In this document: one piece after another, positions 1 through 64,000 of the stretch
Numbering within the stretch: position 1 is the first letter of the stretch
How the letters are laid out: every line of letters begins with the position of its first letter
Assembly: GCA_964460465.1 (NCBI GenBank)
Contig: CAYWSB010000001.1
Span: 14,577 to 78,576 of the forward strand
Origin: an uncultured Geminicoccaceae bacterium
GTDB taxonomy: Bacteria > Pseudomonadota > Alphaproteobacteria > Geminicoccales > Geminicoccaceae
DNA: 64,000 nucleotides
Reading direction: 5' to 3'
Program-made: the position numbers and the translations under genes
Notes under the pieces: generated by a model
Told to the model about the DNA's origin: nothing
Database searches by the model: none
What the model saw: the letters and a program-made list of their open reading frames with translations, nothing else

Positions 1-34
1 GGAGCTGGATTGGCGCGGGCTCTGGGCACGTGAC

Positions 35-712
35 ATGGAGCTGGCCTTGACCCTGGCGCGCGACGACCCGGCGCTGCCGCCGATCGAGGTGATCGGGCAG
101 GTGCGCGACGGGCTCCTCACCATCCCGGCCTTCCGCTACGAGAGCGAACGCGGGCTGATCGAGGCCGGCATGGCCCTGGCGACCCGCCGCGGCACGCCGA
201 TCGCCGAGCTGGCCATCGACCTCGCCGCACAAGGGCTGGATATCACGACGGTGCTGGAGGCCGCCGGCGTCGATCCGGAAGCGATGACGGGTGGCGTGGA
301 TCTGGAGGCGCGACTGCTGTCGTCGGGGCGAAGTCTCCGCGCCATGGTGGCCAACCTGCAGGGGCGGGTGGGGTTCGTCATGTCGAGCGGCAGGCTCGGT
401 GCGAGTTCGGCTGCCGATGGCGGTATTCCCGTCGATCGCCTCGCCGGCACGCTGGAGGTCGAGCGGGGCGTCGTGCGGCCCCTCGCCGGCGGCATCACCT
501 TCGCGGGCCCGGACGGCACCGGGCGCGTCGACGGCTTCGTGGATCTCCTGAACTGGATGGTGGAGCTGCAGCTGGCAATCGACGGGCGGGCCGGCGATCC
601 GCTGGTCCGGCAGCGATTCTTCGGGCCCCTGGGCGAGGTGTCGACCCTGCCACCCGACGATCCCGCCGTCGCCCTGGAACCCGAGCCGTCGCAAGGCGCA
701 CCGGCAGACTGA
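35..712 (+). CDS. hypothetical protein; the frame is open back to position 2, so the true 5' end may lie upstream of the window
   Basis: 225-aa ORF with G/C-dominated third codon positions; no family motif recognised. Confidence 0.4.
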   Translation: MELALTLARDDPALPPIEVIGQVRDGLLTIPAFRYESERGLIEAGMALATRRGTPIAELAIDLAAQGLDITTVLEAAGVDPEAMTGGVDLEARLLSSGRSLRAMVANLQGRVGFVMSSGRLGASSAADGGIPVDRLAGTLEVERGVVRPLAGGITFAGPDGTGRVDGFVDLLNWMVELQLAIDGRAGDPLVRQRFFGPLGEVSTLPPDDPAVALEPEPSQGAPAD

Positions 713-727
713 CGGCCGTTGGCGGTC

Positions 728-1423
728 CTATTTCCGGGCGGCGGCCCCGGCGCCTCGCGTCCCCTTGCGGCGGAGCAGACCGGCGCCCGGGAGATCGCGC
801 ATCAGACCCTGCATCTGGCCGCGCAACTGGCCGATGCGCATCACGTCCTCGATCCGCCGATCGAGAAAGGCCCAGGTCTCCTCGTTCTCGGGCGAGATGT
901 CCTCGAGCCAGTAGAGGACGGTCGTGATCAGCACTGTGGCAAGCGTCACCCGGCGGCTGTAGCGGCTCAGGCCCTGCTCACGTGTCGCGGGGAAGCCGGC
1001 GGCGTCCCAGATCTGGTCGACCGTCCGCCAGAGCGCCTTGCCGGCAGTGCCGAGATTGGCGGGGTTGCCGCGGATCAGCGCCGCCCGGCGCATCGCCTCC
1101 TTGTGGTCGTCGAGGACCTCGATGCGGGTCCGCACGAGCCGCGCGATCCGCTCGCGCACCGGCAGGCGGGCGAGTTCCTCGGGATCGATCGCGCCCAGCA
1201 TCCGCCGGTCGGCCCAGTCGCCGAGCCAGGCCAGGAGGCTGTCGCCGCCCTGCGGGAACAGGCGCCGCGCCGTCGCCGCGTCGAAGCCGGCGTCGGCTGC
1301 CGCCTGCAGCAGGGTCCGCCGGCTCCACCCGTCGAAGGCCGCATGGACGAGGGCGGCCTCCAGGATCCGGTCCTTCTGGGCGACACGCTCCGCCATGGCA
1401 TCACCGGTCGCAGCTTCCGTCAT
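728..1423 (-). CDS. COQ9-like / 'rpsU-divergently transcribed' family protein
   Basis: All-helical protein of the type that sits near and divergent from rpsU in alphaproteobacteria, as here. Start taken at ATG 1423 (AGGAAG upstream), overlapping the def stop by 23 nt. ATG 1396 is an alternative. Confidence 0.6.
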   Translation of the reverse strand: MTEAATGDAMAERVAQKDRILEAALVHAAFDGWSRRTLLQAAADAGFDAATARRLFPQGGDSLLAWLGDWADRRMLGAIDPEELARLPVRERIARLVRTRIEVLDDHKEAMRRAALIRGNPANLGTAGKALWRTVDQIWDAAGFPATREQGLSRYSRRVTLATVLITTVLYWLEDISPENEETWAFLDRRIEDVMRIGQLRGQMQGLMRDLPGAGLLRRKGTRGAGAAARK

Positions 1424-1982
1424 CGCTTCCTGCACCTTCGGCTTTGGACGTCTGCTCCGCAAGATAGGCGGCCAGGGCGCCGACTTCACCATCGAAGGCG
1501 AGATGCCGCGGATCGCCGAGGCGGTGGGTGTAGAGGATGCCGTCCAGATGGTCGACCTCGTGCTGCAGAATCCGTGCGAACAGCCCTTTGGCCTCGCGCT
1601 CGATCGGCCGGCCGCGTGCATCGGTCGCCTGCAGCCCGACGGCAGCGTGCCGGGGGACCAGACCGCGCAGCCCCGGGATCGAGAGGCAGCCCTCGAAGGC
1701 GAGCTCGCTCGCCTCACCGACCGGCACGAGCCGCGGGTTGAGCAGCGCGAGCGGCTCGGCCGCGCGGTCGACGGCACCATCGGCGTCCGGGACGTGGGCG
1801 AGCATCACCCGCAGGCCGGCATAGACCTGCGGGGCGGCGAGCCCGAGGCCGCGGGCATCGGCCAGGGTCTCGCGCATGTCGGCGAGCAGGCCCGCGATCT
1901 CGGGCGCCTGCGGATCGGTGACGACGGCGGCGGGCCGCAGCAGCACAGGCTGGCCCAGAAGGGCGATCTTCCGCAAGGTCAT
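1401..1982 (-). CDS. def: peptide deformylase
   Basis: [17 protein letters not shown] and QHEVDH (HEXXH) motifs; ATG at 1982 inside the longer track ORF 1401..2153. Confidence 0.9.
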
Positions 1983-2151
1983 GGCAGTCGACTCCATCAT
2001 TGCCGCAGGTCGCGACCGGCACCGCGACGGGGACTTGCCGAAAACGCGCCTTTGCCGTAGAAGGCCGCCCAGCCCTTTATCGAGGGAACCCCTATTGTTG
2101 TCCCGGTTCTGCGCCGCGCAGGCCGGGCCGAACGCGTACAGGAGAGCGGTC

Positions 2152-2358
2152 ATCGTCGAGGTTCAGGTTCGCGACAACAATGTCGATCAGGCTCTGCGCG
2201 CGCTCAAGAAGAAGATGCAGCGCGAGGGTCTCTATCGCGAGATGCGCATGCGCCGGCACTACGAGAAGCCGTCCGAGCGGCGTGCCCGCGAGAAGGCGGA
2301 GGCCATCCGCCGCTACCGCAAGCTGATGCGCAAGCGGGCCGAGCGCGACGAGGTCTGA
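2152..2358 (+). CDS. rpsU: 30S ribosomal protein S21; start codon uncertain
   Basis: [48 protein letters not shown] is a typical S21 sequence. GGAGAG at 2141-2146. No ATG/GTG/TTG at the expected N-terminus (see findings). Confidence 0.85.
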
Positions 2359-2507
2359 GCTACGGCCGGGTCCGCGAGGCGGCCCGGTCGAGGCACCCGC
2401 AACGTTGGCTTGGCGACGATGCTCGTCCGGATCCGGATCACCGGGCGAGCATGTCTCTTCCGGTGATTTTCTGTTCGCACCGTCGTCGCGCCGATCCGCT
2501 CCGCCGG

Positions 2508-3086
2508 CTACTCGGCAGGGATGCGGGAGAAGCCGTTTCGCATGTAGGCGATGATCGCCCATATCTCGTCGTCGGTCAGCGCGTTCTTGAACGCCGGCAT
2601 CTCCGTGTCAAAGGCCGCGCCGCCCTCCGCGATCGCCCACAGCAGATATTCGTCGCCGGCCATCGGCCTCTGCACCAGGTAGGTGAGCAGAGCGGGCGAC
2701 GGGACTAAGCCGCGACCTTCTGATCCGTCACCGTAGCCGATCTCGCCGTGGCAGCGGGCACAGTGCGCCGCGTAGGCGTCCGCCCCCTGCGCGATCGCTT
2801 CCGGGCTCCGCTCGAGCGGGCTGACCGCACCGCGATAAGTGGCGGGCACCTCCTGGTTCATGAAGGTCCAGTGGCGGAGCATGCGCTGGTGCTGGGTGAC
2901 GCCCATCATGCCCGGATCCCAGCGATCCCGCTGACTGCCCTCCGGCCACATGCGCTCCCAGTCCGTCGTGCGCGGCCCCCACCAATCCTGCGGCCCCGGC
3001 TCGCGCTGCTGTGCTGCCGTGGTCGATGGGGCGGCCCAAGCCGCGACCGCGACGACCAGAGCCATGGCGACCAGTGCTTTGGACAT
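2508..3086 (-). CDS. secreted class I c-type cytochrome with an N-terminal extension
   Basis: CARCH (CXXCH) heme motif, distal Met region (EMPAF), signal peptide MSKALVAMALVVAVAAWAAP, AGGAGG 6 nt before ATG 3086. Confidence 0.8.
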   Translation of the reverse strand: MSKALVAMALVVAVAAWAAPSTTAAQQREPGPQDWWGPRTTDWERMWPEGSQRDRWDPGMMGVTQHQRMLRHWTFMNQEVPATYRGAVSPLERSPEAIAQGADAYAAHCARCHGEIGYGDGSEGRGLVPSPALLTYLVQRPMAGDEYLLWAIAEGGAAFDTEMPAFKNALTDDEIWAIIAYMRNGFSRIPAE

Positions 3087-3197
3087 TCTCGACCTCCTGC
3101 CTGCCAAGACGCCGAGCATCGGCTGTCGCCGCCGCACCTGCCATGACCTGGATCAAAGCCGGCGGGACGACCGCGCGCAACAACGGCGCTCGTGGCG

Positions 3198-4565
3198 TCA
3201 AGCCGGCAGCTGGAGCTGGTGCGCCGCCAGCGCCTCGGCCTGACGCTTCTCGAGGGCAGCGACGTCGAAATCACCCACGAGCGCCATGAACATCCGGTGC
3301 CAGTTGATCTCGGCGTTCAAGTGGAGGAACACGGAGCCGAGCCCGATCGCCGCACGGTCCATGAAGACGAACTCCCGGGGCGGCGTCACGCCACCGACCT
3401 CCTTCAGCCGGCGATGGACCTTGCCGGCGACCTCGCGGCCCTCGCGGCCGGCATTGGTCTCCTGGATCAGCCGCGGCCGATCCTCCATGAGCGGGCCGTA
3501 GAGGAAGGCCGCCCACTGGTTGAGGACGTCGATCACCTCGTTGGTGAGGCCGGAGAAGCCCCAGCTTTCGTAGGCCTGGACGGCGAGGTCGCGATCGTTG
3601 CGCATCAAGGCCCAGAAGAGGTCGATGACGCCCTTGACGAAGCGCGGCGGGAAGAGCCGGACGCAGCCGAAATCGAGCAGGTTGATGTCGAGATCGGGGC
3701 GCACCGTGTAGTTGCCGAGATGCGGGTCGCCGTGGATGACGCCGAAATTGTAGAAGGGCACGTACCAGGCACGGAACATGTTGAGCGCCAGCCGGTTGCG
3801 GGTCTCGGCGTCGGCGGCCTTGAACGAGAGGAGCTTTTCGCCCTCGAGCCATTCCATGGTCAGGAGGCGTCCGGTCGAGAGCTCGTCCAGCACCGCTGGC
3901 ACGTGGATGTGCGGCTCGTCCTTCAGGATGGTGCGGTAGAGCCCCATGTTCCGGGCCTCGTGCGCGTAGTCGAGCTCCTCGTGCAGCCGAGCGGCGATCT
4001 CCTCGTAGATGCGGTCCGGGTTGATCGCGCGGTCGTAGCGGCGATAGATCGCGAAGATGAACTTGAGCTGCGAGAGATCGGCATCGACCGCGGCCGCGAT
4101 GTTCGGATACTGCAGCTTGCAGGCGACCGTCCGGCCGTCGTGCAGCTCGGCCTTGTGCACCTGGCCCAGCGACGCCGCGGCCGAGGGCTCGAGCGGGAAG
4201 TGGGCGAAGCGCTTCTCCCAGTCGGCGCCGAGCTCGGCCACCATGCGGCGGCGGACGAAAGGCTTGCCCATGGGCGGCGCATTCGACTGGAGCTGCGCCA
4301 GCTCGGCCGCGTACTCCGCCGGCAACGCCTCGGGGATGGTGGCCATCATCTGCGCCACCTTCATGAGCGGCCCCTTGAGCCCACCCAAGGCCTCGCGCAG
4401 CTCGGATGCCTGCTCGAGGCTGTCGCCACCGCCGGTCATGCGCCGGCCGGCGAAGCGTGCGGCCGCGGCGCCCACGGTGGTCGACACCTGGGCGTAGCGG
4501 CGGAAGCGGCCGCCGAACGAGCTTTCCGAGTTGCGCCGGTCGCCGCCGGCGGGGCGATCGCTCAA
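3198..4565 (-). CDS. ABC1/UbiB-family atypical protein kinase
   Basis: KVAQMMATIPEALPAEYAAELAQLQ, AAASLGQVHKA, HGDPHLGN and LLDFG motifs typical of ABC1/AarF kinases. TTG start overlaps the pepF stop (TTGA). Confidence 0.85.
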   Translation of the reverse strand: MSDRPAGGDRRNSESSFGGRFRRYAQVSTTVGAAAARFAGRRMTGGGDSLEQASELREALGGLKGPLMKVAQMMATIPEALPAEYAAELAQLQSNAPPMGKPFVRRRMVAELGADWEKRFAHFPLEPSAAASLGQVHKAELHDGRTVACKLQYPNIAAAVDADLSQLKFIFAIYRRYDRAINPDRIYEEIAARLHEELDYAHEARNMGLYRTILKDEPHIHVPAVLDELSTGRLLTMEWLEGEKLLSFKAADAETRNRLALNMFRAWYVPFYNFGVIHGDPHLGNYTVRPDLDINLLDFGCVRLFPPRFVKGVIDLFWALMRNDRDLAVQAYESWGFSGLTNEVIDVLNQWAAFLYGPLMEDRPRLIQETNAGREGREVAGKVHRRLKEVGGVTPPREFVFMDRAAIGLGSVFLHLNAEINWHRMFMALVGDFDVAALEKRQAEALAAHQLQLPA

Positions 4566-6460
4566 GCTTGTGCTCCCATCGCTCGCGGCTCGGCCCCGTC
4601 GGCGTCCAATGCCGTCTCCAGCTCTGCGATATAGTCTTCGAGCACGGACAGACCACCGGCCCAGAACGCCGGATCACTGGCATCCAGGCCGAAGGGTGAG
4701 AGCAGTTCCTTGTGGCGCAGCGTCCCGCCCGCTTCCAGCATCGCGAGGTAGCGCGGCTCGAAGCCCTCGGGCGCCTCCTCGTAGCGCTTGTAGAGCGCGT
4801 TCACCAGGCAGTCGCCGAAGGCGTAGGCGTAGACGTAGAAGGGCACATGGACGAAATGCGGGATGTAGCTCCAGTAGGCGCGGTACTCGTCGGGATAGTT
4901 GAACGCCGGGCCGAGGCTTTCCTGCTGCACCGCCATCCAGATGTCGCCGAGGTCGTCCGGGGTGAGCTCGGCTTCCTTGCGGGCATCGTGGACGCGCCGC
5001 TCGAACTCGCAGAAGGCGATCTGGCGGACCACCGTGTTGAGCATGTCCTCGACCTTGCTGGCCAGGAGCACCCTGCGCTCGACCGGGCTCGCGGCTTGTC
5101 CGAGGAGGGCCCGGAAAGTGAGCTGCTCGCCGAACACCGACGCGGTCTCGGCGAGGGTCAGCGGTGTGCCGGCCAGGAGCAGCCCCTGCTTGGCCGCGAG
5201 GAGCTGGTGGACGCCGTGGCCGAGTTCGTGCGCCAGGGTCATGACGTCGCGCGACTTGCCCTGGAAGTTCATGAGCACGTAGGGGTGCACGCTCGGCACT
5301 ACCGGATGACAGAAGGCCCCGCTGTCCTTGCCCGGACGGACCTCTGCATCGATCCACCTGCGCACGAAGAAGCGATCCACCATCTCCGCCAGCCTGGGTG
5401 AGAAGGTGCGGTAGGCGTTCACCACCACCACCTTGGCATCGTCCCAACTCCGGCGCTGGTCGCTGTCCTCGGGCAGGGGCGCGTTGCGGTCCCAGAACTC
5501 GAGCTTCTCCAGCCCCATCCAGCGGGCCTTGAGCGCGTAGTAGCGGTGCGACAGCCGTGGATAGGCGTGGCGGACGGCCGTGATCAGCGCCTCCACGACC
5601 TCGTCCTCGACCTGGTTGGCGAGATTGCGCGAGGAGATCGGGCGCTCGAACTTGCGCCAGCCGTCCTCGATCGCCTTGTCCTTGACCAGCGTGTTGGTGA
5701 TGCGGGTGCAGAGCCGGATGTTCTTCGCCAGCACCCCGCTGATGGCCGTCGCGGCGTCACGCCGGACCGCGCGGTCCTTGGCCGACATCTTGTCGAAGAT
5801 CTGCGCGCTGGTCAGGTCCTCGCCGCGAAACGGGAAGCGCAGGGCCGACATGCTCTCGTCGAACAGCCGGACCCATGCGCTGCGGCCGGTCACCGAGCGC
5901 TCGTGCAGGACCTTCTCGATCTCATCGGAAAGCTGGTGCGGACGGAAGGCGCGGACGTTGTCGAGCCAGGGCTTCAGGCTCGCCAACTTGGCCGACTCCT
6001 CCAGCCTTGCGGTCAGGATCTCGTCCTCGACCCGGTTCAGCTCGAGGGTGACGAACAGGAGATGGGTATTGATGGCGTTGACCCGCTCCTGCACCGCCTG
6101 CAGAAAGCGGCCGATCTTGGCATCGTCCCGGTTCGCGGCGTGATTGAGCGAGGCGAAGGCGTAGACCCGGCCGATCGACTCCTGCAGCGCCTCGTAGCGG
6201 GCGAGCATCTTGGCCAGATCGTCGCCGCTGCGCTCGGCGAGAGTGCCGGAATAGGCCTCGGCAATGGCCTGGGCTTCCGTGGTCGCAGCGGCCAGGGTGA
6301 CCTCGATGGCGGGATCGTCCAGCCCGGCGAACAGATCGGAGAGGTCCCAGGTCGGTGCCGCACCCGCTGCTGCACCGGACCTCCCCGATGCGGCCTCGGC
6401 CGGGGCCGCCATCGTTCCTGCCGGCTCCGCCGTAGCGCGGAGCGGCTCTGCATTCATCAT
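4562..6460 (-). CDS. pepF: M3-family oligoendopeptidase F
   Basis: HELGHGVH zinc motif, about 630 aa, GGGAAGAGGG ribosome-binding site before ATG 6460. Confidence 0.85.
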   Translation of the reverse strand: MMNAEPLRATAEPAGTMAAPAEAASGRSGAAAGAAPTWDLSDLFAGLDDPAIEVTLAAATTEAQAIAEAYSGTLAERSGDDLAKMLARYEALQESIGRVYAFASLNHAANRDDAKIGRFLQAVQERVNAINTHLLFVTLELNRVEDEILTARLEESAKLASLKPWLDNVRAFRPHQLSDEIEKVLHERSVTGRSAWVRLFDESMSALRFPFRGEDLTSAQIFDKMSAKDRAVRRDAATAISGVLAKNIRLCTRITNTLVKDKAIEDGWRKFERPISSRNLANQVEDEVVEALITAVRHAYPRLSHRYYALKARWMGLEKLEFWDRNAPLPEDSDQRRSWDDAKVVVVNAYRTFSPRLAEMVDRFFVRRWIDAEVRPGKDSGAFCHPVVPSVHPYVLMNFQGKSRDVMTLAHELGHGVHQLLAAKQGLLLAGTPLTLAETASVFGEQLTFRALLGQAASPVERRVLLASKVEDMLNTVVRQIAFCEFERRVHDARKEAELTPDDLGDIWMAVQQESLGPAFNYPDEYRAYWSYIPHFVHVPFYVYAYAFGDCLVNALYKRYEEAPEGFEPRYLAMLEAGGTLRHKELLSPFGLDASDPAFWAGGLSVLEDYIAELETALDADGAEPRAMGAQA

Positions 6461-6638
6461 CCCTCTTCCCTTCGAGCCTGGACAAGCGAGATATATGCCC
6501 TGAAACATGGAGGTCCAGCGGACCTTTGGCCCGGGTGACCAGCCGGGATGACCGCCGAGACAACCGGGAGGCATCGTCGACGGTCGGTGTGACACGCCCC
6601 GACCAGCATCCGTCGACCCGCAGCGATCAAGAGGATAC

Positions 6639-8435
6639 ATGGCCGACGTAGCCTTCGACACCAACCTCCTGGCAATGTTCCAGAACCACGCCGCGCGCGA
6701 GGGCGACAACCCGTTCCTGTGGGAGAAGGTCGACGGCGTCTACCGGCCCTGGTCCTGGCGACGGGTCGCGGACGAGGCTCAGCGCCTGTCGCGGGCGTTC
6801 CGGCAGCTCGGCATCGAGCCCGGCGACCGGGTCGTGCTCGTCGCCGAGAACCGGCCCGAGTGGTGCGTGGCCGATCTGGCGGTGCTCGGGGCGGGCGGCA
6901 TCACCGTGCCGGCCTACACCACCAACACCGAGAAGGATCACGCCTACATCCTCAACCACGCCGAAGCCAAGATGGTGATCTGCTCCGGGCGCAGCCTCGC
7001 CAAGCGGCTGATCCCGGCGATCAAGGAGGCGCCGAGCGTCAAGACGCTGCTGTTCATCGAGCCCCTGGCCGAAACCGGCGAGCTGCCGGTCTCCGCCATC
7101 AGCTGGGCCGACGCGCTGGCCCTCGGCGACCGCGCGCCGGCGCTCGATCTGGCCTCGTCGATCGCGCCGGACGACGTCGCCTGCTTCATCTACACGTCCG
7201 GCACCGGCGGCACGCCCAAGGGGGTCATGCTCTCGCATCGCAACATCATGTGCAACCTCGAGGGTGCCTACGAGCTGGTGAAGCGGCTCGGGCTGGGCAC
7301 TCGCGAGCGCTTCCTCTCCTTTCTGCCGCTCTCGCACAGCTACGAGCACACGGCGGGCCAGTTCTTCCCGATCTCGATCGGTGCGGAGATCTACTACGCC
7401 GAGGGGGTCGAGACGCTCTCGACCAACCTGATCGAAGCCAAGCCCACGATCCTCACCTGCGTGCCCCGGCTCTACGAGGTGCTGCGGCAGAAGATCCTCC
7501 ACGGCGTGGAGCGTCAGGGCGGCATCAAGAAGAAGATGTTCGAGCTGGCGGTCAAGCTCGGCACGAAGCGCTACGAGCAGGGTGGCAGGCTCAACCCGCT
7601 CGAGGGTGCCGTCGACGCGGTTCTCGACAAGCTGGTGCGAACCAAGGTCAACGAGCGCTTCGGTGGGCAGTTGAAGGCGATGGTCTCGGGCGGCGCGCCC
7701 TTGAACTACGATGTCGGCATGTTCTTCGTGGCCCTGGGCCTGCCGGTGCTGCAGGGCTACGGTCAGACCGAGGCGTCGCCGGTGATCAGCGCCAACCCGC
7801 CGGGGGCGGCCCGCCTCGACACCGTGGGCCCGCCCTTCACGGGCGTCGAGCTCAAGATCGCCGAGGACGGCGAGATCCTGGTCCGCGGCGACAGCGTGAT
7901 GCGCGGCTACTGGAAGGACGAGGAGACGACCGCCCGGACCATCGTCGACGGCTGGCTGCACACTGGTGACATCGGGGTGATCGATTCCGACGGCTACCTC
8001 AAGATCACCGACCGGAAGAAGGACATCATCGTCAACTCGGGCGGCGACAACGTCTCGCCGCAGCGCGTCGAGGGCATCCTCCTGCTCGAGCCGGAGATCG
8101 GCCAGGCGTTCATCTACGGCGACAAGCGGCCTTACCTGGTGGCGCTCATCGCCCCCGACGCGGATGCGGCGAAGGCCTATGCCCGCGAGAACGGCAAGTC
8201 CGCCGACATGGCCGAGCTCGCCCAGGACCCGGGCTTCCGCCAGCGGATCGCAGAAGCGGTGAAGCGGGCGAACGCCAGTCTCTCGGCGATCGAGCGCATC
8301 CGCAAGTTCGAGATCATGAGCGAGCCGTTCACGGTCGACAACGGCCTCATGACCCCGACCCTGAAGCTGCGCCGGCCGATGATCACCGAGCGCCACGGCG
8401 AGCTGCTCGAGAGCCTCTACGCCGCCGGGCGCTAG
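6639..8435 (+). CDS. long-chain fatty acid-CoA ligase (AMP-dependent synthetase)
   Basis: YTSGTGGTPKGV AMP-binding motif, GYGQTE, TGDIG..D..GYLKITDRKKD motifs. Confidence 0.85.
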   Translation: MADVAFDTNLLAMFQNHAAREGDNPFLWEKVDGVYRPWSWRRVADEAQRLSRAFRQLGIEPGDRVVLVAENRPEWCVADLAVLGAGGITVPAYTTNTEKDHAYILNHAEAKMVICSGRSLAKRLIPAIKEAPSVKTLLFIEPLAETGELPVSAISWADALALGDRAPALDLASSIAPDDVACFIYTSGTGGTPKGVMLSHRNIMCNLEGAYELVKRLGLGTRERFLSFLPLSHSYEHTAGQFFPISIGAEIYYAEGVETLSTNLIEAKPTILTCVPRLYEVLRQKILHGVERQGGIKKKMFELAVKLGTKRYEQGGRLNPLEGAVDAVLDKLVRTKVNERFGGQLKAMVSGGAPLNYDVGMFFVALGLPVLQGYGQTEASPVISANPPGAARLDTVGPPFTGVELKIAEDGEILVRGDSVMRGYWKDEETTARTIVDGWLHTGDIGVIDSDGYLKITDRKKDIIVNSGGDNVSPQRVEGILLLEPEIGQAFIYGDKRPYLVALIAPDADAAKAYARENGKSADMAELAQDPGFRQRIAEAVKRANASLSAIERIRKFEIMSEPFTVDNGLMTPTLKLRRPMITERHGELLESLYAAGR

Positions 8436-8519
8436 GGCGGTCCCTTCACGCGGTCTCTTGCTGCCGGGCGCCGATCGCGCCCCCGCGCCCCAAGATGGGG
8501 CTCGGAGGGCGCTCAGCGT

Positions 8520-9251
8520 TCATCGGCGGCCTGCCGCCGCGCCCGGGTCGAGGGCCGGTCCGAGGTCGTGCTGGGCCACGTCCAGAAGCTCTCGCATGCG
8601 CTCCCTGGCCGCGTCGGGATCGCGCAGGCGGATGGCTTCAAGGACCTCCCTGTGCGCGTCCAGAGTCCGCTCATAGGCGGCGCTAAGCCCGGTCGACAGT
8701 CGGAAACTGGCCTCGAGGGCAGCGCCGATGGTGGCGATCAGGTGGCGGAAGACGACGTTGCCGCTGGCCTTGATGATGGCAGCGTGGAAGGCGAGGTCGG
8801 CGCTGCAGCAGGCGGCGAGATCGCCCGGCAGATTGGCGGCCATGCCGAGATAGCCAGCCTCGATCGCCGCGAGATCGGCGGCGGTGGCGCGTTCCGCCGC
8901 CATCGCCGCGGCGGCGGGCTCGATTACCCGACGCGCTTCGAGCAGCGAGCGGACCAGGGCCGGGTCGTCGTGCAGTCCGCCCTGCCGCCAGCTCAGCACC
9001 TCGGGATCGAGCAGGCTCCAGTCCTCGGGTGCCCTGACGATCATGCCGAGCCGCGGCCGGGCCTCGATCATGCCCTTCGCACAGAGGAACTTCACCGCCT
9101 CTCGCACGCTCGTCCGGCTGACCCCGTAGAGGCCCTGCAGCGCCTCCTCGTTGGGCAGCCGGTCGCCCGGGACGTAGGTGCCGCCGAGGATTGCCGCTCC
9201 CAGCTCCTGCACGACGCGGTTGTGCACCCGGGCGCGCGTGCCGCCGCTCAA
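8520..9251 (-). CDS. GntR-family (FadR-type, FCD domain) transcriptional regulator
   Basis: wHTH segment LPNEEALQGLYGVSRTSVREAVKFLCAKGMIEARPRLG followed by a helical FCD-like C-terminus. TTG start at 9251 overlaps the permease stop (TTGA). Confidence 0.8.
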   Translation of the reverse strand: MSGGTRARVHNRVVQELGAAILGGTYVPGDRLPNEEALQGLYGVSRTSVREAVKFLCAKGMIEARPRLGMIVRAPEDWSLLDPEVLSWRQGGLHDDPALVRSLLEARRVIEPAAAAMAAERATAADLAAIEAGYLGMAANLPGDLAACCSADLAFHAAIIKASGNVVFRHLIATIGAALEASFRLSTGLSAAYERTLDAHREVLEAIRLRDPDAARERMRELLDVAQHDLGPALDPGAAAGRR

Positions 9252-10245
9252 CGATCGCCGCTCCGGCGCATCTGCGCTTCCTGGATGATGACCGCCACGA
9301 TCAGCAGCGTGCCCTTGGCGAGGAGCTGGTAGAAGGTGGGCACGCTGGTCAGGATCAGGCCGTTGTTGAGCACGCCGATGATCAGGACGCCCAGCAGCGC
9401 CCCCACGATCGTGCCCTTGCCGCCCTGCAGCGCACAGCCGCCGAGGATGGCCGCCGTGATCGCCTCGAGCTCGAGCCCCTGGCTGCCGGAGGCCGGCTGG
9501 CCGGACATGGTCCGCGACGCCATGACCATGGCGGCGAGCCCGGCGGCGGTGCCGGACATGGCGTAGATGGCGATCTGGTAGCGGCGGATCGGCAGGCCGG
9601 CCAACCGCGCCACGGTGGGGTTGCCGCCGATGGCGTAGATGTTCCGGCCGATCACCGTCCGGCTCATGAAGATGCCGAAGCTGACCAGGACCGCCAGCAG
9701 GATCCAGATCGGCACCGGGAGATAGAGGACGACGCCGCTGCCGATGAAGCGGAAGGCGTCGTTGGTGATGCTGACCGAGCTGCCGCCCGAGGTGATGAAG
9801 GCGAGGCCCCTGAACACCGCCATGGTGCCGAGCGTGGTGATGACGGCGTTGATCCGGCCGTAGGTGATCAAGAGGCCGTTGACCAGCCCCGCGAGGCAGC
9901 CGGCGAGCAGCGCCGCGCCGATGCCGGCGCTGGCGAGGCCGGTCTCGGCCATGGCGATGGCGGCGCACATGGTCGAGAGCCCGACGATCGAGCCCACCGA
10001 GATGTCGAGGCCACCCGAGACGATGACCACGCACTGCGCCATGGCGAGGATGCCGAGCACGGTGATGGCGAGGCCGATGTTCAGGAGGTTCCGGGGGAGG
10101 AAGAAGACGTCCGAGCGGATGGTGCCGAAGATCGCGACCAGGATGAGCAGCGCCAGCAGCAGGCTCAGGTTCTGCGCCCCGATGCGGGCGAGGATGGTTC
10201 GGCCGGGCATGGCCGTGGCCCCGGCGGTGGCGGTGCCCTCGAGCA

Positions 10246-10246
<1 letters not shown>
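9248..10246 (-). CDS. sugar ABC transporter permease (RbsC/AraH type)
   Basis: Multi-TM protein with the typical GGxDLSVGS segment (SGGLDISVGS). ATG overlaps the ATPase stop (TGATG). Confidence 0.85.
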
Positions 10247-11795
<1,549 letters not shown>

Positions 11796-11802
<7 letters not shown>

Positions 11803-12770
11803 CCGAGCCGGTCCTTGTACTCGGCGAAGTTGCCGGCGTTGATCAGGATCGCCGGCATGTAGGTGATCTCGGGCAAGGGCGTGCCGTTGGTCACGTTCTC
11901 GTGGAGATGGGCGATGGCCGTGGCGCCATGGGTCGCCGAATCGAACCACATCGTGCCGCTGAACCCGGTCTCACGGCCGCTGCCGAAGGCCTCGCACGAG
12001 CGGGAGCCATCGATGCCCACGCCGATGACGTTGGCCGGGTCCATCCCGGCGTTCTCGGTGGCGCGGACCGAGCCCAGGACCCCGTCGTCGTTGCAGGAGA
12101 AGAACACCCAGCGCTCGGCCAGGAGGTTGGCGGTCAAGGCGGTGCCGACGACGTCGATCGCATTGGCCATGGTGTTGTCATAGGGGATGCGGACGATGTT
12201 CGCTGCCGAGAAGTCGGGGAACGCCTCGAGGAAGGCCTCCTCGGCACCGCGATTGCGGCGCATGCAGGTGTCGGCCTTCTCGTCCTCGACGCTGCCGATG
12301 CGGACCGAAGACCAGTCCGCCTGCCAGCCCTTCGCCTCCGCGATCCGGGCGAGCTCGGTGCCGACCTGGCGGCCGATGGTCAAGGCGTCGATGCCGACAT
12401 AGGGAACGGGGCTGCCGTCCTCGAAGGTGATGTCGTCGTCGACCGCGACCAGCGGGATGCCAGCCTCCGCCGCCTTCGACGCGACCACTGGCCCGAGGGC
12501 GCGATCCGGCACGACGATGGCGATGCCGGCGACCCCGTCGCCGATCATCGTGTCCATGGCGGTGATGGTCAGGTTGGCGTCGAACTGGACGTCCTGGACC
12601 ATGAGCGCCGCCCCCCTGGCCTCGGCCTCGGCCTTGGCCCCGGCGACCTCGGAGACGAACCAGGGATGGTCGCCCATCTTGTTGATGTAGCCGAACTTGA
12701 GGTCCTGGGCCGCGGCCGGTGCCGTCAGCGCCGCGGTGGCGAGCACTGCGAGCGTCGTCTTCTTCAGCAT
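11796..12770 (-). CDS. periplasmic sugar-binding protein (type I PBP)
   Basis: Signal peptide MLKKTTLAVLATAALTAPAAAQ; PBP type I layout similar to arabinose/ribose-binding proteins. Confidence 0.85.
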
Positions 12771-12794
12771 GTCGAGCCTCCCTGCTCGGTTGGT

Positions 12795-13565
12795 TCAGTC
12801 GTGGTAGAGGACGGAGCGCCCGCCATCGATGGTGATGCAGGACGCATTGATGAAGGGGGCCTCGTCGGAGGCGAGGAAGACCGCGGTCATGGCGACCTCT
12901 TCGGGCCTGCCGATCCGCCGGGGCGGGTGCAGCTCCTCGGCCTTCCGCCGCTCGGCCGCGGGGTCGGGGAAGGTGTTCCAGTAGTCGACGGCGATCTGCG
13001 TCTCGATGTAGCCCGGGGCGATGGCGTTCACCCGAACCCCTCTCGGCGCGTACTCGATGCCCAGCGCCCGGGTGAGGCCCAGGAGGCCGTGCTTGGCCAC
13101 GGGGTAGGGGAAGGTGTGCGGGATGATGGCGAAGGCGTGGCAGGAGGCGATGGTGACGATCGACCCTCCGCCCTGCTCGAGCATGGCCGGCAGCACGGCC
13201 CGACAGGAGTGCCAAACGCCGTCCAGGTCGACCTCGAAGCAGCGCCGCCATTCGGACTCGGGCATGGCGAGCGGCTCGTGGAAGACGTTGATCCCGGCAT
13301 TGGCCACCAGGACGTCGATCCGGCCGAAGCTGTCCCGGGTCACCTGGGCGACGCGGTCGAGCTCGGCCTGGTGACGGACGTCGCAGGGCAGGAAGCTGCA
13401 GCCCAGGCGGTCGGCGGTGGCGGTGCCAGTGGCGGGGTCGAGCTCGGCGATCATCACGGTCGCCCCCTCGCGCACGAAGGCCTCGGCCACCGCCTCGCCG
13501 ATGCCGCGGCCGGCACCGGTGACGATGGCGACCTTGCCCGCGAGCCTGCCGGCCACCGCACTCAC
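12795..13565 (-). CDS. short-chain dehydrogenase/reductase
   Basis: TGAGRGIG cofactor motif, NAG, YxxxK (YPVAKHG). GTG start overlaps the dehydratase stop. Confidence 0.85.
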   Translation of the reverse strand: MSAVAGRLAGKVAIVTGAGRGIGEAVAEAFVREGATVMIAELDPATGTATADRLGCSFLPCDVRHQAELDRVAQVTRDSFGRIDVLVANAGINVFHEPLAMPESEWRRCFEVDLDGVWHSCRAVLPAMLEQGGGSIVTIASCHAFAIIPHTFPYPVAKHGLLGLTRALGIEYAPRGVRVNAIAPGYIETQIAVDYWNTFPDPAAERRKAEELHPPRRIGRPEEVAMTAVFLASDEAPFINASCITIDGGRSVLYHD

Positions 13566-14734
13566 CAGTCGACGATGGTGCCGTCGGCGAGGACGGCGTT
13601 GGTGGTATGGAGGACCTCGGGCTGGAACGGATGGCGGGCGGCGACGCGCTCGTCCACCTCGATGCCGAGCCCGGCCACGTCCGGCACCTGCCAGGCGCCG
13701 TCCTTGCGCTCGATTGGCCCCTGGACGACCTCGCCGTACCAGGGCACCGCACCCGTCATCTCCTCCTGGATGACGAAGTTCGGCGTCGCCACGGCGTAGT
13801 GCAGCGCCATCACGCCCGCGATGGGGCCGAGCGGATTGTGCGGGGCGATGCCCATCCGCGCGGTCTCGGCCATGGCGGCGATCTTTCGCCCCTCACCAAG
13901 CCCGCCCACGTGGCAGAGGTCGGGCTGGACGATGTCGATCGCCCGGGCGTGGAAGAGGGGCTCGAACTCGGCCCGGTCGACCAGCCGCTCGCCGGTGGCG
14001 AGCGGCACGGTGGTCTTGGCCTTGAGGGCGGCGAGGGCGGCGGTCTCGCCCGGCGGCAGCGGCTCCTCGACGAAGAGCGGCCGGCCGGGCGCCAGGGCCT
14101 CGATGTAGGCCAAGGCCGCCGAGGCCGAGGCCGGGCGGCCGTGGAAATCGACCATGATCTCGATGCCGTCGCCGACCGCCTCGCGTAGGGCGCGCATCAG
14201 CCGGGCCACGTGGTCGATCTGCGCCGGGCTCGCGGTGTAGCCGGTGTAGGGGATGAAGACGGCCTTCAACGCCTGGTAGCCCGCCTCGACCACCGCTCGG
14301 CCGCGCTCGACCAGCGGGGCCTCCTCGAGGCTCTCGTAGACCGCGGTCATCTCGCCCATGCCGAGATGGGTGTAGACCGGGACGCGGTCGCGGGTCTTGC
14401 CGCCGAGCAGCCGCCAGACGGGCTGGTCCAGCGACTTGCCGAAGATGTCCCAGCAGGCGGCCTCGATGCCTGAGATGGCCGACATGCCGATCACGCCGAG
14501 CCGCCAGAAGCTGTGCTTGGTCAGCACCCGGACCAGCTGCTCGAGGTCGCGGGGATCGCGGCCGACGACCAAGGGCTCGAGGTCTTCGATCGCCCCGACC
14601 ACGGCCCGGGTCTTCCACTCGAGCGTCGCCTCGCCCCAGCCGTAGAGGCCGGGCACGTCCGTCTCGACCCGGACGAACACCCAGTTCCGCATGACCGCAT
14701 TGACGACCAGCGTCCTGACCGCGGTGACCCGCAT
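13562..14734 (-). CDS. enolase-superfamily sugar-acid dehydratase (galactonate dehydratase-like)
   Basis: N-terminus VFVRVETDVPGLYGWGEATLEWKTRAV...ISGIEAACWDIFGK...PVWRLLGG resembles DgoD/ManD-type enzymes; start taken at MRVTAV. Confidence 0.85.
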   Translation of the reverse strand: MRVTAVRTLVVNAVMRNWVFVRVETDVPGLYGWGEATLEWKTRAVVGAIEDLEPLVVGRDPRDLEQLVRVLTKHSFWRLGVIGMSAISGIEAACWDIFGKSLDQPVWRLLGGKTRDRVPVYTHLGMGEMTAVYESLEEAPLVERGRAVVEAGYQALKAVFIPYTGYTASPAQIDHVARLMRALREAVGDGIEIMVDFHGRPASASAALAYIEALAPGRPLFVEEPLPPGETAALAALKAKTTVPLATGERLVDRAEFEPLFHARAIDIVQPDLCHVGGLGEGRKIAAMAETARMGIAPHNPLGPIAGVMALHYAVATPNFVIQEEMTGAVPWYGEVVQGPIERKDGAWQVPDVAGLGIEVDERVAARHPFQPEVLHTTNAVLADGTIVDW

Positions 14735-14782
14735 CGCGCTTCCCCGATCTCCGCGCGCCGGCTGTGCGGACGCGCTATTCTT

Positions 14783-14811
14783 TCGTATGATCAAGCCAGA
14801 GTTTCATACGA
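14783..14811. promoter_or_regulatory. candidate GntR-type operator upstream of the sugar-acid operon
   Basis: TCGTATGA (14783-14790) and TCATACGA (14804-14811) form an inverted repeat. TATGATCAA / TACGATCAA also recur 21 nt apart. Lies about 50-75 nt upstream of dehydratase ATG 14734 in a locally AT-richer stretch. Confidence 0.35.
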
Positions 14812-15290
14812 TCAATAGGAGACTGTCAAGCGCTCGTCTGCGGACCTCCATTGAGAATGCCGACCCGGCCCCTGGCACCTCGGGGCCGGATCGAGACGGA
14901 AGCGACGAAATCGACGAGAGCTGCGGTCAATTGGCCCGGCTCCCGTGGGTGGTCGCAGGTCCGACGACCTGAAGGCTGCAGCGATCGGCGCTGGCGTCGA
15001 GGGTGTCACCACACGCCCCCTTGTCGTCCACGCGACACTGCCATCGGACGCGTGAAGCGAGCGTGAATCGCGCGGGGTTGCCGGCGTGAAAACTGCCACC
15101 GGCGTGGCACGGTCGATTCGATCCTGTCACCTGCCGAACGAACCGAGTACCACAGCAGCACCCCCGCCTCGGTGCGTCGCCTCGATCGGGAGACGTCCGC
15201 CCAGGCTGCGTCGATCGATCGTGGATCGCCAGGCTGCGTCAGCGCGGGAACGACGGCCCGGAAGAGGTGGCGTCGTGGGCCGCGGTCTCG

Positions 15291-16574
15291 TCAGCCTGCC
15301 GGCTCGGGTGCCGCCGCAAAGGAGGCACCGGCCATCGCCGGGACGTCGGCAGCATCGTCGGCCAGCCGGCCGGCGCCCTCGCGCCTTTCGCCGCCACAGC
15401 GCAAGTCCGCTGCGCCGGCCATCGCCTCGCCCTCGTGCCGCAAGGCCGCAAGCTCCAGTCGGGCCGCGATCAGGGTCGCGAGGCTGTCCAGAGCGTCGGC
15501 CTTGCAGGGCGTCTCGATGCGGAAATGCTCGGCCCAGAGCAACCGGCGATCACGCCTGCCGTACAGCCGCACGGTCAGGCGCAGCGCCTGGTCGAGGCGC
15601 GCCACCGACCCGTCCACGATGTAGGCGACGGCTCCGGGCGGTGGCACCGTCGTGTCGATCACAGCGAGTCCCGTGGAGCCCGCGAGGGCGGCGCCGATCG
15701 CCTCGGCGACGATCTCGGCATGGAGGGCGTCGGCGGCCGCTTCGCTGAGGACGCGGAAAGCAGCGAGGCCGACGCGGAGCGGCGCCGGCCGCGGCAGCGA
15801 CCGGTCCGCGACAAGCGCGCCGGCGAGGATCGCGACGCCGGCCATCGTGGCCCGCGCGGGCGGCCGGGCGATGGCGGCGCGGAGCGCCAGGGTGGGCGCG
15901 CTCGGCGCGACGCCGAGCTCCCTCGCCAGAATGTCGCGGCAGAGCTCGAACTGGCGCAGCGCGAGCGAAGCGTTGCCGCGGGCGGCGTGGCCCTGCATCA
16001 GGATACGATGGGCCGCCTCGAGCGTCGGCTCGAAGCCCAGCAGCCGGGTCGCCAGCTTTATCGACGCCGCCGGGTCGTCGGCCGCCAGGCGGGCGCGGGC
16101 CACGGCCTCGAGCCGGTGGTGCAGCTGGTCGCGCCAGCGCAGCCGTTCCGCGGCCAGCCACTCGTCGAAGAGCGGATCGGCGATCTCGATGTCGCGGAGC
16201 AGGCAGTCGTCGTCGAAGGCCCCGAGGGCCACCGCGTCCGCCCGGTCGAGGACGAGAGCGTCGACGACGAGCCGGTCGCGGTCGAGCACGAGCTTGTGGT
16301 CGTCCGTCCGGAGCAGGCCGGATCCGGCCGCGTCGAGCGTCCGGCGCAGCTCGCGCAGGCACTGCCGGAGGTTGGCCTTGGCGTCGTGGCTGCTGCTCCA
16401 CAGCCGGGTGGCCGCCGCGACCCGGGCGAGCCGGCCGCCCCGGGCCAGCGCCAGGAGCGCCAGAAGCCCCAGCACCTTCTGGCCCCGGGGCGTGACGTCG
16501 TCGCCACCGGCGGCGACCAGGCGCACCGGTCCGAAGAGCTGCAGGCGGGGGCGTCCGGAGTGCTGTACGATCAT
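15291..16574 (-). CDS. SARP/BTAD-type transcriptional regulator with a C-terminal TolB-N-like domain
   Basis: N-terminal wHTH (LQLFGPVRLV..., KVLGLLALLAL), BTAD-like helical region (LHHRLEAVARARL..., HRILMQGHAARGN...ALRQFELCRDILARELGVAPS). C-terminus pattern VGLAAFRVLS...YIVDGSVARLDQALRLTVRLY. Confidence 0.75.
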   Translation of the reverse strand: MIVQHSGRPRLQLFGPVRLVAAGGDDVTPRGQKVLGLLALLALARGGRLARVAAATRLWSSSHDAKANLRQCLRELRRTLDAAGSGLLRTDDHKLVLDRDRLVVDALVLDRADAVALGAFDDDCLLRDIEIADPLFDEWLAAERLRWRDQLHHRLEAVARARLAADDPAASIKLATRLLGFEPTLEAAHRILMQGHAARGNASLALRQFELCRDILARELGVAPSAPTLALRAAIARPPARATMAGVAILAGALVADRSLPRPAPLRVGLAAFRVLSEAAADALHAEIVAEAIGAALAGSTGLAVIDTTVPPPGAVAYIVDGSVARLDQALRLTVRLYGRRDRRLLWAEHFRIETPCKADALDSLATLIAARLELAALRHEGEAMAGAADLRCGGERREGAGRLADDAADVPAMAGASFAAAPEPAG

Positions 16575-17146
16575 TGACTCGGCCACTTTCGCCTGATGAG
16601 GCGTCGCGCGGCACCATTCCTGGCGCCCGCCGACACGACGCCAGTCCAGCGCATCAGCCGGTGGCCGACTATGAACTGGATTACAGAAGGCGCCCAGGCG
16701 GACCATGTGAAGCGCCTGACCGGCTCCGGTGGACCACTCCGAAAGCATCGTATCGGGCATTTGACAGGGCGCGGCGGCATCGTGACCGAGCCCCGAACTT
16801 CGCACCCGCTTCAAGATTTTTTTAGGTGTTTCAATAGGTTGTCCGCGACAACTGCCTGCCCGCAAGCCGACGAAGCCGCAAGAATGGCCGTGCACCGGGC
16901 TCTTGGGCTCATTCAGGGGTGGAAACTGCCCGTCTTGGATGACGCTGGCGTCGACAGCGCCGCTGGCGGCCTCGGCGATGAGCTCCAGGACAGCTATGGC
17001 GCCCGAGCCGATCGTCGTCGTCGCTCGAATGGCCGGGCGGCGGCGACCGCTGTCGGCGTCGATATGCGCAAAGCGGTGTGAGGCCTGTCGCTCCAACTCT
17101 CTGCGTGAGGTCGGAGGGCTCCGTCGCCAGGGTATGCCCCCAGCCC

Positions 17147-17194
17147 GAAGTGACGATGGGCGGCGTGGGGCAGCCAGCCGCCCATCGTCACTTC
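17147..17194. terminator. perfect 18-bp-stem hairpin 35 nt downstream of the hemN stop
   Basis: GAAGTGACGATGGGCGGC (17147-17164), 12-nt loop, GCCGCCCATCGTCACTTC (17177-17194). A U-rich tail (CUUGUCUUUCC) exists only on the + strand side. Confidence 0.4.
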
Positions 17195-17228
17195 AGGCCT
17201 TGTCTTTCCGCCCGATTTCCCGCCTCCA

Positions 17229-18593
17229 CTAGACGGCAGCCGAGTGCCTGGCCTTTCCGGTTTGGAAGTAGGTGTCGAAGGCACTGGCGACGAGGCGGGT
17301 AAGCGCGCGGGCCTCGGGGGCGAGGGTGATGCGGCCGCCGTCACGGTGGAGCACACCGTCGGCCTCGAGGGTGGTCAGCGCCAGGAGTTCGGCCTCGGCC
17401 CAGTCGGCGGCGACGGCGAAGCGCTCGGCCACGGCCTCGGTGTCGACCGAGCCGTCGCACATGATGCGCTCGATGACGTGGGCGCGCAGGCGGTCGTCGG
17501 CCCCGAGTGCGATGCCCTTGGCCACGGGCAGCGTGCCGCCGCGCACGGCGCGGGCCCAGGCACCGGTCTCCACGATGTTCTGGATGTAGCCCTGGCTGGT
17601 GCGGCCGATCGAGGTGGCGCCGAGGCCGATCAGTGTCTCCTGGGCGTCGGTCGTGTAGCCCTGGAAGTTGCGGTGGAGCGTGCCGCTGCGGGCGGCCTCG
17701 GCGAGCGGGTCGTCGGGGAGCGCGAAATGGTCGAGGCCGATCAGCTCGTAGCCTTCCGCCTCGAGGGCGGCGGCAGCGGACTGGGCCTGCCTCGCGCGCT
17801 CGGCGGCGTCGGGCAGGGCCTCCTCCTGGATCATGCGCTGGTTCTTGGCCATCCAGGGGACGTGGGCGTAGCCGAAGAGGGCGAGGCGATCCGGGCGCAT
17901 GGCGGCGGCGCGCGCGATGGTGGTCAGCAGCTTCCCGGTGGTCTGGTGCGGCAGGCCGTAGATCAGGTCGAAGTTGATCCGGCTGATGCCGGCGGCGCGC
18001 AGTGCGGTGACCGTGCGCTCGACCATCTCGGGCGGCTGGATGCGGTTGATGGCCTGCTGCACCTCGGGGTCGAACTCCTGGACGCCGAAGCTCGCGCGGT
18101 TGAAGCCGAGCTCGCCCAGCCGCTCGATCATGGCATCGGTGAGCGTGCGCGGGTCGCTCTCGATGGCGAGCTCGGCCGAGGGCAGGACGGCGAACTGCGT
18201 ATCGACCGCCCGCATGACCCGGGTGAGATCGTCGGGCGAGAGGGCGGTGGGCGTGCCGCCGCCCCAGTGGAGGTGGGCCACCTGCATCCGGGCGGGGAGG
18301 CTTGCTGCGACGAGCTCGATCTCGCGGATCAGATCGTCGACATAGACCCTGACCGGGTCGTAGCGGGCGGCGAGCTTCATGTTGCAGCCGCAGTACCAGC
18401 ACATCTGCTTGCAGAAGGGGACGTGAAGGTAGAGCGAGACGGGGGCGGCCGGATCTACCGCGGCCAGCCAGCCGGCATAGGTGGAAGGGTCGAAGTCGCT
18501 CTTGAAGTGCGGTGCCGTGGGGTAGCTGGTATAGCGCGGCACCGCGCGGGCGGCGTATTTCTGGATGATCGTTTGCATCGCGGCCTGCCTCAT
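17229..18593 (-). CDS. hemN: oxygen-independent coproporphyrinogen III oxidase (radical SAM)
   Basis: [30 protein letters not shown] (CxxxCxxC). ATG 18593 overlaps the bchE stop as ATGA. Confidence 0.9.
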
Positions 18594-20260
18594 TCGGCGG
18601 GGACCCGGTCGCGCTCGGCCCGGCGGGCATGGACGATGGGCGCCGTCTCGGCCATCTGCGCCTCGCTCATCTGCTCGGTTCCACCGCCGCAGGCCTTGGC
18701 GGCGGCGGCGGCAGCCTTGCGCTCCTTCATCTTGCGCGCCTTGTCGGCCTTGACCTCCCAGTCGGCGAGCTGGGCGGGGGCGATCTTCCGCTCGTGGTCG
18801 AAGTGGAAGTCGACCTTGCCCTTGGACTGCGGCCCCCAGTAGTTGACCTTGCCGAGGTCGTAGAAGGTCCGCTGCACGCCGGCCTTGAGGAACGCCTTGA
18901 GGCAGCCGAGCAGGTACTTCCGCCGGAAGCCGGTACCCTGCCAGGGGTAGGAGAAGAGCGCCTTCTTCATGTAGAAGCGGCGGTAGTTGTGCATCACCCG
19001 GTCGAGGAGTTCGGCGCGGTCCATGGCCTCGGGCTTGATGATGGGCGTGACGAAATTGTACTTCTCGAAGTCGAACACCTCGACCTTGTCGCCGAGCTCC
19101 TGGAACAGGTCGGAGAACGGCCAGGGCGTGTACATCGCCCAGTTGGCAAGATCGGGCCCCCAGTCGACCGCCATCCGGTAGGTCTCCTCGAGCGTCTCGG
19201 CTGTCTCGTTCTCGAGCCCGACGATGAACTGGGCCTCGGTGAAGATGCCGGCATCGCGCAGGAGCTTGATCGCCTTCTTGTTCTGCTCGATCGTCGTTTC
19301 CTTGTTGAAGCGGTCGAGCTTGAGTTGCGCTGCCGCCTCGGTGCCGAGTGAGATGTGGACGAGTCCGGCCTTGTGGTAGAAGGGCAGGAGCTCCTCGTCC
19401 CTGAGGATGTCGGTGACCCGCGTGTTGATGCCCCACTTGATCTTGTCGGGCAGGCCGCGAGCGATCAGCTCCTCGCAGAACTCGATGAATTTCTTGCGGT
19501 TGATGGTCGGCTCCTCGTCGGCGAGGATGAAGAAGCCGACCTGATGGTCGTTGACCAGCTTCTCGATCTCGTCGACGACCTTCCTGGGGTCACGCACCCG
19601 ATAGTCGCGCCAGAACTTCCATTGCGAGCAGAACGAGCAGGTGAAGGGGCAGCCGCGGGCCATGTTGGGGATGGCGACACGCACGCCCAGGGGGATGTAG
19701 TTGTACTTCTCCCACTCGAGGATGCTCCAGTCGGGCTCGATACCGTCGAGGTCGCGGACGGTGGGGGCGGCCGGGGTGGCGACGATCTGCTCGCCGTTCC
19801 GGAAGGCGAGGCCCTTGACCTTCTCGCGGTCGGCGGGCCAGCGGCCCTCGGCGATGGTGGCGATCAGGTCGTTGAAGATCTCCTCGCCCTCGCCCCTGAC
19901 GATGACGTCGATCGCGTGGGCCTCGGAGAGGATCTGCTGGTACATGAAGGTGGCATGCACGCCGCCCAGCACCGTGACGATCTGCGGGTTCACCTCCTTG
20001 GCGATCTCGAGGACCCGCTCGGCCTTGTAGATCGAAGGCGTGATCGCCGTGCAGCCGACGACGTCAGGGGCGGCGGCGCGGATGCGCTCGCGCAGGTCGT
20101 CGTCCTGGATGTGGTTGGTCATGGCATCGATGAAGGTGACGTCCGTGAACCCCGCCTTCTTGAGCGAGCCGGTCAGATAGGCGACCCAGGCCGGCGGCCA
20201 GTTGCCGGCGATCTCGGCACCGCCGGAGTGATAGTTCGGGTGGACGAGCACGATGCGCAT
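18590..20260 (-). CDS. bchE: anaerobic Mg-protoporphyrin IX monomethyl ester oxidative cyclase (B12-binding radical SAM)
   Basis: [29 protein letters not shown]..., [48 protein letters not shown] closely match BchE as I recall it. GGGAGAGG RBS before ATG 20260. Confidence 0.9.
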
Positions 20261-20335
20261 GGACCTCTCCCTGGCCGGTTCGCCGACGTCTCGGGTCCCT
20301 GGCCGAGGCGTTGTCGTTCCGGGTATCAGCGAAAG

Positions 20336-20353
20336 TGTCAACCTTCCTTGACA
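20336..20353. promoter_or_regulatory. PpsR/CrtJ-like palindrome TGTC-N10-GACA overlapping the FNR box
   Basis: TGTCAACCTTCCTTGACA is a 6+6 palindrome (TGTCAA/TTGACA) and fits TGT-N12-ACA. Confidence 0.4.
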
Positions 20354-20361
20354 TAGATCAA
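20348..20361. promoter_or_regulatory. FNR/FnrL-type box upstream of bchE-hemN
   Basis: TTGACATAGATCAA matches TTGAT-N4-ATCAA at 9 of 10 positions; centre about 94 nt upstream of bchE ATG. Confidence 0.6.
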
Positions 20362-20669
20362 TTCCACCGGCTGCGGCGTCGATCAGTGCCCAGCGGTGCA
20401 GCCCTCGAGCAGGGCGGCGCAGGCCTTGATCGAGCCGAAGCCCCAGCCGGCGCGGTTGGTCGTGGTCACGCGGCGGACCTGCCCGCCCGCGACCAGCGCA
20501 TCTGCGAGGCAGGCGTGGTCGTGTGCGCCGGCCGGCAGGCCCGGATCGGCCGCGGATGGTCCATGGTTTGGGCCGATGAGAAGTGCCAGACCTCGCCGGT
20601 GCCGTCCGCCGGCAGGTGCGCCAGGGACTCGCCGATGCAAGGGAGCGCGGCGGCTGAGCGGGCGCTTGA

Positions 20670-20873
20670 TCAGGGCCTCCGGATGCGGCCAATTAGGCGC
20701 AGGCCGGGCCGGGCGCTGGCGACCAGCACGGCGAGGTTGACCGCACCGGCCAGCAGCGCGACGGCCTGCACGGTGTAGAAGGCGAGGTCGAGCTCGCCAG
20801 CCTGGGCCTTCATCGCGAGGAACAGGGCGGCCGGGACCGAGACCAGGATACCGTTGGCCGCGATCAGCCGCAT
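20670..20873 (-). CDS. small two-TM membrane protein (67 aa), function unknown
   Basis: [53 protein letters not shown]... has near-uniform G/C third positions. The longer track ORF (to 21107) loses this bias and is antisense to a MarR-like remnant. Confidence 0.35.
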
Positions 20874-20909
20874 GCGGCGGGCCTTGAGCCCCGCCGGCGA
20901 GCCGTCGCA

Positions 20910-21075
20910 GGCTACGCGACCAATCACCTGACGCGGGTCTTCGGCCAAGCCCTGCACGAGCGCTTCCGGCTGCTGGGGCTGGCGCCGGCGCAGTTCATGA
21001 CCCTGCAGCAGCATCGCGGCGGCTGAGCCGCCCGGTGCGGCGACACGGCGCAGCTCGCCTTCCGGGATGAACGTT
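20910..21075 (+). pseudogene. MarR-family regulator remnant (N-terminal part only)
   Basis: Frame reads GYATNHLTRVFGQALHERFRLLGLAPAQFMTLQQHRGG*AARCGDTAQLAFRDERY, MarR-like up to the start of the wHTH. No start codon, in-frame TGA at 21024, homology ends near 21075. G/C-rich third positions on this strand. Confidence 0.3.
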
Positions 21076-21115
21076 ACATTATTTCTTCTTCCAGGCTCCC
21101 CAGCCATGCCGGTCG

Positions 21116-22204
21116 ATGCCGAAAGAAGACGGAATGCCGTTCGATCCCGATCCCGCCCGCCAACTGCCGGTGACCGTCGTCACCGGGTTCCTGGGTGCCG
21201 GCAAGACGACGCTGCTGCGCCACATCCTGGGCGATCCCGGCTATGCCCGGACTGCCGTGATCATCAACGAGTTCGGCGAGGTGCCGCTCGACCACGAGCT
21301 GGTCGAGACGGCCGAGGAGGACATCGTCGAGGTGGTGGGCGGCTGCCTGTGCTGCACCGTCCGAGGCGATCTCGCCCGTGCCATCCGCCAGCTCGACACC
21401 AGGCGCCGCCGGGCCAGGGTGATGGATTTCGAGCGGGTGATCCTGGAGACGACCGGCCTCGCCGATCCGGCCCCGATCCTGCAGACCCTGATCACCGACC
21501 CGATGATCGCGCATGGCTACCGGCTCGACGGGGTGGTTACCCTGGTCGACGCGGTGAGCGGCCTTGCGACCCTCGACCGGCAGGCGGAGGCGGAGAAGCA
21601 GGTGGCGGTCGCCGACCGGCTCTTGGTCGGCAAGTGCGATCTCGTGGGCGGCAGCGTGCCGGCGGCCCTGGCGGCCCGGCTCCGCGCGCTCAACCCGGTG
21701 GCCGAACTCCTGCCCGTGGCACACGGTGGGGTCGCGCCGGAGCGGCTCTTCGATCTCGGCCCGTGGCGGCAGCGGCACGGCACTGCCGAGATCGAGGCGT
21801 GGCTGGGCGCGGCTGCCCTGAACGATCATTCGCACGAGCATGGACACGGACCCGATCATGTCCACGACTACGCACACGGGCACGATCCGAACCGCCACGA
21901 CGACCAGATCCGGGCCTTTGCGCTCCGCCACCGCCAATCGGTGCCGGCCGCCGGCTTCAGCGCCTTCCTCGAGCTGCTCACCGCCAGCGCCGGCCCCGAC
22001 CTGCTCCGCGTCAAGGGCTTGGTCAAGATCCGGGAGGCACCCGAGCGGCCACTGGTCCTGCACGCCGTCCAGCACGTCGTCCACGAGCCGGTCCTGCTCG
22101 ATGGCTGGCCCTCGGTGGACCGGGACACGCGGCTCGTCTTCATCACCCGCAACATCGAGAAGGCGTCGGTCAGCACCTTGTTCGAGGCCCTCGTCGGCGG
22201 CTGA
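21116..22204 (+). CDS. COG0523 (CobW/ZigA/YeiR-type) metallochaperone GTPase
   Basis: GFLGAGKTTLL P-loop, GCLCCT (CxCC) metal motif, His-rich stretch HSHEHGHGPDHVHDYAHGHDPNRHDD, CobW C-terminal domain. ATG 21134 is an alternative start. Confidence 0.85.
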   Translation: MPKEDGMPFDPDPARQLPVTVVTGFLGAGKTTLLRHILGDPGYARTAVIINEFGEVPLDHELVETAEEDIVEVVGGCLCCTVRGDLARAIRQLDTRRRRARVMDFERVILETTGLADPAPILQTLITDPMIAHGYRLDGVVTLVDAVSGLATLDRQAEAEKQVAVADRLLVGKCDLVGGSVPAALAARLRALNPVAELLPVAHGGVAPERLFDLGPWRQRHGTAEIEAWLGAAALNDHSHEHGHGPDHVHDYAHGHDPNRHDDQIRAFALRHRQSVPAAGFSAFLELLTASAGPDLLRVKGLVKIREAPERPLVLHAVQHVVHEPVLLDGWPSVDRDTRLVFITRNIEKASVSTLFEALVGG

Positions 22205-22299
22205 ATGGCCGCAGCCGTCGTCGGCGGTGGAGCACTAGCGCCGGCGTCGTTTCGCGCTCAACCCCAGTCCGGTTACTCGTTGCCGCGTCGAGGGGACGG

Positions 22300-23285
22300 A
22301 CGGACTGGACGATCGAGCGCCGCTGGCTGGCCCTCGCGCTCATCGTGTTGGCCACGGTATACCCGCTGCCGATGGGAGCGCTCGCCTCGCTCGCCTCGCT
22401 CGCCTCGCTCGCCTCGCTCGACTGGCGACCGCTGGCGTTCGCCCTCCAAGACGGCGCGGCCCTGCTGCGGGGATACGGCCGAGCACGTCATTTTCTGCCT
22501 GCTGGCGGCCTCCCTGGTCGCCGGCGGCATCGGTGTCTTCTTCCCGCAGTCGGTGGTGCGCCGGCATCGGTCTAGTCGTGGCTTTACGTTACGCGGGGCC
22601 GGCGATCGACGTCGCAGCCATCGTCAGCGGCCTGGTCATGCACCTGCTCTTCGGCCGCCACGCCGCGGACGCTGCATTCAAGGCGCTGCCCGACGCCGAT
22701 TTCCGGCCGGCGCGGGCGCTCGGGCTGTTCGCGGCGATGATGGCGGTGCTGGTCCTTGCCAAGCGGGCTGTGGGGGGGGGCGCCGCCGACCGGCCACTCT
22801 GGGCGGCCGAGGCCGCGGTCAAGTGTTGGCCGGCCGGCGGCTTGGTTGCTCTGGTCGCCGCGATGCTCGTCGTCGGCCACGGCTGGCGCCCCGGCCCGCT
22901 CCTGGCCGTTGCCGTCGTGGTCCCGCTGCTGGCGCTGCTGGTAGCGGACGAGCCGCAGGTGGCGTTCTTGGCCGGCCTCGTGCTGGTGGCCATGGGCAAC
23001 GGCGACGACGCCCAGGACTGACTGGCCGAGACCCGGAGCTTCGCCAGGCAGATCCTGCCGCTGCTTCTGGCTGGCGTGTTCCTCGCCGGGCTGCGGATCG
23101 TCCAGGCGTCGAGGGGTACCAGCATGGGCGAGGGGCCGTCCTTGGCGCTCCGGCTCGCCGGCCCGACCCTGGCGGTGGCCAACACGCTCGCCATCCGCAG
23201 GACCATGGGCACGGCGGCCTACGTCGCCCTGGTCGTGGCGATCGCAACGCGCTCGCGGATCGCCTACGGCGGCGTCTTCGGCTGA
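22300..23285 (+). pseudogene. decayed YraQ/ArsP-type (UPF0718) permease
   Basis: Membrane-protein-like segments lie in three frames. One reads RWLALALIVLATVYPLPMGALASL..., the next AEHVIFCLLAASLVAGGIGVFFPQSVV, the third GIGLVVALRYAGP...VAMGNGDDAQD. A TGA follows at 23019, then LAETRSFARQILPLLLAGVFLAG...LAGPTLAVANTLAIRRTMG.... No conserved Cys motif was seen. Confidence 0.4.
22381..22416 (+). repeat. 4 x 9-bp perfect tandem repeat CTCGCCTCG
   Basis: Read directly; encodes (ASL)4 in one frame of the decayed permease. Confidence 0.95.
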
Positions 23286-23299
23286 ATCGGGAAGAATCC

Positions 23300-23539
23300 A
23301 TGCTCGACCTGAAGGTCTATGGCACCGGCTGCGCCACGTGCAATCGCCCCGAGGCCGATACCGACGCGGCGACCAGGTTGCGCGGGCTGGACTACCGGCT
23401 GGACAAGGTCACCGACCCAGATGCCCTTACCTGTCGGGGTGTCCCGATGACTCCGGACCTAGTCGCCGACGGCAGCATCGTGGTATCCGGCAAGGCCCCT
23501 TCGCTCGAGGAGATCGCAGCGCTGCTGCCCAGGGGGTGA
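23300..23539 (+). CDS. thioredoxin-fold 'redox-active disulfide protein 2'-like small protein
   Basis: MLDLKVYGTGCATC (CxxC)...DKVTD...GVPMTPDLVADGSIVVSGKAPSLEEIAALL. Size and layout match the small thioredoxin-like proteins that follow ArsP/YraQ permeases. Confidence 0.75.
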   Translation: MLDLKVYGTGCATCNRPEADTDAATRLRGLDYRLDKVTDPDALTCRGVPMTPDLVADGSIVVSGKAPSLEEIAALLPRG

Positions 23540-23655
23540 GGCCATCGCGGGCCTGTCATCGGTCTGTCACGGCCGCCCGCTAGAGCCGTGCGGGGTGGAC
23601 AGCGCCGTCGGCGAGCTTCATTTTCGTGCGCGCAATCTTCGACGATTGGGGAACT

Positions 23656-24018
23656 ATGGAACTCGCGCATGCCGTGACCGCCTTTGCCGCGCTGGGCCAC
23701 GAGACCCGGCTGCAGATTATCAGGCTCCTGGTTCAGCAGGGGCCGAGCGGGCTGCCGGCAGGGGCGATCGCCGAGCGCCTCGAGGTCGTGGCCTCCACGC
23801 TCTCGTTCCATCTGAAGGATCTGGAGCGGGCCGGCCTTCTGACCTCCTGGCGCCGGCAGCGGCAGATCTTCTACGCCGCCGATTTCGAGGGACTGCGACG
23901 GCTGTTGACCTTCCTCACCGACGACTGCTGCGGCGGCCGGCCCGAGATCTGCGGCGGGCTGCTCCAGGCCGTCGCCGGCTGCGGCGGCACCGGCCCCAAA
24001 GGAGCCAGGCAACGATGA
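23656..24018 (+). CDS. arsR: ArsR/SmtB-family metalloregulator with a C-terminal Cys cluster
   Basis: [14 protein letters not shown]...[16 protein letters not shown] wHTH; [11 protein letters not shown] resembles the C-terminal As(III) site of type-2 ArsR. Confidence 0.85.
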
Positions 24019-24542
24019 CGACGCGCAAGTTCAACGTCCTCTTCCTCTGCACCCACAACACTGCCCGCAGCATCATGGCCGAGGCCATCCTGCGCGGCCG
24101 GGCGGGCGACCGGTTCAACGCCGGCTCCGCCGGGGCCGAGCCGGGGGCGGCCGTGCATCCCATGGCGCTGCGGGTGCTCGAGCAGGCCCGGCTGCCGATC
24201 GTGGGTCTGAGGCCCAAGGGCTGGGACCAGTTCACCGGCCCCAACGCGCCGCCCTTCGACTTCGTCTTCACCGTCTGCAACCGGGTCTCCGGCGAGAGCT
24301 GCCCGCCCTGGGAGGGCCAGCCGATCACCGCCGACTGGAGCGTGCCCGATCCCGCCGCCTTCGTCGGCCCGGAGCACGTCCAGATGGCCCGCTTCCAGGA
24401 GGCGTTCCGCTTCCTCGACAACCGGATCAAGATCTTCGTCTCGCTGCCGATCGGCTCGCTCGACCGGCTGAGCCTGCAGCAGCAGGTCGAGGCGATCGGT
24501 CGGGCCGTCCCGGACGCCGACGCGGGGTCCTCGGCCGCATGA
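24015..24542 (+). CDS. arsC: arsenate reductase, LMW-PTPase (thioredoxin-coupled) type
   Basis: [11 protein letters not shown] (CX5R-S P-loop), [11 protein letters not shown] Cys pair; ATGA overlap with arsR. Confidence 0.85.
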
Positions 24543-25561
24543 AGGTCGGGATCAACGGCTTCGGCCGGATCGGCCGGATCGCGACCCGGGTGGCGCTGGG
24601 CGGGGTCGAGGGGAGCTTTCCCGGCCTCGACGTCGTCCATGTCAACGATCCGGGCTGCGATGCCGAGACGGCGGCGCACCTGCTCGAATTCGACAGCGTG
24701 CACGGCCGCTTCCGGGCGGCGCTCGCGGCCGAGGCCGGGGCCTTTGTCGTGAACGGCAGGCGGATAGGGGTCAGTGGCCACAGTCGGCCGGCCGACGTGC
24801 CCTGGCGCGAGCTCGGCGTCGACATCGTGATCGAGAGTTCCGGCCGGTTCACCAGGCAGGCGCTGATCGAGCCGCATCTCGACCAGGGTGCGAAGGCCGT
24901 GGTGGTGGCGGCCCCGGTCAAGGACGGTCCCTTGAACGTCGTCATGGGCATCAACGACCAGCTCTACGATCCGGCGCGACACCCGATCGTCACCGCCGCC
25001 TCGTGCACCACCAATTGCCTCGCCCCGGTGGTGGGTCCGATCCATGCCGCCTTCGGCATCCGCCACGGGGTGATCACGACGGTGCATGACGTCACCAACA
25101 CCCAGGTGATCGTCGACGCGCCCAAGAAGGACCTCCGGCGTGCCCGCTCGGCGCTCGTGTCGTTGATCCCGACGACCACCGGCTCGGCCACCGCCATCGG
25201 GCTGATCTATCCGGAATTGCAGGGCAGGCTGAACGGCCATGCGATAAGGGTGCCGCTGCTAACGGGCTCGCTCACCGACTGTGTCTTCGAGCTGGAGCGG
25301 TCGGTCACCGCGGTCGAGGTCAACGACGTGCTGCGGGCCGCCGCCGAAGGTCCTCTCCGCGGCATTCTCGGCGTCGAGGAGCGGCCCCTGGTCTCGATCG
25401 ACTTTCGCGGCGACACGCGCTCCTCGATCGTCGATGCGCCGTCGACCATGGTGGCCGATGGCACCATGGTGAAGATCTTCGCTTGGTACGACAACGAGAT
25501 GGGCTATTCCTGCCGGCTGGTCGAGCTGGTCGCCAAGGTTGCCCGAGCGCTTCGGGAGTAG
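24539..25561 (+). CDS. gap: glyceraldehyde-3-phosphate dehydrogenase (ars-associated copy)
   Basis: [22 protein letters not shown] active site; ATGA overlap with arsC. Confidence 0.9.
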
Positions 25562-25564
25562 CCC

Positions 25565-26842
25565 TTGAACATCCGCGCCTACGGCATCGTCACCGCCGCC
25601 TATTGGGGCCAGACGATCACCGACGGGGCGCTGCACATGCTCGTGCTCCTGCACTTTTACAGTCTGGGCTTCACGCCGTTTCAGATTGCGCTGCTCTTCG
25701 TGCTCTACGAGCTGATGGGTGTCGTGACCAACCTCTGGGGCGGCTGGATCGCCGCGCGGTTCGGGCTCGACACGACACTCTACGCCGGGCTGGGCCTGCA
25801 GATCCTGGCCCTTGTCTTGCTCAGCTTGCTCGACCCCGCCTGGCCCATGTCCTGGTCGGTGGCCTACGCCACGGCCGTGCAGGGGCTCGCCGGCATCGCC
25901 AAGGACCTCACCAAGATGAGCTCCAAATCGGCGATCAAGCTGATCGTCGCCGACGGGGCCAAGGGTACCCTCTTCAAGTGGGTGGCGATCCTGACCGGCT
26001 CGAAGAACGCGATGAAGGGGGCGGGCTTCTTCCTCGGCGGCCTCCTGCTCGCGACCATCGGCTTCGTGCCGGCCTTGCTGATCATGGCGGCAGTGCTCGT
26101 CGTCATCCTGGCGGCCACCCTGCTCAGCCTGCCGCGCGGCATGGGCCGCGCCAAGGCCAAGCCGCCGATGACCTCGCTGCTGGCCAAGTCCCCGGCGATC
26201 AACCGGCTGTCGGTCGCCCGGTTCTTCCTGTTCGGTGCCAGGGACATCTGGTTCGTGGTGGCGGTGCCGATCTTCCTCTACGAGGTGGCCGCCTGGAGCT
26301 TCGTTCAGGTCTCGACCTTCCTGGCGCTCTGGGTGATCGGCTACGGCATGGTCCAGGCGATGGCACCGCGGCTGATCAGGGGGACGACCGAGGGGCTCGA
26401 CGGTGAGGTGCGGGCGGCGCGTCTCTGGGTGCTGGCGCTGGCAGCACTGCCGCTCGTCGTTGCGCTCACCCTGGCCCAGCTGGTGCCATGGCCGCTCCTG
26501 GTCGGACACGGGGTCGCCCCGACGGTGCCCCTGGCCGGTGCCGGCCTTGCAATCGCCATCGGGCTCGGCCTCTTCGGCGCCGTCTTCGCGGTCAACTCGT
26601 CGCTGCACTCGTTCCTGATCCTCGCCTACAGTCGGGCCGAGAACGTCGCGATGGATGTGGGCTTCTACTACATGGCGAACGCCGCCGGGCGGCTCGTCGG
26701 CTGCCTGCTTTCCGGCCTCGTCTACCAGGCGGCCGGGGTGATGGGCGCGCTCCTCGCGGCCTCGGGCTGCCTGGTCGCCGGCTGGCTCGTGAGCCTGGCA
26801 CTGCCCACCGAGGTGCCGCAGCGGGCCTCAGGTATCGTCTGA
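25565..26842 (+). CDS. arsJ: MFS transporter of the ArsJ type (1-arseno-3-phosphoglycerate efflux)
   Basis: 12-TM MFS protein starting 3 nt after an ars-linked gap gene. This gene pair is the established GAPDH-ArsJ arsenate resistance module. TTG start. Confidence 0.7.
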   Translation: MNIRAYGIVTAAYWGQTITDGALHMLVLLHFYSLGFTPFQIALLFVLYELMGVVTNLWGGWIAARFGLDTTLYAGLGLQILALVLLSLLDPAWPMSWSVAYATAVQGLAGIAKDLTKMSSKSAIKLIVADGAKGTLFKWVAILTGSKNAMKGAGFFLGGLLLATIGFVPALLIMAAVLVVILAATLLSLPRGMGRAKAKPPMTSLLAKSPAINRLSVARFFLFGARDIWFVVAVPIFLYEVAAWSFVQVSTFLALWVIGYGMVQAMAPRLIRGTTEGLDGEVRAARLWVLALAALPLVVALTLAQLVPWPLLVGHGVAPTVPLAGAGLAIAIGLGLFGAVFAVNSSLHSFLILAYSRAENVAMDVGFYYMANAAGRLVGCLLSGLVYQAAGVMGALLAASGCLVAGWLVSLALPTEVPQRASGIV

Positions 26843-26935
26843 TACAGCACTGATACACCTGTCAGCTTGTCAAGGTGAGCGCACGTGCCACCTTAGGGAA
26901 GCCACCTTGGAAAACCGCCGGCTGGAGAGACGAGC

Positions 26936-28060
26936 TTGAGCATCGTTCGCCAAGTCATCTTGTCCCTGTTGCTCGTTGCCGCGGCCGGCGGCGGGTTCCT
27001 CTTCTACAACCATTTTACGGCCGAGAGCGCCGCCCCGGCCAATGGCCCGTCGGCGAGCCGGGCGGTGGGCGTGGTGGTGGCGGCGGCCGAGCTCGAGACC
27101 GTGCGCGACCGGGCCGAGGCGGTGGGCACCACGCTTGCCAACCAGGCGATCCAGATCGTGCCGCTGGCTTCCGGGCGGATCGTCGAGCTCGCCTTCGAGC
27201 CCGGCGCGGCGGTCGTTGCCGGCACCGTCCTGGCGCGGCTCGACGACACCATCGAGCGTGCCGACCTCGCCGAGGCACAGGCCATGCAGCAGGAGGCCGT
27301 CTCCGCCCTGGAGCGCGGCCAGCGCCTGCGATCGAGCAACAACATCGCCGCCGCAACCCTGGTCGAGCTGCAGGCGGCGGCCAGTGCCGCCCAGGCGCGG
27401 GTCGACCGGGCCGCACAGCGGCTCGAGGACCGGGTCGTGCGGGCACCCTTCGACGGGGTCGTGGGTATTCGCCGGGTCGACCTGGGGGCCCGGGTCGACA
27501 ACGACACGGTGATCACCACGCTCGACGATCGCCGCGAGATGATCGTCGAGTTCTCGCTGCCCGAGGTCTTCTACGGCCGGGTCGAGCGCGGCCTGGCGGT
27601 CGAGGCCACGAGCACGAGCTTCCCCGACCGCAGCTTCGACGGGGTGATCACCTCGGTCGACACCCGCATCGACGTCGCCAGCCGCTCGTTCAGGGTGCGC
27701 GCGTCCTTGCCCAACCCCGACCTTCTGCTGCCCGCCGGGCTCTTCGTCCTGGTCGACGTGACGCTGGATGCACGCGAGACCGTGGTCGTCCCCGAGGAGG
27801 CGATCGTCACCGAGGCCGGCCGCGCCATCGCCTACGTGGCGGCCGGCGAGCGCGCCGAGCGCCGAGCGGTGCAGCTCGGCACGCGGATGCTGGGCCGCGT
27901 CGAGATCGTGGCCGGGCTGGAGCCGGGCGAACTCGTGGTCACCCGCGGCTTGCAGCGGATGCGCGACGGCCTCGCCATCCGCTACGAGCTGCCCGAGGGC
28001 GGCGACGGCGACCCGGTGGCGGCTCCGGAGGTGGTGCCCCCGGCCGGAGACGTCGGATGA
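26936..28060 (+). CDS. RND efflux periplasmic adaptor (membrane fusion protein)
   Basis: N-terminal TM, coiled-coil region, beta-barrel C-terminus typical of HlyD/AcrA family; ATGA overlap with the RND pump. Confidence 0.85.
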   Translation: MSIVRQVILSLLLVAAAGGGFLFYNHFTAESAAPANGPSASRAVGVVVAAAELETVRDRAEAVGTTLANQAIQIVPLASGRIVELAFEPGAAVVAGTVLARLDDTIERADLAEAQAMQQEAVSALERGQRLRSSNNIAAATLVELQAAASAAQARVDRAAQRLEDRVVRAPFDGVVGIRRVDLGARVDNDTVITTLDDRREMIVEFSLPEVFYGRVERGLAVEATSTSFPDRSFDGVITSVDTRIDVASRSFRVRASLPNPDLLLPAGLFVLVDVTLDARETVVVPEEAIVTEAGRAIAYVAAGERAERRAVQLGTRMLGRVEIVAGLEPGELVVTRGLQRMRDGLAIRYELPEGGDGDPVAAPEVVPPAGDVG

Positions 28061-31000
28061 CGCTCTCCGAGCTGTGCATCAGGCGACCGGTGCTGGCCAC
28101 CGTCGTCAGCCTCCTGATCGTCGTCTTCGGTGTGGCGGCGATCCTGCAGCTGCCGGTGCGCGAGCTGCCTGACGTCGACCGGGCCGTGATCACGGTGACG
28201 ACCACCTACACCGGTGCCGCACCGGAGATCATCGACACCGATGTCACCGAGCTGATCGAGGGTGCCGTCGCCGGCGTCTCCGGGGTGCGCGAGATCAGCT
28301 CGACGAGCCGGCGGGGGCGCAGCCAGACGACCATCACCTTCAATGTTGGACGGGACATCGACCAGGCGGCCAACGATGTGCGCGATGCCGTGTCCCGGGT
28401 GCGCAACAGCCTGCCCGGCGACGCCGACGAGCCGCGGATCGTCAAGAGCGACAGCGACGCCGACCCGGTTCTGCGCATCGGCGTCGTCTCCGACCGCATG
28501 ACGCCGTCGGAGATCACCGACTACATCGAGCGCTTCCTGGTCGACCGGCTGGCGACGCTCGACGGTGTGGCCAATGTCGAGATCAACGGCCAGCGGCGGT
28601 TCGCCATACGCATCTGGCTCGACCGCCGGGCCATGGCGGCACGCAACCTGACGGTCGCCGACATCGAGGGGGCGTTGCGCCGCAACAATCTCGAGCTGCC
28701 GGCGGGCGAAGTCGAATCCCTGACCCGCGAGCTCTCGGTCCGGCTCGACAGCCGCCTGCAGGATGTCGACGGCTTCCGGCGGATCGTCGTCGACACCCGC
28801 GACGGCTACCCGATCCGCCTCGGCGACGTCGCCCGGGTCGAGCTCGGCAGCGAGGACGAATCGACCTTCGTGCGCTCCGACGGCCGCACCTCGGTCGGCA
28901 TCAGCGTGCTGCGCCAGTCGCAGTCCAACATCATCCAGATCTCGAACGCCGTGCGCACCGAGCTCGATGCGCTGCGGCCGACCCTGCCGCCCGGAATGGA
29001 GCTGCTGATCGGGTCGGACGAGGCGATCTTCATTCGCGCCACCATCAAGGAGGTGCTCACGGCCCTCGGCATTGCCGTCGTCCTCGTGGTGCTGGTCATC
29101 TTCGCGTTCCTCTTGTCGCCGCGGGCGACGGTGGTGCCGGCGGTGACCATCCCGGTGGCGGTGATCGGCAGCTTCTCGCTGATCCTGCTCCTCGGCTTCT
29201 CGATCAACGTCCTGACCCTCTTGGCGCTGATCCTCGCCATCGGGCTCGTCGTCGACGACGCCATCGTCATGCTCGAGAACATCCAGCGCCGCATCGACGA
29301 GGGTCTGCCGCCGGTGGCCGCCTCGGTGCTGGGTGCAAAGCAGGTCACCTTCGCGGTCATCGCCACGTCGCTCACCCTGATCGCCGTGTTCGTGCCGCTC
29401 TCCTTCATGGAGGGGGCGGTAGGCCGGCTGTTCGTCGAGTTCGGCCTGGTGCTGGCCGCGACCGTCGTCATCTCGACTTTCGTCGCCCTCACCCTCTGCC
29501 CGGCCCTCTGCTCGCGGCTGCTCCGGCCGCGCGCGTCCGGCCCCGGCGACGCCGGCCGGCTCGGCCGGGCCGTGATGAACGGCTACAGGCGCCTGCTGGC
29601 CGGCGTCCTGGCGGCTCCCCTGCCGGTGATCGTCGTGGCCGTCCTGCTCGCCGGGACGAGCTTCTGGCTCTACCGCATCCTGCCGCAGGAGCTCGCACCG
29701 GCCGAGGACCGCGGCGTCTTCTTCGTGCCGGTGGTGGGCCCGCAGGGTGCCACGGTCGCCTATACCGACGAGCACGTCGCCCTGATCGAGGCGGCGCTGC
29801 GGCCGCTCCTGGAGAGCGGCGAGGCCGAGCGGATCTTCGCCATCGGCGGCATGGGCGGTCGCGGCAATCGCGGCTTCGTCGTCGCCCGGCTCGCCGAGTG
29901 GGGCGAGCGCGAGCGCAGCCAGGGCGAGATCGTCCGCGCGATGGTCCCCGAGATCGGCGGCATCAGCGGTGTGCGCGCCTTCCCGGTGAGCCCGGCCGGG
30001 CTCGGCCTGCGCGGGTCGGGCTCGCCGCTGCGCTTGGTCATCGGCGGCCCCGACTTCGCCAGCGTCAAGGAGTGGGGCGACAACATCCTGGAGCTGGCGC
30101 GCGACAACCCGAACCTCGAGAACCTCGACATCGACTTCGAGGAGAACCAGCCGCAGCTCACCCTCCGGGTCGACCGCGACCGGGCCGACGATCTCGGCAT
30201 CCCGCTCGAGACGATTGCCCAGACGCTGCAGACGCTCCTGGCCTCGCGCGAGGTCACCGAGTTCATCGACCGCGGCCGCGAGTACGCTGTGATCCTCCAG
30301 GCGCAGCGCGAGGACCGGCAGAGCCCGACCGATCTCGCCAACATCTTCGTGCGCAGCGCTGCCGGCGAGCTGGTGCCACTCGGCGCCATCGTCTCGCCCG
30401 AGGAGGGGGCGACGGCACCCGAGCTCATGCGGTTCGACCGGCTACCGGCGGTGACCATCACGGCGTCCCTGGCCGACGGCTACGACCTGGGTACGGCCAT
30501 CCGCTACATGCAGGCACTGGCGGCGGAGGCCCTGCCGCCCGAGGCTCGGGTGGGCTTCGCCGGGCAGAGCCGCGAGTTCCTCGACGCCTCGGGCGGGCTC
30601 TTCCTCACCTTCGCGCTCGCGCTTGTGATCGTCTTCCTCGTGCTCGCCGCCCAGTTCGAGAGCTGGGTCCATCCCCTGATCATCATGCTCTCCGTGCCGC
30701 TGGCCGTCGCGGGTGCGCTGTTCTCGCTCTGGGGCACCGGCGGCGGGCTCAACGTCTACAGCCAGATCGGCATCGTCCTGCTGATCGGCCTGATGGCCAA
30801 GAACGGCATCCTCATCGTCGAGTTCGCCAACCAGCTCCGCGACCAGGGCATGAGCGTGCGCGAGGCGGTCCTGGAGGCGTCGGCGCTGCGGCTGCGGCCG
30901 ATCGCCATGACCGTGGTCTCGACGGTGCTCGGGGCGGTGCCGCTGGTCATCGCGACCGGTGCCGGGGCGGAGAGCCGGATCGCGATCGGGACGGTGATCA

Positions 31001-31164
31001 TCGGCGGGCTGGGCCTCGCCTCGATGCTGACCCTTTTCCTGACGCCGGTGCTCTACGACCTGTTGGCCCGCTTCGCCCGTCCGTCCGGTGCCGTGGGCGA
31101 GCAGCTCGAGCGCGAGCTCGAGGCGATCCGCGGACGCGAAGCGCGGCCGCAGCCGGCCGAGTAG
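28057..31164 (+). CDS. RND multidrug efflux transporter (AcrB/AcrD/AcrF family)
   Basis: MTLSELCIRRPVLATVVSLLIVVFG..., 1035 aa, 12-TM architecture with two large periplasmic loops. Confidence 0.9.
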   Translation: MTLSELCIRRPVLATVVSLLIVVFGVAAILQLPVRELPDVDRAVITVTTTYTGAAPEIIDTDVTELIEGAVAGVSGVREISSTSRRGRSQTTITFNVGRDIDQAANDVRDAVSRVRNSLPGDADEPRIVKSDSDADPVLRIGVVSDRMTPSEITDYIERFLVDRLATLDGVANVEINGQRRFAIRIWLDRRAMAARNLTVADIEGALRRNNLELPAGEVESLTRELSVRLDSRLQDVDGFRRIVVDTRDGYPIRLGDVARVELGSEDESTFVRSDGRTSVGISVLRQSQSNIIQISNAVRTELDALRPTLPPGMELLIGSDEAIFIRATIKEVLTALGIAVVLVVLVIFAFLLSPRATVVPAVTIPVAVIGSFSLILLLGFSINVLTLLALILAIGLVVDDAIVMLENIQRRIDEGLPPVAASVLGAKQVTFAVIATSLTLIAVFVPLSFMEGAVGRLFVEFGLVLAATVVISTFVALTLCPALCSRLLRPRASGPGDAGRLGRAVMNGYRRLLAGVLAAPLPVIVVAVLLAGTSFWLYRILPQELAPAEDRGVFFVPVVGPQGATVAYTDEHVALIEAALRPLLESGEAERIFAIGGMGGRGNRGFVVARLAEWGERERSQGEIVRAMVPEIGGISGVRAFPVSPAGLGLRGSGSPLRLVIGGPDFASVKEWGDNILELARDNPNLENLDIDFEENQPQLTLRVDRDRADDLGIPLETIAQTLQTLLASREVTEFIDRGREYAVILQAQREDRQSPTDLANIFVRSAAGELVPLGAIVSPEEGATAPELMRFDRLPAVTITASLADGYDLGTAIRYMQALAAEALPPEARVGFAGQSREFLDASGGLFLTFALALVIVFLVLAAQFESWVHPLIIMLSVPLAVAGALFSLWGTGGGLNVYSQIGIVLLIGLMAKNGILIVEFANQLRDQGMSVREAVLEASALRLRPIAMTVVSTVLGAVPLVIATGAGAESRIAIGTVIIGGLGLASMLTLFLTPVLYDLLARFARPSGAVGEQLERELEAIRGREARPQPAE

Positions 31165-31247
31165 GCGGGCGGCGCGGCAAGAGTGGCGCTCGACCGATCC
31201 GCGGCGTAGGAGCGACGCCGGGGCCCGCGCCCTGGGGAGTGCCTCGC

Positions 31248-31844
31248 TTGAGCATCGTCTACTATCTGTCGCATCCGGAGGTGACCATCGACCCGGCCGT
31301 CGCCGTGCCTGACTGGGGCCTTTCGGCCGTGGGCCGGCTTCGGCTGCTGGCAGTGCACGGCGCCGCCTGGCTCCTGTCCTGCCGGCGCATCGTCAGCAGT
31401 GCCGAGCGCAAGGCGGTGGAGACGGCGGCGCTGATCGCCGAGGCCTCGGGTGCCGCCGTCGAGGTGCGATCGGCGATGCACGAGAACGACCGTTCGGCAA
31501 CCGGCTTCCTGCCGCCGGCCGAGTTCGAGTTCATGGCCGACCGGTTCTTTGCCGAGCCCGAGCGCTCGGTGCGGGGCTGGGAGCGGGCGGTGGATGCCCA
31601 GGCGCGCATCCGGGGCGAGTTCGACGCCGTGCTGGACGGCCACGATCCGGCCCGGCCACTGCTGCTGGTCGGCCATGGCAGGGTCGGCACGCTCCTCTAC
31701 TGCGCGCTAGCGGGACGACCCATCGACCGGCGCTTCGATCAGGCCCGGGCCGGCAGCGTCATCGCCATCGACCTTCCCGGGCGGCGGCCGCGCTTCGGCT
31801 GGACGTCGATGGAGGAGGTGGCCGCGCGCCTCGCCGCCGGTTGA
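31248..31844 (+). CDS. histidine phosphatase (phosphoglycerate mutase-like) family protein
   Basis: YYLSHPEV N-terminus (RHG-like position), LVGHGRV motif; TTG start with GGGGAG 8 nt upstream. Confidence 0.6.
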   Translation: MSIVYYLSHPEVTIDPAVAVPDWGLSAVGRLRLLAVHGAAWLLSCRRIVSSAERKAVETAALIAEASGAAVEVRSAMHENDRSATGFLPPAEFEFMADRFFAEPERSVRGWERAVDAQARIRGEFDAVLDGHDPARPLLLVGHGRVGTLLYCALAGRPIDRRFDQARAGSVIAIDLPGRRPRFGWTSMEEVAARLAAG

Positions 31845-31992
31845 CCGGTCCCTTCCGGGCTTCCAGTGGCTCCGCTCCCGTCTTGCGATCTGCCCCTTGC
31901 GGCGACCGGCCGGGGGGCGTATCCGAACCCGCCCCGGTGCGGCACGGTTCTTCGTGCCCGGCAGTCGGCAGGGTCGAGGAACCTACCAGACG

Positions 31993-33183
31993 ATGAACGG
32001 CTCGGTCTGCGCCGACGCGGCGTCGCCGGTCGCCATGCGGCGCGACGCGGCGACCTGGCACGGCTACCTCCTGCTCGGCTTCTTCACCTACCTGCTCAAC
32101 ATCCAAGGCAACATCCTGCCCTACCTCCAGGCCGAGCTGGCGCTCGGCTACGGCACCGCGGCGCTGCACGCCTCGGCCATCGCCCTGGGCATGATCCTGA
32201 CCGGGCTGACGGGCGAGCGCCTGATCGCCCGGCTCGGCCGCGGGCCGGCGCTGGCCCTGGGTGGGCTCGGCGCGGGGCTCGGTGCCGTCCTGCTCTGCCT
32301 CGCACCCGCCGCCTGGCTGAGCATCCCGGCCTGCTTCCTCTTGGGCCTCGCCGGCAGCCTGATCCCGTCCGTGGTGCCGGCGATGCTGGCGGAGATCCAC
32401 GGCCGCCACCGCGACCGGGCGCTGGCCGAGGTCGGTGCCGCCTGCTACGCCTTCGCGGTCGTGGCCCCGCTGGCCATGGGGGCGACGCTCGCCCTCGGGC
32501 TTGGCTGGCGCGGTGCGGTGCTGGCCGGGGTGGCCACGGGCGGGGCGATCCTTTTGGCCGGCCGCAGGGCGGAGGTGCCCGAGGGCTCGCCTGGCGCAGC
32601 GCACGCCCCGGCCAAGCTGCCGCTCGGCTACTGGGCCTACTGGCTCCTGCTCGCCCTCGTCGTCGCCGTCGAGTTCAGCGTGCTGCTCTGGGCGCCGGCC
32701 TATCTCGAGCGGGTGGTGGGACTGGCGCCGGCGGCGGCCGCCGGGCTGGCGGCGGTCTTCGCGGCGGCGATGCTGGTCGGCAGGCTCGCCGGCAGTGCCC
32801 TCGTCGGCCGGCTCGACCCGCGGCCACTCTACGTGGCGGCGCTGCTGGTGACGCTGGCGGGCTTCGCCCTCTACTGGCTGGCGGCCCTGCCCTGGCTCGC
32901 GGTGTTGGGGCTGGCTATCCTGGGGCTGGGCGCAGCACTGCTCTATCCGCTGACCCTCGGCTTGGCACTCGAGGCGGCGGGGCCGCTCGCTGCGGCCGCC
33001 AGCGCGCGCTTCATGCTGGCGGTCGGGCTGGCCATCCTGGTCGCTCCCTTTGCCCTGGGTGCGCTGGCCGATCGCGTTGGCCTCGCCCATGCCCATCTCG
33101 TCATCCCGGCGCTCGTCCTGGGAGCGCTGGTCGTGCTCGGCGCGGCCCGGCGGCTGGACCGCCGGCATCTGGTAGGCGACTGA
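31993..33183 (+). CDS. MFS transporter, substrate unknown
   Basis: 12 predicted TM helices; ATG 31993 chosen, ATG 32035 is an alternative. Confidence 0.75.
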   Translation: MNGSVCADAASPVAMRRDAATWHGYLLLGFFTYLLNIQGNILPYLQAELALGYGTAALHASAIALGMILTGLTGERLIARLGRGPALALGGLGAGLGAVLLCLAPAAWLSIPACFLLGLAGSLIPSVVPAMLAEIHGRHRDRALAEVGAACYAFAVVAPLAMGATLALGLGWRGAVLAGVATGGAILLAGRRAEVPEGSPGAAHAPAKLPLGYWAYWLLLALVVAVEFSVLLWAPAYLERVVGLAPAAAAGLAAVFAAAMLVGRLAGSALVGRLDPRPLYVAALLVTLAGFALYWLAALPWLAVLGLAILGLGAALLYPLTLGLALEAAGPLAAAASARFMLAVGLAILVAPFALGALADRVGLAHAHLVIPALVLGALVVLGAARRLDRRHLVGD

Positions 33184-33244
33184 GCCCTTGCGCCGGCTGC
33201 CGGCCCATGGCCATGGTCGGGGCGGCAAGAACGAGGGAGGCCCC

Positions 33245-34450
33245 ATGGCCAAGGCCTATGTCGCCGGCACGCTGGACAGCAAGCGGGCCGAGATCGCCTA
33301 TGTCCGCGACTGCCTGGAGGCGGTGGGGGTCGCCACCCGGCTGGTCGATCTCGGCACGAGTGGTGCGGACGTGGCGGGTGCGGACGTGGCGGCGGCCGAG
33401 GTCGCGCGCCACCACCCGGACGGGGCCGCGGCGGTCTTCACCGGCGATCGCGGCACGGCGGTGGCCGCCATGGCCGAGGCGTTCCGGGCCTACGTGCTGA
33501 CCCGGACGGATCTCGGCGGGCTCATCGGGGCGGGGGGCTCGGGCAATACCTCGCTGGTCGCCCCGGCGATGCGCGCCCTGCCCGTGGGGCTGCCCAAGGT
33601 GCTGGTCTCGACCGTGGCCTCGGGCAACGTCGCCCCCTACGTGGGGCCGGCGGACATCACCATGGTCCATGCCGTGGCCGATGTGCAGGGCCTCAATGCC
33701 ATCACCCGCAGGGTGCTGGGCAACGCCGCGCATGCGCTGGCCGGGATGATGCGCCATCCGATTCCCCCGCCCGCCGAGGGCCCCAAGCCGGCCATCGGCC
33801 TTACCATGTTCGGCGTCACCACGGCTTGCGTGCAGGCGGTGACCAGGGCGCTGGAGGCGGAGCACGACTGCCTCGTCTTTCACGCCACGGGCACTGGCGG
33901 GCAGAGTCTCGAGAAGCTGGTCGAGAGCGGCCTCGTCAAGGCGATGCTGGACCTGACCACAACGGAGATCGCCGATCTCCTCGTGGGCGGGGTGATGCCG
34001 GCGACCGAAGGCCGGCTCGAGGCCGTGATCAAGACCGGCGTGCCGTATGTGGGCTCGGTGGGGGCGCTGGACATGGTCAATTTCGGGCCGGTCGCCACGG
34101 TCCCGGAGCGCTTCCACGACCGCCGGCTGTACATCCACAACCCCAACGTCACCCTGATGCGCACGACCCCGGAGGAGAACGCCCGGATCGCCCGCTGGCT
34201 GGCGGCCAGGCTCAACCGGATGACCGGCCCGGTACGCTTCCTGTTGCCCGAGGGCGGGGTGTCGGCGATCGACGTCGAGGGGGCACCCTTCTTCGACCCG
34301 CGCGCCGACCAGGCGCTGTTCGAGACGCTCGAGGCGGCGTTCGTGCCGGCGGCCAACCGTCGCCTCGTCCGGGTCCCGGCCGCGATCAACGATCCCGTCT
34401 TCGCCGCCGCCGTGGTCGCCGCCTTTCGCGACATCACCAAGGGAGCCTGA
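33245..34450 (+). CDS. UPF0261 / Tm-1-like ATP-binding domain protein
   Basis: MAKAYVAGTLDSKRAEIAYVRDCLEAVG...LVDLGT, GGSGNTSL and other family-typical blocks; GAGGGAGG RBS. Confidence 0.8.
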   Translation: MAKAYVAGTLDSKRAEIAYVRDCLEAVGVATRLVDLGTSGADVAGADVAAAEVARHHPDGAAAVFTGDRGTAVAAMAEAFRAYVLTRTDLGGLIGAGGSGNTSLVAPAMRALPVGLPKVLVSTVASGNVAPYVGPADITMVHAVADVQGLNAITRRVLGNAAHALAGMMRHPIPPPAEGPKPAIGLTMFGVTTACVQAVTRALEAEHDCLVFHATGTGGQSLEKLVESGLVKAMLDLTTTEIADLLVGGVMPATEGRLEAVIKTGVPYVGSVGALDMVNFGPVATVPERFHDRRLYIHNPNVTLMRTTPEENARIARWLAARLNRMTGPVRFLLPEGGVSAIDVEGAPFFDPRADQALFETLEAAFVPAANRRLVRVPAAINDPVFAAAVVAAFRDITKGA

Positions 34451-34453
34451 GCC

Positions 34454-35299
34454 ATGCCGCGTTTCGCCCGCGAAGCCCTGATGGAGCGGTTCCGCGACAT
34501 GGCGCGCCGCCGCGTGCCGATCGTCGGCGGCGGCGCCGGCACCGGCCTCTCGGCCAAGTGCGAGGAGGCGGGTGGCATCGACCTCATCGTCATCTACAAT
34601 TCCGGCCGCTACCGGATGGCCGGCCGCGGCTCGCTCGCCGGGCTGCTCGCCTACGGCAACGCCAACGAGATCGTCGTCGAGATGGCGCGCGAGGTGCTGC
34701 CGGTGGTCCAGCGGACGCCGGTCCTGGCCGGGGTCAACGGCACCGATCCGTTCATGCTCCGCGACCGTTTCCTCGACGAGCTCGCCGGGCTCGGCTTCTC
34801 CGGCATCCAGAACTTCCCGACCGTGGGCCTGTTCGACGGCGTCTTCCGGCAGAACCTCGAGGAGACCGGGATGGGCTACGGGCTCGAGGTCGAGCTGATC
34901 GTCGCCGCGCGGGCGCGGAACCTCCTGACCACGCCCTATGTTTTCTCGCGCGACGAGGCCGTCGCCATGGCCAAGGCCGGGGCGGACATCATCGTGCCGC
35001 ACATGGGTCTGACGACGGGTGGCACGATCGGTGCAGAGACGGCGCTGGCGCTGGCGGACTGCCCGGCGCTGATCGACGAGTGGGCCATGGCGGCGATGGA
35101 CGTGAACCCCGATATCCTGGTGCTCTGCCACGGCGGGCCCATCGCCATGCCGGCGGAGGCGGCCTTTGTCCTGGCGCACACCCGGCATTGCCACGGCTTC
35201 TACGGTGCTTCATCCATGGAGCGCCTGCCCACGGAGCAGGCACTCACAGCGCAGGTGGAGGCGTTCAAGGCGATCGGCTTCGCCGACAGGGCAGGGTGA
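34454..35299 (+). CDS. phosphoenolpyruvate hydrolase-like TIM-barrel family protein
   Basis: [52 protein letters not shown]...[10 protein letters not shown]...[13 protein letters not shown], the conserved partner of UPF0261 proteins. Confidence 0.8.
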
Positions 35300-35686
35300 A
35301 TGACGGACAGGGTCGGAATTCTCATCGTCTCCCACTCCGCCAAGGTGGCCGAGGGGACGGTGGACATGGTGCGGCAGATGGTCGGCGACGAGGTCGCCTG
35401 CGCCGGAGTCGGCGGCAACCCGGAAGGTGGGCTCGGCGTCGACGTCGCCGCCATCCTGGCCGGGATCCAGCAGGTCTGGTCGCCGGCCGGCGTCGCCGTC
35501 CTGGTCGACCTCGGCGGGGCCGAGATGAACAGCGACATGGCAATCGAGATGCTGGATGAGGCGCGGCGGCCGCTGGTGCGGGTCTGCGCGGCACCGATCG
35601 TCGAGGGAGCGGTGATCGCCGCCACCGAGGCTTCCGCCGGCAGCTCCCTCGACGAGGTGGTGGCGGCGGCCGAGGAGATGGGCTGA
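35300..35686 (+). CDS. EIIA(Man)-like phosphotransfer protein (DhaM N-terminal domain type)
   Basis: GILIVSHSAKVAEG (phospho-His context), VLVDLGGAEMN, CAAPIVEGAV match the DhaM N-domain; ATG directly abuts the upstream stop (TGAATG). Confidence 0.8.
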   Translation: MTDRVGILIVSHSAKVAEGTVDMVRQMVGDEVACAGVGGNPEGGLGVDVAAILAGIQQVWSPAGVAVLVDLGGAEMNSDMAIEMLDEARRPLVRVCAAPIVEGAVIAATEASAGSSLDEVVAAAEEMG

Positions 35687-35967
35687 TGACGGTGACGACG
35701 GCACGGCTGACCATCACCCATCCGACCGGGCTGCACGCCCGGCCCGCGGTCAAGCTCACCAAGCTCGCCAAGACCTTCCCGGCCGAGATCCGGCTCAGGC
35801 CGCTGCCGGACGGTACGTGGATCGACGCCAAGAGCATCGTCAAGGTGATGGCGCTGAAGCTCCGGACCGGCACCGAGATCGAGGTCGAGGCGGCGGGCGA
35901 AGCGGCCGCTGCCGCGATCGAGGCCCTGAGCGGCCTCGTCGTGCGGAACTTCGACGAGGATGGCTGA
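35686..35967 (+). CDS. HPr-family phosphocarrier protein
   Basis: THPTGLHARPA (His-15 motif), 93 aa; TGATG overlap with the EIIA-like gene. Confidence 0.85.
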   Translation: MTVTTARLTITHPTGLHARPAVKLTKLAKTFPAEIRLRPLPDGTWIDAKSIVKVMALKLRTGTEIEVEAAGEAAAAAIEALSGLVVRNFDEDG

Positions 35968-37549
35968 ACGGCGCTACCCGGGCCGGATCGCGGCACCGGG
36001 CCTGGCCCGGGGTCCGCTGGTCCACCTGCCCGAGCCGCGCGCCCCGGCTCCGATCGACGCTGCCGTTGCCGATCCGGACGGAGAGCGGGCGCGGCTGACG
36101 GCGGCCCTTGCCGCCGCGCGGTCGGCGCTCGACGCTCTCGCCGGCAGGGTGGACGACATGGCCGGGGAGATCCTCGGTTTTCAGCTCGAGATGCTGGACG
36201 ATCCGGCGCTCGCCGAGACCGCCTTCGCGGCGATCGCGGCGGGCACCGCGGCGACCGCCGCCTGGCGGGCGGCACTGGACGAGCAGATCGCCGTCTTTCT
36301 CGCCGACGACGACGGCTATTTCCGGGCCCGGGCAGCGGACCTCGCCGATCTGCGCGACCGCGTGCATGCGGTGCTCGAGGGTGCCGGCGGCGAGGTCCAG
36401 GCCCTGCCCGAGGGCGCCATCCTCCACGCCCACGACCTCTCACCGTCGCGCTTCCTCGCCTTCGACTGGCCGAGGCTCGGTGGTGCGGCCCTCGTCAACG
36501 GCAGTGCCGCCGGCCATGTGGCGATGCTCGCCCGGGCCCGTGGCGTGCCGCTCCTCGTCGGTCTCGGTGAGGTGGCGGCAGGGGCCGGCGAAGCGGTGCT
36601 GGACGCGCTGGCCGGGCAGCTCGTCGTCGCCCCCTCCCCGCGGACGGCCGCCGCCTATGCCGAGCGGCTGGACGCGGCGAGGGCGGAGGCCGCGGCGGCG
36701 GCCGCGGCGCTCGCCCGGCCGGCGGTGACCGCGAACGGCCAGGCGATCACGGTGATGGTCAATGTCGACGATCCCGATGCCGTGCCCGACGACCTCTTGC
36801 GGGCGAGCGACGGGGTCGGCCTCTTGCGCACCGAGTTCCTGTTCATGAGCCGACCTCGCCTGCCGGACGAGGCGGCGCAGCACCGGGTCTATCGGCGGCT
36901 CCTCGAGCGACTGGGTGGCCGCCCGCTGGTGCTGCGCACGCTCGACATCGGCGGCGACAAGCCGCTCGCCGGCCTCAACCTGCCGCCCGAGGCCAACCCC
37001 TTCCTGGGCCTGCGCGGTCTGCGCCTGTGCCTCGCCATGCCTGAGCTCTTCCGGCCGCAGCTCCGGGCGGCGATCAGGGCGGCGGCGGCAGGGCCGCTCT
37101 CGATCATGCTGCCAATGGTGAGCCGGGCGGCCGAGGTCGCGGCGGCGCGTGCCATCCTGGCGGCCGAGGCCGCCGACCTCAACCTGCCGGTGCCACCGCT
37201 CGGGATCATGGTCGAGACTCCGGCGGCGGCCCTGGCGCTGGACGCGATGCCGATCGATTTCGCCTCGATCGGCTCCAACGATCTGACCCAGTACGTCATG
37301 GCGGCAGCCCGCGACGGGGTGGGCCCCGTGGCCGATCTGGTCGATCCGCTCGACCCGGCGGTGCTGCGGCTGATCGGGCTCGTGGTCGAGGCAGCGGCGG
37401 CGCGCGGGTTGCCGCTCTCGCTCTGCGGCGACATGGCGTCCGACCGGGCCGGGCTCGAGGCGCTGCTGGCGCTGGGCCTCACGCGCATCTCCGTGGCCCC
37501 GGCGGCGCTGGGCCGGGTCAAGCTGTGGATCGACCGCTACAACCGCTGA
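35960..37549 (+). CDS. PEP-protein phosphotransferase (Enzyme I family)
   Basis: GGAALVNGSAAGHVAMLARARGVP (phospho-His), LLRTEFLF, SIGSNDLTQY motifs; 8-nt overlap with HPr. Confidence 0.85.
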   Translation: MAERRYPGRIAAPGLARGPLVHLPEPRAPAPIDAAVADPDGERARLTAALAAARSALDALAGRVDDMAGEILGFQLEMLDDPALAETAFAAIAAGTAATAAWRAALDEQIAVFLADDDGYFRARAADLADLRDRVHAVLEGAGGEVQALPEGAILHAHDLSPSRFLAFDWPRLGGAALVNGSAAGHVAMLARARGVPLLVGLGEVAAGAGEAVLDALAGQLVVAPSPRTAAAYAERLDAARAEAAAAAAALARPAVTANGQAITVMVNVDDPDAVPDDLLRASDGVGLLRTEFLFMSRPRLPDEAAQHRVYRRLLERLGGRPLVLRTLDIGGDKPLAGLNLPPEANPFLGLRGLRLCLAMPELFRPQLRAAIRAAAAGPLSIMLPMVSRAAEVAAARAILAAEAADLNLPVPPLGIMVETPAAALALDAMPIDFASIGSNDLTQYVMAAARDGVGPVADLVDPLDPAVLRLIGLVVEAAAARGLPLSLCGDMASDRAGLEALLALGLTRISVAPAALGRVKLWIDRYNR

Positions 37550-37658
37550 TTTTCGCCGGCCAGAACGGCGCTGCCACGCGACCTTGGCTGTGCCGGCCGC
37601 ATTTCACTGGTAGGGTCGCGCTCATTCGACCCAGCCGAACACAACGAGGAGACGCCTC

Positions 37659-38066
37659 ATGAAAATGTTCGACGGCATGCGGCGGGGCTTGGCCCAGCTT
37701 GCGATCGTGCTCGTGCTCGTGGCCAGCCTGCCCGTGGGCGTGGTCCAGGCCGGGCTGGTCTCGACCGACAGCGTGATCGCCGACACCTTCGGCGTCGACG
37801 AGACCCGCGCCCGGGTCGAGGCGTTCATGGCCCGCGACGAGGTCAGGGCTCAGTTCGCCGCCATGGGCGTCGATGCGCGCGAGGCCGAGCAGCGGATCGC
37901 CGCGCTGAGCGACGCCGAGATCGAGCGGATCGCCGGCCAGCTCGACCAGCTCCCGGCCGGCGAGGGCATTCTGACGGCCATCGCCATCACCGCTGGCGTC
38001 ATCCTGATCATCCTGATCATCACCGACATTGCCGGCATCACCAACGTCTTCACCTTCATCAAGTAG
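37659..38066 (+). CDS. PA2779-like small secreted/anchored protein
   Basis: Signal peptide, charged helical middle (ARVEAFMARDEVRAQFAAMGVDAREAEQRIAALSDAEIERIAGQL), C-terminal hydrophobic helix ILTAIAITAGVILIILIITDIAG; GAGGAGA RBS. Confidence 0.6.
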   Translation: MKMFDGMRRGLAQLAIVLVLVASLPVGVVQAGLVSTDSVIADTFGVDETRARVEAFMARDEVRAQFAAMGVDAREAEQRIAALSDAEIERIAGQLDQLPAGEGILTAIAITAGVILIILIITDIAGITNVFTFIK

Positions 38067-38106
38067 GCTCACGAGCCCGTTGCCCGGTCGGCTGCCGCGG
38101 GCGTCC

Positions 38107-39015
38107 ATGGGGCGCGGCCGGCGGTCCCGCCTTGCCGGTGCCTTGCTGGCGCTCGCCCTGACGGCTGCGTGCACGACTGCGCCGGGCCTGCCGCCGCCGG
38201 GCGATCCGAGCCTCGGCGCCCTGCCGGTGGCCGAGGCGGTGGCGGGGGTGCCGTTCTTCCCGCAGGACGACTACTATTGCGGGCCGGCGGCGCTCGCCAT
38301 GGTGCTCGCCTGGTCGGGGCACGAGGTCACCCAGGACGACCTCGTGCCCGTGGTCTACACGCCGGGCCGGCAGGGCACGCTGCAGGCCGACATCCTCGCC
38401 GGTGCGCGCCGCTACGGCCGGCTCGCCGTCCCGGTGGGCACGGTGCCGGACCTCCTGGCCGAGCTCGCCGCCGGCCACCCGGTGCTGGTCTTCCAGAACC
38501 TCGCCTTGCCCGTCTGGCCGCAATGGCACTATGCCGTGGCCACCGGCTACGACCTGGACGAGCGGCGGCTGCGGCTGCATTCGGGGCGCATCGCCGACGA
38601 CACGACGCATCTCGCCACCTTCACCCGGACCTGGGCCCGGGGCGGCTACTGGGCGCTGGTCGTGCTGCCGCCGGACCGCCTGCCGGCGACGGCCGGCGAG
38701 CGGGCGGTGCTCGAGGCGGCGGCGGCGCTCGAGCGGGCCGAACGCCCGGCCGAGGCGGCCACTGCCTACGCCACGATCCTGACCCGCTGGCCGGCGAGCC
38801 TGCCGGGCTGGATCGGGCTTGGCAACGCCGCCTACGCCACCGGCGACAGGCACCGCGCCGCCGCCGCCTTCAGGAGCGCGGCCGAGCGGCATCCAGGCTC
38901 GGTGGCGGCCTGGCGCAACCTGGCCTTCGTGCTCGGCGAGCTCGGCGACGCTGCCGGTGCGGAAGAGGCCACCGCCAGGGCCGAGGCGCTGGTCGCCGCG
39001 CCGGCCGAGGGCTGA
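38107..39015 (+). CDS. PA2778-like C39-type cysteine peptidase with C-terminal TPR region, probable lipoprotein
   Basis: LALTAAC lipobox-like signal, QDDYYCGPAALAMVL (catalytic Cys context), WHYAVATGYD (His), TPR-like repeats in the C-terminal third. Confidence 0.65.
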   Translation: MGRGRRSRLAGALLALALTAACTTAPGLPPPGDPSLGALPVAEAVAGVPFFPQDDYYCGPAALAMVLAWSGHEVTQDDLVPVVYTPGRQGTLQADILAGARRYGRLAVPVGTVPDLLAELAAGHPVLVFQNLALPVWPQWHYAVATGYDLDERRLRLHSGRIADDTTHLATFTRTWARGGYWALVVLPPDRLPATAGERAVLEAAAALERAERPAEAATAYATILTRWPASLPGWIGLGNAAYATGDRHRAAAAFRSAAERHPGSVAAWRNLAFVLGELGDAAGAEEATARAEALVAAPAEG

Positions 39016-39019
39016 CCGG

Positions 39020-40477
39020 TCAGCGGCGCCAGAAGCCGGGAGTCAACAGCAGCAGCACGGTGAAGATCTCCAGCCGGCCGAGCAGCATGGCGAGGGAAAG
39101 CAGCCATTTGGCCGCATCCGGCAGCGACGCGAAGTTGCCGGCGGGACCGACGATCGGCCCGAGGCCCGGGCCGACATTGGTGATCGCCGTCGCACTGGCG
39201 CTGAGTGCGGTCACGAGGTCGAGGCCGAGGAAGCCCAGGGCCATGGTGAAGAGGCCGGTCATGCCGAGCAGCGCCGCGACAAAGGCCAGCACGGCGCTCG
39301 GCACGTCCTCGGGGAGCGGGCGGCCGCCATAGCGGACGCGCACGACCTGGTGCTGTGACGTCAGGCGCTGCAGCTTCGCCCGGATCAGTTGCCAGATGAC
39401 GAGGTGGCGGTAGACCTTGATGCCGCCCGAGGTCGAGCCGGCGCAGGCGCCGAGGAAGGTGAGGACGAAGAAGAGGGCAACGGCCCCCGGCCCCCAGAGC
39501 GTGTAGTCGGTGCTGGCGAAGCCCGTGGTCGTCACCACCGAGACGATGTTGAAGGCGGCCTGCCGGAACGCCTCCTCGACCGGCATGTCCCGGGCCAGCA
39601 CGAGCCAGACGCCGGTGGCGCCGACGACGAGCACGAAGAAGACGGCGAGCGCACGGATCTGCGGGTCGTCGACGATGGCCCGGGTGTCGCCGCGCACGAA
39701 GCGCAGATAGGCGACGAAGGGCAGCGCCCCGGCGATCATGAAGAGGGTGCCGAGCCAGTGCGTCGCCGGCCGGGTGAAATGCCCGAAGCTGGCATCGTGG
39801 GTCGAGTAGCCGCCGGTCGCGAGCGTGGTCATCGCATGGTTGATGGCGTCGAACGGCGACATCTCGACGATGCCGTAGAGCAGCGCGCACAGGATCGTGA
39901 GCCCGACATAGATGGCGCCGATGCCGGACACGAGGTGGAAGGCGCGCGGCACGATCTTGTCGGACTGCTCGGAGCTCTCGGTGCGAAAAAGCTGCATTCC
40001 GCCGATCCGTAGGAACGGCAGCAGCACGATCGCCATGACGACGATCCCGATCCCGCCGACCCATTGCAGCAGCGAGCGCCAGAGCAGGATGCCGGGCGGC
40101 AGCCCGTCGAGCCCGGCGAGCACGGTCGAGCCCGTGGTCGTCATGCCGGACATCGCCTCGAAGAACGCATCCGTGTAGCCGATGCCGAGTTGGGCGAGCG
40201 GCAAAGCGGCGAAGGCCGGCAGCACCAGCCAGGCGAGGGTGGTCAAAAGGAACGCCTGGCGCAGACCGAGCTGAAAGGGCTGGTTGTCCCGGGTGCCGAG
40301 GATGCAGAGCCCGCCAGCGAACAGCGTGGCCCCGGCGGAGACGACGAAGGAGCGCCAGTCGCTGCTGCCCTGCGCCACGTCGACCAGCGCCGGCAGCAGC
40401 ATGACGACGGCCAGGACCACCAGCAGCAGGCCCAGCGTGTGGACGATCGGCCGGAACTCGATCAAGGAGCCGTCCAT
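39020..40477 (-). CDS. trkH: Trk-type potassium uptake protein TrkH
   Basis: 485 aa polytopic protein with MTTTG, TGGYS, TTTGFA and ITNVGPG selectivity-filter-like repeats. Confidence 0.85.
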   Translation of the reverse strand: MDGSLIEFRPIVHTLGLLLVVLAVVMLLPALVDVAQGSSDWRSFVVSAGATLFAGGLCILGTRDNQPFQLGLRQAFLLTTLAWLVLPAFAALPLAQLGIGYTDAFFEAMSGMTTTGSTVLAGLDGLPPGILLWRSLLQWVGGIGIVVMAIVLLPFLRIGGMQLFRTESSEQSDKIVPRAFHLVSGIGAIYVGLTILCALLYGIVEMSPFDAINHAMTTLATGGYSTHDASFGHFTRPATHWLGTLFMIAGALPFVAYLRFVRGDTRAIVDDPQIRALAVFFVLVVGATGVWLVLARDMPVEEAFRQAAFNIVSVVTTTGFASTDYTLWGPGAVALFFVLTFLGACAGSTSGGIKVYRHLVIWQLIRAKLQRLTSQHQVVRVRYGGRPLPEDVPSAVLAFVAALLGMTGLFTMALGFLGLDLVTALSASATAITNVGPGLGPIVGPAGNFASLPDAAKWLLSLAMLLGRLEIFTVLLLLTPGFWRR

Positions 40478-40629
40478 CCGTGATTGCGGGCGCGGGATGC
40501 GCCGTCGCGCTCGTCCTGTCCAGTGAAATGATCCGGCGGCCGGGCCGAACGCCACCACCGCTGCCGACTTGCCGGCATGGCCGGATCGGCCTAAGCGGCC
40601 TGCCAGCGTCACCCTGAAGGGACCCACTC

Positions 40630-41982
40630 TTGACGGCAGGTGCATTCCGCGAGTCGTTCCGGCTGGCCTGGCCGCTCGTTCTCTCCAATCTCTCGGTCCC
40701 GCTGCTCGGCATGGTCGACACCGCCGTGGTCGGCCATTTGCCGGAGCCGCATGCGCTGGGCGGGGTGGCGCTGGGGGCCAATCTCGCCTCGGCGCTCTAT
40801 TTCGCCTTCGGCTTCCTGCGGATGGGCACCACGGCCCTGACCGCCCAGGCGTTCGGCGCCGGCGACGATCTGGCGCTCCGCACCACCGCCTGGCGGGCGT
40901 TCGTCCTGGCCGCCGGCATCGGCCTCCTGGCGATGGCCATCATCCCGCTGGCGCTGGGCCTCGGCAGTACCCTGTTCGCCCCGGAGCCCGCGATCGACGC
41001 CGAGTTCCGCGGCTATCTCTCGATCCGGCTCCTGGGCGCCCCCCTGGCGCTGGCCAACGCCGTGATCCTCGGCTGGCTTCTCGGCATGCAGGATGCCCGC
41101 GGCCCGCTGCTCCTGCTGATCGTTACCAACCTCGTCAACGCCGGGCTCGACATCCTCTTCGTCTGGGGGCTGGGCTTCACCGCCCCCGGCGTGGCGCTGG
41201 CCACCGTCCTGGCCGAGGGCTTCGGCCTCGTCCTCGGCATCTGGCTGATGCGCCGGCATCTGCGCAGGCTGGCGGTGCAGGTGACACCGTCCAGGGCACA
41301 GGTCCTGGATCTCGCCGCCTTCCAGCGGCTCTTTCGCATCAACCGCGACCTCTTCCTGCGCACGGTCGTGCTGCAGGCGGCGTTCCTGAGCTTCATGGCC
41401 CTGGCCTCGCGCCAGGGCCCGGTCTTCCTCGCCGCCAACGCCGTCCTGATGCACTTCTTCATGCTGGCGAGCCACGGGCTCGACGGCTTCGCCTATGCCG
41501 CCGAGGCGATGGTCGGCCGGGCGGTCGGGGCGCGGAATGCGTCGGCCCTGCGCGCCGCCGCCAGGGCGGGCTTCGTCAATGCCGGTCTCCTCGCGGTCCT
41601 GATCGGCCTCGCCTTCTGGCTCGCCGCCCCCTCGATCATCGGCCTCCTGACCGCGATCGAGCCGGTGCGGGCGACCGCCCTCGACTACCGCCCGGTGGTA
41701 GCCGTCCTGCCGTTGATCGCGATCTGGGCGTTCCTCTTCGACGGCATCTTCATCGGTGCCACCCGGACGGCCGAGCTCAGGAACGCCATGGTCGGCGCGA
41801 TCGTCGCCTACGCCGTCGCCGCCGCGGCGCTGGTGCCCGCCTTCGGCAATCCAGGGCTCTGGGCGGCGCTGCTCGTGTTCATGGCCGCACGAGGGCTGCT
41901 GCTGGCGCTCGTCTATCGCCGCGCCGGCTTCGGCGCCTCGTTCGTGGCGGCCCCGTCCACCGGCGGTGCCGCCCCCGGCTGA
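40630..41982 (+). CDS. MATE-family efflux transporter (DinF-like)
   Basis: FRLAWPLVLSNLSVPLLGMVDTAVVGHL N-terminus, 12 TM, TTG start. Confidence 0.85.
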   Translation: MTAGAFRESFRLAWPLVLSNLSVPLLGMVDTAVVGHLPEPHALGGVALGANLASALYFAFGFLRMGTTALTAQAFGAGDDLALRTTAWRAFVLAAGIGLLAMAIIPLALGLGSTLFAPEPAIDAEFRGYLSIRLLGAPLALANAVILGWLLGMQDARGPLLLLIVTNLVNAGLDILFVWGLGFTAPGVALATVLAEGFGLVLGIWLMRRHLRRLAVQVTPSRAQVLDLAAFQRLFRINRDLFLRTVVLQAAFLSFMALASRQGPVFLAANAVLMHFFMLASHGLDGFAYAAEAMVGRAVGARNASALRAAARAGFVNAGLLAVLIGLAFWLAAPSIIGLLTAIEPVRATALDYRPVVAVLPLIAIWAFLFDGIFIGATRTAELRNAMVGAIVAYAVAAAALVPAFGNPGLWAALLVFMAARGLLLALVYRRAGFGASFVAAPSTGGAAPG

Positions 41983-42773
41983 CGGCCGAAGGGGGCAAGG
42001 AGGAGCCTGGGAAAGGAGCGGTCGCGCATTCGCTCCACACCGATCCTCATGCCGGCGAAGCGCTCGGTGGCACTCTTCGAGCGGAACAGGCGGTCCCAGA
42101 AGCTGAAGATAGTGCCGTAGTTGCTGTCGGTGTCCGCCCGGATCGCGTGGTGGTGCACCCAGTGGATCGAGGGGGTGATCACGACCTTGGCGAGCGCCCG
42201 CTCGAGCCGGGCAGGGATCCGTGCGTCCGAGTGGTGGAAGATGGCCGAGGCCAGGATCAGCGCCTCGAAGACGACGACCGCGACGAGCGAGATGTCGAGG
42301 GCGACGACGACGGCCGCGCGGACCAGCGCCGAGAGCACCACCTCGCCGAAATGGAAGCGCACGGCGCTCGTGGTGTCGAGCAGCTCGTCGAGGTGGTGGA
42401 CCTGGTGGAAGCGCCAGAGGAACGGCAGCTCGTGGTTGGCCCGGTGCCACCAGTAGATCCATAGATCGAGGATCAGGATGTCGATGGCGAGGCCCCACCA
42501 GCCGTCCAGAAAGGTCGGCCGGAGGCCGAGCGAGAAGCCGCTGGCCCACCAGGTGACCGGCAGCACGATCAGCGGCGAGAGCAGGGCATTGAGGCTGAAG
42601 AGGCCGAGATTCCTGGTCAGCCGGCGCCAGGCCGCGGCGGTGCTCCGGCCGAGCCGGACGAGCAGCGGGCTGTCCTCCGCCGGCCGCAGCCGCTCCGCCA
42701 GGGCAAAGACGACGAAGAAGGCCAGCACCAGGGCGGTCTTGAACGCGATCGCGATTTCGAGGCTCGGCTCCAT
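41913..42773 (-). CDS. fatty acid hydroxylase / sterol desaturase-family membrane protein
   Basis: His boxes HRANH, HQVHH, HHSDAR and HWVHHH. Confidence 0.8.
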   Translation of the reverse strand: MEPSLEIAIAFKTALVLAFFVVFALAERLRPAEDSPLLVRLGRSTAAAWRRLTRNLGLFSLNALLSPLIVLPVTWWASGFSLGLRPTFLDGWWGLAIDILILDLWIYWWHRANHELPFLWRFHQVHHLDELLDTTSAVRFHFGEVVLSALVRAAVVVALDISLVAVVVFEALILASAIFHHSDARIPARLERALAKVVITPSIHWVHHHAIRADTDSNYGTIFSFWDRLFRSKSATERFAGMRIGVERMRDRSFPRLLLAPFGRQPGAAPPVDGAATNEAPKPARR

Positions 42774-42823
42774 GGCCAGGGATATGGCGCCCCTGCGGCG
42801 TCGGCGCCAGCTTGGCGCGACAT

Positions 42824-42853
42824 CTTGAACGCGCCGTGATTGCTGCCCACCTC
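42824..42853 (+). promoter_or_regulatory. candidate sigma-32-type promoter for hsp20
   Basis: CTTGAA (42824-42829), 16-nt spacer, CCCACCTC (42846-42853). Confidence 0.3.
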
Positions 42854-42857
42854 AAGC

Positions 42858-42941
42858 GCGTGGATGCCGCCCGGGTCCACGCCCGTCACTGCCCGGTTGC
42901 CAAGCAACGGGCCCGCACTGGTTGCTCCTGGAGGACTGGTC
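42858..42941 (+). ncRNA. ROSE-like RNA thermometer (5' UTR of hsp20)
   Basis: Three hairpins: GCGTGGA/TCCACGC (42858-42882), GCCCGGTTGC-caa-GCAACGGGC (42891-42912), and an SD hairpin UUGCUCC-U-GGAGGA (42922-42935). The last has a G-G mismatch opposite the SD, as in rhizobial ROSE elements. ATG at 42942. Confidence 0.5.
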
Positions 42942-43454
42942 ATGCGCAGCTTCGATCTCTCGCCGCTCTTTCGCTCCTCGGTCGGCTTCGACCAGCTCGA
43001 CAAGATGTTCGACACGGCCTTTCGCGAGGCCGCCCGCGACACCTCGTACCCGCCCTACAACATCGCCAAGGTCAGCGCCGATGCCTACCGCATCACCATG
43101 GCGGTCGCCGGCTTCGGCAATGCCGATCTCGACCTCACCGTCCACGACAACATGCTGATCGTGAAGGGCCAGATCGCCCGGCCGGAGAAGGAGGTCGAGT
43201 ACCTGCATCGCGGCATCGCCCAGCGCGCCTTCGAGCACCGCTTCCAGCTCGCCGACCACATCAAGGTGGTGGGTGCCGACCTCACCAACGGCCTGCTCGA
43301 CATTCACCTCAAGCGCGAAGTTCCCGAGCAGATGAAGCCGCGCAAGGTGGCGATTGGCGGCGACGCCGGCAGCGGCAAGGGCGGTGCCACGATCGAGCAC
43401 GCCCGGCCGGAGGCGGCTCCCAAGGCGCGCAGCGCTGCCACCGGCAGCGCCTGA
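42942..43454 (+). CDS. small heat-shock protein (Hsp20/IbpA family)
   Basis: YPPYNI...AVAGF...L.V....L.V.G, alpha-crystallin domain, GLLDIHLKRE. Confidence 0.9.
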   Translation: MRSFDLSPLFRSSVGFDQLDKMFDTAFREAARDTSYPPYNIAKVSADAYRITMAVAGFGNADLDLTVHDNMLIVKGQIARPEKEVEYLHRGIAQRAFEHRFQLADHIKVVGADLTNGLLDIHLKREVPEQMKPRKVAIGGDAGSGKGGATIEHARPEAAPKARSAATGSA

Positions 43455-43469
43455 CCGGCTGGATTGTCC

Positions 43470-43497
43470 GGCGGCCGGCGCTGGCCGCCTGCTTGTC
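43470..43497 (+). terminator. possible intrinsic terminator after hsp20
   Basis: GGCGGCC (43470-43476), 6-nt loop, GGCCGCC (43483-43489), followed by TGCTTGTC. Confidence 0.35.
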
Positions 43498-43529
43498 GCC
43501 AGGGTAGGGCTCGGCTATAGCGCCGGGCC

Positions 43530-44336
43530 ATGCCAGCCGTCACGTCGCTCCCGCTCGTCGGGGTCACCGCCTGCCGCGTCGCCACGGGCCACGCGACGGT
43601 CCATCGCGTCGTCGACAAGTATCTGGACGCGGTGATCGAGGCGGCCGGCTGCCTGCCGTTCATCATTCCGGCCGTGGGTGCGACCGTGCTGCCCGAGGCA
43701 TGGCTCGAGCGGCTCGACGGCGTGCTGCTCACCGGCAGCCCGTCCAATGTCGACCCGGCGCTCTACGACGGCGGCCTGCGCCCCGAGGGCGATCCCGCCG
43801 ATCCGCACCGCGACGCCACGACCCTGCCGCTCATCCGGGCCTGCATCGCCCATGGCGTGCCGCTCCTGGCGCTCTGCCGCGGCATTCAGGAGCTGAATGT
43901 CGCGCTCGGCGGCTCGCTGCACGGCCGGCTGCACATGGTGCCGGGCCGGGCCGACCACCGCTCCGACAAAACGCTGGGCTATGCCGATCGCTATCGGCCG
44001 AGCCACCTCGTCCGGCTGGCCCCGGGCGGGATGCTGGACAGGCTGCTCGGCGACCTCGCCGGGCCGAACGGCCAGCTCATGGTCAACTCGCTGCACGGCC
44101 AGGGCATCGACCGCCTCGCCCCCGGCCTCGCCGTCGAGGCCACGGCGCCCGACGGCACCATCGAAGCGGTCACCATGCCGGGTGCCAAGGGCTTCGTTCT
44201 GGCGCTACAGTGGCATCCGGAATGGCGGGCGGCCGAGATCAAGGCGCACCGCCGCCTCTTCGCCGCCTTCGGTGAAGCCTGCCGCAACCAGCAATTGTCG
44301 AGAGGATCGCATGAGCGATCTCGAGCCGTGGCTTAA
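43530..44336 (+). CDS. gamma-glutamyl-gamma-aminobutyrate hydrolase-type amidotransferase (peptidase C26, PuuD-like)
   Basis: LLTGSPSNVDP, LALCRGIQELNVALGG (nucleophile Cys), LQWHPE motifs. Confidence 0.8.
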   Translation: MPAVTSLPLVGVTACRVATGHATVHRVVDKYLDAVIEAAGCLPFIIPAVGATVLPEAWLERLDGVLLTGSPSNVDPALYDGGLRPEGDPADPHRDATTLPLIRACIAHGVPLLALCRGIQELNVALGGSLHGRLHMVPGRADHRSDKTLGYADRYRPSHLVRLAPGGMLDRLLGDLAGPNGQLMVNSLHGQGIDRLAPGLAVEATAPDGTIEAVTMPGAKGFVLALQWHPEWRAAEIKAHRRLFAAFGEACRNQQLSRGSHERSRAVA

Positions 44337-45651
44337 AGAGCACCGCATCACCGAGGTCGAGTGCATCGTCGCCGACATCAACGGCATCGCCCGCGGCAAG
44401 ATCCTGCCGGGCTTCAAGTTCCTGCGCTCGATCGGGGACGACGGTCTCAGGCTGCCGGAGAGCATCTTCATCCAGACGGTGACCGGCGACTATCCCGAGG
44501 GCGATCTCATCGACCCGGTCAACCGCGACGTCCGTCTGCGCCCCGATCCGGCGACCATCCGGCTGGTACCCTGGTACGAGGAGCCCACGGCGCAGGTCAT
44601 CGCCGACGCCTTCCACCACGACGGGACACCGGTCGAGACGGCGTCCCGGCAGGTATTGCGCCGCGTGCTCGGCCTCTATGCCGAGCGCGGCTGGCGGCCG
44701 GTCGTGGCGCCCGAGCTCGAGTTCTTCCTGACCAAGATCAACACCGATCCCGATTACCCGCTCGAGCCGCCGATCGGGCGCAGCAGGCGGCCGGAGACCT
44801 CGCGGCAGGCCTACGGCATCGAGGCCGCCAACGAGTTCGATCCGGTCTTCGAGGACGTCTACGACTGGTGCGAGAAGCAGGAGATCGACATCGACACGCT
44901 CGCCCACGAGGCCGGGGCGGCGCAGATGGAGATCAACTTCAACCACGGCGACCCGCTCGAGCTCGCCGACCAGGCGTTCCTCTTCAAGCGCACGCTGCGC
45001 CAGGCCGCGCTCAAGCACGGCATCTACGCCACCTTCATGGCCAAGCCCCTGCAGAACGAGCCCGGCAGCTCGATGCACATCCACCAGAGCCTGTACTCGA
45101 TCGCGACCGGGGAGAACCTGTTCGCCGGTAGCAGAGGCGGTTATTCCGACCTCTTCCTCAACCACATCGCCGGTCTGCAGCGCTTCCTGCCGGCCGCCAT
45201 GCCGCTGCTGGCGCCAAACGTGAACTCGTATCGCCGTCTGCGCCGCTACTCCGACGCGCCCATTAATGTCCAATGGGGCTGGGAGAACCGCACCGTCGGT
45301 TTGCGCGTGCCCGAATCGGACGGCCAGTCGCGCCGGGTGGAGAACCGGGTCGCCGGAGCCGACGCCAACCCCTATCTCGCCATCGCGGCGTCGCTGGCCT
45401 GCGGCTGGCTCGGCATGGTTGAGGAGCTCGAGCCCACCGACCAGGTCAAGGGCAGCGCCTACCGCCTCGCCCAGACCCTGCCGCAGCAGCTGCCCGACGG
45501 GCTGCGGAAGCTGAACAGCTCGGCCCAGCTCAAGGAGGCGCTGGGCGAGGACTTCGTGCGGGTGCTGATCGCGGTCAAGCAGGCCGAGCATGAAGCGTAT
45601 CAGAGTGTGATCAGCTCGTGGGAACGCGAGCATTTGCTGTTGAACGTCTGA
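44311..45651 (+). CDS. glutamine synthetase-family gamma-glutamylpolyamine synthetase (PuuA/SpuB-like)
   Basis: GS beta-grasp and catalytic blocks (PELEFFL, HEAGAAQMEINF, ATFMAKP...GSSMHIHQS, NRTVGLRVP); GAGAGGA RBS. Confidence 0.85.
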   Translation: MSDLEPWLKEHRITEVECIVADINGIARGKILPGFKFLRSIGDDGLRLPESIFIQTVTGDYPEGDLIDPVNRDVRLRPDPATIRLVPWYEEPTAQVIADAFHHDGTPVETASRQVLRRVLGLYAERGWRPVVAPELEFFLTKINTDPDYPLEPPIGRSRRPETSRQAYGIEAANEFDPVFEDVYDWCEKQEIDIDTLAHEAGAAQMEINFNHGDPLELADQAFLFKRTLRQAALKHGIYATFMAKPLQNEPGSSMHIHQSLYSIATGENLFAGSRGGYSDLFLNHIAGLQRFLPAAMPLLAPNVNSYRRLRRYSDAPINVQWGWENRTVGLRVPESDGQSRRVENRVAGADANPYLAIAASLACGWLGMVEELEPTDQVKGSAYRLAQTLPQQLPDGLRKLNSSAQLKEALGEDFVRVLIAVKQAEHEAYQSVISSWEREHLLLNV

Positions 45652-45761
45652 CGCTTGCAGGCGACGCTGCGCCGCAATGCCGTGCCGGAGAGCCGGCTTG
45701 CCGCGTGTCCGGGCGCCTGCCAAGTGAGAAGCCGATCGCCGTCGACCGACAGGAACAGCCA

Positions 45762-47129
45762 ATGCCCTCGAGTGCCGAGACCCGACGCTGGCGCGAGCTC
45801 GATGCCCGCCACCACTTCCACCCGTTCACGGTCTTCCCCGATCTCGAGGCCAAGGGCAGCCGGATCATCACCCGGGCCGAGGGCTGCCACATCTGGGATT
45901 CGCTGGGCAACCGGATCATCGACGGCATGGCCGGCCTCTGGTGCGTGAATGTCGGCTACGGCCGCGAGCGGCTGGCCCGGGTCGCCTTCGAGCAGCTGCA
46001 GGAGCTGCCCTACTACAACGCCTTCTTCCAGACGGCGACCGTGCCCTCGATCGAGCTCGCGGCCAAGCTGGCCGAGATCCTGCCGCCGGGCCTGAACCGC
46101 CTGTTCTATGCGAGCTCGGGCTCTGAGGCCAACGACACCATCGTCAAGTCCGTCTGGTATTACTGGAACCTCTTGGGCAAGCCCGAGAAGAAGAACTTCA
46201 TCAGTCGCACGCTCGGCTATCACGGTGTCGGCCTGGGCTCGGCGAGCCTCACCGGCATGCGCTTCATGCACGAGCCGTTCGACCTGCCGCTGCCGCGCTT
46301 TCACCACATCGGCAACCCCTACTGGTTCGCCGAGGGCGGCGACCTCGACCCGGACGCGTTCGGCCGGGTGGCGGCGGGCTGGCTCGAGGCGAAGATTCTT
46401 GAGTTGGGGCCGGAAAGCGTCGCGGCCTTCGTCGCCGAGCCGATCCAGGGGGCGGGGGGCGTGATCATCCCGCCCAGGACATACTGGCCCGAGATCCAGC
46501 GCATCTGCCGGCAGTATGACGTGCTGCTGGTGGCCGACGAGGTGATCTGCGGCTTCGGCCGCACCGGCAACTGGTGGGGCTCGGACACCTTCGAGATCGC
46601 GCCGGACATCATGCCGATGGCCAAGGGCCTGTCGTCGGGCTACCTGCCGATCGCGGCCGTGGCGTTCCACGACCGGATCGCCGACGTGCTGGCGGCCTCG
46701 GGCATCGAGTATGCGCACGGGGTGACCTATCACGGCCATCCGGCGGCGGCGGCGGTGGCGCTCGAGAACATCCGAATCATGGAGGAGGAGGGCCTGCACA
46801 CCCGGGCCGCCGGGCCGATCGGTGCCTATTTCCGCGACCGGCTGGCGACGCTCGCCGACCACCCGCTCGTCGGCGAGGTGCGGAGCTGCGGCCTCATCGC
46901 CTGCGTCGAACTCGTCCAGGACAAGGCCACGCGCACGCCCTGGCCGGCAGCGCGCAAGGTCGGGCTCGCCTGCCGCGAGCACTGCTTCGACAACGGCCTG
47001 GTGATGCGGGCGATCCGCGACGGCATGGTGCTCTCGCCACCCCTGGTGATCGACGAGGCCGGGATCGACGAGATCGTGGGCAAGGCGGCACGGGCCTTCG
47101 ACCTGACCCTGGCCGACCTCGGGGGCTAG
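45762..47129 (+). CDS. class III (omega) aminotransferase, putrescine/beta-alanine-pyruvate type
   Basis: GLWCVNVGYGRE, SGSEANDT, LLVADEVICGFGRTG, MAKGLSSGYLPI (PLP Lys). Confidence 0.85.
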   Translation: MPSSAETRRWRELDARHHFHPFTVFPDLEAKGSRIITRAEGCHIWDSLGNRIIDGMAGLWCVNVGYGRERLARVAFEQLQELPYYNAFFQTATVPSIELAAKLAEILPPGLNRLFYASSGSEANDTIVKSVWYYWNLLGKPEKKNFISRTLGYHGVGLGSASLTGMRFMHEPFDLPLPRFHHIGNPYWFAEGGDLDPDAFGRVAAGWLEAKILELGPESVAAFVAEPIQGAGGVIIPPRTYWPEIQRICRQYDVLLVADEVICGFGRTGNWWGSDTFEIAPDIMPMAKGLSSGYLPIAAVAFHDRIADVLAASGIEYAHGVTYHGHPAAAAVALENIRIMEEEGLHTRAAGPIGAYFRDRLATLADHPLVGEVRSCGLIACVELVQDKATRTPWPAARKVGLACREHCFDNGLVMRAIRDGMVLSPPLVIDEAGIDEIVGKAARAFDLTLADLGG

Positions 47130-47142
47130 CGGGGCGCCGCCG

Positions 47143-48924
47143 ATGGACGCGTCGCAGATCACCCTGGTGCTGCTCCTGGCGGCCATCCTCGTGGGCTTCG
47201 TCTGGGGGCGCTTTCGCCACGACGTGGTGGCCTTCAGCGGGCTCCTGGCGGCGGTGATCCTGGGCCTGGTGCCCGCCGAGAGCGCCTTTGCCGGGCTCGG
47301 CCACACCGCGACCGTCACCGTGGCCGCGATGCTCATCCTCACCAAGGGGCTGACCGACAGCGGCGCCACGACCCATCTGGTCGAGCTGGTCGGCCGCTTC
47401 ACCCGCACCGTCACCCACCACATCCTGTCGCTTGCCGGGGTGACCGCCCTGCTCTCGACGGTGATGAACAACGTGGGTGCGCTGGCGCTCACCATGCCGG
47501 TCGCCATGCAGACGGCAGCACGCACCGACCGCTCGCCGTCGCTGCTGCTGATGCCGATCTCCTTCGCGGCCCTCCTGGGCGGGCTCGTCACACTGATCGG
47601 CACGCCGCCCAACATCATCGCCGCCAGCTACCGCCAGGGGCAGACCGGCGAGGCGTTCCACATGTTCGACTTCACCTGGGTGGGGCTGCCGGTGGCGGTG
47701 GTGGGCGTCGTGTTCATCGCCACCATCGGCTGGCGCTTCCTGCCCCGGGACCGGCGCCGCGCTCCAGGGCTCGAGGACTTCTTCCACATCGGCGACTACG
47801 TGACCGAGATCCGGGTGGCCGAGAAGAATCCGCTCCTGGGCCGGAGCATCGGTTCGGTCGCCGACACCTTCGCCTCTCTCGACGTGGCGATCCTCGGCCT
47901 CTTGCGCAACGAGCGGCGCGTGCCCAACGTGCCGCGCCGCTTCCAGCTCATGGCCGGCGACGTGCTGATCGTCGAGGCCTCGCCCGCCAACCTGCCCAAG
48001 CTCGTCGAGCGCTTCCAGTTGACGCTCGGTGGCGAGAGTGCGGCCCCTGTAAGTCTCTTGAGCAATGAGGACGTGCGCCTCGCCGAGGTGGTCATCAAGC
48101 CGGGCTCGGAGCTCGACGGCCGCTCGGAGGGCCGCTCGCGGCTGGCCCAGCAGTTCAACGTCAACCTCCTGGCGGTGGCGCGCGAGGGCAGCCCGACCCG
48201 CGACCGGCTGGACCGCATCGTGCTCCGGGCGGGCGACGTCCTTTTGCTGCAGGGCGAGATCGCGCGGCTGGCCGAGGTGACCCGGCTGCTCGGCTGCCTG
48301 CCCTTGGCCGAGCGCCGGCTCCAGGTCGGGCAGAGCAAGCGGGCCCTGCCGACGCTCATGATCTTCGCCGCGGCCATCCTCGCGACCTCGGTCGGCCTCC
48401 TGCCCCTGCCGATCGCCCTGGGCTGTGCCGTCGTCGCGATGCTCGTGATCGGCGTGATTCCGCTGCGCGAGCTCTACGATGCCATCGACTGGCCGGTCAT
48501 CATCCTGCTCGCCTCGATGATCCCGATCGGCGACGCGCTGCAGACGACCGGGCTCACCGGTGTCATCGCCACGACCATCGCCGCCCAGTCGGCGGCGCAC
48601 GGGGCGGTGGCGGCGCTGCTGATCGTCTTTGTCTTCACCATGCTGGCAACCGACATCCTCAACAATGCCGCCACCGTGGTCATCATGGCGCCGATCGGGA
48701 TCGGGGTGGCCCAGGTGCTGGGGGTCAATCCCGACACCTTCCTCATGGCCGTGGCGATCGGCGGCTCGTGCGCGTTCCTCACCCCGATCGGCCACCAGAA
48801 CAACACGCTGGTCATGGGCCCGGGCGGCTACGTGTTCGCCGACTACTGGCGCATGGGCCTGCCGCTGCAGGTGATCATCGTCGCCACCGCGATGCCGCTG
48901 CTGCTGCTCTTCTGGCCGCTCTGA
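47143..48924 (+). CDS. SLC13/DASS-family permease with two central TrkA-C domains
   Basis: N- and C-terminal polytopic halves flank two soluble repeats (DYVTEIRV...GDVLIVE and VRLAEVVI...GDVLLLQG). Confidence 0.85.
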   Translation: MDASQITLVLLLAAILVGFVWGRFRHDVVAFSGLLAAVILGLVPAESAFAGLGHTATVTVAAMLILTKGLTDSGATTHLVELVGRFTRTVTHHILSLAGVTALLSTVMNNVGALALTMPVAMQTAARTDRSPSLLLMPISFAALLGGLVTLIGTPPNIIAASYRQGQTGEAFHMFDFTWVGLPVAVVGVVFIATIGWRFLPRDRRRAPGLEDFFHIGDYVTEIRVAEKNPLLGRSIGSVADTFASLDVAILGLLRNERRVPNVPRRFQLMAGDVLIVEASPANLPKLVERFQLTLGGESAAPVSLLSNEDVRLAEVVIKPGSELDGRSEGRSRLAQQFNVNLLAVAREGSPTRDRLDRIVLRAGDVLLLQGEIARLAEVTRLLGCLPLAERRLQVGQSKRALPTLMIFAAAILATSVGLLPLPIALGCAVVAMLVIGVIPLRELYDAIDWPVIILLASMIPIGDALQTTGLTGVIATTIAAQSAAHGAVAALLIVFVFTMLATDILNNAATVVIMAPIGIGVAQVLGVNPDTFLMAVAIGGSCAFLTPIGHQNNTLVMGPGGYVFADYWRMGLPLQVIIVATAMPLLLLFWPL

Positions 48925-48950
48925 GGCTCTGAGCCCGGCCGCAGCAAGGC

Positions 48951-50144
48951 TCAGCCGGCGAGCAGGGCGCGCGTGTGCCGGGCGATGACACCTTCCTCGT
49001 CGGTCGGGACGACGAGCACGGCGACCCTGGAGGCGGGGGTGGAGACGATCTCGGCATGCGCCGCGTTGGCAGCGGGATCGAGCTCGACGCCGAGCCAGGC
49101 GAGGCCCGCCGCGATGTCCTGCCGGAGCCCGGCCGCGTTCTCGCCGATGCCGGCGGTGAAGACCAGCGCGTCGATGCCGCCCATGCCAGCGGCGAGGCCG
49201 CCGATCTCGCGCAGCGCCCGGTGGGTGAAATACGCCATGGCCTCCCGGGCCGCTGTGGTGCCTGCCGCTTCGAGGCGGCGCCAGTCGCCGCTGACGCCCG
49301 AGAGCCCGAGCAGGCCCGATTCCTGGTAGAGCAGGGTCGCGATCGCGTCGCTCGTCATGCCGCGGGCGTCGAGGAGGTACAGGATCACGCCCGGGTCGAG
49401 CTGGCCCGTGCGCGTGCCCATCGGCATGCCGTCGACGGCGGTGAAGCCCATGGTCGAGCCCATGGCCCGGCCGTCGCGGATCGCGCAGAGGCTGGCACCG
49501 TTGCCGAGATGCGCCACCACCACCCGGCCCTTGGCGAGCCCGGGATGCACCTCGGCGAGGTAGCCGCTGACATAGTCGTAGGAGAGACCGTGGAAGCCGT
49601 AGCGGCGCACGCCCTCGTCGTAGTAGTGGCGCGGCAGGGCGAAGGTGTCGGCCACCCAGGGCTGGCGCCGATGGAAGGCGGTGTCGAAGCAGGCGACCTG
49701 CACTGCTTCCGGGAACGCCCCCTTCGCCGCCCGCACGCCCGCGAGGTTGTGCGGCTGGTGCAGGGGGGCGAGCGGGACGAAGCGTTCGAGCCGGTCCAGG
49801 AGCGCGTCGTCGAGGACCATGGGCAGGGCGAAGTCGGGGCCGCCGTGCACCACCCGGTGGCCGACCGCCCGGATCGCCAGCGCCGGGTCGAAGTCGGCGA
49901 TGAAGCCGAGCAGTGCCGCGAGGGCGCGATCGTGCGGGTTGCCCGCCGTCCCGAGCTCGGCCGCCGCGTCACGGGCGACCCTGCCGTCGGGTGTCCTCGC
50001 CTTGAAGTGCGGCGCATCGCCGATGCCGTCGATCTGGCCACGCACCCGCTCGCCGCCCGCCCGCGCACCCGCCGCCGCCTCGACCGCGTAGATCGCGAAC
50101 TTGATCGACGACGAGCCGGCGTTGAGGACCAGAATCGCGTCCAT
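48951..50144 (-). CDS. ackA: acetate (propionate) kinase
   Basis: ILVLNAGSSSIKF, GHRVVHGG, FHGLSY, HLGNGAS, FTAGIGEN motifs; GGAG RBS before ATG 50144. Confidence 0.9.
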   Translation of the reverse strand: MDAILVLNAGSSSIKFAIYAVEAAAGARAGGERVRGQIDGIGDAPHFKARTPDGRVARDAAAELGTAGNPHDRALAALLGFIADFDPALAIRAVGHRVVHGGPDFALPMVLDDALLDRLERFVPLAPLHQPHNLAGVRAAKGAFPEAVQVACFDTAFHRRQPWVADTFALPRHYYDEGVRRYGFHGLSYDYVSGYLAEVHPGLAKGRVVVAHLGNGASLCAIRDGRAMGSTMGFTAVDGMPMGTRTGQLDPGVILYLLDARGMTSDAIATLLYQESGLLGLSGVSGDWRRLEAAGTTAAREAMAYFTHRALREIGGLAAGMGGIDALVFTAGIGENAAGLRQDIAAGLAWLGVELDPAANAAHAEIVSTPASRVAVLVVPTDEEGVIARHTRALLAG

Positions 50145-50252
50145 GCTATTGCTCCAGCGCATCGCGGTTGAACAGTCGGCACGAAGGGTCGAGCAGCGGC
50201 ATCTGGTTGGGGATGCGACACCCTGTAGCAGCCGGCACCGGAGGCAGGCGGC

Positions 50253-51728
50253 TCAGTTCACCGCGTCGCGCAGCGGCTCGCGTTCGGCGAGGATGGCGTC
50301 GCCGAGCTGGTAGGCGAGCCAGTACTTGTTGACGTCGGTGACGTAGCGGACGGTCTCGCTGCCGAGCCGGGCCTGGGCGGCGCGCTCGACGTTGAAGAAC
50401 CAGCGGTCGGGGTCGAGGCCGAGCTCGTCCCGGGTCATCGCCCTGAGCTCGCGCAGCCGCCCGGGCCCCGCATTGTAGGCGGCGAGCATGAAATGCTGGC
50501 GGACCTGGTCGTCGAGGCCGTTCTCGGCACCCAGCACCCGGTCGCGGAGATAGGCCAGGTAGCGCACCCCGGCCTCGATATTCGCCTCGACCGGGGCCGG
50601 GTCCTCGATGCCGACATAGGCGGCGGTGGTGGGCAGGAGCTGCATGAGGCCAACCGCGCCGCGCGGGCTCCGGGCCTCGGGATCGAGCCGGCTCTCCTGG
50701 AACGCCACGGCGGCGACCAGGCGCCAGTCGAGGCCGTGCGCCGCGGCGTGGCGCTCGAACAGCTCGCGGTAGCGGACGAGGTCGTCGAGTCCGCGGGCGG
50801 CCAGCGGGTTGTCGATGAAGCGCTGGCCGTCGTAGTAGCGCTTGAAGAGGACGTTGCCGGTCAGCGTGCCGCGCCGCACGGTCTCGAGAAAGGCATCGAC
50901 CTCGGCCGCGAGTTCGGGCGCGTCGTCGCGGATCGCCCAGGCGATGGTGCCGCCTTCCGCCACGGCGAGGTCGTCCCCGATGCGGATGCCGGGCAGCACC
51001 CCGGCCCAGAGCTCGGCCACGTGCCGGTCGGCCACGGTGTACTGGATGATCCCGGCGTGGGTCATCTCCAGCAGGTCCTCCGTGACCAGCTCGGGTGCCG
51101 CCTCGACGATCTCCACGGGCTTGAGACCCTGCGCCTCGAGCCTGGTGTTGAGCGCCTCGAGGCTGCCTACGTAGGAGCTGCCGCGCAGCACCACGACGCG
51201 GCGGCCGGCGAGGTCGGTCAGGCTCTCGAGCGGCGGGGCGCGGACATGCGTCACGACCAGCTCGGCCACGTCCTCGATGTAGGGATGGCTGAAGCGCACG
51301 CTTGCGGCGCGCTCGGGCGTGACGGTGAGCCCGCCTGCCGCGATGTCGCCGATACCCTGGGCGAGCAGCGGGACCAGCTGGTTGAAGCGGGTCGGCACGT
51401 AGATCGCCTGGACCAGCGGGTCACCCCGGCGGCGCTGCTCGTTCAGGTGTTGCTCGAAGGCGCGCACCAGCTCGAACTCGAAGCCCATCGGCTGGCCGTT
51501 GCGGATGAAGAAGCGGGTGCGGTCGTAGGGGATGAGGACGGTGACGAAGCGGATGGCCTGACCCTCGCGGGCGCTCGCCATCAGGAGGGCGCGGTCGTGG
51601 TCGTAGATCACCCGGGAGAGCGGGTCGAGCACGACGGGCGGGGGGAACAGGCGGAACCAGATCATGCCGAGGCAGCCGACGACGATTAGCAGCACCGGCG
51701 GCAGGTAGAGCAGCTGGCTACGGCTCAA
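50253..51728 (-). CDS. MltF-like lytic transglycosylase (PBP3-type domain + SLT domain)
   Basis: N-terminal TM, solute-binding-like domain, C-terminal SLT block (FQESRLDPEARSPRGAVGLMQLLPTTA, AYNAGPG); TTG start with GGAGGA 8 nt upstream. Confidence 0.8.
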   Translation of the reverse strand: MSRSQLLYLPPVLLIVVGCLGMIWFRLFPPPVVLDPLSRVIYDHDRALLMASAREGQAIRFVTVLIPYDRTRFFIRNGQPMGFEFELVRAFEQHLNEQRRRGDPLVQAIYVPTRFNQLVPLLAQGIGDIAAGGLTVTPERAASVRFSHPYIEDVAELVVTHVRAPPLESLTDLAGRRVVVLRGSSYVGSLEALNTRLEAQGLKPVEIVEAAPELVTEDLLEMTHAGIIQYTVADRHVAELWAGVLPGIRIGDDLAVAEGGTIAWAIRDDAPELAAEVDAFLETVRRGTLTGNVLFKRYYDGQRFIDNPLAARGLDDLVRYRELFERHAAAHGLDWRLVAAVAFQESRLDPEARSPRGAVGLMQLLPTTAAYVGIEDPAPVEANIEAGVRYLAYLRDRVLGAENGLDDQVRQHFMLAAYNAGPGRLRELRAMTRDELGLDPDRWFFNVERAAQARLGSETVRYVTDVNKYWLAYQLGDAILAEREPLRDAVN

Positions 51729-52006
51729 GCACTCGTCCTCCGATGCCGGGCAGGCCGGTGCACCACGCGACCGTGCGGGTCCGCAACGGCGGGTCGCACG
51801 GTAGGCGGACACCAAGACCTACTCGGATAGGTCCGGTCGCCGATCACGCTTTCTAGCACCGGCCGCGGAATGCTTGAAAGGTTTCCGGACACGCGCGCCG
51901 GGGTCGCCGCCGTCATTTACGACCGCATGGTGGCCGCCGCGCTGACGGAGGACGACGAATGCGTTGCTCATCGGGAGCGTCGAAAACGGGGCGCGGCGTG
52001 GCGACG

Positions 52007-52369
52007 ATGGTGATGCTCGCAGCTTGGCTCGGCGCGACTTCGGCGACCGCTCCGGCAGCTGCCCAGCAGCCGGCCGCCGGAGTGCAGCCGGAACCGCTGC
52101 CGGCAACGACCGCGCAGGCTGCAGAGCAGCCGTTGCCGCGCCCGGCACCGCCCGAAGTCCTGCGCGGCAGCGTCGCCGCAGCACCGGTGGTCGAGCCGGC
52201 GGCGGGGCCGGACGGGTCGCAGCTGGTCGGCGGCGAGCGCGTCTGGTTCGTCGATCGGGACAACCGCCGGCTGACCGGCTGTCGCCTGGTCAACACGGTC
52301 CAGGTCGGCGGTCAGGCGATCTGGTGCACCGAGCGCCGGCTGCCGCGGGGTGCCGTCGCCCGCGACTGA
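52007..52369 (+). CDS. secreted hypothetical protein (Pro/Ala-rich, two Cys near the C-terminus)
   Basis: Signal peptide MVMLAAWLGATSATAPAAAQ, G/C-rich third positions; no family recognised. Confidence 0.45.
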   Translation: MVMLAAWLGATSATAPAAAQQPAAGVQPEPLPATTAQAAEQPLPRPAPPEVLRGSVAAAPVVEPAAGPDGSQLVGGERVWFVDRDNRRLTGCRLVNTVQVGGQAIWCTERRLPRGAVARD

Positions 52370-52403
52370 ACCGTCCCCGCCACCGCTGCCGGCACAGGGG
52401 CCC

Positions 52404-52946
52404 CTAGTTCAAACGGTAGAAGTGATGGTTGCCGAGGGTCACCGTGCGGGTCGCCCCACGGCGGAGCCAGCCCGGCGTGCGCCGGAAGGTCTCGTGGAAG
52501 ACGACCGCTCCGCCGGTCGGGTCGGCTGGCCTAGCCTCGCTCAGCATCAGGTCGGCCACCTCCTGCGCCATCTGCCACTTGTCCATCTCGCTGGGCGTGT
52601 CGGACCTGCCGTCGCAGGTCCAGCCCCATTGGCAGCCCCGCCGCGTCGGCTCGTTGATGACCGCAGTGACGCTGTCGGGGAAGGCATCGGACTGGATCCT
52701 GTTGAGGACCACCCAGGCCACGGCGATCATGCCATCGCGACCCTCCGAGCGGGCCTCGTGATAGAGGTTCAGGGCGAAGAGCTCGCGCTCGGCGGCACCA
52801 GTCGCGGGGGCCGCCGTCGCGGTCGGGGCCACGGCAGCCGGTGCCGGCGGCGCCGTCGCTTCCTGCGCGTGGCCGGCCAGGGCCAAGCCGAGGACGAGGC
52901 CGGCGACTAGGGCCGACCCTCCGGACTTGCATGAGACGGGGCGCAT
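52404..52946 (-). CDS. SleB-type cell wall hydrolase
   Basis: LNLYHEARSEGRDGMIAVAWVVLNRI...FPDSV...Q... typical of Hydrolase_2/SleB; signal peptide. Confidence 0.8.
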   Translation of the reverse strand: MRPVSCKSGGSALVAGLVLGLALAGHAQEATAPPAPAAVAPTATAAPATGAAERELFALNLYHEARSEGRDGMIAVAWVVLNRIQSDAFPDSVTAVINEPTRRGCQWGWTCDGRSDTPSEMDKWQMAQEVADLMLSEARPADPTGGAVVFHETFRRTPGWLRRGATRTVTLGNHHFYRLN

Positions 52947-53178
52947 CCTCTTTCCTTCTATTGGTGATTGAGCCGAGTGCCAGACCCCACATCAGAGGCG
53001 GGTCGGCCAGCCGGTCGGACCACTCGCCGGGTATGCGCAGCTATCGAATCGCGGCAACGCCCGTCAACTGCGCCGACGACACGGTAGCCGTCACCGCCGC
53101 GCCACAGCCGCGGCGAAAACGTCGCAGGTTCTTTGCTGCACTGCACAAATTTCCATCTATGTGGGTGGTCAGCGCTCG

Positions 53179-53194
53179 CCGATAGCGCTATCGG
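53179..53194. promoter_or_regulatory. perfect 16-bp palindrome in the sleB-like / acyl-ACP synthetase divergent spacer
   Basis: CCGATAGCGCTATCGG read directly; sits in the lowest-GC part of a 620-bp non-coding spacer. Confidence 0.3.
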
Positions 53195-53566
53195 TTCGCC
53201 GATCTGCCGCTGAGCTTCACCGGAATCCTCAGTAGGTGTCTGTAACAAACTGCAACGCAACGTGATTCGTTCTTGTTGGTTGGGTGAAATAGGTAGAGGT
53301 CGGTCGAACCGCGTTAACCAACTTTGCGGCGCCAGAACCGTCCCGGCCACGGCGTGTTCGACAGGTTGGATCGTGGTTCAAGATTCGCGGCTCGCGCTGC
53401 CCCGCCACTCGCCGGCGGGCGGCATTCGGGACCGCACGTGGCTTCGGGGCGAAAGCGGCGTACCGCGCGGGTCCGAAGAGGGTGGCGTGGGCAGCGACGG
53501 GTGCTGCAACCGCCCCCGGGTTGGACGGGTTGGAAACGTCGAAACGGTGTCGAACGGAGTGCCTCT

Positions 53567-55366
53567 ATGATCGAAGTCACGCCCACCGCCAATGCGCGAC
53601 TGCCCCTGCGGGCCGGTGACTTCGCGACCCTGGCCGAGGGGCTCGACTACGCCGCGCGGGGTGAGACGGGGGTGAACTTCTTCTCCAGTCGCGGCTCGCT
53701 CGAGGCGGCGGTTCCCTACCGGATCCTGCGCGAGACCGCCCGGTCGATCGCCCGTCGCCTCGCCGCCACCTCGCTGGAGCGTGGCGACAGGATCGGCATC
53801 ATCGCCGAGACCTCGCCCGATTTCCTCGCCGTTTTCTTCGCCTGCCAGTATGCCGGCTTCGTCCCGGTACCGCTGCCGCTCAGCATCAATTTCGGCGGCA
53901 AGGACGCCTATGTCGAGCGGCTGCGCGGCATGCTGGCGGCCGCCGGTGCGAGGGCCGCGGTTGCCGGGCCTGAGTTGATCGCGATCCTGCGCGAGGCCAC
54001 CGCCACGACTGCTGTCGATTTCACGGCCACCGCCGACGAGATCCGCGACTGGCCGGCCACCGATCGGCCGCTACAACCGCTGGGCGCGGACGACGTCTGC
54101 TACATCCAGTACAGCTCGGGCAGCACCAGCTTCCCGCGCGGTGTGCTCGTCACCCAGGCCGCACTGGCCGCCAATGCCCGGGCGATCGCGACCGACGGCC
54201 TGGACCTGCGCGCTGGCGACCGCTGCACGTCCTGGCTGCCGCTCTACCACGACATGGGCCTCGTCGGCTGCTGCCTGACGCCGGTCATGACGCAGATCTC
54301 GGTCGACTACCTGAGCACGACGGCATTCGCCCGGCGGCCGCTGGTCTGGCTCGAGCTGATCTCGCGCATGGGCGGAACCATCTCGTTCGGCCCGACCTTC
54401 GGTTTCGAGCTCTGCGCCCGGCGGGCCGCCAACGGCACCGCGCGCGATCTCGACCTCAGCCGCTGGCGGGTCGCCGGCATCGGCGGCGAGATGATCCGGC
54501 CGCAGGCCCTGGCCGCGTTCGCCGACACGTTCGAGCCGATGGGCTTCGACGCCCGCGCCTTCGTGCCGAGCTACGGCATGGCCGAGGCGACGCTCGCCGT
54601 CACCTTCAACCGACTCGGCCGCGGCGTGCGCGTCGACCGGGTGGCGCGTGGCGACACCTTCGAGCGCGATCATCTGGCCCTGCCGGCGGGCGAGAGCGTC
54701 GGCCCCTCCGGCAGCCGCAGCTTCGTTGTCTGCGGCGCCCCGATGCCGGGCTACGCTATCGAGATCCGTGACGAGGCGGGCACCATCCTGCCCGAGCGTC
54801 ATGTGGGGCGCATCTGCATCAAGGGCCCGAGCCTGATGCAGGGCTACTTCCAGAATGCCGAGGCGACGGCCGCGGTGCTCAAGGGCGACGGCTGGCTCGA
54901 CACCGGCGACATGGGCTACCTGCTCGGTGGCGAGCTGGTCGTCAGCGGCCGGACCAAGGACCTCATCATCGTCGGCGGCCGAAACATATGGCCGCAGGAC
55001 ATCGAGTGGGCGGTCGAGAAGCTGGATGGCGTGCGTGCCGGCGACGTGGCCGCCTTCTCGGTCGGCGACGACCACGACCGCGAGCGGCTGGTGGTGGTGG
55101 TCGAGTGCCGGCTGCAGCAGCCGGCCGAGCAGGCGCAGCTGCGCCGTCTCGTGGCCACGGTCGTCAATCGGCTGGCCGGCGTTGAGTGCGAAGTGGTTCT
55201 GGCGGCGCCGCGGTCGCTGACCTTCACGACCTCGGGCAAGCTGAGTCGGGCGACCGTCCGGGACCACTTCCAGCGGGGTGTCCTGCGCGACCTCGCGGCC
55301 ACGGCCGACGAGCGGCAGGCACCCGCCGTGCTGCGTCCGACCCCGCTCCTCGCCGAGGCGAGCTGA
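53567..55366 (+). CDS. fatty acyl-AMP ligase / acyl-ACP synthetase of the bacterial ceramide cluster
   Basis: YIQYSSGSTSFPRGV AMP motif, FAAL-like architecture, GGAG RBS; synteny with reductase-ACP-Spt. Confidence 0.8.
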   Translation: MIEVTPTANARLPLRAGDFATLAEGLDYAARGETGVNFFSSRGSLEAAVPYRILRETARSIARRLAATSLERGDRIGIIAETSPDFLAVFFACQYAGFVPVPLPLSINFGGKDAYVERLRGMLAAAGARAAVAGPELIAILREATATTAVDFTATADEIRDWPATDRPLQPLGADDVCYIQYSSGSTSFPRGVLVTQAALAANARAIATDGLDLRAGDRCTSWLPLYHDMGLVGCCLTPVMTQISVDYLSTTAFARRPLVWLELISRMGGTISFGPTFGFELCARRAANGTARDLDLSRWRVAGIGGEMIRPQALAAFADTFEPMGFDARAFVPSYGMAEATLAVTFNRLGRGVRVDRVARGDTFERDHLALPAGESVGPSGSRSFVVCGAPMPGYAIEIRDEAGTILPERHVGRICIKGPSLMQGYFQNAEATAAVLKGDGWLDTGDMGYLLGGELVVSGRTKDLIIVGGRNIWPQDIEWAVEKLDGVRAGDVAAFSVGDDHDRERLVVVVECRLQQPAEQAQLRRLVATVVNRLAGVECEVVLAAPRSLTFTTSGKLSRATVRDHFQRGVLRDLAATADERQAPAVLRPTPLLAEAS

Positions 55367-55448
55367 GCGCCGGCGCCGCCTGCTGCAGGCGACACCGGCC
55401 GGGAAGGCCAACGCAGCGGCGGTCGTGCCGTGCGGTGCAACGGAGAGG

Positions 55449-56366
55449 GTGGTGGCAGGGATCGTCGCCGTCACCGGTGTCACGGGCTTCGTCGGCCGGA
55501 CCGTGGTCGCCGAGCTGGCGGCAGCCGGCTGGCCCTTGCGCGTGCTCTCGCGGCGCGGCACGATCGACCGAACGACGACCGTCCCGGGCGATCTGGACGA
55601 CCCGCGCGCCCTGTCGGCGCTCGTCCGCGATGCCGCCCACGTCGTGCACTTGGCCGGGCTGGTCAAATCCGCGCGCCGGGAAGACTTCACCCGGGTCAAT
55701 CTGGCCGGCACGGAGCGGCTGGTGCGGGCCATGGCGGGGGGGCCGGGGCGGCTGTTGCTGGTCTCCTCGCTGGCGGCACGTCAGCCCCAGCTCTCTGCCT
55801 ATGCCGCGAGCAAGCGCGCTGCCGAGGATATCGCCCACGCCATCCTCGGCCCTGAGCGCGTCACCATCCTGCGCCCGCCTGCCGTCTATGGGCCCGGCGA
55901 TCGGGCGACCCTGCCGATCTTCCGCCAGCTGGCAGGCGGCTTCCTCGTGGCCCCGGGGCCACGCGGCGCGCGATTCTCGCTGATCCACGTGGCCGATCTC
56001 GCGGCGCTGGTTGCCCGCCACCTGGACGGCAGCATGACCCTGCCGGCCCTTCTCGAGCCCGATGACGGACGGCCGTGCGGCTATGGCTGGGGGGACCTCG
56101 CGGCCGTGGCCTCTCGGACCACGGGGCGACGGGTGCGCCTGGCGCGGGTGCCGGTGCGGCTGCTCGAGATGCCGGCGCGGGCGGCCGATGCGCTGGCCCG
56201 GCGGTTCGGCCTCGACCTGCCACTCACTCGCGACAAGCTCGGCGAACTCGGGCACGGCCAGTGGGTCGCAGGGGGGCCGGCATTGCCGGATGCCGGTCCA
56301 CGCATCACCTTCGATGAAGGGTTCGGGCCGACCCTCGACTGGTATCGCGAGGCCGGTTGGCTCTAG
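55449..56366 (+). CDS. NAD-dependent epimerase/dehydratase-family reductase (CerR-like)
   Basis: VTGVTGFVGRTV Rossmann motif, YAASKRAAE (YxxxK). Start uncertain: GTG 55449 or 55452, with GTG 55425 as an alternative. Confidence 0.7.
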   Translation: MVAGIVAVTGVTGFVGRTVVAELAAAGWPLRVLSRRGTIDRTTTVPGDLDDPRALSALVRDAAHVVHLAGLVKSARREDFTRVNLAGTERLVRAMAGGPGRLLLVSSLAARQPQLSAYAASKRAAEDIAHAILGPERVTILRPPAVYGPGDRATLPIFRQLAGGFLVAPGPRGARFSLIHVADLAALVARHLDGSMTLPALLEPDDGRPCGYGWGDLAAVASRTTGRRVRLARVPVRLLEMPARAADALARRFGLDLPLTRDKLGELGHGQWVAGGPALPDAGPRITFDEGFGPTLDWYREAGWL

Positions 56367-56439
56367 TATGGCGCCGGCCCCGGCCAAGCGTCGCCGGGAC
56401 GATGCTGGTCGATGGTTGGCGGGTGTGGGAGAACGCGGC

Positions 56440-56682
56440 GTGGTCGAAAAGATCGAGATGGAGATCATGGCGCTGATGCAGCGCTACAATCCCGAGGGCA
56501 AACCGATCGACCGGTCGACCGAGATCAGCGCCGATCTCAACATCGATTCGGTGGCGGCCATGGACCTGATCATGGAGATCGAGGACAAGTTCGACATCGA
56601 CATCCCCATGAACCAGGTGGGCGAGCTCAAGACCATCGGCGACCTGATCGACCTCGCGGCCGGGCAGGTGGCCAAGACCTGA
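56440..56682 (+). CDS. dedicated acyl carrier protein
   Basis: DLNIDSVAAMDLIMEIEDKFDI (DSx phosphopantetheine site), 80 aa, GTG start with GGGAGAA upstream. Confidence 0.85.
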   Translation: MVEKIEMEIMALMQRYNPEGKPIDRSTEISADLNIDSVAAMDLIMEIEDKFDIDIPMNQVGELKTIGDLIDLAAGQVAKT

Positions 56683-56733
56683 GCCCGGGCAGAGCGATCG
56701 GACGGCGGGATTTCACCAGGAAGGCAGGGTGCC

Positions 56734-57936
56734 ATGGACATCTTCGACAAGTACGCCGGCATCGAGGAGCGGCACCGGGCCCTGCTCGGCGTCGGTGGCG
56801 ATCCGTTCGGCGTCAAGGTCGACCGCATCCTCTCGGCGACCGAGGCGCTGATCGACGGTCGCCACACCATCCTGGTCGGCACCAACAACTATCTTGGCCT
56901 GACCTTCGAGCCGCACTGCGTCGCCGCCGCCAAGGCGGCGCTGGAGACCGACGGCACCGGCACCACGGGCTCGCGCATCGCCAACGGCACCTACGATCGC
57001 CATACCCGGCTCGAGGCCGCCTTCGCCCGCTTCTTCGACCGCCGCAAGGCCATTGTCTTCACCACCGGCTACCAGGCCAATCTCGCCACCATCTGCGCCC
57101 TTGCCGGGCCCGAGGACATCATCCTCTGCGATTCCGACAACCACGCCAGCATCTGGGACGGCACGAAGCTGAGCCCGGCCGAGACGCATACCTTTCGGCA
57201 CAACGACCCGGACAACCTCGACCGCAAGCTCACCCGGCTCGCCGGCAAGGGCCAGTGCAAGCTCATCGTCGTCGAGGGGCTCTACTCGATGCTCGGCGAC
57301 ACCGCCCCCTTGCAGGAGTTCGTCGAGGTCAAGAAGAAGCACGGCGCTTGGCTGCTGGTCGACGAGGCGCACTCCTTCGGCGTCTACGGCGCGCACGGCC
57401 GGGGCGTGGCCGAAGCCCAGGGTGTGGAGGCGGACGTCGACTTCGTCGTCGGCACCTTCTCCAAGAGCCTCGGCGCCTCGGGCGGCTTCGCGGTGTCCAA
57501 CCACCCCAAGTTCGACCTGCTCAGACTGGCATCGCGGCCCTACATGTTCAGCGCGTCGCCGAGCCCGGCCACCATGGCGTCGGTCGCCGAGGCGCTGCAC
57601 CAGATCGAGACCCGCCCGGAGCTCAGGAAACGCATCTGGGCCAATGCCGAGCAGCTCCACTCGGGCCTGGCGGACCTGGGCTTCACCATCGCCTCGCCCC
57701 TGAGCCCGATCGTCGCCATCCGCATGCCGGACGAGGCGACCGCCGTCATGGCCTGGAACCGGCTGATCGAGAGCGGTGTCTACGTCAACCTGGCTCTGCC
57801 GGGCGGCACCCCGAACGGCGCATGCCTGCTCCGCTGCAGCGTGTCGGCCGCGCACGAGCCGGCGCAGATCGCGACGGTCCTCGGCCGCTTCGCCGCCCTC
57901 GCGAGCGAGCTCGACAGCGCCCGCAAGGCCGCTTGA
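56734..57936 (+). CDS. spt: serine palmitoyltransferase (alpha-oxoamine synthase family)
   Basis: GTNNYLGL, GTTGSRIANG, DEAHSFG, GTFSKSLG (PLP Lys); context with ACP, acyl-ACP synthetase and reductase. Confidence 0.8.
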   Translation: MDIFDKYAGIEERHRALLGVGGDPFGVKVDRILSATEALIDGRHTILVGTNNYLGLTFEPHCVAAAKAALETDGTGTTGSRIANGTYDRHTRLEAAFARFFDRRKAIVFTTGYQANLATICALAGPEDIILCDSDNHASIWDGTKLSPAETHTFRHNDPDNLDRKLTRLAGKGQCKLIVVEGLYSMLGDTAPLQEFVEVKKKHGAWLLVDEAHSFGVYGAHGRGVAEAQGVEADVDFVVGTFSKSLGASGGFAVSNHPKFDLLRLASRPYMFSASPSPATMASVAEALHQIETRPELRKRIWANAEQLHSGLADLGFTIASPLSPIVAIRMPDEATAVMAWNRLIESGVYVNLALPGGTPNGACLLRCSVSAAHEPAQIATVLGRFAALASELDSARKAA

Positions 57937-58134
57937 GAAAACACCCTTCGTTGACGCTTCATGATCGTCCTGTCAGCCGCAGGATCGGTGGCCTAGCCGT
58001 GCTCGTGGAATCGGCTCGATGCACCCTGGCAGCGTAGACGAAGGGGATCGGCGCCTGATGCGCCCCCCCTGTGCCATGCCCGGCTGTCGCCCCGGCAGCC
58101 GCCGTGAGTGTGTCATCCTGCTGGTGCGACGCTG

Positions 58135-58845
58135 ATGCGGGCGCTGCTGACCGCCCGGAGTCTCGATGCCGTGGCGGACGGCGCCTGGCTCCTGCGCGAC
58201 GTGTCGCTCGAGGTCGGCGAGGGGCGGCTGGTGGCGCTGGTGGGCGGGGCGCAGGCCGGCAAGTCGGTGCTGTGCGAGCTGCTGCTCGGGCTGCGCCCGC
58301 TGCGGGCCGGCATCTTGCAGCTCGGCGGACGGGATTTGGCGCCGCTCGGCCCGCTGGAGCGGCAGCGGCTGGGCCTGCGCTGCGCCTTCCAGGTCCCGCC
58401 ACTTTTCGCTGGCCTCACCGTGGCCGAGCAGCTGGCCCTCGCCACGCCCTCGGTCCGGCTGGAGAGCGGTGCCTTCGACCGCATCGCCGACTATCTGCCG
58501 GAACTCGCGGACCATCTCGCCCGACCGCTGGAGAGCCTCGACCTGGAGCTGCGCCGGCTGGTCGATCTGGGGCGGGCCCTGCTCGGCCTACCGCGCCTGC
58601 TCCTGGTTGACGGCCTGCTGCCGGCAGTGGGCATCGACCGAGCGGGCGAGCTGCTGGAGCATCTGCGCCGGGACGGCTACACGCTGCTGGTGACCGACCG
58701 CTATGCCGAGCCGCTGCTGCACCTCGCCGATGACGGGTACGTGATGGCCAATGGCCGGATCGTCGCCCGCGGCAGGCCGGACGCACTCCTGGCGGACGAC
58801 CGCCTGCTTGCGTCCTGCGCCGGCGATCCAGAGGCTTACGCCTGA
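58135..58845 (+). CDS. degenerate LivF-like ABC ATPase-fold protein (orphan)
   Basis: Walker A GGAQAGKS is intact. The signature position reads LDLELRR instead of LSGGE/Q, and Walker B reads LLLVDG (catalytic Glu replaced by Gly). Confidence 0.65.
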   Translation: MRALLTARSLDAVADGAWLLRDVSLEVGEGRLVALVGGAQAGKSVLCELLLGLRPLRAGILQLGGRDLAPLGPLERQRLGLRCAFQVPPLFAGLTVAEQLALATPSVRLESGAFDRIADYLPELADHLARPLESLDLELRRLVDLGRALLGLPRLLLVDGLLPAVGIDRAGELLEHLRRDGYTLLVTDRYAEPLLHLADDGYVMANGRIVARGRPDALLADDRLLASCAGDPEAYA

Positions 58846-58898
58846 AGCAACGAACGATCGGGCCCGTGGCCAGCAACGAACCCGACGCCACGATGTCT

Positions 58899-58926
58899 CA
58901 ACGCAAACGGCCCGCCGAAGCGGGCC
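58899..58926 (-). terminator. intrinsic terminator candidate downstream of the yccA-like gene
   Basis: GGCCCGC (58909-58915), CGAA loop, GCGGGCC (58920-58926); on the minus strand it is followed by GUUUGCGUUG. Confidence 0.5.
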
Positions 58927-58956
58927 GTCGCGTCGTCGAAGCCGATGACCGCTACG

Positions 58957-59670
58957 TCACTCGCGATTGCCGAACAGCTGCAGCAGCATGATGAAAAGGT
59001 TGATGAAGTTGAGGTAGAGGCTCAGCGCGCCGAGCACCGCACCCTTGGTCTGCACCTCGGCGCTGTCGAGAGCGTAGTATTCCTCCTTGATCCGCTGCGT
59101 GTCCCAGGCGGTCAGGCCCGTGAAGACCAGCACGCCGATCACGCTGATCGCGAAGTGCAGGGCCGAGCTCGCGACGAAGATGTTGACGATCATCGCGATG
59201 ATGATGCCGATCAGGCCCATGAACAGGAACGCGCCGAACTTCGAAAGGTCGCGCTGCGTCGTGTAGCCGTAGAGGCTCATGGCGCCGAACGTGCCGGCGG
59301 TGATGAAGAACACCCGGGCGATGCTGGTCCCGGTGAACGCCAGGAAGATGCTCGACAGCGACAGCCCCATGGCGATCGCGAAGGCCCAGAACGTGAGCTG
59401 CACCGCACTCGCGCTCATCGTCCGCGCCTTGGCCCCCAGAACGAAGATGAACGCAAAGGGGGTCAGCATGAGCACCCAGGTCAACGGCGTGCCCTGGATG
59501 TACTGGTAGTAGACGGGCGCGAACACAAACGCCGTGAGGCCGGTCAGAGCCAGGGCCAGCCCCATGTAGTTGTAGACCGACAGCATGTGGCTGCGCAGGC
59601 CGGCATCGATCTGCTCGACGCCGACACCGGCGCCGGCACGCGCCAGTCGCTGATCCATCCGTGGTTCCAT
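58957..59670 (-). CDS. BAX inhibitor-1 / YccA-family membrane protein
   Basis: DAGLRSHMLSVYNYMGLALALTGL..., 7 TM, GAGGTG RBS 6 nt before ATG 59670. Confidence 0.85.
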   Translation of the reverse strand: MEPRMDQRLARAGAGVGVEQIDAGLRSHMLSVYNYMGLALALTGLTAFVFAPVYYQYIQGTPLTWVLMLTPFAFIFVLGAKARTMSASAVQLTFWAFAIAMGLSLSSIFLAFTGTSIARVFFITAGTFGAMSLYGYTTQRDLSKFGAFLFMGLIGIIIAMIVNIFVASSALHFAISVIGVLVFTGLTAWDTQRIKEEYYALDSAEVQTKGAVLGALSLYLNFINLFIMLLQLFGNRE

Positions 59671-59856
59671 CCTCAGCACCTCTTTTTGTACAAGCCATCG
59701 GGCGGCAAATTCTGCGCTTCGATATATGGCGGAAGAGCATGTCTGATCAAGCGGATGCCGTACGCTTTGCAGCGCCGACCGGCAGCGCCTCGGGTTTATG
59801 ACTGAGATTTCATCGATCGGATACCAGCTCCTCTCGGCCGATGCTTGTGCTGGAAG

Positions 59857-62366
59857 TCAGGGACTGCGGAGGATCAGGGCCGCCGGAACGCCCAGCACCC
59901 GCCGCAGGCCGAGGATTCCGATGACGAGCGTTGCCGCCACCGCCGCGACGGGCACCACGGCCGCCAGGAACGGTGCCGGGCTCCAGGTCATGTCGAGGGC
60001 GAAGCGGACGATGACGTAGCTGGCGACGAGGCCGAGCGCGGCACCCAGGATCGCCGCCACGACACCGATCATCGCGTATTGCGCCAGGAAGATCCGCCCG
60101 ATCTGCCGGCGCTGCGCGCCTACCACCTTGAACAGCACGTTGCGCCGGAGCTGCTCGCGCCGGGCGGCGGCGAGGGCGCTGACCAGCACCGCCAGCCCGG
60201 TGAGCAGGGTGACCAGCGCCATCAGCCGGACGGCGAGGCCGATATTGGCAAGGATCGTCTCGATCCGGGCGATCAGGTCGGCGATCGCGAAGGGAGTGAC
60301 GTTGGGCAGCTCGCGCGCCATCCGGTCGAGCAGTGCCGGCTGGCCGGCGGGATCGATGTCGACCGTGGCGATGAGCGTGTGCGGGGCACGGTCGATCACG
60401 CCGGGGCTCAGCACGAAGACGAAATCGACCCGGCCCTCCGACCAGTCGATCTCGCGGCGCAGATTGGCGATCTCGGCCTCGACCATGCGGCCCATAACGT
60501 TGAAAGTGAGCGTGTCACCCACCCCGAGACCGTAGCCGATCGCCACCTCGTCCTCGACCGAAACGAGCGGCGGGCCGGCGTAGTCGGCCGGCCACCACTC
60601 GCCCGCGACGATGGTCTCTCCCGGCGGCGCCTCGGCGCGGTAGGAGAGGCCGCGGTCGCGCCGCACCGTCCAGCGCACGTTCTCGGCGATCTCGGCCTGG
60701 TCGACCGGCGTGCCGGCGATGCGCACCACCCGGGCGCGCAGCACCGGCTCGAGCTGCAGCACCCGCGCCCCGGAGAAGGACTCGACGATGTCGACGAACG
60801 CTTCGCGCTGGCTCGGCTGGATGTCGATGAAGATGCTGCTCGGCGCCGCCGCCGGCCGGCTCTCCACCAGCTCGCGCGAGATGCTGTGCTCGACCAGGAG
60901 CACCGTCGTCAGCACCGCCGTGCCGGCGGCAAGGGCCACCACCGAGGCCGTGACCACCCGCTCGCCGCGCCGGAGCTGGCCGAGCGCCAGCCGCAGCAGC
61001 CCCGCGCTGCGCTGCGCCAGGGCGGCCGCAGCCGCGAGCCCGTACGCCGCCAGCACCCGGATGAGCAGGGCCACGGCCACGACGATGCCGAGAAAGACGA
61101 GCGCGATCAGCGGGTCGGGCACGGCGAAGAGGGCCGTGGCCGCCAGGATCATCGCCACGCCGAGGAGCCATGGCCAGCGCCGCGGGGCGGGACGGCCGTG
61201 GGTCGCCGCGATGGTGTCGTCACGAAAAAGGGAGGCCGGGGTCACCGCCGTCGCCTGCAGGATTGGCAGGGCGGTGAACAGGGCGGCGATGGCGAGGGCG
61301 AACAGGGCGGCGGCCAGGATCGCCGACGGATGGATGCCGATGGCGAGCTCGATCGGCAGGACGCCGGCCGGCAGCCAGGCGATGGCGAAGGGCAGGGCGG
61401 TGCCGAGCGCCGCACCCAGCGCCAGCCCCGCCGCGCAGAGCAGCACGACCTGCAGGCCGCAGATGACCGCGACGTCCCGCGCCGTGGTGCCGATGCAGCG
61501 CAGCGTGGCGATCGTCCGCTGCCGGGAGCGGAGATGCGCGTCGACGACGATGCCGACGCCGAGCCCGCCGATCAGCAGCGCCGCGATCCCGGCGAGCGAC
61601 AGGTAGCTGGCCAGCCGGTCGCTCTGTCGGGCGATACGCGGCTGCACGGTCTCGAAGGTCTGCGCCCGCCAGTGCGCGTCGGCATGGTCGCGGCGCAGGG
61701 CGGCCGAAAGTGCCGCTGCCGAGCCGGGGTCGGCGAGGGCCAGGCCGTAGCTGTGCCGGGCAAGCGCTCCCGGGGCCAGGATGCCGAGTGCGGCCAAGGT
61801 CTGCTGGTGCACCATGACCCGCGGCCCGAGGCCGACGAAGCCGCCCAGCCGGTCGGGCTCCGCGACGAGGATGCCACGGATCTCGACCCGGCCGTTGCCG
61901 AGCTCGAGCGTGTCGCCGACGGCGACCTGCAGCCGCTGCAGCAGGCTGGCCTCGACCAGCGCCCCCCCGTCAGCCAGGGCGACCTCCAGCGGAAGGGGCG
62001 GATCGCTCGCGACCCGGCCGTAGAGCGGGTAGTCGTCGTCGACCGCCTTGAGGGAGGTCGCGACCTGCCGGCCGCTGTCGGCGAAGGCGATGGCGTTGGT
62101 GACGACCGAATGGCTGGACCGGGCATCGCCCGGGACGATCGTCGAAAGCTCGTCGGCCTCGAGCGCCCGGTTGGTCGACTCGATGACGAGATCGCCGCCG
62201 AGGAGCACCCGGGCGTCGCGCTCGACGGTCGCCATGACACTTTGCCGGAGCGAGCCGATGCCGGTGATCGTCGCCACGCCCAGGGTGAGACAGGCCAGGA
62301 TGATCAGGGCCGCCGCCCGGCTGCCGCGCAGGTCGCGCCACGCGATGCGGGCCAGGGTCGCGGTGC

Positions 62367-62370
<4 letters not shown>
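59857..62370 (-). CDS. FtsX-family ABC transporter permease (YbbP-like, duplicated FtsX domains)
   Basis: 837 aa, N-terminus LARIAWRDLRGSR, two 4-TM FtsX modules with large periplasmic loops; GTGA overlap with the ATPase gene. Confidence 0.85.
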
Positions 62371-63065
<695 letters not shown>

Positions 63066-63086
63066 GAAAGGCAGACTTCCAAGGTG

Positions 63087-63746
63087 ATGAGGCACTTGTG
63101 CAAAGGTGGGAGCCGGCGGCGGTTCCTCAACCTCGCGGTCGCGCTCGGCCTGCTGGCGGCGCTTGCGCCGATGCCGGCGCCGGCTGCCGGGTGCCGCATC
63201 GCCGTGCTCGGCGACTCGCTCGCCGCCGGCTACGGCGTGGCGCTCGAGGAGGCCTTCCCGGCCAGGCTCGAGGCGGCGCTCGCCGCGGCCGGCACGCCCT
63301 GCGAGGTGCTCAACGCCGGCGTCTCCGGCGACACCACGGCCGGCGGCCTCGCCCGGCTCGACTGGGTGCTGGGCGACGCGCCGACCCACCTCCTGGTCGA
63401 GCTCGGCGGCAACGACGCGCTCCGTGCCATCCCGGTGGAGGCCATGGAGGCCAATCTCGCCGGCATCATCGAGGGTGCGAAGGCCGCCGGGGCCGAGGTC
63501 ATGCTGGCCGGCATGCTGGCTCCCCCCAATCTCGGCGCCCGCTACACCGACGCCTTCGCCGCCGTCTTCCCGAGCCTCGCCGAGCGCTACGACGTGCCGC
63601 TCTACCCCTTCTTCCTCGACGGTGCCATCCAGGACCCGGCGCTGATGGCCGAGGACGGCATCCACCCCAACGCCGCGGGCGTGGCGGTGATCGTCGAGCG
63701 CATCCTGCCGCACGTCCAGGCCTGGCTCGACGGCGCCACCGACTGA
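63087..63746 (+). CDS. SGNH/GDSL arylesterase-thioesterase (TesA-like), secreted
   Basis: VLGDSLAAGYG (GDSL Ser), GVSGDTT, GGNDAL, DGIHPN blocks; divergent from ybbA/ybbP-like genes as in E. coli tesA. Confidence 0.85.
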   Translation: MRHLCKGGSRRRFLNLAVALGLLAALAPMPAPAAGCRIAVLGDSLAAGYGVALEEAFPARLEAALAAAGTPCEVLNAGVSGDTTAGGLARLDWVLGDAPTHLLVELGGNDALRAIPVEAMEANLAGIIEGAKAAGAEVMLAGMLAPPNLGARYTDAFAAVFPSLAERYDVPLYPFFLDGAIQDPALMAEDGIHPNAAGVAVIVERILPHVQAWLDGATD

Positions 63747-63879
63747 GGCGCCACGCGCGACGCATCGGCCGGCATCGAGTCAAGCATTCTTTCACCTTGA
63801 CGATGACCCCGCTCTGACCTGATCTACCGCCCGATCGGGGCGTGGCCGAACGGCCGCGAGGCGGCCCGGCCGGCACGAC

Positions 63880-63942
63880 TTACCCACATCTTGTTGATAG
63901 TCATGGGGATAGCGTGCGGGTTGTGGGTCGAGATGTGGATAA
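63880..63942. promoter_or_regulatory. cluster of DnaA-box-like 9-mers
   Basis: TGTGGATAA at 63934-63942 is the reverse complement of a perfect TTATCCACA. TTACCCACA at 63880-63888 has one mismatch. Weaker copies: TGGGGATAG 63904-63912 and TGTGGGTCG 63923-63931. Confidence 0.4.
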
Positions 63943-64000
63943 GCACGCGAACAACAGCCGCTCGAGCCCCATTGGCGGGCGCCCCTCCTTGCGGCAAAAT

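Follow-up and report, generated by a model that had tools for sequence, protein, structure and literature searches.

Five tightly packed + strand genes lie within the window, the 64-kb stretch of DNA that was analysed (Table 1). The junctions between them are, in gene order, +3 nt, 0 nt (TGAATG), -1 nt (TGATG) and -8 nt. Rechecking confirmed the coordinates and gaps given in the initial annotation, and likewise the placement of an MFS transporter gene (PF07690) and, before it, a histidine phosphatase gene (PF00300) upstream of the block. The families assigned to the five genes are strongly supported by Pfam and NCBIfam profile scores. The same operon was recovered in independent assemblies (Logan, JGI, ENA and two NCBI MAGs) and is therefore no assembly artefact. 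Purifying selection acts on each of the five genes (dN/dS 0.10-0.26), and the arrangement is both real and old.

Table 1. Genes of the five-gene block and of its immediate surroundings
Product	Position	Strand	Remarks
Histidine-phosphatase-superfamily (His_Phos_1) protein	31248-31844	+	PF00300, 47 bits
MFS transporter	31993-33183	+	PF07690; 61 nt upstream of UPF0261 gene
UPF0261 (Tm-1-like ATP-binding) protein	33245-34450	+	401 aa; PF06792, PF23189, NF002673
PF09370 ('PEP_hydrolase'-like) TIM-barrel protein	34454-35299	+	281 aa; Pfam 418 bits
DhaM-type EIIA(Man) protein	35300-35686	+	128 aa; PF03610, TIGR02364
HPr phosphocarrier	35686-35967	+	93 aa; PF00381, TIGR01003
Enzyme I (EI; PEP:protein phosphotransferase)	35960-37549	+	529 aa; PF05524, PF00391, PF02896
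PA2779-family (DUF6627) and PA2778-family C39-like peptidase/TPR proteins	37659-39015	+	Pfam, NF033919, NF033920

The UPF0261/PF09370 pair

The UPF0261 protein matches the profiles of its N and C domains (PF06792 and PF23189) with 195 and 300 bits, and NCBIfam NF002673 with 606 bits against a cut-off of 520. Its nearest solved structure is tomato Tm-1 (297 bits, ~40% identity), to which it is closer than to MarK (Saro_1862, PDB 9MPY; 188 bits, 33% identity), the ATP-dependent aromatic kinase of Novosphingobium aromaticivorans. Foldseek comparison of an AF2 model of the window protein (pLDDT 88) gave TM scores of 0.85-0.89 to Tm-1 and 0.65 to MarK, with which it has a two-domain fold in common. 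The activity known so far for Tm-1 is limited to the binding of a viral helicase (PMC5028733, PMC12624787). MarK, itself a UPF0261 protein, has been demonstrated to be a small-molecule kinase that converts ATP to ADP (PMC12624787), and the earlier description of UPF0261 as having no established bacterial function is thus outdated. The D-x-K motif of the MarK ATP site is kept in the window protein as D11/S12/K13, with K13, the equivalent of MarK K16 and Tm-1 K20, invariant throughout alignment A1, and the glycine and histidine residues that contact the acceptor are kept as G190, H213 and H298. Four of the seven residues of the MarK acetovanillone pocket (G195, T196, H219, F283, I285, H304, H348) are changed, namely T196V, F283M, I285N and H348I. 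By homology to MarK the UPF0261 protein is probably an ATP-dependent small-molecule kinase. The genetic context of MarK differs from that of the window protein, in that MarK has no PF09370 partner and is encoded in an acvCDEF carboxylase operon (PMC12624787).

The PF09370 protein resembles the structural-genomics protein Mll9387 (PDB 2P10) over its whole length (402 bits). Sequence-level searches detected no relation to the PEP-binding domain of EI, to other PEP-binding barrels or to other PDB families, leaving the label 'PEP hydrolase' without support at this level. PF09370 is a constant partner of UPF0261. In a survey of 80 other species with UPF0261/PF09370, 74 of whose loci were informative for adjacency, the PF09370 gene lies directly 3' of the UPF0261 gene in 71, as it does in the window. 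UPF0261-PF09370 gene fusions also exist (P0244, P0286 and others), and whereas the window has two separate genes, the two domains are fused in Tm-1-like proteins; this fusion and the adjacency in bacterial loci show that UPF0261 and PF09370 work together. A HAAT-type ABC importer is encoded upstream of the pair in 47-54 of the 80 species, and PTS genes are beside it in none of them. The pair thus ordinarily functions without a PTS, in line with the use of ATP by MarK (PMC12624787).

The relay and its origin

The three genes that follow the pair had been described as a split DhaM-type relay, and this assignment holds. The EIIA protein scores 89 bits against EIIA-man (PF03610) and 129 bits against TIGR02364 'dha_pts', well over the cut-off of 98, and has its phosphorylatable His12 in an IVSHS motif. 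HPr (PF00381, 87 bits; TIGR01003, 72 bits) has His17 within a GLHARPA motif that is kept in all relatives. EI has all three of its domains (PF05524, PF00391 and PF02896) and no GAF domain; it scores 333.5 bits against TIGR01417, slightly below the cut-off of 341.7, and contains His186 and Cys489, which are invariant in alignment A2. No EIIB, EIIC or EIID was found among the operon genes or immediate neighbors at the window locus and seven in-clade loci. By its TIGR02364 match, intact catalytic residues and conserved EIIA, the trio is an ordinary DhaM relay.

Related loci have the stereotyped order dhaL-EIIA-HPr-EI-X-dhaK, in which DhaL is upstream of the relay (55/55 loci) and DhaK downstream of EI (46/46), as judged in the informative related loci; the outgroup DhaL and DhaK proteins pass NCBIfam equivalog cut-offs. 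The window trio is orthologous to this split alphaproteobacterial form of DhaKLM (EIIA 60-73%, HPr 44-78% and EI 45-62% identity), which it also resembles in gene order, overlapping junctions and catalytic residues, and the nearest outgroup EIs (58-62% identity) come from canonical dha operons. The trio is thereby shown to descend from a canonical dhaL-dhaM-hpr-ptsI-X-dhaK operon. What differs is the surroundings: DhaKLM has DhaL upstream and a conserved X protein of ~150 aa plus DhaK downstream, whereas the window locus lacks all three and has UPF0261 and PF09370 upstream and the PA2779/PA2778 genes downstream. In agreement with the initial annotation, the 64-kb window gave no match to DhaK or DhaL, and none to X, when searched by tblastn with seeds from E. 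coli and alphaproteobacteria. Dak1/Dak2 were likewise not found around the in-clade loci, of which ~195 kb were covered, with flanks of 11-22 kb in seven lineages; the positive controls were recovered. An intermediate stage of erosion is represented by L098, in which DhaL-EIIA-HPr-EI-X is present and there is no DhaK within 9 kb. The suggestion that the pair occupies the usual position of DhaL and DhaK is borne out for the place of DhaL: PF09370 precedes EIIA as DhaL does in canonical operons, and in the nearest of these DhaL overlaps the start of EIIA.

Linkage of pair and relay is confined to a single clade of six lineages (the window, L087, L090, L093, L179 and L181), and their fusion is shown to have had a single origin. 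The common ancestor of the clade already had the five-gene block, which is translationally coupled in all six lineages, with PF09370-EIIA junctions of 0, 0, -1, -4, -4 and 0 nt, while the genes upstream of it vary. The transporter and the phosphatase belong to these variable neighbors and are not core parts of the module: the MFS gene adjoins the block in three of the six pair-bearing lineages (the window, L087 and L090; absent in L093, L179 and L181) and adjoins the relay alone in L095, a lineage without the pair, and a His_Phos gene is near the block in four of the six (the window, L087, L090 and L179) and absent in L093, L181 and also L095. Because coupling has been kept in six lineages despite this turnover, it suggests selection for co-expression of the relay with the pair specifically. 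The PA2779/PA2778 genes, by comparison, follow EI at all seven in-clade loci, that of L095 included, and are absent from 80 canonical dha loci; they are constant downstream synteny markers with no evident functional link to the relay. The locus is, overall, a lineage-specific operon fusion, found in one narrow group of uncultured bacteria with high GC content.

Natural deletion of the pair and the acceptor of the relay

The lineage L095/L096 lacks the pair and nests inside the pair-bearing clade. A ~60-nt remnant of PF09370 is left in the L095 spacer; it scores 57 bits, where the best of 300 shuffles reached 32. The ancestral TGAATG junction is still present as well. All three relay reading frames are intact. 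The extra divergence of the remnant is ~0.19 substitutions per site, over which neutral decay predicts ~8 stops in the relay (P(none) ~3e-4), and dN/dS of EIIA in comparisons with L095 is 0.10-0.13. L095 is thus shown to be a natural deletion of the pair in which the relay has been retained under selection and, for this reason, the acceptor of the relay is very likely not the adjacent pair.

The same data bear on whether the adjacency has any meaning. Deletions next to a dha operon in decay could have joined two unrelated units under one promoter, with the relay now being lost, and both the high gene flux at the locus, where MFS, His_Phos and pair come and go, and the eroded operon of L098 would fit such a history. 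However, purifying selection has acted on all three genes of the relay across dS 0.5-0.9, they have survived intact even in L095, and the tight junctions have been kept in three different forms. Adjacency without functional meaning is largely refuted by these selection analyses, and we regard it as highly improbable.

The initial annotation had proposed a PTS-energised UPF0261 module. In such an arrangement EIIA~P would pass its phosphate to a nucleotide on the UPF0261 N-domain, much as DhaM does to DhaL-ADP, or directly to the pair, making the kinase PEP-driven rather than ATP-driven. The DhaM-type trio, the position of PF09370 exactly in the canonical place of DhaL with a tight EIIA junction in six lineages, and the ancestral, coupled block that persists while its upstream neighbors change all stand in favor of this proposal. 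Both units have also shed their usual company, since DhaL, X and DhaK are gone from these loci and the usual ABC importer and SRPBCC partner of the pair were not found at the in-clade loci. UPF0261 has been proven to be a kinase fold that uses nucleotides (PMC12624787), and its ATP-site lysine is kept. Natural fusions join PF09370 to two kinase folds that are unrelated to each other, UPF0261 and APH, and PF09370 therefore accepts different phosphoryl-donor partners. Furthermore, EI has evolved 1.4-2.8 times faster in L095 (12/12 relative-rate tests, p = 1e-5 to 0.045) with no acceleration of its flanking genes, which is what relaxed constraint after loss of a partner would look like, and three clade-specific UPF0261 changes (T12S, T145A and S154T) fall at positions of the nucleotide-binding domain that are invariant elsewhere.

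The mechanism is nevertheless weakened by L095, where the relay stayed intact and selected after the pair was deleted, with EIIA its most constrained gene, and by a linkage of single origin that none of the 80 other species with the pair has. Nor do the proteins bear the signature of a new interface, which is absent from EIIA, UPF0261 and PF09370. The three UPF0261 changes are inside the range of 0-5 seen in control subclades, and PF09370 has no exceptional clade-specific substitutions. EIIA, which is under the strongest constraint in the block (dN/dS 0.10-0.15), retains 59 of the 63 positions conserved across 65 canonical EIIAs, and its four changes are conservative and not significantly more than in EI. 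Foldseek found no similarity of the UPF0261 model to DhaL, DhaK or EIIA, and there is no PTS-domain fusion among the top 150 PF09370 representatives. A PTS-powered new kinase is therefore possible but unlikely, and is not the likeliest reading of the locus.

Alphaproteobacterial PTS components without EIIB/EIIC permeases are generally regulatory. The relay could accordingly report the PEP:pyruvate state through EIIA~P or HPr~P, as in PTS-Ntr or the HPr-dependent control of glycerol kinase, without any stoichiometric supply of phosphate; its targets could be the enzymes of the pair, a transporter, a transcription factor or another non-Dak acceptor encoded elsewhere. The operon does lack EIIB and EIIC, a relay that outlives the pair would fit a wider range of targets, and PF09370 is tied to signalling elsewhere, where it serves AraC-type and sigma-54 regulators as a sensor domain. 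Against this, the EIIA is of the canonical DhaM type, the only known role of which is phosphoryl donation to DhaL-ADP, no regulator gene was found in or beside the block, and support for any specific target is lacking. We consider a regulatory role improbable.

The explanation we tentatively prefer, without calling it probable, is that the relay goes on supplying phosphate to a Dak-type kinase whose genes are elsewhere in the genome, and is co-expressed with the pathway of the pair. The relay has lost its flanking DhaL, X and DhaK and become translationally coupled behind the UPF0261/PF09370 pair. Phosphate would still pass from PEP to EI His186, HPr His17 and EIIA His12, and from EIIA~P to ADP on the DhaL-type subunit of the distant Dak kinase. 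The pair would act independently with ATP, in the manner of MarK, on a hydroxylated small molecule. Co-transcription would then reflect shared regulation, or a common catabolic route with the Dak kinase acting on a product of the pathway of the pair. We infer all of these biochemical steps, as well as the existence of a Dak acceptor elsewhere in the genome. DhaL and DhaK always adjoin the canonical relay, and a Dak kinase acting in trans would therefore be unusual and presuppose either that the Dak genes have moved or that there is a second Dak locus. Among the 80 species in which the pair is not linked to PTS genes, two (L054 and L075) have a carbohydrate island that encodes both a Dak kinase without a neighboring DhaM and either the pair or UPF0261 on its own, against an estimated ~0.2 such cases expected by chance.

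The five-gene operon and the descent of its relay from dha operons

Five consecutive forward-strand genes in the window encode a UPF0261 protein, a TIM-barrel protein of family PF09370 ('PEP_hydrolase'-like), a DhaM-type EIIA, HPr and a three-domain EI. Their reading frames, coordinates and junctions lie exactly where the initial annotation placed them, and both Pfam and NCBIfam bear out the families it named. Also present, as it had claimed, are an MFS gene 61 nt upstream of the block and a histidine phosphatase (His_Phos_1) gene preceding that. The junctions between successive block genes are +3, 0 (TGAATG), -1 (TGATG) and -8 nt. All phospho-His and Cys residues of the relay formed by EIIA, HPr and EI are intact, dN/dS is 0.10-0.26 for all five genes, and the operon recurs, identical or in related form, in assemblies from Logan, JGI and ENA as well as in two NCBI MAGs. 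The reported lack of dhaK and dhaL holds across the 64-kb window, where searches that recovered their positive controls detected no DhaK, DhaL or X (a ~150-aa protein of canonical dha operons). There are no Rfam matches in the window. A scan of positions 30900-38300 yielded a single, weak sigma-70-like promoter match, near the 5' end within PF09370, and no intrinsic-terminator-like site anywhere in the block; at the 70% GC of this genome such a scan carries no information.

Coordinates of the block, its surroundings and the comparison loci
Feature	Location	Strand	Remarks
UPF0261	window 33245-34450	+	N and C domains (Pfam); NF002673 606 bits (cut-off 520)
PF09370 'PEP_hydrolase'	window 34454-35299	+	Pfam 418 bits
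EIIA-Man	window 35300-35686	+	TIGR02364 'dha_pts' 129 bits (cut-off 98)
HPr	window 35686-35967	+	Pfam/NCBIfam
EI, three-domain	window 35960-37549	+	Pfam/NCBIfam
Sigma-70-like promoter match	window 34572-34600	+	9/12
RND efflux pair	window 26875-31164	+	membrane-fusion protein and ACR_tran pump; upstream of His_Phos
PA2779-family (DUF6627) and PA2778-family C39-like peptidase/TPR genes	window 37659-39015	+	after EI
X, example from a canonical dha operon	L097:10622-11083	+	between EI and DhaK
DhaL-EIIA-HPr-EI-X	L098:7736-11129
UPF0261 homologue, small unannotated ORFs, two Phage_capsid_2 genes	L094:8001-17200
Carbohydrate island	L054:8912-16013		sugar ABC transporter (CUT1), UPF0261, cupin, xylose-isomerase-like barrel, PfkB, DhaK, DhaL, DJ-1, TIM
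Carbohydrate island	L075:701-14639		fused Dak1-Dak2, mutarotase, LacI, sugar ABC transporter (CUT1), UPF0261-PF09370, Gfo/Idh/MocA, isomerase-like barrel
PF09370 fusion proteins	P0283, P0317, P0352, P0325, P0346, P0376, P0358		APH-type kinases, AraC HTH, sigma-54 AAA+ activator, glyoxalase

Homologues of the EI protein show a clear identity step between 65% and 62%. Below this step, in loci L097 and L098, an ABC transporter is followed by genes in the order DhaL-EIIA-HPr-EI-X-DhaK, with DhaL and DhaK exceeding the NCBIfam equivalog cut-offs. An EI-anchored metagenome scan yielded 80 loci (45-61% identity), every one of which contains the canonical split dha operon, with DhaL upstream in 55/55 informative loci and DhaK downstream in 46/46; UPF0261, PF09370, the MFS gene and DUF6627 are absent from all 80. 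The stereotyped organization of these relatives identifies the trio in the window as a split-DhaM descendant that has shed DhaL from one side and X-DhaK from the other. X itself is conserved, has no Pfam or NCBIfam match and separates EI from DhaK in 72 of the 80 canonical operons (homologues in L098-L178); it is apparently an uncharacterised integral member of this operon type. Locus L098 retains DhaL and X but has no DhaK within 9 kb downstream, and so looks like a partly eroded dha operon, an intermediate in a series from L097 to the window clade that records the dismantling of the stereotyped arrangement. A UPF0261 homologue (P0056, 68% identity) is encoded on a 922,920-bp contig that is probably the one carrying the L098 operon.

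The complete block is found in six lineages, namely the window, L087, L090, L093, L179/L180 and L181/L182, with identities to the window of 77-100% for UPF0261 and 70-100% for EI. The PF09370/EIIA junction remains tight throughout (0, 0, -1, -4, -4 and 0 nt). Upstream, an RND pump, His_Phos and MFS genes are shared by the window, L087 and L090; L179 has the pump and His_Phos, L181 the pump only, and L093 instead LysR and Fe-ADH genes. This variation indicates that MFS and His_Phos are not core components. The downstream side is constant, with PA2779/PA2778-family genes following EI in each of the seven in-clade lineages. In a tree of EIIA, HPr and EI rooted on the canonical operons, L093 and L179 form the first in-clade branch (99% bootstrap), a placement that makes the fusion ancestral to the clade, with a single origin. 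The architecture, origin and age of the block operon are well supported.

Two gene models next to the block merit comment. The C39-like peptidase frame called mechanically (TTG at 38029) overlaps DUF6627 by 38 nt, and the true start is thus probably further downstream. The RND genes are syntenic in most in-clade loci; owing to a GC-rich open frame, the long pump ORF as listed starts well ahead of the actual gene.

UPF0261 and PF09370 beyond the clade

Scanning species-representative genomes with a UPF0261 alignment gave 80 loci at 56-67% identity (L005-L084). PF09370 follows UPF0261 on the same strand within 400 nt in 71 of the 74 informative loci. The initial annotation had proposed surveying how often this pair adjoins DhaM-domain, HPr and EI genes: the linkage stands as an ancestral feature of the six-lineage clade and does not extend to these other species, since EIIA, HPr and EI genes are found at 0/80 loci even at E <= 0.01 (61 of them could accommodate the trio). 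Most often the pair closes an operon for a HAAT-type ABC importer, with Peripla_BP_6, two BPD_transp_2 permeases and two ATPases preceding it on the same strand in 47-54 of the 80 loci, and a Polyketide_cyc2/SRPBCC gene lies downstream, also on the same strand, in 53 (within 7 kb either side of the UPF0261 match). We found no mention of this context in the literature, and none of these usual partners occurs in the window. Benzoatithermus flavus (70% identity) has the pair with Polyketide_cyc2 and no PTS genes. At L094 a UPF0261 homologue (68% identity) stands without PF09370 and is followed by small unannotated ORFs and two Phage_capsid_2 genes; a prophage insertion has possibly displaced PF09370.

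The only enzymology for the UPF0261 family concerns MarK, a kinase that converts ATP to ADP and acts on phenolic hydroxyls (PMC12624787). The UPF0261 protein of the window keeps the ATP-site motif of MarK (D11-S12-K13) and its acceptor-contacting residues (G190, H213 and H298), whereas four pocket residues differ, and of the two proteins tomato Tm-1 is the nearer (297 bits, against 188 for MarK). Whole-protein Foldseek matches to the predicted structure (pLDDT 88) were limited to Tm-1 and MarK; no Dak-like or EIIA-like fold appeared, and the idea of a hidden fold similarity to DhaK, DhaL or EIIA was set aside.

For PF09370, a profile search of PDB sequences matched only 2P10 (Mll9387), besides marginal FMN-barrel matches (E ~0.04-0.1). 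Comparison with EI by hhalign gave a probability of 0.2%, showing no relation to the PEP-binding barrel of EI, and we do not retain the 'PEP hydrolase' label. Our literature search found nothing on the function of the family. Its fusion partners comprise UPF0261 (Tm-1 type), an unrelated APH-type kinase fold, AraC-type and sigma-54 regulator outputs, and a glyoxalase domain. Such a range points to a barrel that binds ligands or catalyses a reaction and that has repeatedly teamed up with kinases or serves as a sensor. No fusion of PF09370 to a PTS domain was present among the top 150 PF09370 representatives.

A relay retained without the pair

One in-clade lineage, represented by two independent assemblies (L095/L096), has the gene order MFS-EIIA-HPr-EI-PA2779-PA2778 and is missing the pair. 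Its flanking genes are as near to those of the window as are the ones in L087 and L090, and the relay tree nests it within the pair-bearing group. Within the 172-nt MFS-EIIA spacer a remnant of ~60 nt of PF09370 coding sequence survives (gene positions 722-787), collinear with all six functional genes (best score 57 bits; 300 shuffles reached at most 32), and the spacer still ends in the ancestral GCTGAATGAC stop/start junction. The lineage is thus a natural pair-deletion mutant, useful for comparison. The remnant is 74.6% identical to functional PF09370 genes, which are 88.4% identical to one another, corresponding to ~0.19 extra substitutions per site. A trio evolving neutrally at that divergence would be expected to have acquired ~8 premature stops, with a probability of none of ~3e-4 (0.13 even at K = 0.05). 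All three relay ORFs of L095 are nevertheless intact and EIIA dN/dS is 0.10-0.13, indicating that selection has kept the relay without an adjacent pair.

No single fact bears more strongly on function than this persistence of a constrained DhaM relay, canonical in appearance, once the pair was lost. Together with the single origin of the linkage, the PTS-free state of the pair elsewhere and the lack of interface signatures described below, it makes the likeliest reading, which we adopt tentatively, that the relay continues to supply a Dak-type kinase whose genes lie elsewhere. On this view it would be co-expressed with the pathway of the pair. That the adjacency is meaningless is very improbable, being largely refuted by the selection analyses.

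The initial annotation had instead proposed a PEP-driven, PTS-energised kinase or nucleotide-recharging module, analogous but not homologous to DhaKL. Developed further, this would make UPF0261 and PF09370 a two-part enzyme, non-homologous to Dak, switched from ATP to PEP/PTS dependence by capture of the DhaM relay. The persisting translational coupling of the block is in keeping with such a switch, as is the fact that DhaL, X and DhaK have all disappeared, along with the pair's usual importer. So is the behavior of EI in L095, where lineage-specific substitutions are 1.4-2.8 times those of pair-bearing relatives (12/12 tests, p = 1e-5 to 0.045), a signal that is suggestive only, as it comes from one lineage. 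EIIA, HPr, PA2779 and PA2778 of L095 have no such excess, and dN/dS is somewhat higher for HPr and EI. The selected relay of L095 is difficult to reconcile with this proposal, which would require a second copy of the pair in genomes of that type. We consider it unlikely, and a regulatory role for the relay somewhat more doubtful still.

A new acceptor for EIIA would be expected to leave changes at the interface. The EIIA protein keeps 59 of 63 positions conserved in canonical homologues (the changes being V8L, I9V, A55G and N97A), which does not differ significantly from EI (4/139 changed) or HPr (0/20). UPF0261 has changed at three otherwise invariant positions (T12S, beside the ATP-site lysine, T145A and S154T), compared with 0-5 in control subclades of similar depth, and PF09370 has no clade-specific change at conserved positions. 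As signs of a new interface, clade-specific residues in the three proteins are therefore uninformative or negative.

Were the rewired kinase real, a DhaM-type EIIA would for the first time have an acceptor other than DhaL and a UPF0261 enzyme would for the first time be PEP-driven, mirroring the split between ATP and PTS dependence within the Dak family. A relay feeding the pair would also extend the PTS past its known targets, sugar permeases and Dak kinases, and would open a way to the function of two families, plant Tm-1-like proteins among them, that are very widespread and barely characterised. Our literature search turned up neither the block operon nor any DhaM relay that has parted from DhaKL and joined a UPF0261 operon, and nothing on DhaM relays with non-Dak partners.

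Dak genes apart from DhaM do exist. At two of the 80 unlinked loci (L054 and L075) UPF0261, at L075 together with PF09370, shares a carbohydrate island with a Dak kinase that has no DhaM next to it. Roughly 0.2 such co-locations would be expected by chance, and two are suggestive of a pathway that connects the module with Dak kinases. These islands, taken with the ABC-importer context of the pair, hint at a carbohydrate-like or other imported hydroxylated substrate for UPF0261/PF09370 and at a possible connection to a Dak pathway.

Follow-up and report, generated by a model that had tools for sequence, protein, structure and literature searches.

Positions 53567-57936 of the window (the whole stretch of DNA that was analysed, 64,000 nucleotides from an uncultured Geminicoccaceae bacterium) hold four consecutive genes on the + strand, aasR, cerR, acpR and spt, which by their sequences are a genuine Caulobacter-type operon predicted to encode the first steps of bacterial ceramide synthesis. 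It is very probable that this operon belongs to a host in which lipid A has been lost and in which a sphingolipid is likely to be the main lipid in the outer membrane's outer leaflet, as it is in Sphingomonas. As a ceramide cluster the operon is a further member of a type already published.

The four-gene operon

The order aasR-cerR-acpR-spt is kept in 58 of the 61 related alphaproteobacterial loci with sufficient upstream sequence, and the arrangement is thus not a matter of chance. All four reading frames are intact, and comparison with the closest relative gives dN/dS values of 0.12 to 0.30 across the operon (0.14 for aasR, 0.30 for cerR and 0.12 for spt), indicative of purifying selection. 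The gene identities, their order and the parallel with five Caulobacter genes proposed in a first-pass annotation of this DNA hold against curated models and against CC_1165-CC_1162 plus CC_1154 (PMC11324152).

The first gene, aasR (53567..55366, +), encodes a fatty acyl-AMP ligase/acyl-ACP synthetase (PF00501) that scores 776.8 bits with the NCBIfam fatty acyl-AMP ligase model NF006624 (cut-off 600) and is 49% identical to the orthologue of Caulobacter sp. ErkDOM-E in a full-length match of 566 aa. The product of cerR (55452..56366, +, with the start at about 55449/55452) is a reductase of the NAD(P)-dependent epimerase/dehydratase family and shares about 40% identity with the product of the Caulobacter sp. 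gene in the matching operon position; a curated CerR model is absent from the profile libraries used, and the identity is taken from Pfam PF01370 (Epimerase, E 1.7e-22), the presence of the GxTGFxG motif and the position in the operon. A longer open reading frame from 55278 was rejected as an over-extension; homologues all begin 5-10 residues before GxTGFxG, and a GGAGAGG Shine-Dalgarno sequence precedes the GTG at 55449/55452, supporting this start along with the alignment of the N-terminus. The dedicated acyl carrier protein AcpR (56440..56682, +, 80 aa; PF00550, E 3.5e-10) has its phosphopantetheine serine in the DSV motif within NIDSVAAMD, scores under every NCBIfam cut-off for housekeeping AcpP and is 45% identical to its Caulobacter sp. 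orthologue, and its gene lies immediately upstream of spt in each of the 80 related loci. The start of acpR is probably at 56440, with an alternative ATG at 56458, and the N-terminal VVEKIE is conserved in locus L002.

Upstream, a spacer of 620 bp (52947..53566) separates aasR from a divergent gene for a SleB-like cell-wall hydrolase, a neighbour also present in loci L001, L003 and L004. The spacer is presumed to be the promoter/leader of the operon; neither a sigma-70 consensus nor an Rfam family was found within it, and it contains a single weak terminator-like hairpin at 53110-53125.

Lipid A genes and Lpt transport

Searches of the genome with Pfam HMMs, and by phmmer with proteins of Geminicoccus roseus, recovered no LpxA, LpxD, LpxH/I, LpxB, LpxK or WaaA, and for LpxD, LpxA, LpxI and LpxB of G. 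roseus phmmer returned no homologue. An LpxC-like gene remains after ftsZ, but it scores 189 bits as against 325-361 bits in LPS-positive relatives, and in its product the equivalents of His78, Lys238 and Asp241 are replaced and zinc ligands lost. The whole genome has one LptF/LptG pair, on contig C10, and its LptF falls inside the Spt-linked LptF2 clade (100* split), so that the pair is of the sphingolipid type; LptD is encoded on contig C140 and an LptA-like protein on C297. The Caulobacter LptF2/G2 proteins are genetically required for sphingolipid transport and bind LptB (bioRxiv 10.64898/2026.04.12.717747).

The assembly comprises 333 contigs and lacks at least one gene that should be there: lptB, which is present in the congener G022, was demonstrably lost in the gap between C297 and C219, so that single absences are weak. 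It might accordingly be proposed that the ceramide pathway exists but plays, like that of Caulobacter, an accessory part, and that LPS is still made by lipid A genes hidden in gaps or by analogues that escaped recognition. We consider this improbable. Six genes are missing, spread over at least three loci, and lpxD and lpxA-lpxI-lpxB are gone from a stretch of contig C9 (rseP-bamA-skp-fabZ) that is otherwise colinear and free of N. Another 17 genomes of the family, including one in a single contig (G011) and three in 3 to 9 contigs (G019, G024 and G003), lack the same genes. The retention of LptD and of the LptA-like and LpxC-like genes, the last with an omega of 0.20 within the genus and hence under purifying selection, does speak for continued LPS synthesis, but it has to be set against the loss of zinc ligands and against Sphingomonas and the Sphingomonadaceae, which one preprint describes as LPS-free, their outer membrane containing sphingolipids and their Lpt machinery being kept (bioRxiv 10.64898/2026.04.12.717747). 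Genus g13 (G012 and G037) likewise favours the accessory role to some degree, as it keeps lipid A genes together with an LptF/G pair of the LptF2/G2 type only, and transporter type alone therefore does not mean that LPS is absent. Across the 41 sampled genomes of the family, LpxB, LpxK and WaaA are missing in 18, among them those of Arboricoccus pini and Benzoatithermus flavus, and all 18 belong to the 26 that have both Spt and the bacterial ceramide synthase bCerS. The apparent absence of lipid A from the present host is thus read from synteny and from the same pattern in the 17 other genomes, and since neither lipid A synthesis nor a canonical LptF/LptG remains, a sphingolipid is most likely the main lipid of the outer leaflet.

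Specificity of the serine palmitoyltransferase

The committed step is assigned to Spt (56734..57936, +), a PLP-dependent alpha-oxoamine synthase that scores 605.4 bits with the serine palmitoyltransferase equivalog NF047599 (cut-off 500), while the BioF, Kbl and ALAS models all remain under their own cut-offs. Among solved structures it comes closest to Sphingomonas Spt (2x8u and 2jg2, E 1e-126/-127, as against E 1e-65 for Kbl), the Caulobacter sp. orthologue is 55% identical, and the equivalents of His159, Asp231, His234, Lys265 and Arg390, the PLP lysine and catalytic His/Asp/Arg residues, are invariant. Spt is homologous to Kbl, BioF and ALAS, sequence cannot give substrate choice with certainty, and the equivalent of Arg378 of S. 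paucimobilis Spt is a leucine, all of which might suggest an enzyme of other specificity (Kbl-like, BioF-like or using another amino acid) with an acyl-amine product that is not a sphingolipid. This is very unlikely given the model scores, and the leucine is common to all 81 aligned Spt sequences, those of Caulobacter spp. loci included. Moreover, two separate and more distant Spt paralogues exist elsewhere in the genome (contigs C91 and C165), and Spt and bCerS co-occur exactly across the 41 family genomes.

Ceramide synthase and head-group genes in trans

The first-pass annotation could recognise no N-acyltransferase in the window, and this is confirmed: no bCerS homologue lies within the 64 kb, and the genome's sole copy is carried by contig C10 (C10:57916-59034; E 4e-109, with 48% identity to the protein that occupies the CC_1154 position in Caulobacter sp.). 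The Caulobacter query was equated with CC_1154 on gene order, since it follows lptF2-lptG2 (PMC11324152). The protein is modelled as a tandem-GNAT fold (pLDDT 92), and its best PDB matches are tandem GNATs. A genome search for bcerS and for ceramide-modifying genes, suggested in the same annotation, was positive, as the vicinity of bcerS on C10 also encodes FA_hydroxylase, NTP_transf_3, two LptF_LptG proteins and a lipid kinase (DAGK_cat). This block includes homologues of CC_1153 (nucleotidyltransferase-like), of LptF2/LptG2 (CC_1155/1156), of the ceramide kinase CC_1160 (C10:63171-64070, 30% identity, DAGK_cat) and of CC_1161 (C10:64144-65016, 36% identity). The gene is thus truly out of cis, but the emphasis placed on this needs correction: of the 44 loci that extend 9 kb or more in each direction, 12 have bCerS outside the flanks, several genomes of the family carry it far away or on a different contig, and its separation from the operon has been noted in the literature too (PMC11334938).

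In sister Geminicoccaceae loci (L003, L005, L006, L008 and L010) the C10 block is found directly downstream of spt, and the split in the present genome is therefore a local rearrangement. That this rearrangement severed the operon from its pathway and left a silent or decaying remnant is very improbable. In its favour, bcerS and the export genes no longer adjoin the operon, C10 terminates in a repeat common to more than 20 contig ends, and directly 3' of spt there is a gene for a degenerate orphan ABC ATPase, missing in all 80 related loci. Against it, the operon frames are intact and constrained, the identical split occurs with intact genes in G022 and A. pini, and the pathway should face strong selection if lipid A is absent.

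For CC_1159 (cpgA), CC_1158 and CC_1152 neither tblastn (E 1e-5) nor phmmer (E 1e-3) gave a match in the six-frame genome, and the clusters of sister genomes leave no room for them; homologues of CC_1166-1168 and lptC2 were likewise not found in the genome, which gave only a generic flippase match on C138. We take CC_1159, CC_1152 and CC_1158 to be needed for, or to help with, the second phosphoglycerate of CPG2, and with these genes and lptC2 missing the head group cannot be Caulobacter CPG2.

Proposed pathway

In the pathway proposed for this host, AasR would adenylate a long-chain fatty acid and load it onto AcpR, and Spt would form 3-ketodihydrosphingosine by condensing L-serine with the acyl-AcpR. 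The bCerS supplied in trans would attach the amide-linked acyl chain, and the 3-keto group would be reduced by CerR; in Caulobacter it is debated whether acylation or reduction comes first. Later steps would be provided by the C10 block, starting with the fatty-acid-hydroxylase-family enzyme, after which the homologues of CC_1160, CC_1161 and CC_1153 may build a phospho- or phosphoglycerate-type head group, and LptF2/LptG2 would move the lipid out of the inner membrane.

Comparison with known systems

In Caulobacter crescentus, aasR-cerR-acpR-spt (CC_1165-CC_1162) and cerS/bcerS (CC_1154) lie within the CC_1168-CC_1152 sphingolipid region (Olea-Ozuna et al. 2021 via PMC11324152; PMC11087976). 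The four-gene order is the same and the homologues extend to the C10 block, at the identities given above. In contrast to Caulobacter, bcerS and the export and head-group block are here on a separate contig, with an FA_hydroxylase gene and a gene for a 750-aa ELM1-like protein flanking bcerS, and several Caulobacter genes have no counterpart (those named above, the generic flippase match apart); Caulobacter has lipid A genes and a canonical LptF/G pair, whereas the present host is without both. The parallels with Sphingomonas include the absence of LpxB and WaaA, the retention of LptA-like, LptD and LptF/G-type genes, the kinship of Spt to the solved Sphingomonas enzymes and, as far as section 9 of PMC11324152 describes it, the scattering of sphingolipid genes over the genome. 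Unlike Sphingomonas, the host keeps an LpxC-like relic, has an Spt from a subfamily that stays below the cut-off of the Sphingomonas-type NCBIfam model (473 bits vs 670) and has family relatives in intermediate states. It belongs to a different family (GTDB Geminicoccaceae), and its loss of LPS is therefore probably independent. The E. coli BL21-type locus (yghO/aca, aasR, epi, acpR, spt), as described by Padilla-Gomez et al. 2022 (via PMC11324152), is alike in its aasR-reductase-acpR-spt core and in the LptF2/G2 pair within the locus, and differs in its head-group genes and in its gammaproteobacterial, LPS-bearing host.

Phototrophy and the family-wide picture

The earlier description of the host as a bacteriochlorophyll maker is borne out by its gene content, with pufL, pufM and bchY on contig C52. 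Phototrophic Sphingomonadales already combine bacteriochlorophyll and sphingolipids, and there is nothing new in a bacteriochlorophyll producer having sphingolipids. The significance for membrane biology that had been suggested stands for the outer membrane and less so for the photosynthetic membranes, because the host is without lipid A synthesis genes.

The balance tips towards an operon supplying the chief outer-leaflet lipid in a second lineage of Alphaproteobacteria, one independent of the Sphingomonadaceae, in which sphingolipids replace LPS and whose family retains apparent intermediates. On this reading spt would be expected to be essential in the host, and a sphingolipid to be the cargo of LptB-F2G2 with LptA and LptD. 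A state with sphingolipid in place of LPS would, somewhat more probably than otherwise, characterise around one half of the GTDB Geminicoccaceae sampled, the cultured A. pini and B. flavus included. Judged by genes, the family contains an LPS-only stage (G. roseus), a stage with LPS, sphingolipid and both LptFG pairs (G005, G010 and G033), and a stage with LPS and sphingolipid in which LptF2G2 is the only pair (G012 and G037); the present genome looks like the sphingolipid-only stage, with a catalytically dead relic of LpxC.

The ceramide operon

Four consecutive plus-strand genes at 53567-57936 of the window, in a host genome of 70% G+C, had been taken in the first-pass annotation for a Caulobacter-type ceramide synthesis cluster, and that cluster is real and was correctly read, as judged from family models, the residues of Spt and gene order. 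AasR (53567-55366, +) scores 777 bits with the NCBIfam model NF006624 'fatty acyl-AMP ligase' (cut-off 600); CerR (+), from GTG 55449/55452, belongs to the NAD-dependent epimerase/dehydratase family (PF01370); AcpR (+) is a carrier protein of 74-80 aa (PF00550) with its serine in NIDSVAAMD; and Spt (56734-57936, +) scores 605 bits with the equivalog NF047599 'serine palmitoyltransferase' (cut-off 500). The open reading frame for cerR that begins at 55278 and overlaps aasR is an over-extension, since in every homologue the N-terminus lies just a few residues ahead of GxTGFxG, and a Shine-Dalgarno sequence, GGAGAGG, lies 5' of GTG 55449/55452. For acpR the start is probably GTG 56440, which follows GGGAG and gives an N-terminus, VVEKIE..., that is conserved in locus L002. 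Promoter, terminator and Rfam scans over 52800-58300 of the window returned nothing usable.

Of 80 alphaproteobacterial loci taken from a scan of species-representative genomes, 61 extend far enough upstream to show the gene order, and 58 of these 61 keep aasR-cerR-acpR-spt. The dN/dS against the nearest relative (locus L001, with an Spt that is 89% identical) is 0.14, 0.30, 0.13 and 0.12 for aasR, cerR, acpR and spt, respectively. Scores of Spt with the BioF, Kbl and ALAS models all fall under their cut-offs, and the closest solved structures are the Spt of Sphingomonas wittichii and of S. paucimobilis (E ~1e-127 and ~1e-126), with Kbl reaching only 1e-65. The protein retains His159, Asp231, His234, the PLP lysine Lys265 and Arg390 in S. 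paucimobilis numbering. A leucine at the Arg378 position might be read as a defect, but this is rejected, as the position is Leu, Val, Ile or Met, never Arg, in 81 of 81 aligned Spt of the ACP-linked subfamily, including those from Caulobacter spp. loci; it is a trait of the subfamily. The five-gene ceramide set of Caulobacter, its CPG and CPG2 genes and the LptF2/G2/C2 paralogues are already published (PMC11324152, PMC11087976), and taken alone the operon is one added lineage for a pathway known to be widespread.

The ceramide synthase and its gene block

The first-pass annotation had found no N-acyltransferase in the window and had suggested a genome-wide search for bcerS and for ceramide-modifying genes. 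The query for this search was a 383-aa open reading frame that follows lptF2-lptG2, at the CC_1154/bcerS position, in the complete genome of a Caulobacter sp. (L053), where the genes 3' of spt match the published CC_1161...CC_1152 order (PMC11324152). Its single match in the host genome is on another contig, at C10:57916-59034 (E 4e-109, 48% identity over 372 of 383 residues). Because neither Pfam nor NCBIfam has a family for bCerS (nor for the CC_1161 homologue), the assignment was confirmed by fold and by homology to the gene that occupies the CC_1154 position: the AlphaFold model (38 homologues) has a pLDDT of 92 and, among PDB entries, matches tandem-GNAT acyltransferases best.

The block on C10 runs in the order AI-2E transporter, 750-aa ELM1-like protein, FA_hydroxylase-family protein, bCerS, CC_1153-like nucleotidyltransferase, LptF2, LptG2, DAGK-type lipid kinase (a CC_1160 homologue) and CC_1161 homologue. 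Upstream of bcerS, on the piece from the end of C10 (L082), the 750-aa protein (6703-8955, +) has as its sole match a Mito_fiss_Elm1 (PF06258) segment, and the 253-aa FA_hydroxylase-family protein (9085-9846, +) is a candidate for the hydroxylation or desaturation of sphingolipids; an FA_hydroxylase gene adjoins bcerS in many loci of Dongiaceae, Azospirillum and Geminicoccaceae, but not in Caulobacter. No homologue of CC_1159 (cpgA), CC_1158, CC_1152, lptC2 or CC_1167 was found in the host genome, and for this reason Caulobacter CPG2 would be an unlikely head group; the best guess is a ceramide phosphate or a mono-phosphoglycerate-type lipid.

In five Geminicoccaceae MAGs (L003, L005, L006, L008 and L010) a block of the C10 type lies directly 3' of spt in convergent orientation, with L003:11963-18826 aligning to C10:65019-58091, so that the ancestral layout was probably the contiguous one. 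It could be supposed that the C10 block truly adjoins spt in this genome as well and that misassembly has parted the two; this is rejected, because contig C1, which carries the operon, continues for 6 kb of unique sequence past spt, and because the congener G022 shows the same separation, as do, separately, several further genomes of the family. The lack of an acyltransferase in cis is a trivial rearrangement. That bcerS can lie apart from spt has been noted before (PMC11334938), and in the 44 loci whose flanks reach 9 kb or more on either side the gene lies inside the flanks in 32 and outside them in 12. Contig C10 ends ~460 bp past the CC_1161 homologue, and a 52-bp sequence ~410 bp beyond that homologue (C10:65427-65478, the end of L082; ...GCTGACCGTACATATCCTGCATTGTCGATGTAGTTTT) is shared by over 20 further contig ends, that of C1 among them. 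It probably represents a terminal repeat of an insertion sequence whose many copies break up the assembly.

Missing lipid A genes

The greater interest of the pathway would lie in its setting, the deletion of lipid A synthesis in a free-living, partly phototrophic and partly cultured family of alphaproteobacteria. LpxB, LpxK and WaaA have no match in the host genome with Pfam HMMs, and LpxD, LpxA, LpxI and LpxB of Geminicoccus roseus have no homologue in its six-frame translation (E <1e-3). The rseP-bamA-skp-lpxD-fabZ-lpxA-lpxI-lpxB region of G. roseus is colinear with C9:27394-21022, where skp and fabZ are ~110 bp apart with no N and no lpxD between them, and where no lpxA-lpxI-lpxB follows fabZ.

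The one lipid A gene kept in the genome is LpxC-like and stands at its customary site after ftsA-ftsZ, at C105:9611-10414 (-), equivalent to L125:2519-3685 (-). Its product scores 189 bits vs 325-361 bits in LPS-positive relatives, and alignment with the P. aeruginosa and G. roseus proteins places Tyr at His78, Ala at Lys238 and Leu at Asp241, by which two of what we take to be the three zinc ligands are lost. In other family members that lack lipid A genes the LpxC-like gene is truncated (G026), split (G031) or absent, and it is absent from 13 family genomes. Since omega (dN/dS) against the congener is 0.20, the protein appears to be retained for some role, and the gene looks repurposed rather than decaying.

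Lpt transport genes

The sole LptF/LptG pair in the host genome belongs to the sphingolipid block of C10. An LptF tree that includes references from genomes carrying both pairs (Caulobacter sp., Aerophototrophica and Azospirillum sp.) and from the pair linked to Spt in Stella divides deeply, with support of 100 on each side, into Spt-linked LptF2 and canonical LptF, and the host LptF falls inside the LptF2 clade. LptD and an LptA-like gene are present, and a search of the host genome for homologues of G. roseus LptC was negative; in the congener there is one gene only, lptA-like, between a kpsF-like gene and lptB. A family-wide search in which 51 of 206 candidates were scored suggested that LptB is lacking from the host, but this does not count as a sign of loss: the expected place of lptB, which is present in the congener G022, is between the lptA-like gene and rpoN, and this falls in the assembly gap between the end of C297 (near position 90) and the start of C219. 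Genetic evidence in a 2026 preprint assigns LptF2/G2 to sphingolipid transport, and the two are shown there to bind the single LptB; the preprint also notes that Sphingomonas has no LpxC, LpxB or WaaA yet retains LptA, LptD and LptE (bioRxiv 10.64898/2026.04.12.717747).

With gene content from a fragmented assembly as the only basis, we consider it more likely than not that the ceramide pathway has taken over the role of LPS in this lineage. A literature search found no publication on LPS loss in Geminicoccaceae.

Distribution across the family

In the 41 family genomes scored for Spt, bCerS, lipid A genes and LpxC, the occurrence of Spt matches that of bCerS exactly, both being present in 26. 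LpxB, LpxK and WaaA are lacking from 18 of these 26, among them G011 (one contig), G019, G024 and G003 (3 to 9 contigs), Arboricoccus pini (G027) and Benzoatithermus flavus (G026); all three are present in six (G005, G010, G012, G033, G035 and G037), and two hold a partial set (G007 and G028). Lipid A genes occur in 12 of the 15 Spt-negative genomes, with LptF of canonical type in the five placed in the tree. Spt and lipid A genes are both missing from the remaining three, which are G008 and G034 of genus g9 and G025 (81% complete), and in G008 and G034 the searches for Spt, bCerS, LpxB, LpxK, WaaA and LpxC all gave no hit. G008, estimated to be 100% complete, carries an LptF/G pair of LptF2 type despite having no Spt, bCerS or lipid A genes.

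In genus g13 (G012 and G037, the latter being the genome of locus L004) LpxB, LpxK, WaaA and a full-score LpxC are retained, and the sole LptF/LptG pair adjoins bcerS, with LptF of LptF2 type in G012. This state suggests either that LptF2G2 is able to serve LPS too or that loss of the canonical pair preceded that of lipid A.

With relatives in each intermediate gene state, the route by which a diderm gives up LPS becomes directly testable, as do the service of LptB-F2G2/LptA/LptD as a sphingolipid carrier all the way to the surface and the purpose of retaining an LpxC-like protein that has no zinc ligands. Sphingolipids may be among the spots listed as 'unidentified aminolipid/phospholipid' when such strains are described; the polar-lipid data consulted concern Geminicoccus, a genus without the pathway (PMC9659566).

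The host and the neighbours of the operon

The host is in the same GTDB family as Geminicoccus, in a different genus; G. roseus DSM 18922 (G039) is without Spt and bCerS and has lipid A genes. Contig C52 carries pufL, pufM and bchY, which makes the host a bacteriochlorophyll producer by gene content, as first annotated. Nothing in this analysis supports the link to photosynthetic membranes that had been drawn at the same time.

Directly 3' of spt is an orphan ABC-ATPase-like gene (58108-58845, +), with best scores of 78 bits for UrtE and 75 bits for LptB, both far under the cut-offs; it is missing from all 80 related loci, even from L001, the closest of them, and is outside the conserved sphingolipid system. 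The stretch 3' of the operon (57937-64000) holds ordinary housekeeping genes, with a Bax-inhibitor-1/YccA family protein (58957-59679, -), a ybbP-like ABC permease called from its N-terminal sequence only (59857-62370, -), a further open reading frame (62367-63713, -) and a GDSL lipase (TesA-like) domain (62472-63746, +).
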